This document shows, piece after piece, positions 1 to 38,670 of a stretch of DNA of 38,670 bases (positions within the stretch are counted from its first letter, which is position 1; each line of letters begins with the position of its first letter). Origin of the DNA: a virus; the IMG/VR virus record IMGVR_UViG_3300045988_088524, positions 1-38,670 of that record; one strand, written 5' to 3'. Under the pieces are notes generated by a model. That model saw only the letters and a program-made list of their open reading frames with translations, had not been told where the DNA came from and ran no database searches. The translations under genes were made by a program, and so were the position numbers.

Positions 1-155
1 ACACAACACCCGAAGATGATAAATGTGAGTATTGGCTTGGCGAATCAAATCCCCGCTGCCTTAACACCAAAAAAGCAATCGATTTGTGTTCATGCGGCGG
101 CGATAAATCGAAATGTGACTTCTACGCACACGTAAGAAAGATGGCTAATGAGTAG
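1..155 (+). CDS. 3' end of the junction-spanning gene that starts at 38142 (dATP/dGTP diphosphohydrolase-domain, MazZ-like protein); partial only because of the linearisation
   Basis: The frame of 38142..38670 continues without a stop through the duplicated 75 nt to TAG at 153-155. The tail is Cys-rich (CEYWLGESNPRC...CSCGGDKSKCDFY). Confidence 0.7.
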   Translation, partial: TTPEDDKCEYWLGESNPRCLNTKKAIDLCSCGGDKSKCDFYAHVRKMANE

Positions 156-450
156 CCGCAATAAAAAGCTCGAATATGATGGGGTGGTGCAGCCAATACT
201 GCGCTACCTCAATTCGTTACCGAACACCAAGGCAATCAACGTTCACGGAAGCGTCTTCTGTGAGCGGGGAACGCCTGACATCATAGGGTGTATTGATGGA
301 CGTGCTATACTGTTAGAGTGCAAGAGAAGCCCCATGGAAGCCGCAGAAAAAATACAGGAATGGCGTATGGCGGAATGGCGCAGCGCGGGAGCCATTGCGG
401 CACGGGTTGATAGTGTCGACCAAGTCAAGGAACTACTAAAAGACAAATAA
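148..450 (+). CDS. VRR-NUC / PD-(D/E)XK nuclease
   Basis: 100 aa with the core GTPDIIGCIDGRAILLECK (D...E.K). The ATG overlaps the upstream stop by 8 nt. It is the last gene of the plus-strand operon. Confidence 0.75.
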   Translation: MSSRNKKLEYDGVVQPILRYLNSLPNTKAINVHGSVFCERGTPDIIGCIDGRAILLECKRSPMEAAEKIQEWRMAEWRSAGAIAARVDSVDQVKELLKDK

Positions 451-472
451 GAGCGGGGAGAAATCCCCGCTC
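451..472. terminator. Hairpin terminator between convergent plus- and minus-strand units
   Basis: GAGCGGGGA-GAAA-TCCCCGCTC forms a 9-bp GC-rich stem. On the minus strand it is followed by TTATTTGTCTTTT. Confidence 0.6.
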
Positions 473-477
473 CTGTC

Positions 478-780
478 TTATTCCACAGCGTTGACTTTCC
501 GCATGACCGCGTTGTACAATCGTGGATTTGTAGCTTGTAGTGTAGTCATAAGTTCGTCAACTATGGCGAACACCTGTACGCTGTCTTTACCTGATACCGC
601 CCGTAAGAAGTCCGTTTCTCCGTTCACATCAAGCGGTGTAGGCTGCTCGGTGGGAGCCGCGCCCGCAAGATGGTCACGAACAATGTAGAGTGGTGCGAGT
701 TTCTCCACGACGGCATATGTGGTATCGCGCTTCGATTCCAGCATCAAAATTTCGTCATTAATGACGTCAAGGTTTAGCAT
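478..780 (-). CDS. hypothetical protein (last gene of accessory cassette)
   Basis: 100 aa from ATG 780, preceded by GGAGGGGTG. The track start at 819 is an upstream alternative codon. Confidence 0.5.
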   Translation of the reverse strand: MLNLDVINDEILMLESKRDTTYAVVEKLAPLYIVRDHLAGAAPTEQPTPLDVNGETDFLRAVSGKDSVQVFAIVDELMTTLQATNPRLYNAVMRKVNAVE

Positions 781-799
781 AGTCACCCCTCCAGTGTGC

Positions 800-1369
800 T
801 CAGCACATCTTAACCCCAATGTGCTTGGACTTCTTCTTGTACTTTTCGTGCATGTCAGGCTGGCATAAGTAAATAGCCGCTAAGTCATAGTCTGTGGAAG
901 CAAGTTCAGCCTGTTTGCGGCTTGCCTTTTTTAACTCCTGGTCTACGTCCTTTACAAGCTCACCAACCTTGCAAGCTGCTGCAACCTCGCCAAGTTCCAT
1001 TAGATTTGTGTACGCTTTCTCATAGAGTTTCTTGGTTTCGGACTCCCACTCGCACCAACGGTTAAAGCCATCACGGATAGCTCTCTTCTTAGTGTTGGCG
1101 TCTACTTCCTGCCTTGTGTACCCACGCCATGATGTAGGTATTACCTCAGGATTCTTTGTTGCGTCTTCGGACAGCAATTTGTTGTAGTGGTTTACATAGT
1201 ACCTGATAAGCCCTCTGCGCTCGCTGAACTCGCACATGGCGTGATACTCGTGACAGCGCTTGAAGCCGTGCAGATTGAGAAAGTCATAATACTCCGCGAA
1301 CTGGTCATGAAGCATTATGCCCTCAATCATGTGTGCGTTTATCTCCGCAAATATCTCGGCTACGGTCAT
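800..1369 (-). CDS. ferritin-like four-helix-bundle protein (putative)
   Basis: 189 aa with RBS GGAGGAA. The N-terminal half resembles ferritin helices A/B by eye (LHGFKRCHEYHAMCEFSERRG), but the ExxH ligand pattern is not conserved (EFSE). Confidence 0.35.
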   Translation of the reverse strand: MTVAEIFAEINAHMIEGIMLHDQFAEYYDFLNLHGFKRCHEYHAMCEFSERRGLIRYYVNHYNKLLSEDATKNPEVIPTSWRGYTRQEVDANTKKRAIRDGFNRWCEWESETKKLYEKAYTNLMELGEVAAACKVGELVKDVDQELKKASRKQAELASTDYDLAAIYLCQPDMHEKYKKKSKHIGVKMC

Positions 1370-1405
1370 TTCTAAGTTCCTCCAGTATCTTTGTAAGTTG
1401 ACTCG

Positions 1406-1804
1406 TTACAGCTTTTCAACCGTAACGGCAAGGTTACTGATTACCGACGCGACGCCGCCCAGCAGTATAGACAGCATAGAACTGTCGCAGCCACAGGCAT
1501 TGCGAACTATGGCGGTTACGCCAATGTTAACAGTGTCGCCCACTGCCGCTGTCTGAGAACCTGTAGCACCGACGATAGCGACACCATCTTTCTGCGCCGT
1601 AATAGAAACTGTACCTGCAGCGGTGGGAGCTACAGTCGCTGAGACGTTAACGAGGTAATATCCCTGACCGCAGAGTGTGATTGTATTGCCATCCTGTCTG
1701 ATATTCGGACCGTATCTACGGGTAGTAACACCAACGGGTACGATGCTTCCCACTGCAACAGTGGGGCTGGCTGTGTTAGTAGTGTAGATTGCACTTTTAC
1801 TCAT
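1406..1804 (-). CDS. BclA C-terminal-domain-like (C1q/TNF-like jelly-roll) protein
   Basis: 132 aa from ATG 1804 (RBS GAAAGGAA). It is a beta-rich Val/Thr/Ala pattern, GYYLVNVSATV...VSITAQKDGVAIVG...NLAVTVEKL, resembling exosporium BclA C-terminal domains. Confidence 0.45.
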   Translation of the reverse strand: MSKSAIYTTNTASPTVAVGSIVPVGVTTRRYGPNIRQDGNTITLCGQGYYLVNVSATVAPTAAGTVSITAQKDGVAIVGATGSQTAAVGDTVNIGVTAIVRNACGCDSSMLSILLGGVASVISNLAVTVEKL

Positions 1805-1830
1805 GATAGTATTCCTTTCAATATAAATTA

Positions 1831-1854
1831 ATGGGGCGACTATTGCCGCCCCAT
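1831..1854 (-). terminator. rho-independent terminator inside accessory cassette
   Basis: Minus strand ATGGGGCG-N8-CGCCCCAT, followed by TAATTTATATT. Confidence 0.5.
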
Positions 1855-1892
1855 TGTAAGCCTCGCCAAATAGGGCGTGTGTCATGCATCAA

Positions 1893-2528
1893 TTAGATAT
1901 TGTTGCAGCCGCACGAATTACAGCCGCAGAAAGGGGAAGCTCCTGCGTTGTAGGTGTAACCCATGGGGTATCTTACGACACCACAGAAGCGGCTATCCAT
2001 CTCAAGGCTGGAAACCTTGTCGCGGAGAGCCTGAATTTCGTTGGTCTGAATGAGTGCGCGTGTAGCTTCGCCCTCCGCGTGAATTGCGGTAGTGATGTCG
2101 CAGGTCTGTCTGTCCATCTGTGCTGCAAGATTAGCAGTCGCAAGACGGTTATCGCAGCAGCACTGTGCAAGCTGAGCCTGAATGTTGTTGCCGGTCTGCA
2201 TAATGGTAGTGTTAGTACCCGCCTGAGCGAGCGCTACTTCCTTACCAAGCTGGCCGATGCCGCCCTGTATGTCGTAGCCGAGGCTGCAGATACCGTTCCC
2301 GATGTTCGTCAGACGGTCGTTGAGCTGACCGAACTGCTGACCGAACAGGATTTCCTGCTGTGAAGCGGCAGTGGCATACTGACCGTATTCGCCCTGTCTG
2401 TTACCCCAATTGTTGCCGTTAAAGCCCCAGAAGAGGAACAGGAGAATAACCCACCACGCATTGCCACCAAAGGCACCGTCAGTGTCCTTTGTAACAGCGG
2501 CGAGGTCAGAAAGTGAATAATTGTCCAT
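1893..2528 (-). CDS. membrane-anchored Q-rich coiled-coil protein with Cys clusters, function unknown
   Basis: 211 aa with a TM segment (WWVILLFLFWGF), QCCCDN mid-protein and a C-terminal FCGCNSCGCNNI. RBS GAAAGGAAAA. Confidence 0.5.
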   Translation of the reverse strand: MDNYSLSDLAAVTKDTDGAFGGNAWWVILLFLFWGFNGNNWGNRQGEYGQYATAASQQEILFGQQFGQLNDRLTNIGNGICSLGYDIQGGIGQLGKEVALAQAGTNTTIMQTGNNIQAQLAQCCCDNRLATANLAAQMDRQTCDITTAIHAEGEATRALIQTNEIQALRDKVSSLEMDSRFCGVVRYPMGYTYNAGASPFCGCNSCGCNNI

Positions 2529-2574
2529 TGCTATTTTCCTTTCGTTAATGTATTATAAAGCGTTGCGCACCGCT

Positions 2575-2796
2575 TTATTTCAGTATTCCCTGCAGGCTCT
2601 GCGCTTGCTGTTTAAGCTGCTCAAACTGAGCCTGCGACATTTTGCCGCTCTTCAAAAGTTCCTGTACGATAGCCTGCGGGTCCTTGCCCTGCAGTTGCTT
2701 CTTAAACTCGGCAAACTGCCTTAGCATCTGAATGGGGTTACTATTCGGAATCGCCGGAGTGTTTGCTTGCATTGCCTGTAGTATCGGATTTATCAT
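2575..2796 (-). CDS. small helical Q-rich protein, function unknown
   Basis: 73 aa. The ATG is preceded by GGAGGA at 8 nt. The start lies 56 nt inside the 3' end of the upstream gene, in another frame. Confidence 0.45.
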   Translation of the reverse strand: MINPILQAMQANTPAIPNSNPIQMLRQFAEFKKQLQGKDPQAIVQELLKSGKMSQAQFEQLKQQAQSLQGILK

Positions 2797-3115
2797 TTAA
2801 CATATCCTCCAATCTTTTCACACGATTCTCAAGATTGCCTACATCAACAGCGGGTGCGGGCTGATATGGTGTTATGCTATAAGGTGCAACAGTCTTATAG
2901 CCTGCGCCATCAGACTGCACCAGCCACACTATTGGTGCAGATTCGTCAAGCAGCAGTGCCGAACTATTGGGTGCTAGCTGATAAGCACGTGCCCCATTTT
3001 CACCGTTTACTTTGGTTATCTCACTTCGCATGGGAGGCTGATTCATTCCCATTGGGTTGTTGTATGCGTTGTACCCACCATAACCCGAGTACCCATACGT
3101 GTTTGTTCCGTACAT
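2741..3115 (-). CDS. protein with G/Y/N-rich N-terminus and C-terminal coiled coil, function unknown
   Basis: 124 aa, beginning MYGTNTYGYSGYGGYNAYNNPMGMNQ. RBS GAGAGGGGGA. It is the first gene downstream of the 3142-3171 promoter. Confidence 0.5.
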   Translation of the reverse strand: MYGTNTYGYSGYGGYNAYNNPMGMNQPPMRSEITKVNGENGARAYQLAPNSSALLLDESAPIVWLVQSDGAGYKTVAPYSITPYQPAPAVDVGNLENRVKRLEDMLNDKSDTTGNASKHSGDSE

Positions 3116-3141
3116 GCTAATCCCCCTCTCTTTCTATTTTT

Positions 3142-3171
3142 ATTATAACATACAGAAATACCCCTTGGCAA
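3142..3171 (-). promoter_or_regulatory. sigma-A-type promoter of the accessory cassette
   Basis: Minus strand TTGCCA (3171-3166), 18 nt, then TGT-TATAAT (3147-3142). Confidence 0.55.
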
Positions 3172-3184
3172 TGAAGCCAAGGGG
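3161..3184 (-). terminator. rho-independent terminator ending the late/lysis operon
   Basis: GCCCCTTGGC-N6-GCCAAGGGG, followed on the minus strand by TATTTCTGTATGTT. Confidence 0.65.
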
Positions 3185-3200
3185 CAACTTTCGTGCGTAT

Positions 3201-3401
3201 TTATTTGAGATGTTTAAACAGTCGTTCCTCCGACTTATAGACGACATTTTTAGTTTGGCGAACGGAAAGCCCAAACTCTTCCGCAAGTGGCTCGTAACAG
3301 ATACCGTCAATTAGCCTACGTTTGAGTATCTTGCGGTCACGTTCACTTTTAATCCACTCGTCAACTAGCGTAGACAACTCAGAGTTCGGTAAGTCAATCA
3401 T
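3201..3401 (-). CDS. sigma-70 region-4-like HTH protein
   Basis: 66 aa. ERDRKILKRRLIDGICYEPLAEEFGLSVRQTKNVVYKSEERL matches the region-4 HTH pattern. Confidence 0.5.
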   Translation of the reverse strand: MIDLPNSELSTLVDEWIKSERDRKILKRRLIDGICYEPLAEEFGLSVRQTKNVVYKSEERLFKHLK

Positions 3402-3476
3402 GGTGATTTTCTTCGCCTCGTTCCCTTAGATTTCCCGTTTTTCTTGGTTCGAGTTCGTGTGTTGGTTTTTGTTACT

Positions 3477-3755
3477 TTAATCCGTGCCGCCATTAGTTAT
3501 GTCACCATCATTCCCGACGAAGTTCGCATTACTGTTTCCGTCTGCCTGTATTTCCACAGTGGATGTTTCACTGGACGAGTAATCGTACTGACACCAAGCC
3601 CACAGCCACAGGGCGTTACTGGCGAACACTAACGCAACCGAAATGATAAGAGCGATGATGAGCCTTTTCATCGTTCGTTCCGAGCGAGCAATTGTACTTT
3701 CAAACACAACATATGGGACGTTATCCATATTATTTGACTTCCTTTCTAGTGTCAT
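3477..3755 (-). CDS. single-pass membrane protein of the lysis cassette
   Basis: 92 aa with TM segment LIIALIISVALVFASNALWLWAW. There is an ATGA overlap with the upstream stop. An alternative start is at 3728. Confidence 0.45.
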   Translation of the reverse strand: MTLERKSNNMDNVPYVVFESTIARSERTMKRLIIALIISVALVFASNALWLWAWCQYDYSSSETSTVEIQADGNSNANFVGNDGDITNGGTD

Positions 3756-3988
3756 GTCTTTTCCAAATCATCAATCCTGTGATTGGCAACGGCGATTTTT
3801 TCGTCAAGGACAGCTTCATGCTGTTCGAGCTTATAAACTCGCTCAACAACGCCGTTATGTTTATCAACTTTTTTCTCGAGCTGTTCAATGCGGTACAGCG
3901 TTTTGTTGTGGCCGGTGAGTGCCCCGAAAAAAGAGCCGCCAAGAGAGCCAATCAAAGCGATTAATGCGAGTATGATAGCTTCTGACAT
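3752..3988 (-). CDS. xhlA: XhlA-family lysis-associated membrane protein
   Basis: 78 aa with an N-terminal TM segment plus a coiled coil (RIEQLEKKVDKHNGVVERVYKLEQ). Confidence 0.6.
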   Translation of the reverse strand: MSEAIILALIALIGSLGGSFFGALTGHNKTLYRIEQLEKKVDKHNGVVERVYKLEQHEAVLDEKIAVANHRIDDLEKT

Positions 3989-3993
3989 TACCT

Positions 3994-4206
3994 TTATTCC
4001 TCCGATTTTTCGTTTTCTTTGGTTGCTGCCTTGTCAACAGCACCCTCGGACAGTATGTATACCGCCAGAACGCCCACCGAGGAAATGACCCCCGCCACAC
4101 GTTCCTGACTCTCCGCATTCTGCCCAAACGCCATCATTACGGCAATAACAACGCCCGAAACTGCCGCCCAAAACTTGCGGCTCGAAAGCTTGCGTTTCCA
4201 GTCCAT
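3994..4206 (-). CDS. holin (two TM segments)
   Basis: 70 aa with two hydrophobic segments and a charged C-terminal tail. It lies directly downstream of the endolysin. Confidence 0.6.
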   Translation of the reverse strand: MDWKRKLSSRKFWAAVSGVVIAVMMAFGQNAESQERVAGVISSVGVLAVYILSEGAVDKAATKENEKSEE

Positions 4207-4209
4207 ATG

Positions 4210-4953
4210 TTACACCTCCTTGCTCCGCCGAACAGCCGTCATACCCATTTCCGAGCATTTTTTCATAATCCCCGCTGCCTGTTCGGCGGTTAAATCGTCC
4301 GCCACTGCCGACACTGAGAAACGCTGTTTATCAACCCCGGAAAAGCCGTTTAAACAGCGTTTTTTAATTGTAGTCGGATAATCATAATAGGAGATATTTG
4401 TATCAACATCTCCCGAAATTCCCGGAACAGAACCTTTCCACGAATTTTGCCACATACCCACATTTCGGCAGGCAGTAGGCTTGATATTTTCGACCCTTGC
4501 CGACCATGCCGCATAGCGTTTGGTTATTTCGGGCGATAAGTTTGACGCAAAAAAGCTGTCGAAACTGTACACGCCTGCATAATATCCTGCGGCTTCCAAG
4601 CGTCCGCAAAAAGCCTTAACGAGGTCATCGCAATTACCTCTAAGGACGTGCGAACGCTCCTCGATATCGAACCAGACGGGGAACTCCAGCTGTTTATCTT
4701 TAATGAGCTTCAGACAAAATTCCGCTTCTTTTTCGGCATCCGCTGCGGAATCCGCATAGCTATAATGATATGCTCCGACAGGCAGCCCCACACGCTTACA
4801 CTCGCTGTAATTGCGCTCGAACTGCTCATCTACCTGACTTGCATGCTCCCTGCCGAAACCACATCTAAGGATTGCGAAATCGACCTTGCCGCTTGCTTTG
4901 ACCTTATCCCAGTCAATGTTTCCATTATGCTGAGAAACATCTATTCCTCTCAT
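4210..4953 (-). CDS. endolysin, glycoside hydrolase family 25 muramidase
   Basis: The N-terminus MRGIDVSQHNGNIDWDKVKASGKVDFAILRCGFG is the typical GH25 signature. Confidence 0.85.
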   Translation of the reverse strand: MRGIDVSQHNGNIDWDKVKASGKVDFAILRCGFGREHASQVDEQFERNYSECKRVGLPVGAYHYSYADSAADAEKEAEFCLKLIKDKQLEFPVWFDIEERSHVLRGNCDDLVKAFCGRLEAAGYYAGVYSFDSFFASNLSPEITKRYAAWSARVENIKPTACRNVGMWQNSWKGSVPGISGDVDTNISYYDYPTTIKKRCLNGFSGVDKQRFSVSAVADDLTAEQAAGIMKKCSEMGMTAVRRSKEV

Positions 4954-5049
4954 TTAATAACCTCCGTCCCCATGCCTGCGCCATGTCTGGCGCAATTGCA
5001 ATTTCTCGGTCATGTCCGCCATAACTGGCGGGTCTGTTGGTGTCATCAT
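4954..5049 (-). CDS. 31-aa ORF between tail and lysis genes
   Basis: MMTPTDPPVMADMTEKLQLRQTWRRHGDGGY. RBS AAGGGGG. Its TAA abuts the endolysin ATG. Confidence 0.25.
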   Translation of the reverse strand: MMTPTDPPVMADMTEKLQLRQTWRRHGDGGY

Positions 5050-5060
5050 TTCAAACCCCC

Positions 5061-5669
5061 TTAAATTGTCCATACAGTCGTGTATCCGGCGTTGATGTTT
5101 GGTCCCCATAGATTTTCTGTTACCGTACCGTTACTGCTGGTACTCACGACTTTAATGTAGCCATCCGACTGTATCGACGACATATTGCCAGGCGTCTTGC
5201 CATAGTCAGGCACACGCAGTGCTATCTTATGCAACACAAGTTGTCCGTCGCGGTACGTGTCCACATAGTACACCATGTTGTCCTTATACGGCGCACCAGG
5301 AGGGCTAAACACGCCATACATCACCTGTGTTATTTCACCGTCCGAAGATATGGCTGTAAGATAAGGCCAGTCTGCTCCATCCATGCTCGGCTTGAACTCA
5401 CTATCCACATCAATTGTGGGCGGCGTTATCTCGGTGCCGTCAGGCAGCTGTGGTTTGATTTGGTCAATGACCCATTGTATAAGGTCATCAGCGTCCTTTT
5501 GGGATAACCCTCTGACATTGACGGTGACAGGGTCAAACCCGTCCGCGTTATCATCGGCTGCATGATAAGTGCCGTTTTTGGTAATAGTCTTGCTGATAAT
5601 TGTGCCGCCCGAGTCGGCTTTATGACCCAGCAGATACCCGACACAAACACCGGTTTCAAAGTCGTTCAT
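5061..5669 (-). CDS. distal tail protein, candidate receptor-binding protein
   Basis: 202 aa from ATG 5669. The call rests on its position immediately after Tal; no motif was recognised. Confidence 0.35.
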   Translation of the reverse strand: MNDFETGVCVGYLLGHKADSGGTIISKTITKNGTYHAADDNADGFDPVTVNVRGLSQKDADDLIQWVIDQIKPQLPDGTEITPPTIDVDSEFKPSMDGADWPYLTAISSDGEITQVMYGVFSPPGAPYKDNMVYYVDTYRDGQLVLHKIALRVPDYGKTPGNMSSIQSDGYIKVVSTSSNGTVTENLWGPNINAGYTTVWTI

Positions 5670-5683
5670 ACACGCACACACCC

Positions 5684-6982
5684 CTATTCGTATTTAATCG
5701 GCACTGCCCCGAAGTTGGTTAACTGCTTTTCGGCATCATAACTACATGCGAACGATGCCGTTGTGTCGTCCGTGTAGGTGATAGTAATGTTTACTATATC
5801 ATCATCGGCGTTCTTCTTGGCGGTAATTGAAGCTACATCAGCCTTACTTGTAGCCACCATATCCATGCCCGCGTCAACCTTACTTGTGGCCGCTACACTA
5901 GAAACGGATCGCTTTTTCGTTCCCAGGTCAATTGACGTGTATCTTTCATGCGCCACGTCAAACACGGTCTTGATGCATCGCTGTGTCACTGCCGACTCAC
6001 CATGACCCAAGTTGATGCTTATCGTGTCGCCAAGTTCGATATGGTCTACGTCGGTTAAATGTGCGTACTCCACGGTGCTACCCCTCGGTACGACCTTTAC
6101 ACTACATCTATTGGCGCTATTTCCGATGTCCAGGTTGGCTCTGACGAACTCGTGAATACATTCGTCTAAGTCGCTCGGCTGAGGCTTTTCGGAGAATTTA
6201 CTGGAACAGTCCAGAATGCATGGCTTGAAATAAAGGTCATTTACACTGGTGTTGGCGTACAGGGGCTTAAACACGGGGTCGGTGTAAACTATAGTTTGTG
6301 CACCGTCCCCTGCGTTAGGGTCTGCGCCTTTCCAAAAGGCACACACGCATGTGTATTGGCCGCTCGTGTCCCATTCCATTGTAGCAGTCTGGATATTCTC
6401 GCCATAGCTGACGGAAACGCCCCTATCACTGCCGCGACGGTCTAAGAGGGTTATTGCGTTGTTCGTAAACACCCAATCCCCACCCCACGTGGAAGCCATT
6501 CTATTTCTGACGGACTTTATCGCAGTGGGAGTCGGCACACTCCACTTATACACGGAGTTGTTGGTCAGCTCTGACACGAAAGTAAACCCCGGAACGTTAC
6601 CCTGTATGCTTGAATTGAGGTGTGCTATCATAGTGTCAACACTGCCCTCAGTGTCTTCGTAGTCCGTGTTGGGAAAGCAAACGTATCTGTCAACGGCATA
6701 AGTGGTATGCTCCGCCCAAATCGTAACCACTCCGCTAATAGGCTTCGATATCTTGTAGACCCTGAACAGCTGCGGGGTTTCGCAATAAGGGTTCGGCTTG
6801 GCTTTCACCCAACACGCCTCATGAATGTCTGAGTAGTGCACTCCAACTACGGGGTATTGCATCACCAACTCAAAAGACGTGTTCAGTTCTTCAGTTACAC
6901 TACACGTTATGACGTCGCGCAGAATGCCGACACCATTACCGCTGAAATCCGTTGCATCGCTGCTGTACAATATGGGAAACAT
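5684..6982 (-). CDS. tail-associated protein Tal (prophage tail endopeptidase-type N-terminal domain)
   Basis: Begins MFPILYSSDATDFSGNGVGILRD. RBS GGAGG. TAATG overlap with Dit. Confidence 0.75.
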   Translation of the reverse strand: MFPILYSSDATDFSGNGVGILRDVITCSVTEELNTSFELVMQYPVVGVHYSDIHEACWVKAKPNPYCETPQLFRVYKISKPISGVVTIWAEHTTYAVDRYVCFPNTDYEDTEGSVDTMIAHLNSSIQGNVPGFTFVSELTNNSVYKWSVPTPTAIKSVRNRMASTWGGDWVFTNNAITLLDRRGSDRGVSVSYGENIQTATMEWDTSGQYTCVCAFWKGADPNAGDGAQTIVYTDPVFKPLYANTSVNDLYFKPCILDCSSKFSEKPQPSDLDECIHEFVRANLDIGNSANRCSVKVVPRGSTVEYAHLTDVDHIELGDTISINLGHGESAVTQRCIKTVFDVAHERYTSIDLGTKKRSVSSVAATSKVDAGMDMVATSKADVASITAKKNADDDIVNITITYTDDTTASFACSYDAEKQLTNFGAVPIKYE

Positions 6983-7731
6983 TACAAGTACCTCCAATTT
7001 GGTTCAATGGACAGCACGTTGATGTCGCCTGACCAAGAAATGGCGTTTTCACCAGGAGATAGCGTGGGGAACTTAGTCCAATTTACTAAGGTGTTAAGTC
7101 CACCAGTTGCGCCCGACACGTCCAACCTGTCACTGTCAACAGTAGCAATCACAGGCTGTTTGGGGCTTCGTATCTCAAAGGTTTCGCCGTTCACAACGAG
7201 CGTACCCGCGCCACGAATGTTCACGGAAATTCTTGGGTATGCCACGAAAGGCGTAGGGTTGGTGAGGGTGCTGCTGTTCTTGGGAGTCTGTGAAGTTTGC
7301 CGTAACGCCCGCCGTGTGGTCTGCGTGGTCTGTACAGACTGTACAGTGTCAGCAAATCTGAATGGAGAACAGTCGAATACTATTGTGAATGGATTTAGCA
7401 AATTCAAGCGGGTCTGCAGTTCTGCCGCACTTGTGATGACTGCTTTGTAGTGGAATCCGCTTGTAATGCCAAGTTTACGTTCGCCAAATGTCCCGAGCAG
7501 GAACTCGGAAACGTTAGCCATGGCTGTGGTTACGTCATCTCCCAGACAGTAGCAGGTCGCTGTTGCTGTGCGGGAATCGTAGGCATCGTTGAATATGTGC
7601 ACATTTCCACTTCGCCCCGCTATCTTTACCGTTGTGATTGACGGCACGAGTGGGGAGAGTTCTATAGGCTTCTGCAAAATGACACCCTTTGACTTTGCCG
7701 AAACCCCGTCAAGTGTGAAATCAAGCTCCAT
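6982..7731 (-). CDS. distal tail protein Dit
   Basis: 249 aa, beginning MELDFTLDGVSAKSKGVIL...KIAGRSG, located after the tape measure. RBS GGGAGGTGG. Confidence 0.75.
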   Translation of the reverse strand: MELDFTLDGVSAKSKGVILQKPIELSPLVPSITTVKIAGRSGNVHIFNDAYDSRTATATCYCLGDDVTTAMANVSEFLLGTFGERKLGITSGFHYKAVITSAAELQTRLNLLNPFTIVFDCSPFRFADTVQSVQTTQTTRRALRQTSQTPKNSSTLTNPTPFVAYPRISVNIRGAGTLVVNGETFEIRSPKQPVIATVDSDRLDVSGATGGLNTLVNWTKFPTLSPGENAISWSGDINVLSIEPNWRYL

Positions 7732-10033
7732 AGCCCGCCACCTCCCTATCGGTTATAAACTGTATTCGTTCGGAAATTGCCGCCGCGAGTTCGTTGAAGT
7801 CCTGATATTGAACCCCATTGATGTTGATAACGATGCCGCCGAAACCTGACCCACCAAGGCCGCCCGACTTGGCGGGCTTAACTTCAGAAGTGGAGAAGTC
7901 CAGACCCTCGTTGATGCTCTTGGCAACCCCCGGAATCGTATCATCCCAACCCTCGCCAAGACCGAGAGCCAGAAACTCGCCCATTTCGGCAAACATCCTT
8001 GAGGGGCTGTGGATACCGAAGAAGTCCCTCAGTGTTTCCCTCAGCTTCTCGCCGCCCTCCTTGAACTTCTCCTTAACGCTTTCGACTCCGTTTTTGAAGC
8101 CCTCGCCAATGCCGTTCATCAACTGCTTGCCTATGTCACCCCAATCGACGGATAAAAATGCATCCTTGATTGCTGAGATGATTTCGGGGATTGCACCCAC
8201 TATCATGACGATTGCCTTGGGGATGCCCTCAATAATTGCCGTGAACAGGTTAACGCCTATGTCTATCATGAGCGAAATGTTGTTCATGAACGTTTCAATA
8301 CTCGCGGTTATAATTTCGGGCAGGGCTTCGACAACGTTCATAATTATTGTGGGCAGGTCAGCGATAAGTGACGAGAACAGTTCAACGCCCATCTGCATCA
8401 ATTCAGGAAAAGACTCCGCCAACGCTCCCGTAATCGAGGCTATTATCTCGGGGATTGCCGACACGAGATTTGTGATTATCGCAGGCAGGTCTTCAATAAT
8501 CGCCGTGAATAAGTCAATGCCCGCCTGAATTAGCTCAGATGTCAGTCCAAGTATAGCATTTACTATAGCGGAAATCAGCTCAGGAATTACCGCCACTATA
8601 CCACTAATTATGTCAGGCAAAGCACCAACTAGCGATGTGAGCAATGTAATTCCCGCGTTAACAATCAGCGGAATGCTTGTAACTACAGCGTCTATGACTG
8701 CGTTTATGATGGTCGGTATCATCGCCACTATAACAGGAATGTTTTCAACCACTGCCGTTATGACGTTCGTGATTATTATTGGAACAACTGAAATCAGTGT
8801 CGGAATCATTTCAATTATGCCTACTGCCAGATTGGTTACCAAGTCCAAAACTGCAGTGAGCAGGTTTGACAAAACATCGGGGCCAGTCAGAACTTCGATA
8901 ATACCAGTAACAACCTCGGCTAATGTGTTCATAAGTTCCCCAGAATTGTCGGAAATACCCCGTGTTAACTGGATAATTATTGTCGCGGCTGACTTCGCCA
9001 AATCGGGTAACTGCTTCATTGCGGTGTTTAGCACACTAGGTATTACTTTCACTAAATCCGTCGTTAGCGTAGTAACACTGTTAACCAAAATCGGGAAAAC
9101 GTCACTAAGTAGCTGCTCCAAGTGTGGCGGGATAACACTCGCTAAACTGGTTATTCCATCGAGTATTCGCGGGATAGTTTCACCGATTCGGGGAATAATG
9201 TTCTCGCCCACAGTTACGACACTCTCGACCAAGTTATCAATCAGCACACCGAGGTCTTGTGATGGGTCTGCCAGACCCGTCATTAAATTACCCCATGCCG
9301 ATTGCATGGAGGAAATGCTGCCCTGAATGGTGGTGCTTGCTTCTTTAGCGGTTGTTCCAGTTATGCCCATTTCTGTCTGTACTGCATGGATAGCTTCGAC
9401 TATTTTCGCATAACCAACTTCTGCCAACTGTGCGCCAATAGTCTGCGTATCGCTCAGGTCAAGCATAGCATCACCGAGTACACCAGAGTCGTTGACGAGT
9501 CTAGCCATTTCCGAAGCAGTACCGCCGTAGCCGAGCTTCAGGTTGTCGAGCATGGTGTAGTTCTGCTTGGCGAAACCCTGATAGGCATTCTGTATGGACT
9601 CTATGCTTGAACCCATTTTATTGGCGTTGTCCGCCATGTCGATTACGGCTTGGTTCGCCGCTTCAGCAGCAGCAGCTGTATCACCGTCAAGGCTCTGAAG
9701 CAATGACGCTGAGAAGCTGGTCACTGTTTCCATGTAGGCGTTTGCAGACATGCCCGCCGATTTATACGCAGCATCAGCATAACCCTGCACAACACCGGCA
9801 GAGTTCTTAAACAGGGTTTCCACGCCACCCACAAGCTGCTCATACTCTGCGTACTCGTCAATAGCACTCTTAGTTAGTGCTGTAACCCCCGCAGCAGCAG
9901 CAGTTACAGCCGCCCCGCCAACCTTTGCGGCGGTCGCAAGACCTGTCTTCAGCTTTCCAGACAAGCCGCTTATGCCGCTTTCGGCTTCAGATGTATCCGC
10001 ACCTATGCGTACAAACAGATCAAGCAGGTTCAA
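7721..10033 (-). CDS. tail tape measure protein
   Basis: 770 aa. It has a TP901-type N-terminal core, a long hydrophobic helical repeat region and a TTG start with RBS AAGAGGTGA. Confidence 0.9.
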   Translation of the reverse strand: MNLLDLFVRIGADTSEAESGISGLSGKLKTGLATAAKVGGAAVTAAAAGVTALTKSAIDEYAEYEQLVGGVETLFKNSAGVVQGYADAAYKSAGMSANAYMETVTSFSASLLQSLDGDTAAAAEAANQAVIDMADNANKMGSSIESIQNAYQGFAKQNYTMLDNLKLGYGGTASEMARLVNDSGVLGDAMLDLSDTQTIGAQLAEVGYAKIVEAIHAVQTEMGITGTTAKEASTTIQGSISSMQSAWGNLMTGLADPSQDLGVLIDNLVESVVTVGENIIPRIGETIPRILDGITSLASVIPPHLEQLLSDVFPILVNSVTTLTTDLVKVIPSVLNTAMKQLPDLAKSAATIIIQLTRGISDNSGELMNTLAEVVTGIIEVLTGPDVLSNLLTAVLDLVTNLAVGIIEMIPTLISVVPIIITNVITAVVENIPVIVAMIPTIINAVIDAVVTSIPLIVNAGITLLTSLVGALPDIISGIVAVIPELISAIVNAILGLTSELIQAGIDLFTAIIEDLPAIITNLVSAIPEIIASITGALAESFPELMQMGVELFSSLIADLPTIIMNVVEALPEIITASIETFMNNISLMIDIGVNLFTAIIEGIPKAIVMIVGAIPEIISAIKDAFLSVDWGDIGKQLMNGIGEGFKNGVESVKEKFKEGGEKLRETLRDFFGIHSPSRMFAEMGEFLALGLGEGWDDTIPGVAKSINEGLDFSTSEVKPAKSGGLGGSGFGGIVININGVQYQDFNELAAAISERIQFITDREVAGYGA
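8129..8656 (-). repeat. four tandem 44-aa (132-nt) repeats inside the tape measure
   Basis: Units start at aa 460, 504, 548 and 592 (AGITLL.., AGIDLF.., MGVELF.., IGVNLF..). Each contains LP.II...V.AIPEII. Confidence 0.7.
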
Positions 10034-10706
10034 ACGGTATCACCTCTTATTCTTGCCAAGTTCGTTTTAAAATCGCTCACAATTTCTTCTGGTGTGCGTT
10101 TTTCCTCGGGCTTTGAATTTATTAAGTCGCAATAGCGCACTGAAATATACCCGCCACCACCGATTTTTGCTGTGTTTTCGGTCAACACCCGCAAGCATTC
10201 AGCCAAGTACAGATTGAGGACCGATTGCTCACTTTGCCGCTTTAAAATCGTCGGTATTGCGGCAATCAGCCCCCTTGCACTCATTCTTCTCGGCATACCC
10301 AGCAAAACGGAGGTTACTTCACTTCCTCCGATACGCACGATTTGAAAAAATCCACAAAATCCTTGTCCTGCACTATCTTGCGGATATTCTGCATCACGAC
10401 CATAACATTGACGTGAGCAACTTCGTCGGTTGTAACAGGTCTGGTGCTGAGTGCTACAAGAACGCCGAAAACGTCAACCTTGTGCTTTTTAAGAATTATC
10501 GGCACAAGATTTGTGAGTTTCTCCATGCCAAAAACAAACTGCTGTGCTTTGGTCTTCGTTTCACCGTCATTTAACTTTGTTTTCAGTTCAGATGTGAGCT
10601 GCTCATCAGTCACAATGTTGGCAAGGTATACACTCACTTCACATAGTACGTCAATTGCCTCATTCGCTGTCAGTTCTGAAATCTTACGAACTTCAAACTT
10701 TTCCAC
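10030..10706 (-). CDS. tail assembly chaperone G-T fusion made by -1 frameshift
   Basis: The -1 frame at the slippery site reads ..FFQIVRIGGSEVTS.., which is continuous with ORF 10030..10338. Confidence 0.65.
10314..10706 (-). CDS. tail assembly chaperone (gpG-like)
   Basis: 130 aa, between the major tail and tape measure genes. GTG start preceded by AGGGGGT. Confidence 0.7.
   Translation of the reverse strand: MEKFEVRKISELTANEAIDVLCEVSVYLANIVTDEQLTSELKTKLNDGETKTKAQQFVFGMEKLTNLVPIILKKHKVDVFGVLVALSTRPVTTDEVAHVNVMVVMQNIRKIVQDKDFVDFFKSCVSEEVK
10344..10350 (-). other. -1 programmed frameshift slippery heptamer T_TTT_TTC
   Basis: The zero-frame reads GAT TTT TTC AAA, 27 nt before the gpG-like stop. 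Confidence 0.65.
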
Positions 10707-10727
10707 TGCCGCATACCCCCTAAATGT

Positions 10728-11531
10728 TTATTCCCAGATTGCATAAAGTGTGGTGTCCTCAGTAATCTTAAACGTTGCGCCCGCGTTGTAATCGGTACCA
10801 CTACCATTTGCCTGCGTGTTCCACTTTGAGAACGACTTTGTATCGGGAGGAGTAAAAGCATTGGACAGCGTAGTAACAACTGCACCGTCTGCATAAGGTG
10901 AATTACTGTCAGTCATTGTACCAGTACCACCGTTTTCATTGTACGTCACAGTATACGTAGCTGCTGATGTACCTGCGGCGGAATAAAACGTCATAGGCAT
11001 CACACTCTGTGCACTGATGGAAACGTGACCCGTCAGCTCGACGGATAACTGGCCCTTGCCATTCTTAGTGGTCTTGAGCGAGAAACCACCAGTAGAAAGT
11101 GCATTTTTCAGCTGAACGGCAACCATACCGCCACTCGCTGTGTCGCCTACCCACCAAATATCGCTGAAGTCGCTCTGTGCGAGGTCCTTACGGGGGGTCA
11201 CCTTTGTAGCGTCCGTACTATCTATGTCTGCCGCACCCAGCGCCAGCTTAATCGCTTCGGGGGTCATTCCGAGCGACGTGAACGACATCTTACAGTCCCA
11301 TCCATCAAGGTGTTTCAGTTCCTTCATGTTATTGGGGCAGTTATCCACGTCCTCACCCAGGTCGCTATAAGTCGGTACGCACGATGCGTTTATACCGCCA
11401 GTAGTGGGGCAGATGATATCCTCGTCCTTGGGCGCAGTCGCTGTAGCGGGGTCAAATGTTTTCAGAAGCACACCCGCATCAAGCTGTAAACCGTCAAATG
11501 TGTCTTTGGGAATGACCGTAAATTTACCCAT
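10728..11531 (-). CDS. major tail protein with C-terminal Listeria-Bacteroides (InlB B-repeat / Flg_new) domain
   Basis: Position, plus the C-terminal YTVTYNENGGTGTM...FSKWNTQANGSGTDY...TLYAIWE. Confidence 0.75.
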   Translation of the reverse strand: MGKFTVIPKDTFDGLQLDAGVLLKTFDPATATAPKDEDIICPTTGGINASCVPTYSDLGEDVDNCPNNMKELKHLDGWDCKMSFTSLGMTPEAIKLALGAADIDSTDATKVTPRKDLAQSDFSDIWWVGDTASGGMVAVQLKNALSTGGFSLKTTKNGKGQLSVELTGHVSISAQSVMPMTFYSAAGTSAATYTVTYNENGGTGTMTDSNSPYADGAVVTTLSNAFTPPDTKSFSKWNTQANGSGTDYNAGATFKITEDTTLYAIWE

Positions 11532-11547
11532 TATAACCAATCCTTTC

Positions 11548-11928
11548 TTAGTTTTTAGTCAAATATTCAGCAGTAATATTTATCAACTTACGTCGAATTA
11601 AATCATCTGTTTCATCTGTTTCATCTCGCATGGACGTGGCGAACGGCTGACCACGTTTTATCCATATTTTACCACCGCTACAGTCTATAACCACACCACC
11701 ATATCCAATGGCAGCGGAAATTTCCTCGGTCTTCGCATTTATGGCTGTCCACGAAGACGCGCGGTACCACAGCGACGCCGTCAACGCTGTATCGCCACCG
11801 CCAAAACTGTTAGTCGTTACCGAGTATGTTAGATACGGGAACGTGGCATCTTCGGGGACGGAATACTCTTGGTATGCCGTAAGTCCAAACCCACTGAAAA
11901 ATTTGTGCAACGCAGCAGCCTTAGTCAT
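11548..11928 (-). CDS. tail terminator / tail completion protein (putative)
   Basis: 126 aa, immediately upstream of the major tail protein gene. Confidence 0.5.
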   Translation of the reverse strand: MTKAAALHKFFSGFGLTAYQEYSVPEDATFPYLTYSVTTNSFGGGDTALTASLWYRASSWTAINAKTEEISAAIGYGGVVIDCSGGKIWIKRGQPFATSMRDETDETDDLIRRKLINITAEYLTKN

Positions 11929-11939
11929 ATTGTGTCACC

Positions 11940-12296
11940 TCATGTCTGTGTAGAGGGTTCAAACTCCTCGGCTGTGAACTGAGAAATCTGGAATGACGCT
12001 GACTGCGGGGTTTTCTTGTCGTCGCCATCTGACGTCGCCCGAAAGACTTTACCATCAGACAGCCGCTTGAACACGTCATGGTATTCCACAGATAACCCCT
12101 TGGGGACGGAAACGGTGTACAGCGAAGTAACCCCTGCCTTTTCCGCCACACGTGCCTCCATGGAACTATCGAAGACTATCGCAGCTTCGAACTGTGCACC
12201 CTCTGTCCATGAAATGGTGTATCCACCCTCACCGTCGGATACTTTATTCTTGTTCAGAAAAACACAGCTGGTCATGCTTTCGGATAACAGCGACAT
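11940..12296 (-). CDS. head closure / head-tail adaptor (SPP1 gp16-like, putative)
   Basis: 118 aa from ATG 12296 (RBS GGAGGAA). Contains DGEGGYTISWTEG. Confidence 0.5.
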   Translation of the reverse strand: MSLLSESMTSCVFLNKNKVSDGEGGYTISWTEGAQFEAAIVFDSSMEARVAEKAGVTSLYTVSVPKGLSVEYHDVFKRLSDGKVFRATSDGDDKKTPQSASFQISQFTAEEFEPSTQT

Positions 12297-12718
12297 TATA
12301 TCTTCCTCCACAAGTTCAACTTGTTAGCGAATGTCTTCTGCCATGACAGCGGTGCGCCCGCGTCAAACGCCTTGGTGTAGCTGTAACCCCCGAAAGATTC
12401 AGAGGTAAACGGCGAAGTTTCGCTCTCGTATTTCTTACAGTATTCTTCAATTTCGGTAGACAGGGCAACAAACGCCGGAGGAACGTTCATCGCCCATATC
12501 TGCCCGTCAAATACCTCATCAACGAGGGCAGCGAGGCTGGACGATTCGTTTTTGTATACGCCATCGTTGAAACAGCTGCCGACTATCCGAAAGTACTGAC
12601 CATCGAGAATAAAATCAAGCGGCGAGATGCTTTTGCTCTCGATAGTAAATGTTCCGCCGTGTTTGCCGCCCTTGGGGGTAAACCAGTTTTTGCATTCCAT
12701 ACACATTTTTGTGAGCAT
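12296..12718 (-). CDS. head-tail connector (Gp19/Gp15/Gp42-like, putative)
   Basis: 140 aa, directly after the capsid gene. Contains the SESFGGYSYT motif. Confidence 0.45.
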   Translation of the reverse strand: MLTKMCMECKNWFTPKGGKHGGTFTIESKSISPLDFILDGQYFRIVGSCFNDGVYKNESSSLAALVDEVFDGQIWAMNVPPAFVALSTEIEEYCKKYESETSPFTSESFGGYSYTKAFDAGAPLSWQKTFANKLNLWRKI

Positions 12719-12749
12719 TTTCTCGCCGCCTTTCGATACTGCTATCTAT

Positions 12750-13808
12750 TTAGCCCTTGCTGATGATTCTCGCAAAGGGGATAGCCTTGTTGTCATAGAA
12801 GCCCGTGCCGCCGGAGTTCTTCACCACAGTCCAACGCGCTGCTGTTTCCAGCTGCTCGTTAGTGGGGGAGATGATAGCCGAAGTGGGCTGTACGAAGCTG
12901 AAGCCCTTAGGCGCGAATATCTTACGCTGACGGGTAATCAACATTTCCTTGCCACCTGCAGACTTGGGGTCACGCCAAGTTTCGGAGGGCACCGCTGCAC
13001 CGCAGTCGCAGTAGTCAAACGCGCCCTGTCCGAGGATATAAGTCGTGTATTTGGTATAAGCGGGGACAACGTTCGGGGATTCGCCACTCTCGGGCACTTC
13101 CTCTGTGGGTACGTCATCGTCGATAAGAACGGTTCTACCGTTCCATGTTGCCAGTCCCGTGGACCTCTGGACGCCATTAGCGTCAGTCTGCTTGAAATAT
13201 TCAAGCACCTGCAGGTTCTCCAGATGTGTCGCTACCGTAGAATGCATGATTGCCATAGTAAACAGGTTCTTATTATCGCCGACTGCCTGCTGGATTGCGG
13301 TGTTCAGCGTAGTTGCGCCAACCATTGCAGCATCGTCAGTGTTGCCAGTGATGTCCAGCGTGTGCTTGGTGTTAAAGCTGTTTGCGGTTACGCCGAAGAT
13401 GCCCTTGAGGGTGGACAGGATAGTAACCTGGTCTACATCGTCCCAGTAGTCCGCTACCTGCTGAGCGATATCCTCCATGAAATCATGCCCAATAATGTCC
13501 TTGGAGAAGTCCTTTTCCTCCCACGCCTTAGCACGACCAACTACTATCATGGACTGCAGGAATGTGTCGAGGGTGCCGCCAGTAATATCGGTGTTGCCAT
13601 CGTAATTCTGCGCATCGCCGCCGATACGTCCCGTCATAGGTACGCTGATGAAGTTGCCGCCCGTCTGCTCTGTCAGCATAGTCTTAAGGTCCGCTCTGCT
13701 ACGCAGGATACCCGCCTTAATGAAAGCATTCTGCTTTACGCGAGGTACAGTTTCAAGGTATCTACCGAATACCTCGGAATTAAAAATCTTGGAATTAAAT
13801 ACACTCAT
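12750..13808 (-). CDS. major capsid protein
   Basis: 352 aa, after the scaffold gene. RBS TAGGAG. Confidence 0.85.
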   Translation of the reverse strand: MSVFNSKIFNSEVFGRYLETVPRVKQNAFIKAGILRSRADLKTMLTEQTGGNFISVPMTGRIGGDAQNYDGNTDITGGTLDTFLQSMIVVGRAKAWEEKDFSKDIIGHDFMEDIAQQVADYWDDVDQVTILSTLKGIFGVTANSFNTKHTLDITGNTDDAAMVGATTLNTAIQQAVGDNKNLFTMAIMHSTVATHLENLQVLEYFKQTDANGVQRSTGLATWNGRTVLIDDDVPTEEVPESGESPNVVPAYTKYTTYILGQGAFDYCDCGAAVPSETWRDPKSAGGKEMLITRQRKIFAPKGFSFVQPTSAIISPTNEQLETAARWTVVKNSGGTGFYDNKAIPFARIISKG

Positions 13809-13817
13809 AATTTACTC

Positions 13818-14432
13818 CTATTCTTTGTATAACGCCGCCACAGCATCAGCATGAGCGTTAGCATATTCCATCTGCTTCGACAGCGGCATCTTTTCGAAGT
13901 CCGCTTTCGTCATTGCGGTGTCGGTGTTGGGCGGTGTGTCCACATATGCACCATCGGTCTGGTCAGTCACGATGAAACCCGCCCAATCGCTCTTGATTGC
14001 CTCAGTAAGCTGGCCAACATTGACAAGCTGACCGTCCTTTACGGTCATACTGTCGAAGTCCGTGACCTTAAGTATCGCTTCCAGCCGCTTCTCATCGATA
14101 TGCTGTCCTTTCAGCAGGTCTGTATACAGTGCTTTCTTCGCCGAAAGTTCTTTTTCAGCCGCCACACTGGCTTTAAACTGCTCGAATGCTTCATGTTCTG
14201 CTGTGTACTTGGTTTCCCATTCGTCGTTAGCTGTCGCCCTCAGAGTGTCCAACTCTTTCTGAACATTCGGGAGCTTTTCTGCATCGGCTTTGTAAGTCGC
14301 AATTTCTTCCCGCAGTGCATTTATTGAAGTCACGTGTCCATCAATAATACTGTCAACCGCTTCGGTTACGTTTTCGGGGCTTACACCAGCCTTGCTGAGC
14401 ACTTCTTTGAGAAATGCCTTGGTTAACGCCAT
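13818..14432 (-). CDS. scaffolding protein
   Basis: 204 aa from ATG 14432 (RBS AAAGGAAG). It is acidic and helical and precedes the capsid gene. Confidence 0.75.
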   Translation of the reverse strand: MALTKAFLKEVLSKAGVSPENVTEAVDSIIDGHVTSINALREEIATYKADAEKLPNVQKELDTLRATANDEWETKYTAEHEAFEQFKASVAAEKELSAKKALYTDLLKGQHIDEKRLEAILKVTDFDSMTVKDGQLVNVGQLTEAIKSDWAGFIVTDQTDGAYVDTPPNTDTAMTKADFEKMPLSKQMEYANAHADAVAALYKE

Positions 14433-14492
14433 TACGATCTTCCTTTCTCTCGGCGGCTTTCTCTGCCGTTCAGATTCTTCTTCGTTATTATC

Positions 14493-14522
14493 ATTATACC
14501 ACACCAACGCCACTTTTGTCAA
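14493..14522 (-). promoter_or_regulatory. sigma-A-type promoter upstream of scaffold/capsid genes
   Basis: Minus strand TTGACA (14522-14517), 18 nt, then TGG-TATAAT (14498-14493). Confidence 0.6.
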
Positions 14523-14557
14523 GTAGTTTACTGCACTGTTCATTGTCAGCTGTTTTT

Positions 14558-14607
14558 CATTTGTATTGTATTGCACCCCTAAAGGGGTGCGCAATACAAT
14601 ACAAATG
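14558..14607. repeat. 22-bp-stem hairpin element, copy 1
   Basis: CATTTGTATTGTATTGCACCCC-TAAA-GGGGTG(CG)CAATACAATACAAATG. It lies 35 nt upstream of the -35 at 14522. Confidence 0.8.
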
Positions 14608-14759
14608 ACAAACTAACAGCCGCAAAATTGACATTTGTAATTGATTTGTATTGCTACAAATAAGCGTTAGGGTCAATTCCGAAGCGACTTCTCGGTAGTT
14701 GACCCTTTGACAGTTGCAATTATTTGTATTGTCAGCCGCACGACTGTCCATTTGACGGG

Positions 14760-15089
14760 CTACTCGCTGCTTTGCAAAGCGTCGTTGAGTATTCTTCGAT
14801 ACTCGTCCGCGTGGTCTGCCGCTGCAGGTTTCAAATAGGGCTGAGCGGGTGTTCTTACAGTGCCCATCTCGACATACACAGCATAGTCAACATTTGTACC
14901 TATATATGCGGCACTGTCGTCAGTTGTATGCGTGATACTGTTTCGCAGTCTGCCCGTATCCACGGGACAGAGTCGCTTCGCGTATCCCTCGGCAACGAGA
15001 CCTATCTTTTCAAGCCCCACCCCCACCTGGTCGGCTAGTGCATCAAGCACCTCTTCGGTATTATCTTGTCTAATCTCAAGCCCATTCAT
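14760..15089 (-). CDS. HK97 gp10-family head-tail joining protein
   Basis: Contains PVDTGRLRNSI...VDYAVYVEMGT...PYLKPA. ATG 15089 with RBS GGAGGAG. Confidence 0.8.
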   Translation of the reverse strand: MNGLEIRQDNTEEVLDALADQVGVGLEKIGLVAEGYAKRLCPVDTGRLRNSITHTTDDSAAYIGTNVDYAVYVEMGTVRTPAQPYLKPAAADHADEYRRILNDALQSSE

Positions 15090-15125
15090 GGCGGTTCTCC
15101 TCCATATCACAACACACGATACATA

Positions 15126-15236
15126 TCTCCTGCAAAAGAAAAGGCACTTTCTTTGAACTCTGATATATGCACCCGCCCTTACGTACCCCTAAGCGGACAT
15201 GGGCTTTCCTTGGCTTTTCTTTGCCCTTTCTTTGCA
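15126..15236. repeat. structured intergenic element A (shares a 34-nt core with 35986-36019)
   Basis: 15126-15159 matches 35986-36019 at 31 of 34 positions. 15131-15146 can pair with 15222-15236. Confidence 0.6.
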
Positions 15237-15237
15237 C

Positions 15238-15396
15238 TTAATACACAGCACCCTCTTCGGGTTCTATCTCCTCGCCAGACTCCAATGCTTTCTCGACCTC
15301 ACGGACAAGTGTTTCATCTGATGCACCCATCATGAGAAAGTACGGAAATCCACCAAATTTCTTAGTGTATGCCTCAATTGTTTCTTCTCGTGTCAT
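15238..15396 (-). CDS. 52-aa conserved-looking small protein downstream of MuF
   Basis: MTREETIEAYTKKFGGFPYFLMMGASDETLVREVEKALESGEEIEPEEGAVY. ATGA overlap with the MuF stop. It is below the track length cutoff. Confidence 0.5.
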   Translation of the reverse strand: MTREETIEAYTKKFGGFPYFLMMGASDETLVREVEKALESGEEIEPEEGAVY

Positions 15397-24234: not shown

Positions 24235-24447
24235 ATGGAGGTGGTACCAATGGTACCGACGATTAAAGACACGCTTTGCTGGGCGTGCGCAAAAGCCTGC
24301 GGTGGTCATGATTGTCCATGGGCGGCGGAGCTTAAGCCTGTGAGGGGTTGGGTGGCGGAAGAAACTGTCCGAAGTTATAAGGACAATTTGGAAATTAGGT
24401 CATATCGGGTCATCGCATGCCCGCTTTACGAAAAGGGGCGGAGGTGA
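24235..24447 (+). CDS. small Cys-rich (zinc-ribbon-like) protein
   Basis: Contains CWACAKACGGHDCPW...CPLY. A better RBS (GGAGGTGG) serves the internal ATG at 24250. Confidence 0.5.
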   Translation: MEVVPMVPTIKDTLCWACAKACGGHDCPWAAELKPVRGWVAEETVRSYKDNLEIRSYRVIACPLYEKGRR

Positions 24448-24484
24448 GGGAGAATGAAAGTAACAGAAAGAAGAGGGTTTTAAA

Positions 24485-24589
24485 ATGATTAGATGCACAA
24501 ACATAAAACGTTGGCGTAAAGCTGACTATAAGCAAAGGCTGTCCGAAAAGATGCTGCCCCGTGTGGGCATTTTGCAGAAAGGAGATTGA
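24485..24589 (+). CDS. 34-aa basic ORF
   Basis: MIRCTNIKRWRKADYKQRLSEKMLPRVGILQKGD. RBS GAGGG. Confidence 0.25.
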   Translation: MIRCTNIKRWRKADYKQRLSEKMLPRVGILQKGD

Positions 24590-24591
24590 CA

Positions 24592-24942
24592 ATGACTGAA
24601 TACATTGACAGGGAAGCGTTTAAGAAAAGTGTCGAGGGGCGTTATTGCAAGCCGTGCAAGGCGGAGGGGAAAGACCACAACGAACGTTGGTGTCGTACCT
24701 GTTGGGTTGACGATATGCTCGATGAGGCAGATTGCTTCCAGCCGTCTGATGTTGCACCCGTAAAGCACGGGCGTTGGTTCAAAGAGGATAGAGCTGTTAC
24801 CTGTAGCAATTGTGGCCGCTGCTATGATAGCGACTTTGAGATAAAAGCCGCAATTGTAATGAAGTTCGAGCATTGTCCCGATTGCGGTGCGATTATGGAC
24901 GAGGAACGGGGGGTGAGGGAGAATGAAAGTGGAAATGACTAA
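24592..24942 (+). CDS. Cys-rich protein, function unknown
   Basis: 116 aa from ATG 24592 (RBS AAAGGAGA). Contains CKPC...CRTC and CSNCGRC...CPDC. Confidence 0.5.
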   Translation: MTEYIDREAFKKSVEGRYCKPCKAEGKDHNERWCRTCWVDDMLDEADCFQPSDVAPVKHGRWFKEDRAVTCSNCGRCYDSDFEIKAAIVMKFEHCPDCGAIMDEERGVRENESGND

Positions 24943-25219
24943 GCGCAGGTACGCTAGATATACTGAGAGTGATATACTTAAAGAGGCCCGCATGTTTTGC
25001 GAAGCCCGCATCAGCATTGCCGGGATTGCGAAGCGTCTGCAGATGTCCTGCTCAACGGTGTCCTGGCATTTGCTCTACCCATTGAAAAACATAAATTACA
25101 GCCTGTGGGTTGCCGTACGTAAGGAATGCTTTACACACGCCAAGAAGCCCGAGTATTACATGAACGAAACCGATTTAATTGAAGTCGGCGTAACTCAAAG
25201 GAGGGCTGGTAATGACTGA
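24923..25219 (+). CDS. SpoIIID-like HTH DNA-binding protein
   Basis: IAKRLQMSCSTVSWHLLYPLKNINYSLWVAVRKE parallels SpoIIID IAKEFGVSKSTVHKDLTERLPEINPDLANEVKE. Confidence 0.5.
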   Translation: MKVEMTKRRYARYTESDILKEARMFCEARISIAGIAKRLQMSCSTVSWHLLYPLKNINYSLWVAVRKECFTHAKKPEYYMNETDLIEVGVTQRRAGND

Positions 25220-26618
25220 ACGGTGGCGGAATCAGGAAGAAGCGTACCAATTTGCTATACAGCACCCATCAGTCATGCTCGACATGGACATGGGAACGGG
25301 GAAAACCCGTGTGGCCATTGATGTTATGCTCGCCCGCTCAGATGTCAAGCGTGTGCTGGTTGTATGTCCTAAGGCGGTGGTGCCCGTATGGCGAACTAAC
25401 ATCGAGAAATTCTACCCCAACGATTCAAGTGTGCAGATATGGGACCAGCAAAAAGGTACCGTAAAGGCTAAGGTGGAGGACATCAAGAAATTTTTCAAAA
25501 CGACTGCCGACGCGCAGAAAATTGTTATGGTAATGAATTATGACATAGTGTGGCGTGACCCAATGGGTGACTTAATGCGACAGCTACGCTTTGACATGGC
25601 GGTGCTCGACGAAAGCCACCGAATTAAAGCGGCAGGGTCAAAGGTAAGTAAGTATCTTGCTTTACTTGGTAAAAGCGTCCCGTACAAAATGTGCTTATCA
25701 GGAACGCCTATGGCGAACAGTCCGCTCGACGTGTACGGACAGTATAGATTTCTCGACCCGTCAATATTCGGCACGAACCACACGGCATTTCTCAGCAAGT
25801 ACGCCATTATGAGCTACACCACTCCGCCCTTTGTGATTGGATGTAAAAATCTGCAGGAGTTGAACAGTAAATTTAGCTCCATAGCGTACACTTGCAAGAT
25901 GTCGGACATCCGGGACCGATTAAAATTGCCCGAGGAGCTTCCACCGAATGTAATTAGGCTGTCCCTTTCTGCCAAGGATTGTACGACTTGCAAAAACTTA
26001 AACAAAGAGTTTATTGCGGAGTGTAAACAGGGTCAGTATGTTGTGTTAAGTAATGTACTTGCTAAAGTGTTACGACTACAGCAGATTACATCAGGTTTCT
26101 GCATGGCGCAGGCGAATCCTGAGGACACCCCGACCGAGGTGGAGCTAAACCATACTAAAGCAGACGCGTTAAAGGAACTCCTGCAGGACACCAATAGGGA
26201 TGAGAAAGTAGTGGTGTTCTGTATTTTCAAGCACGACATTAAAGCTGTACATGATGTGTGTCGCAGTTTGGGGGTCGCTTCGTTTGAGTTATCAGGCAGG
26301 GCTGACACATTCGGGACCTGGCGGGAGCGTCAGAGCGGAGGAGTTATTGCCGTGCAGATACAAGCAGGAGCCGAGGGCATTGACATGACTTGTGCGAGGA
26401 CGTGCGTGTACTACGGCTTACCACATTCATTAGCTTTATACGAACAGTCCAAAGCAAGACTGTACAGACCCGGGCAGGAGCATAGAGTGCTGTTTAACTA
26501 TTTGGTGTGTGAAAACACCATAGACGAGTTAATTTACAGCACATTGAATAACAAGCGTGACCTAATTACCGAAGTGAAATCCGGCAACATAGACTTGGGA
26601 TACCTTAAAGGTAAATGA
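25212..26618 (+). CDS. SNF2-family helicase
   Basis: Contains DMGTGKT, DESHRIK, SGTPMANSPLDVYGQYRFLDP and a C-terminal helicase domain. Confidence 0.9.
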   Translation: MTERWRNQEEAYQFAIQHPSVMLDMDMGTGKTRVAIDVMLARSDVKRVLVVCPKAVVPVWRTNIEKFYPNDSSVQIWDQQKGTVKAKVEDIKKFFKTTADAQKIVMVMNYDIVWRDPMGDLMRQLRFDMAVLDESHRIKAAGSKVSKYLALLGKSVPYKMCLSGTPMANSPLDVYGQYRFLDPSIFGTNHTAFLSKYAIMSYTTPPFVIGCKNLQELNSKFSSIAYTCKMSDIRDRLKLPEELPPNVIRLSLSAKDCTTCKNLNKEFIAECKQGQYVVLSNVLAKVLRLQQITSGFCMAQANPEDTPTEVELNHTKADALKELLQDTNRDEKVVVFCIFKHDIKAVHDVCRSLGVASFELSGRADTFGTWRERQSGGVIAVQIQAGAEGIDMTCARTCVYYGLPHSLALYEQSKARLYRPGQEHRVLFNYLVCENTIDELIYSTLNNKRDLITEVKSGNIDLGYLKGK

Positions 26619-26619
26619 A

Positions 26620-26649
26620 TTGACAAGGCATAACTTGTCGTGTTATAAT
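26620..26649 (+). promoter_or_regulatory. promoter
   Basis: TTGACA, 18 nt, TGT-TATAAT. Confidence 0.6.
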
Positions 26650-26671
26650 GGTATAAGAGGAGGACGATAAC

Positions 26672-27067
26672 ATGAAGGACTTGTTAACCACATGTGCCAC
26701 ATGCGGCATAAGTTTTTGGTGCGAAAGAGGGACCATTTACAGAGCAACAGTTAAAGGTTGTGTTAAGCGGTTCTGCTCTTATATATGTTGGATGAAATAT
26801 AAGGAGGAAAAACACATGGCAAAAATAATAATCAAAAACAGACTTAAAGAATATCGCGACCGCGCAAGGCTCACCTTGCAGGAGGTCAGCATCTTAACAG
26901 GTTTCGACATTACGACCATCAGCCGCCACGAATCGGGACAGCGTGGGCTGTCCGATGAAGCTATGGAGAAGTACGCTGCGCTCTATAAGGTAAAGACACA
27001 CGAACTGCTTGATTTAAGAGGTGGCGATGATGAACAGTGTACTAACGCAGGCGAATGGATATATTGA
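26672..27067 (+). CDS. XRE-family HTH regulator with N-terminal Cys-rich extension (nested in-frame start at 26816)
   Basis: The HTH is LTLQEVSILTGFDITTISRHESGQRG. Both ATG 26672 and ATG 26816 have strong GGAGGA sites. Confidence 0.7.
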   Translation: MKDLLTTCATCGISFWCERGTIYRATVKGCVKRFCSYICWMKYKEEKHMAKIIIKNRLKEYRDRARLTLQEVSILTGFDITTISRHESGQRGLSDEAMEKYAALYKVKTHELLDLRGGDDEQCTNAGEWIY

Positions 27068-28832
27068 CCAGGGTTGGTCAATTCTCCCCGTAAAGCCGTC
27101 AGAGAAGCGCCCGTACATGACGAATTGGCTGCAATATCAGCACACCAAGGCAACCAAGGACATGGCAAACAGCTGGTTCACTTCTTTGACGGGTGCTGGT
27201 GTGGGTATGGTGACGGGTCGAATTTCCAACGTGGTTGTTCTTGATGTTGAGAGCTACTGCAAAATATCGATAGGGGAACTGTTGCGTCGTTACCCGACAC
27301 AGATGGTTTCTCGGACGGGCACGGGTGGCTATCATTTGTTTTACCTCTACCCCACCGGTATGCCAAAGGTTGCAAACCGAGTGGGAATATTTGATGGTGC
27401 TGATTTGAGAGCCGACGGTGGTTTTATCGTACTACCGCCTACTAGGCACCCAAACGGACACCCGTATGAATGGGTAAAGAGAGGACCGCTTGGTGTGTTC
27501 CCGAAAGCTCTCCTTGACATTCAGAGCCAGCCCAAGACACAGGGGGACGGGTGGATAACGGAAGCTCTCCGCGGTGTTTCCGAGGGCGGAAGAAACGATA
27601 CCTGCGCCAGACTGGCAGGATATTTTTTCCACAAGGGTCTGAATGCAGATATCGTAGAAGCTTTACTGACTGAATGGAATGAGCGCAACGACCCGCCGCT
27701 TCCCATGCGTGAAATCCGGGTCACGATAAAATCCATCGAGCGTTCGTGCGCTGTCGTCGATGGGCAGTTTACAAGCGTCGAATACGAAGACGACACGAAG
27801 ACTGCTTCGAAAGCCCCAGAGAATTCAACGTTCGATTTACTGCGGATGCGAGATTACGTTAAAGGATATGGCGGCGAGGGCGCAACATGGTTGGTTCAAG
27901 ACTGGCTGCCAGACAAGTCTATCACATTCCTTGTTTCTCCCCCGGAGAGCTACAAGACGTGGATATTGCTGGATTTAGCGGTGTCAATAAGCACTGGACT
28001 GCCTTTTCTGGGGCAGGCTAGGGTGAATAAGACTGGTCCCACTATGATAATTCAGCAGGAGGACAGCCACGGAGGACTGACCGAGCGACTGGCGTTGATA
28101 GCGGAGCAGAAGATGGGTATGGCGGTTAATCTCGGAAACGAGGCATGGCAGATACCCTGCATTCCTGACCTACCAATATACATACACCCGTCGAGAATGC
28201 TGCGCTTCGACAACGACAAAGTGCTGAAAGAGCTGGAGGGGCAGATAAAAACCATCAAACCGAGGGTTATACTGATAGACCCGCTATACTCTACAACTTC
28301 GGGTGTGGACAACTATATGGCGGACCTCGCCAACCAGATGATGATACTCAAGACTTGGCGTGATAAATACGGGTGCTCGTTCGTGTTGGCACACCATTCC
28401 AAGAAAAATCTCGACCCCGACAGTACAGCCCGTGAAGATTCATGGGGTTCGCAGTTCCTTAACGCGTTCCTTGAAGCGGGTTGGCAGGTACGCCGAAATC
28501 AAAAGCTTGCGCCGAATGAGGTAGTAGTTAGACGGCATTCAAAGGTGATGGGTAATCAGGCACCTATCTCGTTAACGTTCGATATCTCGACATCGTATCC
28601 GATGAAATATCAGGTGACTGCCCGCCAGTATGAAACTCAGGCTGCGCCCGCTCCAGCTCCCGCACAGGCGTACATACTGGAGGCTTTCGATGGGCGCGAG
28701 TTCTCACAGAAAGATGTGATTAACGTGACGGGTAAATCCCCATCAACGGTAAGCCGTCAAATCAAACAACTTGAAGCCACAGGAGCAATTGAGAAGATGC
28801 CGAGTGGCAAATGGCGCAGAAAGGAGGAATAA
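27027..28832 (+). CDS. primase-polymerase / PriCT / RepA-like (AAA_25) ATPase with C-terminal winged helix
   Basis: Contains WSILPV, VVLDVE, GGYHLFY, LRADGGFIVLPPTRHPNGHPYEW and GGRNDTCARLAG. The ATPase core has SPPESYKT and VILIDPLYS. Confidence 0.85.
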   Translation: MMNSVLTQANGYIDQGWSILPVKPSEKRPYMTNWLQYQHTKATKDMANSWFTSLTGAGVGMVTGRISNVVVLDVESYCKISIGELLRRYPTQMVSRTGTGGYHLFYLYPTGMPKVANRVGIFDGADLRADGGFIVLPPTRHPNGHPYEWVKRGPLGVFPKALLDIQSQPKTQGDGWITEALRGVSEGGRNDTCARLAGYFFHKGLNADIVEALLTEWNERNDPPLPMREIRVTIKSIERSCAVVDGQFTSVEYEDDTKTASKAPENSTFDLLRMRDYVKGYGGEGATWLVQDWLPDKSITFLVSPPESYKTWILLDLAVSISTGLPFLGQARVNKTGPTMIIQQEDSHGGLTERLALIAEQKMGMAVNLGNEAWQIPCIPDLPIYIHPSRMLRFDNDKVLKELEGQIKTIKPRVILIDPLYSTTSGVDNYMADLANQMMILKTWRDKYGCSFVLAHHSKKNLDPDSTAREDSWGSQFLNAFLEAGWQVRRNQKLAPNEVVVRRHSKVMGNQAPISLTFDISTSYPMKYQVTARQYETQAAPAPAPAQAYILEAFDGREFSQKDVINVTGKSPSTVSRQIKQLEATGAIEKMPSGKWRRKEE

Positions 28833-28835
28833 CAA

Positions 28836-29216
28836 ATGGCAACGTGTTTGGACGGGCGACTCAAATACTGGGTAGGCGTTTTAAACCTGCAGGAATGGAA
28901 CATCACACTTGTGACTGACTGCAGCCCCAATGATATGACGCTTTCGGGCGTCGCAGGTGAGACAGAGTGGAGTGACACGCTCAGAACCGCTGTGATACGG
29001 ATTATCAACCCTAAAGACTGGGGTGAACGGGTTGTACCGTTTAACCCCGAAAAGACGTTGGTGCATGAACTTCTGCACCTGAAGTTTAGCGCATTGGACG
29101 AGAGTGGCGACCCGCTTAGGGACAAATTAACTCATCGTCTGATAGAGGATTTTGCCAAGGTGCTGATTACAGTGAAAAGCGAGGGGTGGAAAGCAGATGC
29201 CGTTGAAGAAAGGTAA
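28836..29216 (+). CDS. small HExxH-motif protein (putative metallopeptidase-like)
   Basis: 126 aa with LVHELLHL. Confidence 0.4.
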
Positions 29217-29343
29217 ATCAAAGAAAGCTATCTCAAGCAACATCGCAACCCTCCGCAAGGAGGGCAAGCCCGAAAAGCAGGCAATAGCAATTGCTATGAG
29301 CAAGGCGGGCAAATCTAAAAAGAAGAAAGGTAGAAAATCATGA
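29197..29343 (+). CDS. 48-aa basic protein
   Basis: [52 protein letters not shown] overlap with the methyltransferase start. It is below the track cutoff. Confidence 0.5.
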
Positions 29344-31037
29344 ATGTACTGAGTTTATTTGATGGTATGTCATGTGGTTTGATAGCGTTTACCGAATTGG
29401 GTATCCCTGTAGACAGATACGTTGCATACGAGATAGACAAGTACGCTGTTCAAACTAGTAAACACAATTTCCCAAATGTTGAACAAATGGGTGATGTATT
29501 TGGCGCGGATTTCAGCGTATACGAGGGGTTTGACATCCTTATCGGCGGTTCGCCCTGTACCTATTGGAGCATCGCACAGTCAGCGGACAAGAGAGAGAGA
29601 ACAGCAAGTGGTGTTGGTTGGGAGCTATTCAGTCAGTATGTCAGAGCACTTAAGGAGAGCAAGCCAAAATACTTTCTTTATGAGAACAACAAATCTATGA
29701 GCAAGGAAATCCGAATGTCAATTACTGAAACTTTTGGGTTCGAACCAATTTGTATAAATTCCGCACTCGTTTCTGCACAGAACAGACAACGTTTATACTG
29801 GGTTGGTAAGAGAAATTCCGATGGTACATATAGTAAAGTTGGTGTTGGTCAACCCGAAGATAGAGGAATTCTTCTAAAAGATGTACTCGAGGCTGGGGAA
29901 GATTTGACGTCGAAAAACAAAAGTTGGGTGCTAACATCATCTTATAATGGTGCTGTTCCGTGGAACACCATTGAAAGATGTCAAAGAAACATGGTTGCTG
30001 AGCCAGTAAACACCACTACAGATGGTAAGGCACAATGCCTGAGAGCGACGTGTTATAAAGATGGCATACGGAACATGGTTGGTAACGATGTTGACAAGAG
30101 GACATGTGTAGCTGAGTGTGTGAGCAGTAAGGGTGCTCCATACAATGTAGTTGCTGAACCTGTATGTATGCGTTATGAAAGATCTGAGGAAGCGAAGAAA
30201 TGTCGTAAACAGTATGAGAATGGCGAAATACATCATGGATTCCATGAATTAAGTGAATTGCACCCGAGAACCGATGGAAAAACAAACACGTTATCGACTG
30301 TGTTAAAGGACAACCCGATTTGTGTACCCATCGTTGAATGTGTAAGCTCTCGTGGGGTTTACCGTGACACGGGCAGCAGGAGCAGAAAGTCTGAAGCGGG
30401 GACGGAACAGCACTTTGAAGTGCGTGGTGGGGGTAAAACGAATGCCTTAACTACAGTGCAAAAGGACAATATGGTTGCAGTCGGTGTAAGTATGCAGGTT
30501 GCGGGCAGAAAACGACAAGAAGATGGTTCTTTCGTACGAGTACCTGAAGCTCGTACCGATGGTAAGACGACTGCACTAACCTCAGTAGAGGCGAGAAGAC
30601 TTGTGGCTATACAGGTCGGTGCATTGCCAAGACCAAACGGTGAGTTATCAAAATCGCAGGGCATGCGGATTTACGATTTCAACGCTAAAAGTGTTACGTT
30701 AACGGCTGGTGGTGGTGGTGGCATGGGAGGCAAAACGGGGCTGTATGCTGTACAAGCTGGTAATGAAACAAACACTCCAGTTTACAAAGTAGAAAACGGG
30801 CTTATCGAAATTAACGGTAAGAAGTATCCCATTAAACTGAAAGATGGTTGTTACGCCATACGCAAGTTAACGGTAAACGAATGTAAACGATTACAGACAG
30901 TACCCGATTGGTTTAAGTTTCCCGTGAGTAACACGCAGGCTTACAAGATGCTTGGCAATGGCTGGACCGTCAGCGTAATCATGCATTTGTTGTCGTCAAT
31001 ATTAAAGGAGGAAAATAAGAATGCCGAAGAACACTAA
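29340..31037 (+). CDS. DNA (cytosine-5) methyltransferase with an expanded, internally repeated variable region
   Basis: Motif I LFDGMSCG, motif [11 protein letters not shown], motif VI YENN, motif VIII QNRQR, motif [20 protein letters not shown] and motif X GNGWTV. There are 356 aa between motifs VIII and IX. Confidence 0.85.
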
Positions 31038-32091
31038 GGGCTTATTCCCTGAGGGGATGAACACTGATGGTATGGTCAGCGTGTCTCAGTTGCAGACATT
31101 TATGAGCTGCCCGAAGAAATGGGCGTACAACTATATAGAGAACCTGACCCCGCGCATTGAACGGCCGTTCCTTTCGGTCGGAAAGCTCTGTCATAAGGGT
31201 ATGGAAGTCGCCATGAAATACAAGTGGGAACACGAGCGAGAACCGGGGTGGTGTCGGGAAGATGCTCTTAGAGGGGGTATCTTTGCTATGGAGAGCGAGT
31301 GGCAGGAGTACATGAACAACAATTGTTTCCTGAGCGAGGAAATCCCTGCACAGGAGCAGATACTCGTCGATGCTCAGAGTGTTTTTGAACAGGCATTCTG
31401 GGAGTTCGATATTGACCGATACGAGGTTGTAGACATTTTCAAAGACGGCGTAAAGATTCCTGCGCTGGAGCTGCACTTCTTGATACCCTGTTCTGGCAGC
31501 AAGGGGCTGCACGGGTACATTGACGCAATACTGCGTGAAAAACAGACAGGGCATATTTGGTGTACGGATTACAAATTCCGCAAAAGTCTCTCACCTGACG
31601 AGGACGAGGCGTTTAACATACAGAATGCTGTGTACACAAGAGCCTGCGCCAAGATGGGTATTACTATTACAGGTACTATGACTTGGCAGCACATAAACAC
31701 ACCCACAGCTGACCCCGCTGTGCTGAAAAATGGCTCGTTCAGCCGCGCTAAAATTAAGACTACATGGCAGCATTACGCGGCTGTAGTGGCAGCTTCCGGC
31801 GGCAATCCCGACGAATACCGGGAAGAAATGGAGCTGAAGCTGGCGGACATCGAATGGTTCAGACCTACCCTTGAATACCGCAACCCCGAAACGGTGCAGC
31901 GGATTTGGGAGCAGTCAGTAGTTCCGGCGAGCTGGGCTGTCAAAAGGGCGTATAAGGCAAATAACCCCCGCTTCGTGTACCCGTGGAACTGCAAGATGTG
32001 TCAGTACGGCAGCCTGTGCCAGGCGGAGCTGCGCAATCATGACGCTGAATTTCTCAGGAGCGCCGAATATACAGTCAGAGAAAAGAAATAA
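31021..32091 (+). CDS. PD-(D/E)XK exonuclease, Cas4/RecB-like with 4-Cys cluster
   Basis: An N-terminal Cys (FMSCPKKW), GYIDAI...TDYKFRK, and C-terminal CKMCQYGSLC. Confidence 0.8.
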   Translation: MPKNTKGLFPEGMNTDGMVSVSQLQTFMSCPKKWAYNYIENLTPRIERPFLSVGKLCHKGMEVAMKYKWEHEREPGWCREDALRGGIFAMESEWQEYMNNNCFLSEEIPAQEQILVDAQSVFEQAFWEFDIDRYEVVDIFKDGVKIPALELHFLIPCSGSKGLHGYIDAILREKQTGHIWCTDYKFRKSLSPDEDEAFNIQNAVYTRACAKMGITITGTMTWQHINTPTADPAVLKNGSFSRAKIKTTWQHYAAVVAASGGNPDEYREEMELKLADIEWFRPTLEYRNPETVQRIWEQSVVPASWAVKRAYKANNPRFVYPWNCKMCQYGSLCQAELRNHDAEFLRSAEYTVREKK

Positions 32092-32112
32092 CGCGGGAGG
32101 CGCTCCTCGTGC

Positions 32113-32189
32113 TCTCCGTTACATTCTCGGTGGGAGGGTGGGGCATCGGTACGTATATCGCGTAGAATGCAAGAGAGATGTAACGGAGA
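32113..32189 (+). other. structured intergenic element C
   Basis: A perfect 12-bp inverted repeat, TCTCCGTTACAT (32113) / ATGTAACGGAGA (32178), encloses 53 nt. The 3' arm is preceded by GCAAGAGAGA, as in element B. Confidence 0.5.
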
Positions 32190-32242
32190 ACACAGGAGAA
32201 CATACTCTCCGTCATGTATCCCCTAACGTGACAATAAAGTAA

Positions 32243-32272
32243 TTGACATAGTATACCCGAGTGTGTTATAAT
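32243..32272 (+). promoter_or_regulatory. promoter
   Basis: TTGACA, 18 nt, TGT-TATAAT. Confidence 0.6.
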
Positions 32273-32294
32273 AGTAATATAGGAGGTGATAATA

Positions 32295-32867
32295 ATGATA
32301 TTGGTTCCGACAAACCCTAAAGAGGACTTTGTTTCAATCGTCAACAAACATATTAAGCGCGATGGTATTGCAGACTTAATGGATTGGATTGAAACAACAG
32401 ACTTCTTCGTGGCTCCTGCTTCGTCTAGATACCACGGAGCACATGAAGGTGGTCTGCTTGAACATAGTGTGGCAGTCTACCACCATCTTGTGAGCCTCGC
32501 CAACTTTTACAAAGTTGATGTCTCCATGGAAACTATCGCTATTGTAGCCCTGTTCCACGACCTTTGTAAAGTGGGTATGTACAAGACTGAAATGCGTTGG
32601 CGCAAGGACGCGAACAACCAGTGGGAACAGTACCCGACGTACAAACGTGACGAGGATTTCAAATTTGGCGGTCACGGCTCGAAATCAGTATACCTTGTGC
32701 AGAACTTCATAAAGCTGACTCCCGAAGAGGCTGTTGCAATCAACTGCCATATGGGACAGTGGGACGCAACAACTTACAGCGATGTATCTTCAGCTTTTGA
32801 AGACTGCCTGCTGGCGTGGGCGCTCCACGTGGCAGACGAAGCGGCGACTTACATCGACAAATCTTAA
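32295..32867 (+). CDS. HD-domain phosphohydrolase (candidate dNTP/dATP hydrolase)
   Basis: 190 aa from ATG 32295 (RBS AGGAGGTG). Contains LEHS, LFHDLCK and HVADEA. Confidence 0.8.
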   Translation: MILVPTNPKEDFVSIVNKHIKRDGIADLMDWIETTDFFVAPASSRYHGAHEGGLLEHSVAVYHHLVSLANFYKVDVSMETIAIVALFHDLCKVGMYKTEMRWRKDANNQWEQYPTYKRDEDFKFGGHGSKSVYLVQNFIKLTPEEAVAINCHMGQWDATTYSDVSSAFEDCLLAWALHVADEAATYIDKS

Positions 32868-32881
32868 CAGGAGGAAAGTAA

Positions 32882-38670: not shown

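Follow-up and report, generated by a model that had tools for sequence, protein, structure and literature searches.

A six-gene transcription unit behind the lysis genes of a gut Clostridia phage and its possible role as a mobile accessory module

Do the six genes behind the lysis genes of this phage belong to its late machinery, or do they form a unit of their own? In the 38,670-nt stretch of DNA that was analyzed (the window), these co-oriented genes (the cassette) occupy positions 478–3115 of the minus strand and are flanked by the terminators T1 and T3 (Table 1). The unit reads, in order, promoter P3171, g1-g2-g3, a two-hairpin attenuator, g4-g5-g6, and a bidirectional terminator. The genes, promoter and hairpins listed in a preliminary description of the locus were all present within a few bases, and its placement after the lysis genes holds, with a GH25 endolysin and an XhlA-like protein upstream. 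That description also denied the six proteins a standard virion or lysis role; in agreement, Pfam and PHROG searches gave no virion or lysis family match for any of them. PADLOC found no match of the cassette proteins to known exclusion or defense families, and g1, g2, g3, and g6 matched no named family. Neither foreign base composition nor foreign codon use was seen for the cassette, and no integrase was found within the window. N-termini read by eye, together with a hydropathy scan, indicated that all six proteins apparently lack a signal peptide. We give an even chance to the reading that the 478–3171 region is a self-contained transcription unit with a mobile accessory module that gut Clostridia phages carry outside their virion and lysis machinery.

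Table 1. Features of the cassette and its surroundings in the window.
Feature	Position	Strand	Description
VRR-NUC-like endonuclease gene	148–450	+	convergent neighbor; matches phrog_93, endonuclease
Terminator T3	449–474	both	bidirectional; common to the cassette and the VRR-NUC-like endonuclease gene
g6	478–780	−	100 aa
g5	800–1369	−	189 aa
g4	1406–1804	−	132 aa
Two-hairpin RNA element	1824–1880	−	small hairpin CGCC-N5-6-GGCG, then AGG, then T2 (1830–1855)
g3	1893–2528	−	211 aa
Candidate internal −10	2552–2557	−	perfect TATAAT, 23 nt upstream of g3 start; read from sequence
g2	2575–2796	−	73 aa
g1	2741–3115	−	124 aa
Cassette promoter	3142–3171	−	TTGCCA-18(TG)-TATAAT; 11/12 consensus positions plus upstream TG
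Terminator T1	3159–3186	−	ends late/lysis operon after g0; 11-bp GC-rich stem
g0	3201–3401	−	66 aa; stand-alone sigma-70 region-4 / LuxR-GerE-type HTH; outside cassette proper
XhlA-like protein	3752–3988		upstream of cassette; lysis gene
GH25 endolysin	4210–4953		upstream of cassette; Pfam E 6e-27

The claim that the cassette has its own promoter and terminators was borne out by a near-consensus promoter and three stable hairpins. The −35 hexamer of the promoter falls within the 3′ arm of T1. Sites scoring ≥11/12 occurred seven times in the window compared to 0.58 expected, so the cassette promoter is not a chance match. The seven promoters are nearly identical and have flanking bases in common (aATTGACA...gTGTGtTATAAT). 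The spacer of 18 nt is one base over the textbook sigma-70 spacer of 17 nt, yet it is the norm among the promoters of this phage. Folding energies were −23.5 kcal/mol for T1 (z −5.9 vs. shuffles), −20.0 kcal/mol for T2, located after g3 (z −4.7), and −24.5 kcal/mol for T3 (z −6.7). In L075, a relative 77–83% identical to the window, the intergenic stretch holding T1 and the promoter was ~97% identical, compared to ~77–80% for the genes on either side of it, and the T1 stem carried a compensatory change from G:C to A:U. T2 and T3 are kept there as hairpins; the one at the T3 position differs in sequence. These elements are evidently real and, judging from their conservation, under selection. 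The preliminary description went further and considered expression independent of the lytic program. The promoter is of the same class as the six others, which drive the early and late units of the phage, and there is therefore no sign of expression outside the lytic program.

Among relatives, 18 of 60 loci had a terminator before g1, compared to 5.5% of control windows, and a −10-like hexamer was present there in 51% of loci vs. 15–34% of controls. Full sigma-70 promoters with both hexamers were not enriched at this place, and many relatives have a gap of 20–30 nt between the upstream terminator and the g1 ribosome-binding site without such a promoter being detectable. A −10-like hexamer 17–60 nt upstream of g3 was present in 46% of distinct relatives vs. 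14% for g4, with a rate of 34% in AT-rich control windows. Statistics on relatives rest on phylogenetically related sequences, which overstates their independence. Read-through is excluded as the general mode of transcription because the cassette is convergent to g0, gm1, and the amidase (lysis operon) in 16 of 80 relatives.

The upstream regulator g0 had been described as sigma-region-4-like, and its family agrees: Sigma70_r4 or r4_2 was matched by 16 of 29 members (best 1.8e-8), and the window protein matched NCBIfam sigma70-ECF at E 1e-3. As a conserved neighbor, g0 precedes g1 in 31 of 73 loci. Compositions given earlier for g1 (G/Y/N-rich) and g2 (small, Q-rich) were reproduced. With 10 Y, 13 G, and 12 N, mostly within the first 30 residues, g1 has a disordered G/Y/N-rich N-terminus followed by a small alpha/beta domain (~residues 31–90; core pLDDT ~95 in AlphaFold2) and a C-terminal helix (92–110). 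It matches phrog_21718 at 1e-7, its family has 4566 members, and g1 homologues were seen in contigs labeled sipho-, myo-, and podovirus. None of 49 family members had a Pfam match, and no significant fold match was found in the PDB, the best, insignificant ones being tailspike N-terminal domains. The helical protein g2 has 15 Q in 73 aa and a strong Shine-Dalgarno sequence, and it matches phrog_22984 at 5e-20 over its full length. Given its 56-nt overlap with g1, which is kept at 56–59 nt in the close subfamily, g2 is predicted to be translationally coupled to g1.

The third protein had been called a Cys-cluster membrane coiled-coil protein, and the corresponding features are present, namely 10 Cys including a CCC run at 123–125, a hydrophobic stretch at 24–36, and heptad-like segments. 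Its layout runs from a hydrophobic N-terminal anchor flanked by Gly, through a long helical region bearing a CC(C) motif, to a Cys-rich C-terminus. C124 and C125 were invariant in an alignment of 46 members. The hydrophobic stretch is short, with 13 residues of strong hydrophobicity and a Kyte-Doolittle mean of 1.43 over 19 residues, so membrane anchoring is not certain. The protein matches phrog_16490, with no Pfam match and no PDB sequence match, and its family holds 4571 homologues in 839 clusters at 50% identity. Among the 150 matches listed, all are ~190–270 aa long and none is a fusion; across relatives, the helical region spans lengths of 195 to 367 aa. Behind g3, the internal terminator first placed at 1831–1854 was recovered as the hairpin T2, a candidate terminator or attenuator. 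The consensus fold of the two-hairpin element to which it belongs showed compensatory changes in 7 of 12 pairs, and the small hairpin was unbroken in 30 of 30 sequences. A covariance model of this element, which is absent from Rfam, matched the g3-g4 junction only, once per locus. A hairpin between g3 and g4 was found in 25 of 54 loci.

For g4, homologues favor a start at the ATG at 1804 over that at 1885. The window protein alone is below Pfam detection; 15 of 45 family members matched Pfam BclA_C (best 3e-8), and the top four PDB matches of the family profile were BclA. The AlphaFold2 model, of low confidence (pLDDT 59), resembles TNF ligands, C1q, ExsF/ExsFA, and Pgp3, and a cyanophage tail protein is also among its fold matches. 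The earlier BclA-CTD/C1q assignment is thus supported by family Pfam matches, profile search, and fold search, which indicate that g4 is a stand-alone protein related to the BclA C-terminal domain, with a predicted TNF/C1q-like jelly roll. The ferritin-like call for g5 was borne out weakly. Ferritins made up nearly all of the top ~20 PDB matches of its family profile, at marginal E-values of 0.006–0.1, and no Pfam match was found; g5 appears weakly ferritin-like. It was present in only 7 of 73 and ~15 of 80 related loci, but C. perfringens phages also have it close to the g1-g3 trio. The small helical protein g6, without Pfam or PHROG matches and without a meaningful PDB match, is a frequent distal member (15 of 73 loci, plus phage Ceridwen). 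From this distribution, g5 and g6 are evidently swappable cargo, unlike g1–g4.

The syntenic g1–g4 core was found in ~150 loci, and the families of its genes run to thousands of members among gut Clostridia phages; hosts of the cassette are mostly Clostridia. Among 73 genome loci (g3 detected in 72), g3 co-occurred with g1 in 62, g2 in 46, and g4 in 53. Gene order was unchanged down to ~25% g3 identity, and g1–g4 were seen in all complete IMG/VR loci among 80 relatives. By synteny, g1–g4 evidently form an ancient core. The usual place of the cassette is behind the lysis genes, with the integrase and attachment site as neighbors in temperate relatives. An integrase was found ~2 kb downstream on the opposite strand in 16 of 73 and 32 of 80 loci, and the cassette borders directly on the attachment-site core, which lies within tRNA-Thr. 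The module is thus placed at the junction between late genes and early or integration genes. In C. perfringens phages, it stands among early-type genes, after an antirepressor and before Gam and a recombinase. The cultured Butyrivibrio fibrisolvens phage Ceridwen, which has been observed in the lytic cycle only (PMC7372960), carries the full g0-g1-g2-g3-g4-g6 set.

The cassette does travel as a unit, on unrelated phage backbones. L005, L006, and L008 have the cassette in common but not the lysis and tail genes, and L075 has the same cassette and replication arm with a different holin and endolysin. More generally, endolysin type (GH25, amidase, NlpC/P60) and holin type change while the cassette stays. 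Within the window's lineage, cassette and replication arm vary together, unlike the cassette and the lysis or tail genes. No cassette was found in L077, which has the same adjacent replication arm and in which the endolysin is close to the VRR-NUC gene, with one 116-aa ORF between them; 18.4 of its 41.6 kb were examined, and the cassette could therefore lie elsewhere on L077. A bacterial chromosome (L007) keeps the cassette alone, as a prophage remnant without lysis genes. The cassette looks dispensable, and it can outlive its prophage. The earlier reading of the locus as a moron stands in part: own promoter and terminators, travel as a unit, and absence in L077 agree with it, but the cassette is not sporadic and g1–g4 are deeply conserved. 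Only g5 and g6 behave as variable cargo, and against the moron reading the window shows no integrase and the composition is not foreign.

Our best guess, held with low confidence, is that the cassette products form a membrane-tethered envelope complex. In this model, the N-terminus of g3 would anchor the protein in the cytoplasmic membrane; g3 would build a long helical stalk, probably a trimer, with the invariant Cys-Cys motif as its lock, and a trimer-type BclA-C/TNF-like g4 would join this stalk. The coupled g1 and g2 may serve as adaptor or assembly partners, and the hairpin after g3 would set the expression ratio, high for g1–g3 and low for g4–g6. The complex could give infected or lysogenic cells a changed envelope, for instance one that excludes superinfecting phages or has an altered surface. 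An extracellular complex is hard to build because the six proteins appear without signal peptides. The full model, from stalk and attenuator to envelope change, was inferred jointly and is tentative, with its being wrong in some part the likelier outcome. Deep conservation in apparently virulent phages (the window phage and Ceridwen) would also fit a lytic-cycle role.

Alternatively, the products could coat the forespore or spore like exosporium or coat proteins and change the spore properties of lysogens. Here g4 would be a trimer of the BclA/ExsF kind and g3 a layer or stalk cross-linked through Cys, while g1 would be a cross-linkable protein rich in Tyr and g5 a ferritin-like enzyme of the coat. 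The BclA and ExsF/ExsFA matches of g4 point this way, as do the Cys content of g3, the 10 Tyr and low-complexity N-terminus of g1, the fold suggested for g5, the GerE/sigma-r4-type HTH of the neighboring g0, and the Clostridia hosts; the apparent lack of signal peptides would fit assembly in the mother-cell cytoplasm. However, the TNF/C1q fold is also common in phage fibers and other contexts, and the g4 sequence shows neither the collagen-like region of BclA nor its N-terminal targeting domain. The window promoter is of the housekeeping sigma-70 type like the other six, not of a mother-cell type, and because the window phage shows no integrase, stable sporulating lysogens are not expected. 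A complete copy also occurs in Ceridwen, whose host is not known to sporulate. The spore link raised in the preliminary description is still speculative and is weakened by this copy, and we consider it unlikely.

Also unlikely is a virion fiber or decoration, in which a g3 shaft and a g4 TNF-like knob would make a side or head fiber with g1 and g2 as chaperones or adaptors. The pairing of a trimeric shaft with a TNF-like knob recurs among fibers, and the cyanophage tail protein and Pgp3 matches of g4, the insignificant tailspike matches of g1, the fiber-shaft-like length variation of g3, and the usual position after the late genes on the same strand are consistent with it. Against this, the lysis cassette and a strong terminator stand between the module and the structural genes, and the module is inverted relative to the late operon in the 16 relatives. 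It is apparently absent in L077, is kept alone in a bacterial chromosome, occurs in contigs labeled with three tail morphotypes, and has early-type surroundings in C. perfringens phages. A hydrophobic N-terminal segment would be odd for a soluble fiber, and no cassette protein falls into a PHROG structural category.

We judge it very unlikely that the cassette is a tail of the late operon aiding envelope breakdown or progeny release, expressed mainly via read-through or antitermination. In most loci, the module does lie directly behind the holin, endolysin, and small membrane proteins, g3 has an anchor-like segment, and many relatives have the short, promoterless gap before g1. Opposed to this are the conserved near-consensus promoter in the window, the convergent relatives, the constancy of the cassette across holin and endolysin types, its absence from the part of L077 covered, and the L007 remnant. 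Least probable of all is an intracellular membrane-tethered scaffold for phage replication or assembly like phi29 p16.7 (N-terminal anchor plus coiled coil), with g1 and g2 as partners of g3 and g4–g6 as auxiliaries: the anchor-then-helix layout of g3, a charge distribution suggesting that its bulk is cytoplasmic, partners apparently without signal peptides, occurrence in apparently virulent phages and beside recombination/replication genes in C. perfringens phages, and co-variation with the replication arm would suit it, but there is no sequence or fold similarity to replication-organizing proteins, L077 has the same arm apparently without the cassette, the cassette is the sole prophage remnant in L007, and a TNF-like g4 and Cys-rich tail have no obvious scaffold role.

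Several known systems offer comparisons for the cassette. Homology between the g4 family and the BclA C-terminal domain (Pfam PF18573) is seen at profile level, and with 132–150 aa and a predicted TNF-like jelly roll the family is similar to stand-alone ExsFA/BxpB, the TNF/C1q-like trimers of the Bacillus exosporium. Unlike BclA, it has no collagen-like repeats or N-terminal exosporium-targeting motif, and unlike both it is phage-encoded beside a membrane-anchored coiled-coil protein and carries a Cys-Cys pair that is conserved close to the C-terminal strands. The Sf6-type tail-needle knob exemplifies fibers made of a trimeric coiled-coil shaft and a TNF-like knob. An elongated helical g3 with a TNF-fold g4 recalls this knob and Chlamydia Pgp3, which is among the fold matches; here, however, shaft and knob are separate polypeptides, g3 has a hydrophobic N-terminal anchor, and trimerization and interaction are only inferred. 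The g5 family profile aligns to helices A-B of ferritin/Dps four-helix bundles, including a YFD..GL.GF segment, but with marginal E-values, no Pfam match, an optional place in the cassette, and partly substituted ferroxidase-ligand positions (E to H in helix A; H to E or R in helix B).

The moron or lysogenic-conversion cassette is a concept reportedly due to Juhala, Hendrix and colleagues and to Brussow, Canchaya and Hardt. Like such cassettes at the lysin/attachment-site junction of Firmicutes prophages, the cassette has its own promoter and terminators after the lysis genes, lies beside attP/attR and the integrase in temperate relatives, and shows presence/absence polymorphism, unrelated backbones, and persistence after prophage decay. 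Unlike them, it is no sporadic single gene, since its core of four genes is deeply conserved and has thousands of homologues; it is not foreign in composition, occurs also in integrase-less, apparently virulent phages, and has a promoter of the type used by the regular units of the phage and a conserved internal RNA attenuator. Membrane-anchored superinfection-exclusion proteins include Lactococcus Sie2009, S. thermophilus Ltp, and T4 Imm/Sp. The cassette has no sequence similarity to these, and where each of them is a single protein, it is a module of four. Like them, it includes a small predicted membrane-anchored product, encoded in a separate unit near the prophage end, and it would be useful to temperate and virulent phages alike and could benefit a host that keeps it.

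The six minus-strand genes g1–g6, which lie between the small HTH gene g0 and the VRR-NUC-like gene, form an autonomous transcription unit with an ancient, mobile four-gene core (g1–g4) and variable cargo (g5 and g6). The cassette is placed at the late/early junction of phage genomes or at their lysis/integrase junction. The preliminary description had read the region as an autonomously transcribed, moron-like cassette after the lysis genes, and its gene coordinates, product composition and three hairpins were reproduced here. At 38.7 kb, the window looks like an entire siphovirus genome that is circularly permuted. Its two ends (1–147 and 38046–38670) aligned side by side to a single gene region of L075, a related contig, which makes it probable that the genome is complete and circular or circularly permuted. 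The break probably falls inside the gene that separates the deaminase-like gene from the VRR-NUC gene.

Positions and strands of the phage genes, cassette genes and regulatory signals
Feature	Position	Strand	Remarks
Late arm		minus	small terminase, then portal, head, tape measure and tail endopeptidase, then lysis genes, then g0
Small terminase	20061–20615	minus	
Tape measure	7721–10033	minus	
Tail endopeptidase	5684–6997	minus	
GH25 endolysin	4210–4953	minus	
XhlA-like protein and small membrane proteins	3477–4206	minus	
gm1	3477–3755	minus	92 aa, single-pass membrane protein
g0	3201–3401	minus	66-aa HTH protein
Terminator T1	3159–3186		−23.5 kcal/mol; ends late/lysis operon
Cassette promoter	3171–3142	minus	TTGCCA-18-TATAAT, TG upstream
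g1	2741–3115	minus	
g1/g2 overlap	2741–2796	minus	56 nt, out of frame
g2	2575–2796	minus	
g3	1893–2528	minus	
Conserved RNA element	1824–1880	minus	56 nt, between g3 and g4
Terminator T2	1830–1855		−20.0 kcal/mol; after g3
g4	1406–1804	minus	132 aa
g5	800–1369	minus	
g6	478–780	minus	
Terminator T3	449–474		−24.5 kcal/mol; bidirectional, cassette end
VRR-NUC-like endonuclease gene	148–450		end of plus-strand arm, across window junction
Plus-strand arm	~20.8–38.7 kb	plus	helicase, primase-polymerase, methyltransferase, exonuclease, Sak4-like protein, SSB
Plus-strand arm, further genes		plus	family-A DNA polymerase, PurZ-like protein, dUTPase/dCTP-deaminase-like protein
Cro/C1-type HTH protein	26672–27067	plus	131 aa
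PurZ-like gene	36485–37615		adenylosuccinate-synthetase homologue
dUTPase/dCTP-deaminase-like gene	37605–38045		
Promoters with ≥11/12 matches	21021, 23103, 26620, 32243	plus	
Promoters with ≥11/12 matches	20688, 14522, 3171	minus	

A gene set typical of Z-base (2-aminoadenine) genomes occupied 36100–38670 and wrapped to 1–450. It included the PurZ-like homologue (phrog_1211, E 2e-69) and the dUTPase/dCTP-deaminase-like gene, and in L075 a dGTP-diphosphohydrolase N-domain gene came next, ahead of the VRR-NUC gene. A family-A polymerase, a primase and a helicase are likewise encoded by the phage itself. The sole repressor-like protein that we came across was the Cro/C1-type HTH protein (HTH_31, E 4e-10), which is encoded directly after the promoter at 26620. 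The phage was otherwise without visible lysogeny genes, and a search of the window for an integrase found none. Four small ORFs were tried as the source of the 'SpoIIID-like' regulator mentioned in the preliminary description; this regulator was not located, and the same Cro/C1-type protein was the only HTH among them.

The three terminator hairpins folded far better than shuffled sequence. The cassette promoter matched 11 of 12 consensus positions and carried the TG in addition, and its −35 hexamer sits inside the 3′ arm of T1. Promoter-like sites in the window showed no excess at a loose threshold (9 vs. 8.2 in shuffles), whereas at ≥11/12 matches seven promoters were found vs. 0.58 expected. 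These seven had an 18-nt spacer (17 nt at 20688), the TG in every case and flanking bases in common, giving the form aATTGACA-N17/18-(TG)-TATAAT; the promoter of the cassette thus belongs to the standard set of this phage. Together they look like the heads of all major early and late transcription units, so that sequence alone gives no distinction between early and late expression. The T1/promoter stretch was ~97% identical at the nucleotide level in L075, vs. ~77–83% for the flanking genes. Only two differences fell in the T1 stem, exchanging a paired G:C for A:U and turning TTGCCA into TTGTCA, while T2 and T3 remained hairpins, T3 with a different sequence. The upstream promoter and downstream terminator that had been proposed for the cassette were thus both present and conserved in L075, with compensatory changes, and its transcription signals look functional from this comparison.

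To follow the distribution of the cassette, 73 loci were taken from species-representative genomes and then searched iteratively with profile HMMs. Homologues of g3 numbered 4571 at 90% clustering (839 clusters at 50% identity), those of g1 4566 and those of g4 at least 8000. Among the 73 loci, g3 was detected in 72, g1 in 62, g4 in 53 and g2 in 46, and gene order was invariably g1-g2-g3-g4, down to ~25% g3 identity; g0 was upstream in 31, and g6 and g5 were present in 15 and 7, respectively. Every complete contig among 80 closer IMG/VR relatives carried g1–g4, followed by variable content, namely g5, g6, a 102-aa protein or none of these. The backbone around the cassette differed, with another tail, holin and amidase in three relatives (L005, L006 and L008) and with holin_4_1 and an NlpC/P60 lysin in L075. 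The expectation that the cassette travels as a unit was borne out in these genomes, as the core order was kept while backbones changed. In the cultured Butyrivibrio phage Ceridwen the order was endolysin, g0, terminator, g1-g2-g3-g4 and g6. Two cultured C. perfringens phages, HMD-PC1 and 17DYC, carried g1-g2-g3 and, ~1 kb further on, g6-like and g5-like genes, downstream of an antirepressor gene and upstream of Gam and recombinase genes. Recorded hosts were overwhelmingly Oscillospiraceae, Lachnospiraceae and other Clostridia. A literature search found no description of the g1–g4 module.

In temperate relatives a tyrosine integrase gene was found on the opposite strand, ~2 kb beyond g3 (16/73 and 32/80 loci). 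L007, a 655-kb bacterial contig, contained a 2.6-kb segment (9251–11912) made up of all six cassette genes and the terminator ahead of them, 99.5–99.8% identical to phage copies. The segment ended inside a tRNA-Thr(CGT) gene, corresponding to attR, and was bounded on the other side by an insertion sequence with an rve transposase; no further phage gene was found within 10 kb of the cassette. L007 therefore holds a prophage remnant reduced to the cassette, which can persist apart from the other prophage genes. Of four phages in which the replication arm ends as it does in the window, three had the cassette between the VRR-NUC and lysis genes. In the fourth, L077 (DCD 77% and VRR-NUC 56% identical to the window), the endolysin gene was near the VRR-NUC gene with one 116-aa ORF between, and no match to any cassette family was found in the 18.4 of 41.6 kb fetched. 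Within this fetched part, genes that flank the cassette in the window are nearly adjacent in a related phage, as is expected of a moron, and the cassette looks dispensable in at least this one.

Orientation also varied. The cassette was convergent to g0, gm1 and the amidase gene in 16/80 IMG/VR relatives, which excludes late-operon read-through as the way in which it is transcribed in general. In inverted-cassette relatives (L106–L113, L118, L120, L133, L138, L140–L143 and L148), g0, gm1 and the amidase gene point at the 3′ end of the cassette, and the genes upstream of g1 are divergent, on the minus strand. The small membrane protein gm1, for which no family match was found, accompanied g0 in many relatives, including the inverted ones; in the window it lies within a block common to L075 that breaks at ~3722, before the holins. 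Of 60 distinct loci, 18 had a terminator no more than 200 nt ahead of g1, vs. 5.5% of control windows. A full two-hexamer sigma-70 promoter showed no enrichment there (3/60 vs. 3.7%; 2/66 vs. 3.1%) and was rejected as a general feature. Among distinct relatives, 51% had a −10-like hexamer 17–60 nt before the start codon of g1 and 46% had one before that of g3, compared with 14% for g4, 15% in random windows and 34% in AT-rich windows; as the sequences counted are related to one another, these figures serve as an indication only.

Between g3 and g4, members of the window-type subfamily share a conserved 56-nt element. Its 5′ part is a 4-bp hairpin, CGCC-N5-6-GGCG, followed by (A/G)GG and a short spacer, and its 3′ part is a GC-rich terminator hairpin with a U-rich tail reaching the ribosome-binding site of g4. 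The small hairpin was unbroken in 30/30 sequences with five CG to GC double changes, and the large hairpin showed several compensatory pairs in the same set. A covariance model gave one match per locus, always at the g3/g4 junction, with none elsewhere, whether within the window or across 0.94 Mb of loci. Rfam 15 gave nothing better than E 3 in 400–3500 and nothing on the minus strand at the element itself. In distant relatives the g3–g4 gap was only 3–16 nt and the element was missing. We read it as a putative attenuator or 3′-end-forming element that would separate g1–g3 from g4–g6. The invariant bases (GCC..GGC..GG) were conserved beyond what a plain terminator needs, and they suggest that something may bind here. 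An antiterminator formed by alternative pairing of the two hairpins was rejected, since the terminator arm shows no covariation with the GGCC-type variants. A very short ORF within the element (MGRQ) was dismissed for lack of conservation.

The six cassette proteins had no significant match in Pfam, NCBIfam or PADLOC; among PADLOC-DB defence models none was better than E 0.02 and none was consistent. PHROG placed g1, g2, g3 and g5 in families of unknown function and had no family for g4 and g6. No signal peptide was apparent in the six from their N-termini and a hydropathy scan. The BclA-CTD/C1q likeness described for g4 was seen among its homologues and in the predicted fold; the window protein itself had no Pfam match at E ≤ 1. 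Pfam BclA_C (PF18573) matched 15/45 g4 homologues (best 3.1e-8), and the top four PDB hits of the family profile were BclA (E 0.02–0.05). The AlphaFold2 model was all-beta (pLDDT 59, pTM 0.54), and Foldseek against PDB matched it to TNF ligands, C1q, ExsF/ExsFA and Pgp3 (E 5e-4 to 5e-3; query TM ≤0.72). These matches fit a predicted TNF/C1q-type ten-stranded jelly roll, a claim limited by the moderate confidence of the model. For g5 no Pfam match was found, and ferritins made up nearly all of the top ~20 PDB matches of its family profile, weakly (E 0.006–0.1) and over helices A–B; in this weak alignment, the di-iron ligand positions (E, ExxH in helix pairs) appeared partly substituted. The small helical protein g6 had no known family and no meaningful PDB profile match. 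Upstream of the cassette, g0 is a stand-alone sigma-70 region-4 or LuxR/GerE-type HTH protein: 16/29 family members matched Sigma70_r4 or r4_2 (best 1.8e-8) and five matched GerE, and the window protein gave E 0.04 in Pfam and E 1e-3 for NCBIfam sigma70-ECF. The L075 copy of g0 (~9125–9330) had an in-frame TGA for the window's TGG, with the terminator-promoter stretch downstream nearly unchanged; either g0 is dispensable or the TGA is an assembly error.

The first core protein, g1, has a disordered N-terminus that is G/Y/N-rich in the window and Q/P/Y-rich in relatives, and its model showed a small alpha/beta domain (pLDDT ~95) followed by a C-terminal helix. Neither Pfam, run member by member, nor PDB sequences gave a match, and the fold search in PDB gave none either (best E 0.47). 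A viral fold library returned only uncharacterised homologues from contigs labelled as sipho-, myo- and podovirus. The small, helical, Q-rich g2 starts within the end of g1; this overlap was 56–59 nt across the close subfamily and only 4–20 nt in distant relatives. In g3, an acidic conserved N-terminus is followed by a Gly-flanked hydrophobic segment and a helical region of variable length. Its motif LQSQLAQCCCDNR has two invariant Cys, and its tail is Cys-rich, of the NNGCGCG type. No Pfam (member by member) or PDB relative of g3 was found, and fusion proteins, as clues to a partner, were absent from 150 listed representatives of the 839 clusters.

Strict synteny, the translational coupling of g1 and g2 and a putative expression step after g3 are the reasons for proposing that the cassette products may together form a complex. 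Such a complex, with membrane-tethered helical g3 and TNF-like g4 at its centre, would have the cell envelope as its target; we put this mechanism forward tentatively, as a possibility. A proposal that we consider unlikely makes g1–g4 a new phage system widespread in gut Clostridia, in which a membrane-anchored, Cys-knotted trimeric g3 stalk would carry a BclA/TNF-like g4 head, with g1 and g2 as dedicated partners and a new, junction-specific RNA attenuator to tune it. Its effect would be either a remodelled envelope or spore surface in the host or superinfection exclusion of a new class, and once the prophage had decayed it could be domesticated by the host. No head, tail, connector or lysis PHROG was assigned to any of the six proteins, in agreement with the earlier view that they lack a standard virion or lysis role; assignments as a virion fibre or as a lysis accessory each appear quite improbable, and we give similarly little credence to a spore-surface role and to a replication scaffold.

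The members of the four core families, taken together, run into thousands in gut metagenomes of humans and animals, and g1, g2 and g3 are without a named family, solved relative or described function. Should the module change the cell envelope, the spore surface or the susceptibility to phages of abundant gut Firmicutes, phages would be carrying a widespread determinant of strain fitness. The cassette is a real and experimentally tractable feature, and the module is directly testable because cultured carriers exist, namely Ceridwen (g0–g4 and g6) and HMD-PC1 and 17DYC (g1–g3, g5 and g6). The terminator-promoter junction and the two-hairpin element after g3 are clean candidates for studies of operon-internal expression control.

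With respect to known systems, the collagen-like GXX region and N-terminal attachment domain of the exosporium glycoprotein BclA are missing from g4, which has no GXX repeats and starts ~10 residues ahead of the first predicted strand. A paper on F-ENA endospore appendages was considered as a match and set aside, as it concerns DUF4183 proteins, another family. The foreign composition expected of a moron was not observed, as the cassette is ordinary for the genome in composition and codon use (gene GC 0.47–0.54 vs. 0.497 ± 0.019 in other genes; GC3 within ~2 sd; RSCU correlation 0.70 vs. a baseline of 0.82). By layout and position, however, it is a moron or lysogenic-conversion-type cassette, whose core occupies the classical lysogenic-conversion site of Clostridia prophages and goes far beyond what the term 'moron' implies in conservation and spread.

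Follow-up and report, generated by a model that had tools for sequence, protein, structure and literature searches.

A foldable palindrome with phased 8-bp half-sites as a candidate replication or late-gene control module in uncultivated PrimPol/PolA/PurZ phages

Positions 14433-14759 of the phage record IMGVR_UViG_3300045988_088524 (the window, analysed over its full 38,670 nucleotides) form the gap that separates a gp10-like/Neck1 gene from the (scaffold) gene preceding that of the major capsid protein. A preliminary description regarded this gap as a non-coding island and located in it a long hairpin, shorter repeats and a promoter. This account was upheld: the ORFs within the gap matched no family, and every feature described is present there, far beyond what chance would give, including the short palindrome ATTTGTA-TTGC-TACAAAT, the inverted repeat AGGGTCAA/TTGACCCT (14669-14676 and 14699-14706) and a further motif near 14723, which reads ATTTGTATTG (14722-14731). 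No other inverted repeat in the entire window is as long as the long hairpin and a second one upstream of terS, here termed copies (a) and (b). Each forms the core of a cis-acting DNA module of about 250 bp, and the parts of the two modules follow in the same order, promoter included (Table 1).

Table 1. Features of the two module copies and of the genes discussed in the text (window coordinates).
Feature	Position	Strand	Details or basis
Leader of about 55 nt with small CGGC...GCCG stem and conserved CCGAGAGAAAGGAAG ribosome-binding region	14433..14492	minus	sequence, relatives
Sigma-A/sigma-70-type extended -10 promoter, scaffold and capsid genes	14493..14522	minus	TTGACA-18-TGgTATAAT, 12/12
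Long palindrome, copy (a)	14552..14613	none	28-nt arms, 89% complementary
Half-site copy with 1 mismatch, ATTTGTAA	14632-14639		sequence
Short operator-like palindrome, ATTTGTA-TTGC-TACAAAT	14644..14661		sequence; in relatives TGTTGYAT-N2-4-ATRCAACA
GC-rich stem-loop, GGGTCAA...TTGACCC, inner CCGAG/CTTCGG, then UAACGCUUAUUUGUAG on the late-sense strand	14669..14706	minus	
Isolated half-site ATTTGTAT	14722..14729	plus	sequence, motif count
gp10-like/Neck1 gene	14760-15110	minus	Pfam HK97-gp10_like, E 1e-7; PHROG 5, E 2e-21
Sigma-A-type promoter, terS and packaging genes	20660..20688	minus	TTGACA-17-TGcTACAAT, 11/12
Half-site, ATACAAAT on the late-sense strand	20692..20699	plus	3 nt from the terS -35 hexamer, on its upstream side
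Long palindrome, copy (b)	20718..20772	none	26-nt arms, 92% complementary
Weak GC-rich stem-loop in the divergent region	20840..20855		sequence
Three direct ATTTGTAT half-sites, starts 10 and 12 bp apart	20876..20915		sequence, motif count
Promoter site	21021..21050	plus	12/12
XRE-type helix-turn-helix protein	26672..27067	plus	Pfam HTH_31, E 4e-10
PrimPol - PriCT_1 - AAA_25 helicase protein with C-terminal MarR-like winged helix	27021..28832	plus	Pfam

The arms of copy (a) consist of overlapping ATTTGTAT/TATTGTAT half-sites enclosing a GC-rich centre with a 2-nt bulge, CACCCC-TAAA-GGGGTG, and copy (b) has the centre TTCCCCC-TTTT-AGGGGGAA. The left arms of both copies contain CATTTGTATTGTATTG, whereas the inner stems differ and yet pair (CACCCC/GGGGTG versus TTCCCCC/GGGGGAA). 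On either strand both hairpins gave fold z-scores of -8.5 to -11, and none of 200 dinucleotide shuffles folded as well; folded as DNA, the predicted energy was -23 to -25 kcal/mol (z about -9 to -11). A single DNA strand of the palindrome is thereby predicted to form a stable hairpin that has been kept as a structure, as in ssi or OriL signals.

Each palindrome is followed by a strong promoter, and the hairpin-then-promoter order previously described for both loci was recovered. Counted from the hairpin ends of that description, the promoter of the scaffold and capsid genes begins 35 nt past copy (a), and its sequence bears out the proposed internal consensus promoter (TTGACA-18-TATAAT with TG); the terS promoter lies 32 nt after copy (b). 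Transcription from these two promoters is predicted to begin near 14486 and 20653. Together with the plus-strand site at 21021..21050, these are the best three promoter sites between 12 and 22 kb, and their quality and position stand out although the total number of promoter-like matches in that interval is not above shuffle expectation. The late (terS) and early promoters diverge from an untranscribed spacer that contains copy (b), at the exact point where the purine skew and the coding strand switch. No relative carries a late-sense gene upstream of this copy, and no incoming transcription could be detected on either strand of this region as judged from the sequence. Since this copy nevertheless has the full module, the element is expected to act as DNA.

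We found about 56 distinct palindromes of this family in IMG/VR phage contigs. They belong to uncultivated siphoviruses that have in common an early module encoding a PrimPol-helicase, a family A DNA polymerase (PolA) and PurZ. The palindromes span 45-60 bp, with stems of 22-26 bp and conserved arms (TGTTGTATTGYAT; ATTTGTAT... in the clade of the window) around a GC-rich centre stem that is free to vary and a loop of 3-6 nt. They occupy fixed places, namely the gp10-like/scaffold gap, the divergent region between terS and the early genes and, sometimes, the interior of the early operon. About 31 relatives have an orthologue of copy (a) in the same gap and about 23 have one of copy (b); the two were retained in every family member examined, although the structural proteins are merely 33-50% identical, and the arms are better conserved than the proteins. 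At these two late sites, 42 of 54 copies are followed by a near-consensus extended -10 promoter (24/31 at (a), with a score of at least 11, and 18/23 at (b)). Between the palindrome end and the -35 there are 12-66 nt (mostly 26-66 nt), with neither periodicity nor helical phasing, which disfavours a stereospecific activator, whose operator would hold a fixed position or helical phase. Genomes carry from 2 to 3 or more copies, and the early-operon sites may be occupied or empty. Those in the early operon are promoterless, with the following start codon 22-35 nt away. In seven contigs such a copy separates the PrimPol gene from the nuclease gene, another copy stands 22 nt ahead of the PolA match, and the copy before the PolA gene in L377 comprises little more than the palindrome.

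The proposal that compensatory change reflects selection on the structure itself was substantiated by a covariation search across these relatives. The 56 palindromes contain 53 different centres, nearly all self-complementary, with a mean pairing of 5.4 bp compared with 3.3 bp when halves were swapped between copies (maximum 3.8 in 200 trials). RNAalifold run on a MAFFT alignment recovered the arms only, as centres of variable length misalign, and the centres were for this reason analysed separately. The arm pairs show compensatory UA-to-CG changes. Thus, the pairing of most of the 53 centres and the compensatory arm changes argue for selection on intrastrand pairing, although template-switch 'palindrome correction' could supply some compensatory change without selection.

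The two strands of the palindrome do not appear equivalent, since the pyrimidine-rich loop falls on the strand that is sense for the downstream gene in 49 cases versus 8, counts that are not phylogenetically independent. This strand specificity, as expected of an ssi or OriL-like signal, divides by place into 26:0 at (a), 8:0 in the early operon and 15:8 at (b), and it opposes the background composition, in which the sense strand is purine-rich. Lineages L383 and L254 have no pyrimidine-loop copy on the early arm. In the clade of the window, a flipped loop at (b) is paired with absent early-operon copies, a pattern contradicted by two other lineages. Stem mismatches gave no significant strand bias: G-U versus A-C stood at 18 versus 18 at (b), and at (a) the difference between sense and antisense folding energy had p = 0.10 (G-U pairs 30 versus 14).

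The 8-bp half-site recurs around each palindrome copy as additional sites at a spacing of 10-12 bp. The window has 14 occurrences of ATTTGTAT where 1.5 are expected and 100 shuffles gave 4 at most, and 10 of the 14 fall in the two intergenic regions; other clades have the variant TGTTGYAT. Family-wide, 10-12 bp is the commonest spacing of same-orientation neighbours (29 of 62 neighbour pairs). As in iteron-type origins, several short repeats thus stand in helical phase, exemplified by the three direct sites at 20876-20905, the last of which forms with an inverted copy the perfect 18-bp palindrome ATTTGTATATATACAAAT. Close relatives keep this block, and the biggest half-site cluster is invariably at the strand switch. 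In the more distant subfamily L392, 21 half-sites crowd into 430 bp, and three phased sites 10 bp apart replace the -35 of an extended -10 late promoter. Most relatives have an equivalent of the short palindrome about 55 nt upstream of the long one. As would suit an operator, each of the two late promoters, like the early one, is preceded by short palindromes or half-sites, and the half-sites between palindrome and promoter are near-uniform in orientation (39:1 at (b), 30:9 at (a)). Conserved arms, lone half-sites and short palindromes all point to a sequence-specific DNA-binding protein.

The palindrome travels with the PrimPol/PolA/PurZ early module and not with the structural genes. Phages with 60-64% portal identity but other early genes carry no such palindromes (about 20 loci with the full 10 kb upstream and more with 4-8 kb), whereas the palindromes are present at every locus showing the early module; PrimPol-wHTH, PolA, HD and PurZ are encoded by all family members with enough coverage. 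The top candidate for the trans-acting partner of the half-sites would be the C-terminal winged helix of the PrimPol-helicase, a protein 64-93% identical across the family, winged helix included. The XRE-type protein, with a helix-turn-helix 51-83% identical across the family, is an alternative candidate. Between the ATTTGTAT clade and the TGTTGYAT clades the recognition helices of both proteins differ slightly, which does not discriminate between them. A further candidate is a paralogous C-terminal region of two early proteins of 201 and 269 aa, for which no Pfam, PHROG or PDB match was found; a common winged-helix-like C-terminal segment was recognised by eye (BLASTP, 16 residues, E 0.001). 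Two binders suggested earlier, a sigma-r4-like protein (3201-3401; Sigma70_r4 Pfam E 0.04) and a SpoIIID-like protein (24923-25219; SpoIIID Pfam E 0.08), were not supported, and the RinA-like protein of L392 has no homologue in the window.

Searches outside the family returned little. An Rfam scan of the whole window gave no match at gathering thresholds, and neither region matched GenBank phages by DNA similarity. A pattern scan of 185,579 species genomes produced 80 matches, only one of them with the gene context of the family (L363, a binned phage contig), so that the many chromosomal copies typical of REP- or MITE-like host repeats were not seen in those genomes. Literature searches on hairpins or cruciforms at late promoters and on PurZ phages and their promoters yielded nothing relevant. 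By these searches, the combination of a foldable palindrome with 8-bp candidate protein-binding repeats appears undescribed and restricted to a single family of uncultivated phages from gut and rumen.

The module most likely marks a site of primase-helicase action or of late-gene control. Tentatively, and with less than even confidence, we propose that it is a protein-bound DNA hairpin and iteron module for a replication origin or for priming. An early-module DNA-binding protein, the best candidate being the winged helix of the PrimPol-helicase, would bind the half-sites, and the palindrome would be active on the sense strand, folded there into a hairpin of single-stranded DNA; this strand would be the lagging-strand template if forks ran outward from the divergent region at 20.7 kb. 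On this view, copy (b), located at the strand switch, would be an iteron-type origin, and copy (a) and the early-operon copies of relatives would be single-strand initiation signals, with the stem serving for recognition and the pyrimidine loop or 3' flank as priming template. The strong outward promoters beside (a) and (b), perhaps co-regulated by the half-site-binding protein, may hold the element in a negatively supercoiled stretch, untranscribed at (b) and probably read through at (a). The pairing kept across varied centres, the unequal strands, the expected action as DNA, the unphased promoter distance, linkage to the early module, iteron-like spacing and promoter-independent early-operon copies argue for this replication reading. 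It is weakened by the position of the universal copies (a) and (b), always just upstream of late promoters and in the same polarity, and by half-sites that abut promoters (3 nt from the terS -35; in place of the -35 in L392). Moreover, the cassette from terminator to promoter looks, from its layout, as if it had been duplicated as a unit, as expected of a promoter-control element. Inspection revealed no clear AT-rich unwinding block beside the repeats, the flanks being A/C-rich or mixed, and an origin-like site amid a structural operon is unusual; both weaken the replication reading, as do the two lineages without an early-arm pyrimidine-loop copy and the lack of a significant strand bias in stem mismatches. 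The skew argument for an origin is confounded by the coding-strand switch.

Should the element serve as an origin or in priming, it would rank as the first cis-element described in these Clostridia phages, a widespread group from gut and rumen whose replication uses a PrimPol-helicase and a family A polymerase and whose DNA probably contains 2-aminoadenine; the half-site and hairpin would then offer defined substrates for start-site choice by such primase-helicases. If it is a late-gene switch, it would reveal how late expression is timed in a lytic phage whose promoters are of perfect host type. In both cases the motif gives a compact, searchable signature for the phage family and marks its two late promoters, and its 53 centres make it a clear case of structure-level covariation in a DNA element.

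The main competing explanation, which we consider possible but doubtful, is an operator or enhancer array, in which an early-module transcription factor (XRE, a winged-helix-like early protein or the PrimPol winged helix) would bind the half-sites and switch, repress or insulate the two late promoters and perhaps the early one. The long palindrome would be a high-affinity, multi-site nucleation point, its centre kept palindromic by template-switch correction or as a cruciform part of the switch. This would account for the near-consensus extended -10 promoter after 42 of 54 late-site copies, the identical part order of (a) and (b) through the promoter, the half-site orientation bias, the three 10-bp-spaced sites replacing a late -35 in L392, the 18-bp palindrome typical of a dimer operator and the half-sites upstream of the early promoter; a regulator gene would also be expected to travel with the early module, as observed. 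Phi29 p4, which binds inverted repeats upstream of promoters (PMC1904284), and RinA, which acts upstream of terS (PMC3152322), offer precedents, as phage-specific repeats, inverted in some cases, lie just upstream of late promoters, that of terS included. However, the sites of p4 and of RinA/ArpU-type activators do not form hairpin-capable palindromes whose centres covary, a -35 is usually missing from their promoters whereas the late promoters of the window are consensus, and a RinA-like protein is encoded only by subfamily L392. An operator also leaves unexplained why 53 centres are self-complementary, GC-rich and short-looped and why the loop is pyrimidine-rich on one given strand; the palindrome-promoter distance of 12-66 nt lacks helical phasing, the early-operon copies 22-35 nt from the next start codon are promoterless, and promoters with consensus -35 and -10 have no obvious need for activation.

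Roles at the RNA level are less likely, and we regard as improbable that the hairpin acts in transcripts as a terminator, insulator, RNase III processing site or stabiliser between operons. Copies (a), (c) and (d), the last two in the early operon, are at positions that sense transcription is expected to cross, have the most marked loop bias on the RNA-sense strand (26:0 and 8:0) and possess stems of 22-26 bp, long enough for RNase III. A canonical terminator precedes only about 2-4 of 29 (a) sites. In sister lineages that do not have the PurZ module, the gp10-like/scaffold slot is occupied by a canonical A-tract/hairpin/T-tract terminator, sometimes with a promoter after it, and PurZ is encoded by all family members with coverage. 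Against this, copy (b) has the whole module yet no detectable incoming transcription, the conserved arms, lone half-sites and short palindromes suggest a DNA-binding protein, the stems have no significant G-U versus A-C bias, Rfam gave no match, and efficient termination right before polymerase or nuclease genes would be harmful. A position at the 3' end of a transcription unit holds for (a) and the early-operon copies, whereas (b) lies between divergent promoters. The earlier statement that no U-tract terminator is present was confirmed: both strands have the stem and an A/C-rich 3' arm or flank but no T-tract, which rejects a Rho-independent terminator by its U-tract, and the RNA 3' of the full stem is GC-rich in most relatives. 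Quite unlikely is an intrinsic terminator adapted to a genome containing 2-aminoadenine (Z). With Z in the template, an rU:dZ hybrid would have three hydrogen bonds, so that rA:dT, and not a U-tract, would form the weakest RNA:DNA hybrid, and a bidirectional terminator would be expected to combine a GC hairpin with a U-rich 5' arm and an A-rich 3' arm. The inverted arm polarity in the slot where PurZ-less sister phages have a canonical terminator prompts this reading; the canonical hairpin-plus-T-tract terminators in the same genomes (window 474-449 and 3186-3159; L392 15725-15763) undercut its premise, and the untranscribed copy (b) and sequence-specific arms weaken it further. Most improbable of all is a functionless selfish or neutral repeat, or small mobile element, kept perfect by template switching. 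Quasi-palindrome correction is a known mutational process, copy number varies (2 to 3 or more, with variable presence in the early operon) and the copy before the PolA gene in L377 is minimal. Nevertheless, (a) and (b) are orthologous and kept in every member examined despite 33-50% structural-protein identity, the arms are more conserved than proteins, the loop bias opposes composition, phased half-sites surround the palindrome, and there is neither a transposase nor a host-genome copy, the single family match among the 80 being a binned phage contig.

The alpha protein of satellite phage P4, a primase-helicase fusion whose primase fold differs from that of the PrimPol of the window, binds ori and crr through a C-terminal DNA-binding domain. 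By analogy, the phage module resembles P4 in having two clusters of one short repeat, direct and inverted, several kb apart; unlike it, P4 sites are without a long GC-centred hairpin and are not tied to late promoters. The oriV of RSF1010 (IncQ) combines iterons with ssiA/ssiB hairpins used by the AEP-type primase RepB' (PMC8567376). Both systems have repeated initiator sites, hairpin-forming inverted sequences serving both strands and a primase of the archaeo-eukaryotic class, and the RSF1010 hairpin is recognised as folded single-stranded DNA (PMC8567376), as the phage hairpin may be by analogy. In contrast, the phage module has one perfect palindrome with the same stem on both strands, arms built from the same half-sites as the repeats, and 2-4 dispersed copies per genome, the core ones beside strong promoters; sequence similarity is absent, and priming would be an analogy. 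Mitochondrial OriL forms a stem-loop when single-stranded, and primer synthesis begins in the T-stretch of its loop (PMC4256270). Both stem-loops are kept as structure and not as sequence, and the phage loops are pyrimidine-rich on one strand, but OriL is used by RNA polymerase and not by a PrimPol, its stem is not a protein-specific sequence, and the phage loops are just 3-6 nt; the likeness is an analogy only. Bidirectional intrinsic terminators have in common with the module a GC-rich stem-loop, complementary A/T-rich arms and the inter-operon slot of the sister-phage terminator. Their polarity is reversed in the phage, where each strand has its T-rich arm on the 5' side and its A-rich arm on the 3' side; the phage module also has sequence-conserved arms, no U-tract and one copy where nothing is transcribed.

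Other elements built on hairpins or repeats were discarded. N4-type hairpin promoters have a 5-7-bp stem and a 3-nt loop recognised by a phage-encoded virion RNA polymerase (PMC4496689), whereas the stems here measure 22-26 bp and the ORFs scanned include no RNA polymerase gene. An ssDNA promoter of the sso or Frpo type would require a stem long enough for -35 and -10 boxes, which this one is not. A pac site or TerS-binding array leaves the second copy and the early-operon copies unexplained; a telomere-resolution site is at odds with two or more copies and with the lack of a protelomerase-like domain among the ORFs scanned, and integron attC sites or IS200-type ends with the lack of an integrase or transposase.

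The fold of the leader at 14433..14492 was not significant (z about -1.2 to -1.6). The stem-loop at 14669..14706 (fold z = -4.3 as DNA, -2.7 as RNA) is kept in close relatives and is a candidate weak terminator of the transcription unit running from terS to the gp10-like gene; relatives L153 and L180 have a canonical terminator at its position. Some relatives carry a stronger terminator-like hairpin at the place of the weak stem-loop at 20840..20855.

All the elements listed in the preliminary description were found in place, and its two hairpins, one between the gp10-like and scaffold genes (site a) and one between terS and the first early genes (site b), are the two longest inverted repeats of the 38.7-kb window, with folding z-scores of -8.5 to -11 whichever strand is folded. 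The gap at site (a), positions 14433-14759, holds short ORFs only, none matching any family. The motif ATTTGTAT occurs 14 times in the window against 1.5 expected, 10 of these copies falling within the two intergenic regions. The best three sigma-70-type sites between 12 and 22 kb are two minus-strand sites directly downstream of the hairpins and a plus-strand early promoter.

Features of the window discussed in the text
Feature	Position	Strand	Remark
Hairpin, 11-bp stem	449-474	minus	T-rich tail
Hairpin, 11-bp stem	3159-3186	minus	T-rich tail
Major capsid gene	12750-13808	minus	late gene
Putative scaffold gene	13818-14432	minus	late gene; named from position alone, no family match
Scaffold-gene leader	14436-14486	minus
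Long palindrome, site (a)	14552-14613
Short palindrome	14644-14661		ATTTGTA-TTGC-TACAAAT
gp10-like/Neck1 (tail-completion) gene	14760-15110	minus	late gene
MuF-like head protein gene	15393-17264	minus	late gene
Portal gene	17304-18725	minus	late gene
terL	18715-19977	minus	late gene
terS	20061-20615	minus	late gene
Long palindrome, site (b)	20718-20772
Short palindrome	20898-20915		ATTTGTATATATACAAAT
Second operator family	20921-21017		TTGTGCAA-N-TTGCACAA
Early promoter	21021-21050	plus	12/12 extended -10
Early protein, 201 aa	21445-22050	plus	lysine-rich linker
Early protein, 269 aa	23175-23984	plus	lysine-rich linker
XRE-type protein	26672-27067	plus
HD hydrolase	32286-32867		beside PurZ-like gene
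Family A DNA polymerase	34207-35976		beside PurZ-like gene
Short adenylosuccinate synthetase, 376 aa	36485-37615	plus	PurZ-like; PDB matches
dUTPase-fold protein	37605-38045		beside PurZ-like gene

Neither hairpin region matched any GenBank phage at the DNA level, and a scan of the window against Rfam gave no match. The nearest capsid proteins among cultured phages, those of Clostridium phages, are about 50% identical; relatives are numerous among IMG/VR contigs of gut and rumen samples, and more were gathered with a pattern scan for the palindrome arms. The collection comprises 56 distinct palindromes of one family, with arms TGTTGTATTG(Y)AT ... AT(R)CAATACAACA (outer end ATTTGTAT in the window's clade) around centres of 10-31 nt that take 53 different sequences. 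Most centres form a stem of 4-9 bp, as a rule rich in GC, closed by a loop of 3-6 nt, and their mean pairing of 5.4 bp fell to 3.3 bp when halves were exchanged between copies (maximum 3.8 in 200 trials). Close relatives carry TTCCCCC/GGGGGAA, TTTCCCC/GGGGAA, TTCCC/GGGA and TTCCTCC/GGAGGA at the terS copy; overall, pyrimidines make up 88% of the 5' half and purines 85% of the 3' half, a pattern kept by compensatory transitions through G-T intermediates. The proposal that pairing itself is maintained is thus strongly supported, although quasi-palindrome template-switch correction could be a partial, selection-free source of it. The hairpins are real and far more general than was visible from one genome, with structural covariation and strand asymmetry of unusual clarity. 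A scan of 185,579 bacterial species genomes for the arm pattern returned one family member only, on a binned phage contig; the palindrome is therefore not a host repeat, and none was seen in integrated prophages. Long palindrome, short palindromes and half-sites form a lineage-specific cis-module without match in the databases and literature searched.

Sites (a) (about 31 distinct copies) and (b) (about 23) are universal in the family, and site (b) coincides exactly with the switch of coding strand and purine skew. Further copies lie between the PrimPol and nuclease genes in seven contigs (site c) and, in one contig, 22 nt before the PolA match (site d); there the next start codon follows within 22-35 nt, a space too short for a promoter. 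Of the 54 cases at (a) and (b), 42 have a near-consensus TTGACA-17/18-TGnTATAAT promoter directed away from the palindrome, at a distance of 12-66 nt and without helical periodicity.

Each long palindrome has conserved flanks and is ringed by additional single 8-bp half-sites; relatives also carry an 18-bp short palindrome, TGTTGYAT-N2-4-ATRCAACA. Isolated half-sites and arms vary together at their outer bases (ATACAAAT vs ATACAACA), a joint change that points to one sequence-specific protein as the putative binder of both. From the palindrome to the promoter or ribosome-binding site, half-site orientation is nearly uniform (39:1 at (b), 30:9 at (a), and a third count of 9:1), and neighbouring half-sites of the same orientation are most commonly spaced 10-12 bp apart. 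An unrelated second operator family, with 3-4 copies flanking the early promoter and one adjoining its -35, is conserved in close and distant relatives and probably represents autoregulatory operators of a Cro/XRE-like protein.

The complete module at copy (b) lies between divergent promoters, where transcription is not detectable, and in none of the relatives does a late-sense gene lie upstream of it; judged from this layout, the half-sites must act as DNA sites. Stem mismatches showed no significant bias between G-U and A-C. Read on the strand that is sense for the downstream gene, 49 loops are rich in pyrimidines and 8 in purines, counts that are not phylogenetically independent (26:0 at (a), 15:8 at (b), 8:0 for (c) plus (d)), the exceptions being essentially the window's clade. 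Sense strands are purine-rich overall. The palindrome's two hairpins are therefore not equivalent, and some single-stranded state of the sense strand matters.

Portal relatives (60-64% identity) lacking the window's early genes had no such palindromes, among about 20 loci with the full 10 kb upstream and more with 4-8 kb, whereas every locus in which the early module is visible has them. Because the palindromes accompany this module and not host genomes, their partner should, on this co-occurrence, be encoded within it. Every family member that is sufficiently covered has genes for an SNF2 helicase, an XRE protein, a PD-(D/E)XK nuclease, an HD hydrolase, a PrimPol-PriCT-helicase whose C-terminus is a MarR-like winged helix, a family A DNA polymerase, a short PurZ-like adenylosuccinate synthetase and a dUTPase-fold protein. 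The 201- and 269-aa early proteins, conserved family-wide, are further candidate repeat binders: neither has a sequence match in Pfam, PHROG or PDB, and by eye they share a winged-helix-like C-terminal segment (…LT.KQV…G.(M/V)(I/L)STL.EKG…), of which BLASTP aligns only 16 residues (E 0.001). In the window's clade the XRE-type protein is extended at its N-terminus by about 50 aa that include several cysteines (CATCG...C...CSYIC), an extension absent from other clades. Neither an integrase nor a CI-type repressor domain was found among the window ORFs scanned.

We tentatively favour a protein-bound DNA element of the replication machinery, for which we infer binding, hairpin formation and initiation alike. 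The half-sites, in helical phase and most crowded at the strand switch, would correspond to iterons, and the structure-selected hairpin, with its defined functional strand and pyrimidine loop, to a single-strand initiation signal. Bidirectional forks from copy (b) would make the sense strand of both gene arms the lagging-strand template, and the strong outward-facing promoters could leave negatively supercoiled DNA at copies (a) and (b). The phage's archaeo-eukaryotic-class primase, fused to helicase and winged helix, is a candidate reader of the repeats; this architecture reads origin repeats in other systems. The module resembles, in kind, known origin/ssi or operator architectures. For the replication reading, P4 ori/crr offers a third precedent beside the two that follow. 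In RSF1010, the ssiA/ssiB hairpins are used by RepB' (PMC8567376), and at mitochondrial OriL, whose loop forms on single-stranded DNA only, priming begins in the loop's T-stretch (PMC4256270).

An operator array for the late promoters is a possible, if doubtful, alternative. The universal, polar association with both late promoters, the apparent duplication of the entire cassette and the half-sites at the -35 position in the more distant L392 subfamily speak for it, but it does not account for the covariation of the centre, the biased loop, the lack of phasing in the spacing or the copies that have no promoter. Iteron-binding Rep proteins are initiators and regulators at once, and by analogy a combined role, in which an initiator also regulates, is quite possible. 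RNA-level roles of the hairpin are unlikely. They would suit the loop bias as well as the copies at (a), (c) and (d); copy (b) and the half-site arrays do not fit them. In sister phages without the PurZ module, the same gp10-like/scaffold slot is taken by a canonical A-tract/hairpin/T-tract terminator, with arm polarity opposite to that of the window family's element. Such inversion would be expected of a terminator suited to a 2-aminoadenine template, where rA:dT, not rU:dZ, is the weak hybrid, but ordinary terminators persist in the same genomes and the arms are sequence-specific, so this explanation is very unlikely. A purely selfish or neutral repeat is very unlikely given the orthologous retention of copies and the observed biases.

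The synthetase finds its best PDB matches in archaeal short PurA, in 7vf6, a 'PurA-like' phage enzyme, and in Vibrio phage PurZ entries (6fko); PurZ-type genes of Gordonia, Arthrobacter and Streptomyces phages share about 32-34% identity with it. Together with its neighbours, it marks this gut and rumen phage family as a candidate 2-aminoadenine (Z-genome) group.

In L392, whose PrimPol is 64% identical, the divergent region contains 21 half-sites within 430 bp, and the late promoter has an extended -10 and no -35, three half-sites at 10-bp spacing occupying that position. Its long hairpin has a centre identical to window copy (b) and different arms. A DUF1492/RinA-like gene (L392 710-1180, minus; Pfam E 7e-4, just under cut-off) lies directly upstream of the late operon; L393 and L394 belong to the same RinA-like-gene subfamily. 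The L190-L225 group, different phages with portals 62% identical and another early module, carries long palindromes of another kind before terS, at about 1.9-2.1 kb upstream of the portal gene, built of tandem ACTGTGTATAC units with A/T-rich centres (one in L205 is perfect, with a 29-bp stem); these are analogous but unrelated to the window's element.

Among the late genes, the gp10-like/Neck1 gene occupies an unusual place for a connector gene, between the MuF-like head and scaffold genes, kept family-wide. The scaffold-gene leader, conserved in distant relatives, has a small stem, whose fold is not significant, then CCGAAGAAAAGGAGA immediately before the start codon. The two 11-bp-stem hairpins past the lysis genes, on the late-sense strand, are the window's only strong canonical terminator candidates. 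Major capsid matches are 110-320 nt longer than the window's in several relatives, among them L153, L154 and L164 (where the matches run from 4001 to about 5311-5374), L143 and L146, and in L260 the match (6599-7972) is split in two by a gap of about 360 nt. These matches suggest that the capsid gene has received an insertion, be it an intron, an intein or a mobile gene.

What the first reader, a model, noticed from the sequence alone, without database searches (positions are those of the whole stretch)
29793..30860. C5-cytosine methyltransferase with a 356-aa variable region containing about five tandem target-recognition-like modules
Monospecific m5C methyltransferases have about 80-120 aa between motifs VIII (QNRQR) and IX. 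This one has 356 aa. Within that stretch a short module recurs: [11 protein letters not shown] (aa 227), [11 protein letters not shown] (311), [11 protein letters not shown] (363), [11 protein letters not shown] (407) and [10 protein letters not shown] (449). There are also duplicated flanks, MVAEPV / VVAEPV and VAECVSSKG / IVECVSSRG. This is the architecture of the multispecific Bacillus phage enzymes (SPR, phi3T, rho11s, SPbeta type), where each tandem target-recognition domain specifies a different site. Z substitution cannot protect sites made only of G and C. A multispecific m5C enzyme would therefore complement it, giving a two-layer anti-restriction strategy.
Basis: partly seen in the sequence, partly recalled or inferred. 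Interest (0 to 1): 0.7.

Follow-up and report, generated by a model that had tools for sequence, protein, structure and literature searches.

The report
Phage cytosine methylase with six recognition cassettes
A gut-phage DNA cytosine methyltransferase carries six swappable target-recognition cassettes on one catalytic core, like the classic multispecific Bacillus-phage enzymes, so it probably protects the phage DNA at several restriction sites at once, though this has not been tested experimentally.

Summary
ORF 29340..31037 (+) encodes a 565-aa C5-cytosine methyltransferase with 356 aa between motifs VIII and IX. That region holds six TL-type motifs, not five, against at most one in any of 20,000 shuffles.

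Alignment with close, syntenic relatives splits the region into six contiguous cassettes (M0-M5, 34-58 aa each). Each is independently present, absent or reordered in relatives, and all are under purifying selection. M2, M3 and M4 are paralogues. M5 is homologous to the M.HhaI recognition loops and to a TRD of the multispecific phage rho11s enzyme. M3-type modules are the main module in a normal-length ICP1 enzyme. In Proteus phage Saba they sit in tandem with clear homologues of SPR and phi3T TRDs.

The enzyme is an orphan: the downstream nuclease is a recombination-type exonuclease. It belongs to a very large gut and rumen Clostridia phage family, with 68 architectures among about 118 relatives.

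The multispecific-type architecture is well supported. Multi-site methylation itself is inferred, not shown. The Z-genome context is plausible: the PurA-like protein has the PurZ-type Ser, and HD, MazZ-like and PolA genes are present. I rate this a new member of a known kind, of moderate interest.

The parts
29340..31037 (+). Complete CDS of the orphan C5-cytosine DNA methyltransferase (565 aa plus stop)
   Evidence: ORF. PF00145 E=3e-39. TIGR00675 above its cut-off. Identical to database protein P0001, found on a 38,670-bp contig.
29340..29813 (+). Catalytic large domain, motifs I-VIII (aa 1-158): [15 protein letters not shown] with Cys73, ENN at 115-117, QNRQR at 147-151
   Evidence: Aligns to DNMT3A/3B, HaeIII and HhaI catalytic domains (E=1e-18 to 1e-12). 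Catalytic residues are invariant across 74 relatives. pLDDT is about 90. dN/dS = 0.025 against L005.
29814..29897 (+). Conserved linker after motif VIII (aa 159-186, ...[20 protein letters not shown]..). DNA collinearity with relatives ends at 29890.
   Evidence: Invariant or nearly invariant columns. blastn breakpoint at 29890 against both L005 and L007.
29898..30005 (+). Cassette M0 (aa 187-222, [36 protein letters not shown]). It may be an adaptor and not an independent TRD.
   Evidence: Replaced by a different cassette in P0002-P0004 and absent in P0023/P0024. Found in 69 of 120 relatives. pN/pS = 0.16 against L062. An M0-like element precedes the M3-type module in the ICP1 and Saba enzymes.
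30006..30107 (+). Cassette M1 (aa 223-256, [34 protein letters not shown])
   Evidence: Absent in P0004, P0005, P0023 and P0024. Occurs at different positions in the array in other relatives. dN/dS = 0.08 against L005.
30108..30155 (+). Junction or recombination scar (aa 257-272, [18 protein letters not shown]): a copy of the start of M3 followed by the tail of an alternative M0-type cassette
   Evidence: Window 30127-30160 matches, at 91% identity, the L005 segment that lies upstream of M1 there. Alignment. 15-nt VAEPV direct repeat at 29994 and 30150.
30156..30329 (+). Cassette M2 (aa 273-330, [11 protein letters not shown]...[23 protein letters not shown]), a paralogue of M3 and M4
   Evidence: Among close relatives it is present only in P0009 and P0006. 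Absent from L005 and L007. hhalign probability 98.5-98.7% to M3 and M4. pN/pS = 0.10 against L062.
30330..30494 (+). Cassette M3 (aa 331-385, [55 protein letters not shown])
   Evidence: DNA collinearity with L005 and L007 resumes at 30333. dN/dS = 0.03. The same module class is the main module of the 332-aa ICP1 MTase and sits beside SPR/phi3T-type TRDs in phages Saba and 1.133.O. 45 of 68 representative hits carry two or more copies.
30495..30623 (+). Cassette M4 (aa 386-428, [43 protein letters not shown])
   Evidence: Absent in P0005, P0015, P0009 and P0006. Precedes M3 in P0020. hhalign probability 99.7% to M3. dN/dS = 0.15.
30624..30764 (+). Cassette M5 (aa 429-475, [43 protein letters not shown]...): an HhaI-class TRD core (loop 1, TL dipeptide, loop 2) that is near-constant in the family
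   Evidence: The M5 profile hits M.HhaI residues 235-267, E=1.6e-5. Local alignment to rho11s QGNRVYDSNGIATTLTSQSVGGLGGQTSLYKVE scores 90, z=14.6. Present in 117 of 120 relatives, sometimes twice.
30765..31034 (+). C-terminal part (aa 476-565): conserved beta-strands, motif IX ([16 protein letters not shown]) and motif X (GNGWTV)
   Evidence: Pfam and TIGRFAM matches run to aa 551-555. Matches Dcm and HhaI C-termini. Invariant columns. pLDDT 72-90.

Best explanation
This is an orphan, phage-encoded DNA (cytosine-5) methyltransferase of the multispecific type. It has one AdoMet-dependent catalytic core: motifs I-VIII at aa 1-158 with catalytic Cys73, and motifs IX-X at aa 506-547. That core is combined with a 290-aa array of six contiguous, exchangeable cassettes (M0-M5) inserted between motifs VIII and IX.

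Each cassette carries one copy of the TL-type core that, in solved C5-MTases, sits between the two DNA-recognition loops. The most likely mechanism is that the cassettes take turns docking with the same catalytic core, each presenting its own recognition loops. The enzyme would then methylate several different short sequences and pre-emptively protect progeny phage DNA from several host restriction systems.

Cassettes are gained, lost and reordered by recombination at conserved junctions (..VAEP / VEC..), giving relatives different protection repertoires.

Shown here: the enzyme class, an intact catalytic motif set, the cassette boundaries, cassette turnover among syntenic relatives, purifying selection on every cassette, homology of M5 to genuine TRDs, and co-occurrence of M3-type modules with SPR/phi3T-type TRDs.

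Inferred: that two or more cassettes are active TRDs with different specificities, which sequences they recognise, and the anti-restriction role. The confidence of 0.7 refers to the claim that this is a multi-TRD enzyme methylating at least two distinct motifs. The architecture alone I hold at about 0.9, and the claim that all six cassettes are independent active TRDs at about 0.2.
For: Enzyme identity and intact motifs.

Six TL-type motifs against at most 1 in any of 20,000 shuffles.

Authentic multispecific enzymes (SPR, rho11s, H2, phi3T, fetched from GenBank records) have exactly one such motif per TRD, spaced 30-48 aa. In the window protein the spacings are 36, 84, 52, 43 and 41 aa.

Clean cassette indels among relatives sharing 67-86% identity. 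DNA breakpoints at 29890 and 30333 shared by two syntenic phage contigs, plus a displaced junction segment.

68 architectures in about 118 relatives, including order swaps.

Purifying selection on all cassettes: dN/dS or pN/pS of 0.03-0.17 for M0-M4 and 0.16-0.29 for M5, which is comparable with the catalytic core in the same comparisons. M0-M2 are more conserved than the core against L062.

M5 matches M.HhaI loops and TL (E=1.6e-5) and a rho11s TRD (z=14.6).

An M3-type module is the main module of the 332-aa ICP1 enzyme, which lacks M5. It lies in tandem with homologues of two consecutive SPR TRDs (score 154, z=24.7) and of the phi3T/rho11s TRD (z=14-24) in Saba and Vibrio phage 1.133.O.

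Multi-copy M3-class arrays occur in 45 of 68 representative clusters.

Orphan status: the downstream PD-(D/E)XK protein is a phage exonuclease PHROG and is syntenic whatever the cassette content.

Restriction pressure on GC-only sites: GGCC ratio 0.27, CCGG ratio 0.30.
Against: There are no methylation data, so multispecificity is inferred from architecture alone.

M0-M4 have no relative among solved structures. Only M5 can be tied directly to a structurally defined TRD.

Both AlphaFold2 models give pLDDT below 50 across the whole variable region. This also affects M5, so it is uninformative and not negative evidence.

M0-like and M3-like elements occur together in the normal-length ICP1 enzyme, so M0 may be an adaptor and the number of independent specificities may be below six.

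Inactive 'pseudo' TRDs are known in the Bacillus enzymes (my own knowledge: Lange et al. 1991, not held in the library).

M5 is near-constant while the other cassettes vary, which is also compatible with M5 being the only catalytically competent TRD.
Confidence: 0.7

Rival explanations
1. The enzyme is monospecific. Only the constant HhaI-like cassette M5 works as the TRD. M0-M4 are inactive 'pseudo' TRDs, spacers, or accessory non-specific DNA-binding elements that do not create new methylation specificities.
For: M5 is the only cassette with demonstrable homology to a structurally defined TRD, and it is present in 117 of 120 relatives. M0-M4 have no solved relatives and AF2 does not fold them confidently. 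Pseudo-TRDs are known in Bacillus-phage enzymes (own knowledge).
Against: All of M0-M4 are under purifying selection as strong as, or stronger than, that on M5. The ICP1 enzyme (332 aa) has an M3-type module and no M5, and several family members lack M5 or end the array with another cassette, so M5 is not obligatory. M3-type modules occupy TRD slots next to homologues of proven SPR/phi3T TRDs. Rapid cassette turnover between otherwise collinear phages is hard to explain for inert spacers.
Confidence: 0.15
2. The six cassettes together form one composite, enlarged recognition domain. The result would be a single long or degenerate site, or very relaxed near-non-specific cytosine methylation, and not a set of discrete specificities.
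For: The cassettes abut with only 2-6 aa between them. M2, M3 and M4 are paralogues that could contact DNA cooperatively. M0-like and M3-like elements coexist in a normal-length enzyme.
Against: Close relatives function, as judged by purifying selection and intact motifs, with any subset and order of cassettes, for example M3-M4-M5, M0-M3-M5, M0-M1-M2-M5 and M1-M4-M3-M5. That argues against an obligate cooperative assembly. In the experimentally studied Bacillus enzymes the same layout gives discrete specificities (own knowledge of Trautner and colleagues; titles confirmed).
Confidence: 0.08
3. The methyltransferase is the modification half of a restriction-modification system, and the overlapping downstream PD-(D/E)XK gene (31021..32091) is its endonuclease.
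For: The downstream ORF is a PD-(D/E)XK nuclease (PF12705). Its start overlaps the MTase stop by 17 nt.
Against: It matches phage 'exonuclease' PHROGs 1218 and 69 (E=5.5e-28). It sits in a replication and recombination module with AAA_24, DUF669 and PolA. It is conserved in L005 and L007 even though their MTases carry different cassettes, whereas a cognate endonuclease would have to change specificity together with its methylase.
Confidence: 0.02

Closest known systems
Multispecific C5-MTases of temperate Bacillus phages (M.SPRI, M.Phi3TI, M.Rho11sI, M.H2I, M.SPBetaI)
   Same: Both are orphan phage enzymes with a single catalytic core and an enlarged region between motifs VIII and IX. That region is tiled by contiguous modules of about 35-55 aa, each with one TL-type motif. 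Natural relatives differ by whole modules. Short conserved linkers separate the modules (KIAVE in the Bacillus enzymes, VAEP here). M5 is homologous to the first TRD-like module of rho11s/H2 (z=14.6).
   Different: The catalytic core belongs to another lineage: DNMT3A/3B are its best solved matches and the motifs read LSLFDG / ENN. M0-M4 show no detectable similarity to Bacillus TRDs. It has six modules against two to four. The host clade is gut Clostridia. It sits in a putative Z-genome phage. Its specificities are unknown and untested.
M.(phi)BssHII (Bacillus stearothermophilus prophage multispecific C5-MTase)
   Same: It is another multispecific C5-MTase with several TRDs on one polypeptide. 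The title is cited in PMC8936443; the details are from my own knowledge.
   Different: According to that paper's title, its TRDs lie at separated locations in the enzyme. Here all the cassettes form one uninterrupted array between motifs VIII and IX.
M.HhaI (GCGC, monospecific, solved structure)
   Same: M5 aligns with HhaI residues 235-267 (GGQGERIYSTRGIAITLSAYGGGIFAKTGGYLV). That stretch includes the QG.RIY loop 1, the TL dipeptide and the glycine-rich loop 2 (anatomy from PMC2790894).
   Different: HhaI has a single TRD and about 106 aa between motifs VIII and IX. The window enzyme has five further cassettes upstream of the HhaI-like one.
Uncharacterised MTases of Proteus phage Saba (427 aa), Vibrio phage 1.133.O (407 aa) and Vibrio phage ICP1 (332 aa)
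   Same: They have the same core lineage (34-36% identity) and carry an M3-type module (E=1e-17). Saba and 1.133.O are themselves multi-module enzymes.
   Different: Their other modules are homologues of SPR and phi3T TRDs, not M1, M2, M4 or M5. They have fewer modules, proteobacterial hosts, and are annotated only as generic cytosine methylases.
Type I R-M HsdS subunits with shuffling target-recognition domains
   Same: The concept is similar: specificity is diversified by recombination of TRD cassettes at conserved junctions.
   Different: These are an unrelated protein family with m6A chemistry. They carry two TRDs that jointly read one bipartite site, whereas here there are alternative TRDs on a C5-MTase.

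Membership tests
DNA (cytosine-5) methyltransferase (PF00145 / TIGR00675) | Family HMM match above the curated threshold across the whole protein | tested here: met
   PF00145 scores 135.8 bits against a cut-off of 22, covering aa 1-555. TIGR00675 scores 117.1 bits against a cut-off of 100.65.
DNA (cytosine-5) methyltransferase (PF00145 / TIGR00675) | Catalytic motifs in canonical order: I (FxGxG-like), IV (PC with catalytic Cys), VI (ENV-like), VIII (QxRxR), IX and X (GNG/GNS) | tested here: met
   FDGMSCG at aa 7-13, GSPCTYWS with Cys73, ENN at 115-117, QNRQR at 147-151, [12 protein letters not shown] at about 508, GNGWTV at 539. All are invariant in relatives.
DNA (cytosine-5) methyltransferase (PF00145 / TIGR00675) | Transfers a methyl group to C5 of cytosine in DNA | not testable with these tools
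   This requires expression and methylome mapping.
Multispecific (multi-TRD) C5-MTases, Bacillus-phage type | One catalytic core with a variable region between motifs VIII and IX much longer than in monospecific enzymes | tested here: met
   356 aa, against about 125 aa in the ICP1 enzyme, about 220 aa in SPR and about 285 aa in rho11s/H2.
Multispecific (multi-TRD) C5-MTases, Bacillus-phage type | Variable region made of contiguous, non-overlapping modules of roughly 35-55 aa, each with one TL-type consensus | tested here: met
   Six cassettes of 34-58 aa with 2-6 aa between them, and one TL-type motif in each. The same pattern was verified in SPR, rho11s, H2 and phi3T. The published size range is from my own knowledge (Trautner et al. 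1996, not held).
Multispecific (multi-TRD) C5-MTases, Bacillus-phage type | Modules are autonomous: natural relatives differ by presence, absence or order of whole modules | tested here: met
   Cassette indels in alignment A2. Shared DNA breakpoints in syntenic contigs. 68 architectures and order swaps.
Multispecific (multi-TRD) C5-MTases, Bacillus-phage type | Sequence homology of modules to experimentally defined TRDs | tested here: inconclusive
   Met for M5 (rho11s z=14.6; HhaI E=1.6e-5). Not met for M0-M4 directly. Indirect support comes from M3-type modules lying in tandem with SPR/phi3T-type TRDs in Saba and 1.133.O.
Multispecific (multi-TRD) C5-MTases, Bacillus-phage type | Each TRD confers a distinct methylation specificity; deleting one removes one specificity only | not testable with these tools
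   This needs methylome mapping of wild-type and cassette-deletion enzymes. It is the decisive missing test.
Multispecific (multi-TRD) C5-MTases, Bacillus-phage type | Phage-encoded orphan enzyme with no cognate endonuclease | tested here: met
   The window encodes a phage replication module. The neighbouring nuclease is a phage exonuclease PHROG and is syntenic whatever the cassette content.
   The P-loop reads GSEGKG, with Ser where PurA has Asp. S23 is listed among PurZ-unique residues in PMC8342488. However, NF038379 scores 236.6 against a cut-off of 300, and the archaeal-type PurA model scores 249.3 against 368.
   An HD protein at 32286..32867 and a PolA at 34207..35976 are present. A PF18909 protein is present in the syntenic L005, and its homologue runs off the window end from about 38139. 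DpoZ models score far below their cut-offs. Identity of the HD protein as DatZ was not established.

The most novel reading that the evidence does not exclude
All six cassettes, or at least four to five of them, are active alternative TRDs. That would make this one of the most multispecific DNA methyltransferases known. It would be one member of a very large, previously undescribed combinatorial system in gut and rumen Clostridia phages, in which TRD cassettes of several unrelated classes are continually shuffled at conserved VAEP-type junctions (68 or more architectures among about 118 relatives). In this phage the system would be paired with a 2-aminoadenine (Z) genome, so that Z covers A-containing restriction sites and multi-site m5C covers GC-only sites.
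Probability: 0.2. Interest if true: 0.75.

Novelty: new member of a known kind. Interest (0 to 1): 0.55.

Why it matters
Multispecific C5-methyltransferases are a textbook curiosity known almost only from a handful of Bacillus phages studied in the 1980s and 1990s. This locus suggests the same design is widespread and highly combinatorial in gut and rumen phages. More than 8000 homologues were returned, and the 118 closest fall into 68 architectures.

That would offer three things. First, a natural library of short, portable DNA-recognition cassettes whose specificities could be decoded by subtraction across natural variants. Second, a read-out of which restriction systems gut Clostridia deploy against phages. 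Third, a possible source of programmable multi-site 5mC writers.

If the Z-genome context is confirmed, it would also be an example of a phage layering two chemically different DNA-protection strategies.

Tried and rejected
1. AlphaFold2 on the window protein with a 74-sequence MSA and on the simpler relative P0024 with a module-matched MSA. In both, the catalytic core is confident but the whole variable region is below pLDDT 50. That includes M5, which is homologous to ordered HhaI loops. I therefore treated the models as uninformative, not as evidence of disorder, and did not run fold searches on them.

2. phmmer of the variable region alone against PDB sequences gave no hit even at E<=10. 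The M2/3/4 profile gave only a chance hit.

3. Megablast of the gene against deposited phages gave no match. The closest deposited relatives are unannotated human faecal phage contigs at about 45% identity. tblastn with M0+M1 found only those two contigs.

4. Profile-profile comparison did not unite M0, M1 and M5 with the M2-4 class (probabilities 0.3-24%). I therefore rejected the idea that all modules are copies of one repeat.

5. DNA-level repeats inside the gene are weak (74% over 38 nt and 87% over 15 nt), so I rejected recent tandem duplication.

6. The primary papers on TRD organisation (PMC450048, PMC1171429, PMC457134) are not held. Statements about published TRD sizes, pseudo-TRDs and which Bacillus TRD reads which site rest on my own knowledge.

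7. Literature searches found no description of this gut-phage family or of multi-TRD enzymes outside Bacillus. Proxi-RIMS-seq2 (PMC11954522) does not mention multispecific enzymes. No methylome data for ICP1's enzyme were found.

8. No contig is on record for P0004. Cluster look-up gave no organism names.

9. Single-linkage clustering of cassettes not covered by M0-M5 lumped most of them together, so I give no firm count of additional cassette classes.

10. I considered assigning specificities from remembered resemblances, such as M1 '[10 protein letters not shown]' against the CCGG enzymes' 'RYYKDG', or M5 against GC-core sites. I rejected these as untestable without REBASE.
Full report
**Observation**

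The window contains an intact ORF at 29340..31037 on the + strand, 565 aa. It is a C5-cytosine DNA methyltransferase. PF00145 matches aa 1-555 with E=3e-39, and TIGR00675 scores above its curated cut-off. The N-terminal 158 residues align with the catalytic domains of DNMT3A/3B, M.HaeIII and M.HhaI, and the last ~60 residues align with motif IX-X regions.

QNRQR (motif VIII) is at aa 147-151 and motif IX starts near aa 508. The finding's coordinates therefore correspond exactly to aa 152-507, which is 356 aa. A sixth motif of the same type, KNKSWVLTS at aa 192, was missed. A degenerate pattern describing the motif occurs six times in the protein and never more than once in 20,000 shuffles.

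**Anatomy**

I aligned the protein with its ten closest database relatives (67-86% identity over aligned columns). The variable region breaks into cassettes delimited by clean indels:

- M0: aa 187-222
- M1: aa 223-256
- a 16-aa junction remnant: aa 257-272
- M2: aa 273-330
- M3: aa 331-385
- M4: aa 386-428
- M5: aa 429-475

Each cassette carries exactly one TL-type motif, and the cassettes abut with only 2-6 residues between them. Different relatives have different subsets: M3-M4-M5 in P0023/P0024, M0-M3-M5 in P0005, M0-M1-M2-M5 in P0009, and an alternative first cassette in P0002-P0004. The order can differ as well: P0020 is M1-M4-M3-M5.

The relatives P0002 and P0024 lie on phage contigs of 36 kb that are collinear with the window at 76-81% DNA identity through the replication module. 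The methylase sits in the same slot between the Prim-Pol gene and a PD-(D/E)XK exonuclease gene. In both comparisons DNA collinearity stops at window position 29890 and resumes at 30333.

Window 30127-30160 ([10 protein letters not shown]) matches, at 91% identity, a segment that lies upstream of M1 in L005. VAEP / VAEC / VVEC are conserved cassette junctions, and aa 257-272 is a recombination scar. Repeats at the DNA level inside the gene are weak, so the array is old and not a recent duplication.

**Are the modules related to each other and to real TRDs?**

M2, M3 and M4 are paralogues (pairwise z=7-11; hhalign probability 98.5-99.7%). M0, M1 and M5 are separate classes that share only the short core with them.

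I fetched the experimentally studied multispecific enzymes from their GenBank records: SPR K02124, rho11s X05242, H2 M72412 and phi3T M13488. They show the same layout, with one xGxSxT[LIV]T[TA]-type motif per TRD. SPR has three, rho11s and H2 have four, and phi3T has two, spaced 30-48 aa, with short KIAVE-type linkers.

M5 aligns with the rho11s/H2 module QGNRVYDSNGIATTLTSQSVGGLGGQTSLYKVE (score 90, z=14.6). A profile of 25 M5 sequences hits M.HhaI residues 235-267 with E=1.6e-5. According to PMC2790894, that stretch is recognition loop 1, the conserved TL dipeptide and loop 2. M5 is therefore a genuine TRD core. The M2-4 class has no solved relative.

The M2-4 class does occur in MTases of cultured phages that share the window's core lineage. 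In the 332-aa ICP1 enzyme, an M0-like element and a single M3-type module fill the ~125 aa between motifs VIII and IX, and there is no M5. In Proteus phage Saba and Vibrio phage 1.133.O, an M3-type module stands in tandem with modules unmistakably homologous to Bacillus TRDs. Saba against two consecutive SPR modules scores 154 with z=24.7. Saba and 1.133.O against the phi3T/rho11s ...KRVYSPxGxSPTLTTMGGGHREPK... module give z=14-24. So M3-type modules occupy TRD slots in arrays that also contain proven TRD types.

In an exhaustive search of 1.8 billion representative proteins with the 55-aa M3 cassette, 45 of the 68 significant hits contain two to five copies.

**Are the cassettes functional?**

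All catalytic residues are invariant in relatives. Between the window and L005, dN/dS is 0.08 (M1), 0.03 (M3), 0.15 (M4) and 0.16 (M5), against 0.025 and 0.065 for the N- and C-terminal core. Against L062, synonymous sites are saturated, yet M0, M1 and M2 keep 76-86% amino-acid identity (pN/pS 0.10-0.17). That is higher than the 70% identity of the catalytic domain. Decaying pseudo-domains would not behave this way. Cassettes being better conserved than the core also fits lateral exchange of cassettes.

**Structure prediction failed to help**

Two AlphaFold2 runs modelled the core well but gave pLDDT below 50 throughout the variable region. That includes M5, whose homologue in M.HhaI is ordered. 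I therefore regard the low confidence as a consequence of shallow MSAs scrambled by module shuffling, not as evidence that the modules are unstructured.

**Context**

The gene is an orphan. The overlapping downstream PD-(D/E)XK gene belongs to phage exonuclease PHROGs and is conserved whatever the cassette content.

The family is very large. The search returned more than 8000 hits, with lengths of 375-971 aa, and some carry inteins. The 118 closest members fall into 68 module architectures, and the window's M0-M1-M2-M3-M4-M5 arrangement is unique among them. The VIII-IX distance ranges from 204 to 758 aa with a median of 311, so the window enzyme is typical for its subfamily and not an outlier.

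Genome-collection hits are mostly gut and rumen Oscillospiraceae and other Clostridia MAGs, with a few isolates such as Flavonifractor, Oscillibacter, Robinsoniella and Clostridium. The relative L005 encodes a Spo0A_C-domain protein. A Bacillota host is therefore likely.

**The Z-genome premise**

The window encodes a 376-aa PurA homologue (36485..37615), an HD phosphohydrolase, a family-A polymerase and a dUTPase. The syntenic L005 adds a PF18909 dGTP diphosphohydrolase, whose homologue runs off the window's end.

The PurA-like protein has GSEGKG where Pyrococcus PurA has GDEGKG, and PMC8342488 lists this Ser (S23 in S-2L) among the PurZ-unique residues. However, it scores below the curated cut-offs of both the PurZ model and the archaeal-type PurA model. 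A Z-genome is therefore plausible but not established.

In the window itself GGCC (ratio 0.27) and CCGG (0.30) are strongly depleted, with 31 and 39 sites remaining. That shows restriction pressure on exactly the kind of GC-only sites an m5C enzyme can protect. GATC is even more depleted (6 observed against 106 expected), which is not what full Z protection of A-containing sites would predict. This remains unexplained.

**Verdict**

The interpretation as a multispecific-type, multi-TRD C5-methyltransferase is supported by every test possible in silico. The defining functional property, one specificity per cassette, is untested. M0 may be an adaptor element, and the specificities are unknown.

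Searches of the held literature found no description of such enzymes outside Bacillus phages or of this gut-phage family. The design itself has been known since the 1980s, so I class it as a new member of a known kind. Interest is moderate and comes mainly from the scale of the combinatorial family and the possible pairing with a Z-genome.

Noticed in passing
window, whole 38,670 bases: There is extreme restriction-site avoidance: GATC 6 observed against 106 expected (ratio 0.06), GGCC 0.27, CCGG 0.30, CTAG 0.48, CGCG 0.59, GCGC 0.68. GGWCC and CCWGG are at about half of expectation, and GAGCTC and GGCGCC have zero copies. The GATC depletion is puzzling if adenine is replaced by Z. The relative L007 carries a Dam-like PF02086 methylase next to its C5-MTase.
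   Followed up: partly
window 36485..37615 (+), with 32286..32867, 34207..35976, 37605..38045 and about 38139..38670: This is a candidate Z-genome cluster. It comprises a PurA-like protein with a PurZ-type GSEGKG P-loop (scoring below the PurZ and PurA NCBIfam cut-offs), an HD phosphohydrolase, a family-A polymerase, a dUTPase, and a MazZ-like ORF (PF18909 in the syntenic L005) that runs off the window end.
   Followed up: partly
window 1..410 and 38139..38670: The contig is probably a complete, circularly permuted genome. The last ORF runs off the end, and window 108-410 matches the L005 sequence that lies just downstream of the homologous gene. The database records the longest contig for this protein as exactly 38,670 bp.
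   Followed up: partly
homologues P0021, P0071, P0100, P0111, P0115, P0118, P0120: Several family members of 780-940 aa carry intein or Hint domains (PF14528, PF13403, PF14890, PF07591). Their motif VIII is displaced to about aa 464-500, so the intein sits inside the catalytic domain of the methylase.
   Followed up: no
L062 1..10697 (112-kb metagenomic contig carrying P0009): This is a methyltransferase island. It holds five further ORFs with C5-MTase hits (some look fragmentary), two Dam-like PF02086 genes and an RNA ligase, clustered around the P0009 multi-cassette enzyme.
   Followed up: no
L061 832..2115 (Proteus phage Saba) and L060 628..1851 (Vibrio phage 1.133.O): These are deposited phage MTases annotated only as generic cytosine methylases. 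They contain tandem modules clearly homologous to the SPR and phi3T/rho11s TRDs (z=14-25), so they are likely unrecognised multispecific enzymes in phages of Proteobacteria.
   Followed up: partly
window 29340..29813 (catalytic domain): By sequence, the best solved matches of the catalytic core are mammalian DNMT3A/3B (E about 1e-18), ahead of the bacterial M.HaeIII (1.7e-14) and M.HhaI (2e-12). The shared N-terminal motif is LSLFDG. One database source even names the relative P0004 'DNA (cytosine-5)-methyltransferase 3A'.
   Followed up: no
L005 4763..5173: The syntenic relative phage encodes a protein with a Spo0A_C domain (PF08769) in its early region. This hints at an endospore-forming Bacillota host and possible interference with sporulation control.
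   Followed up: no
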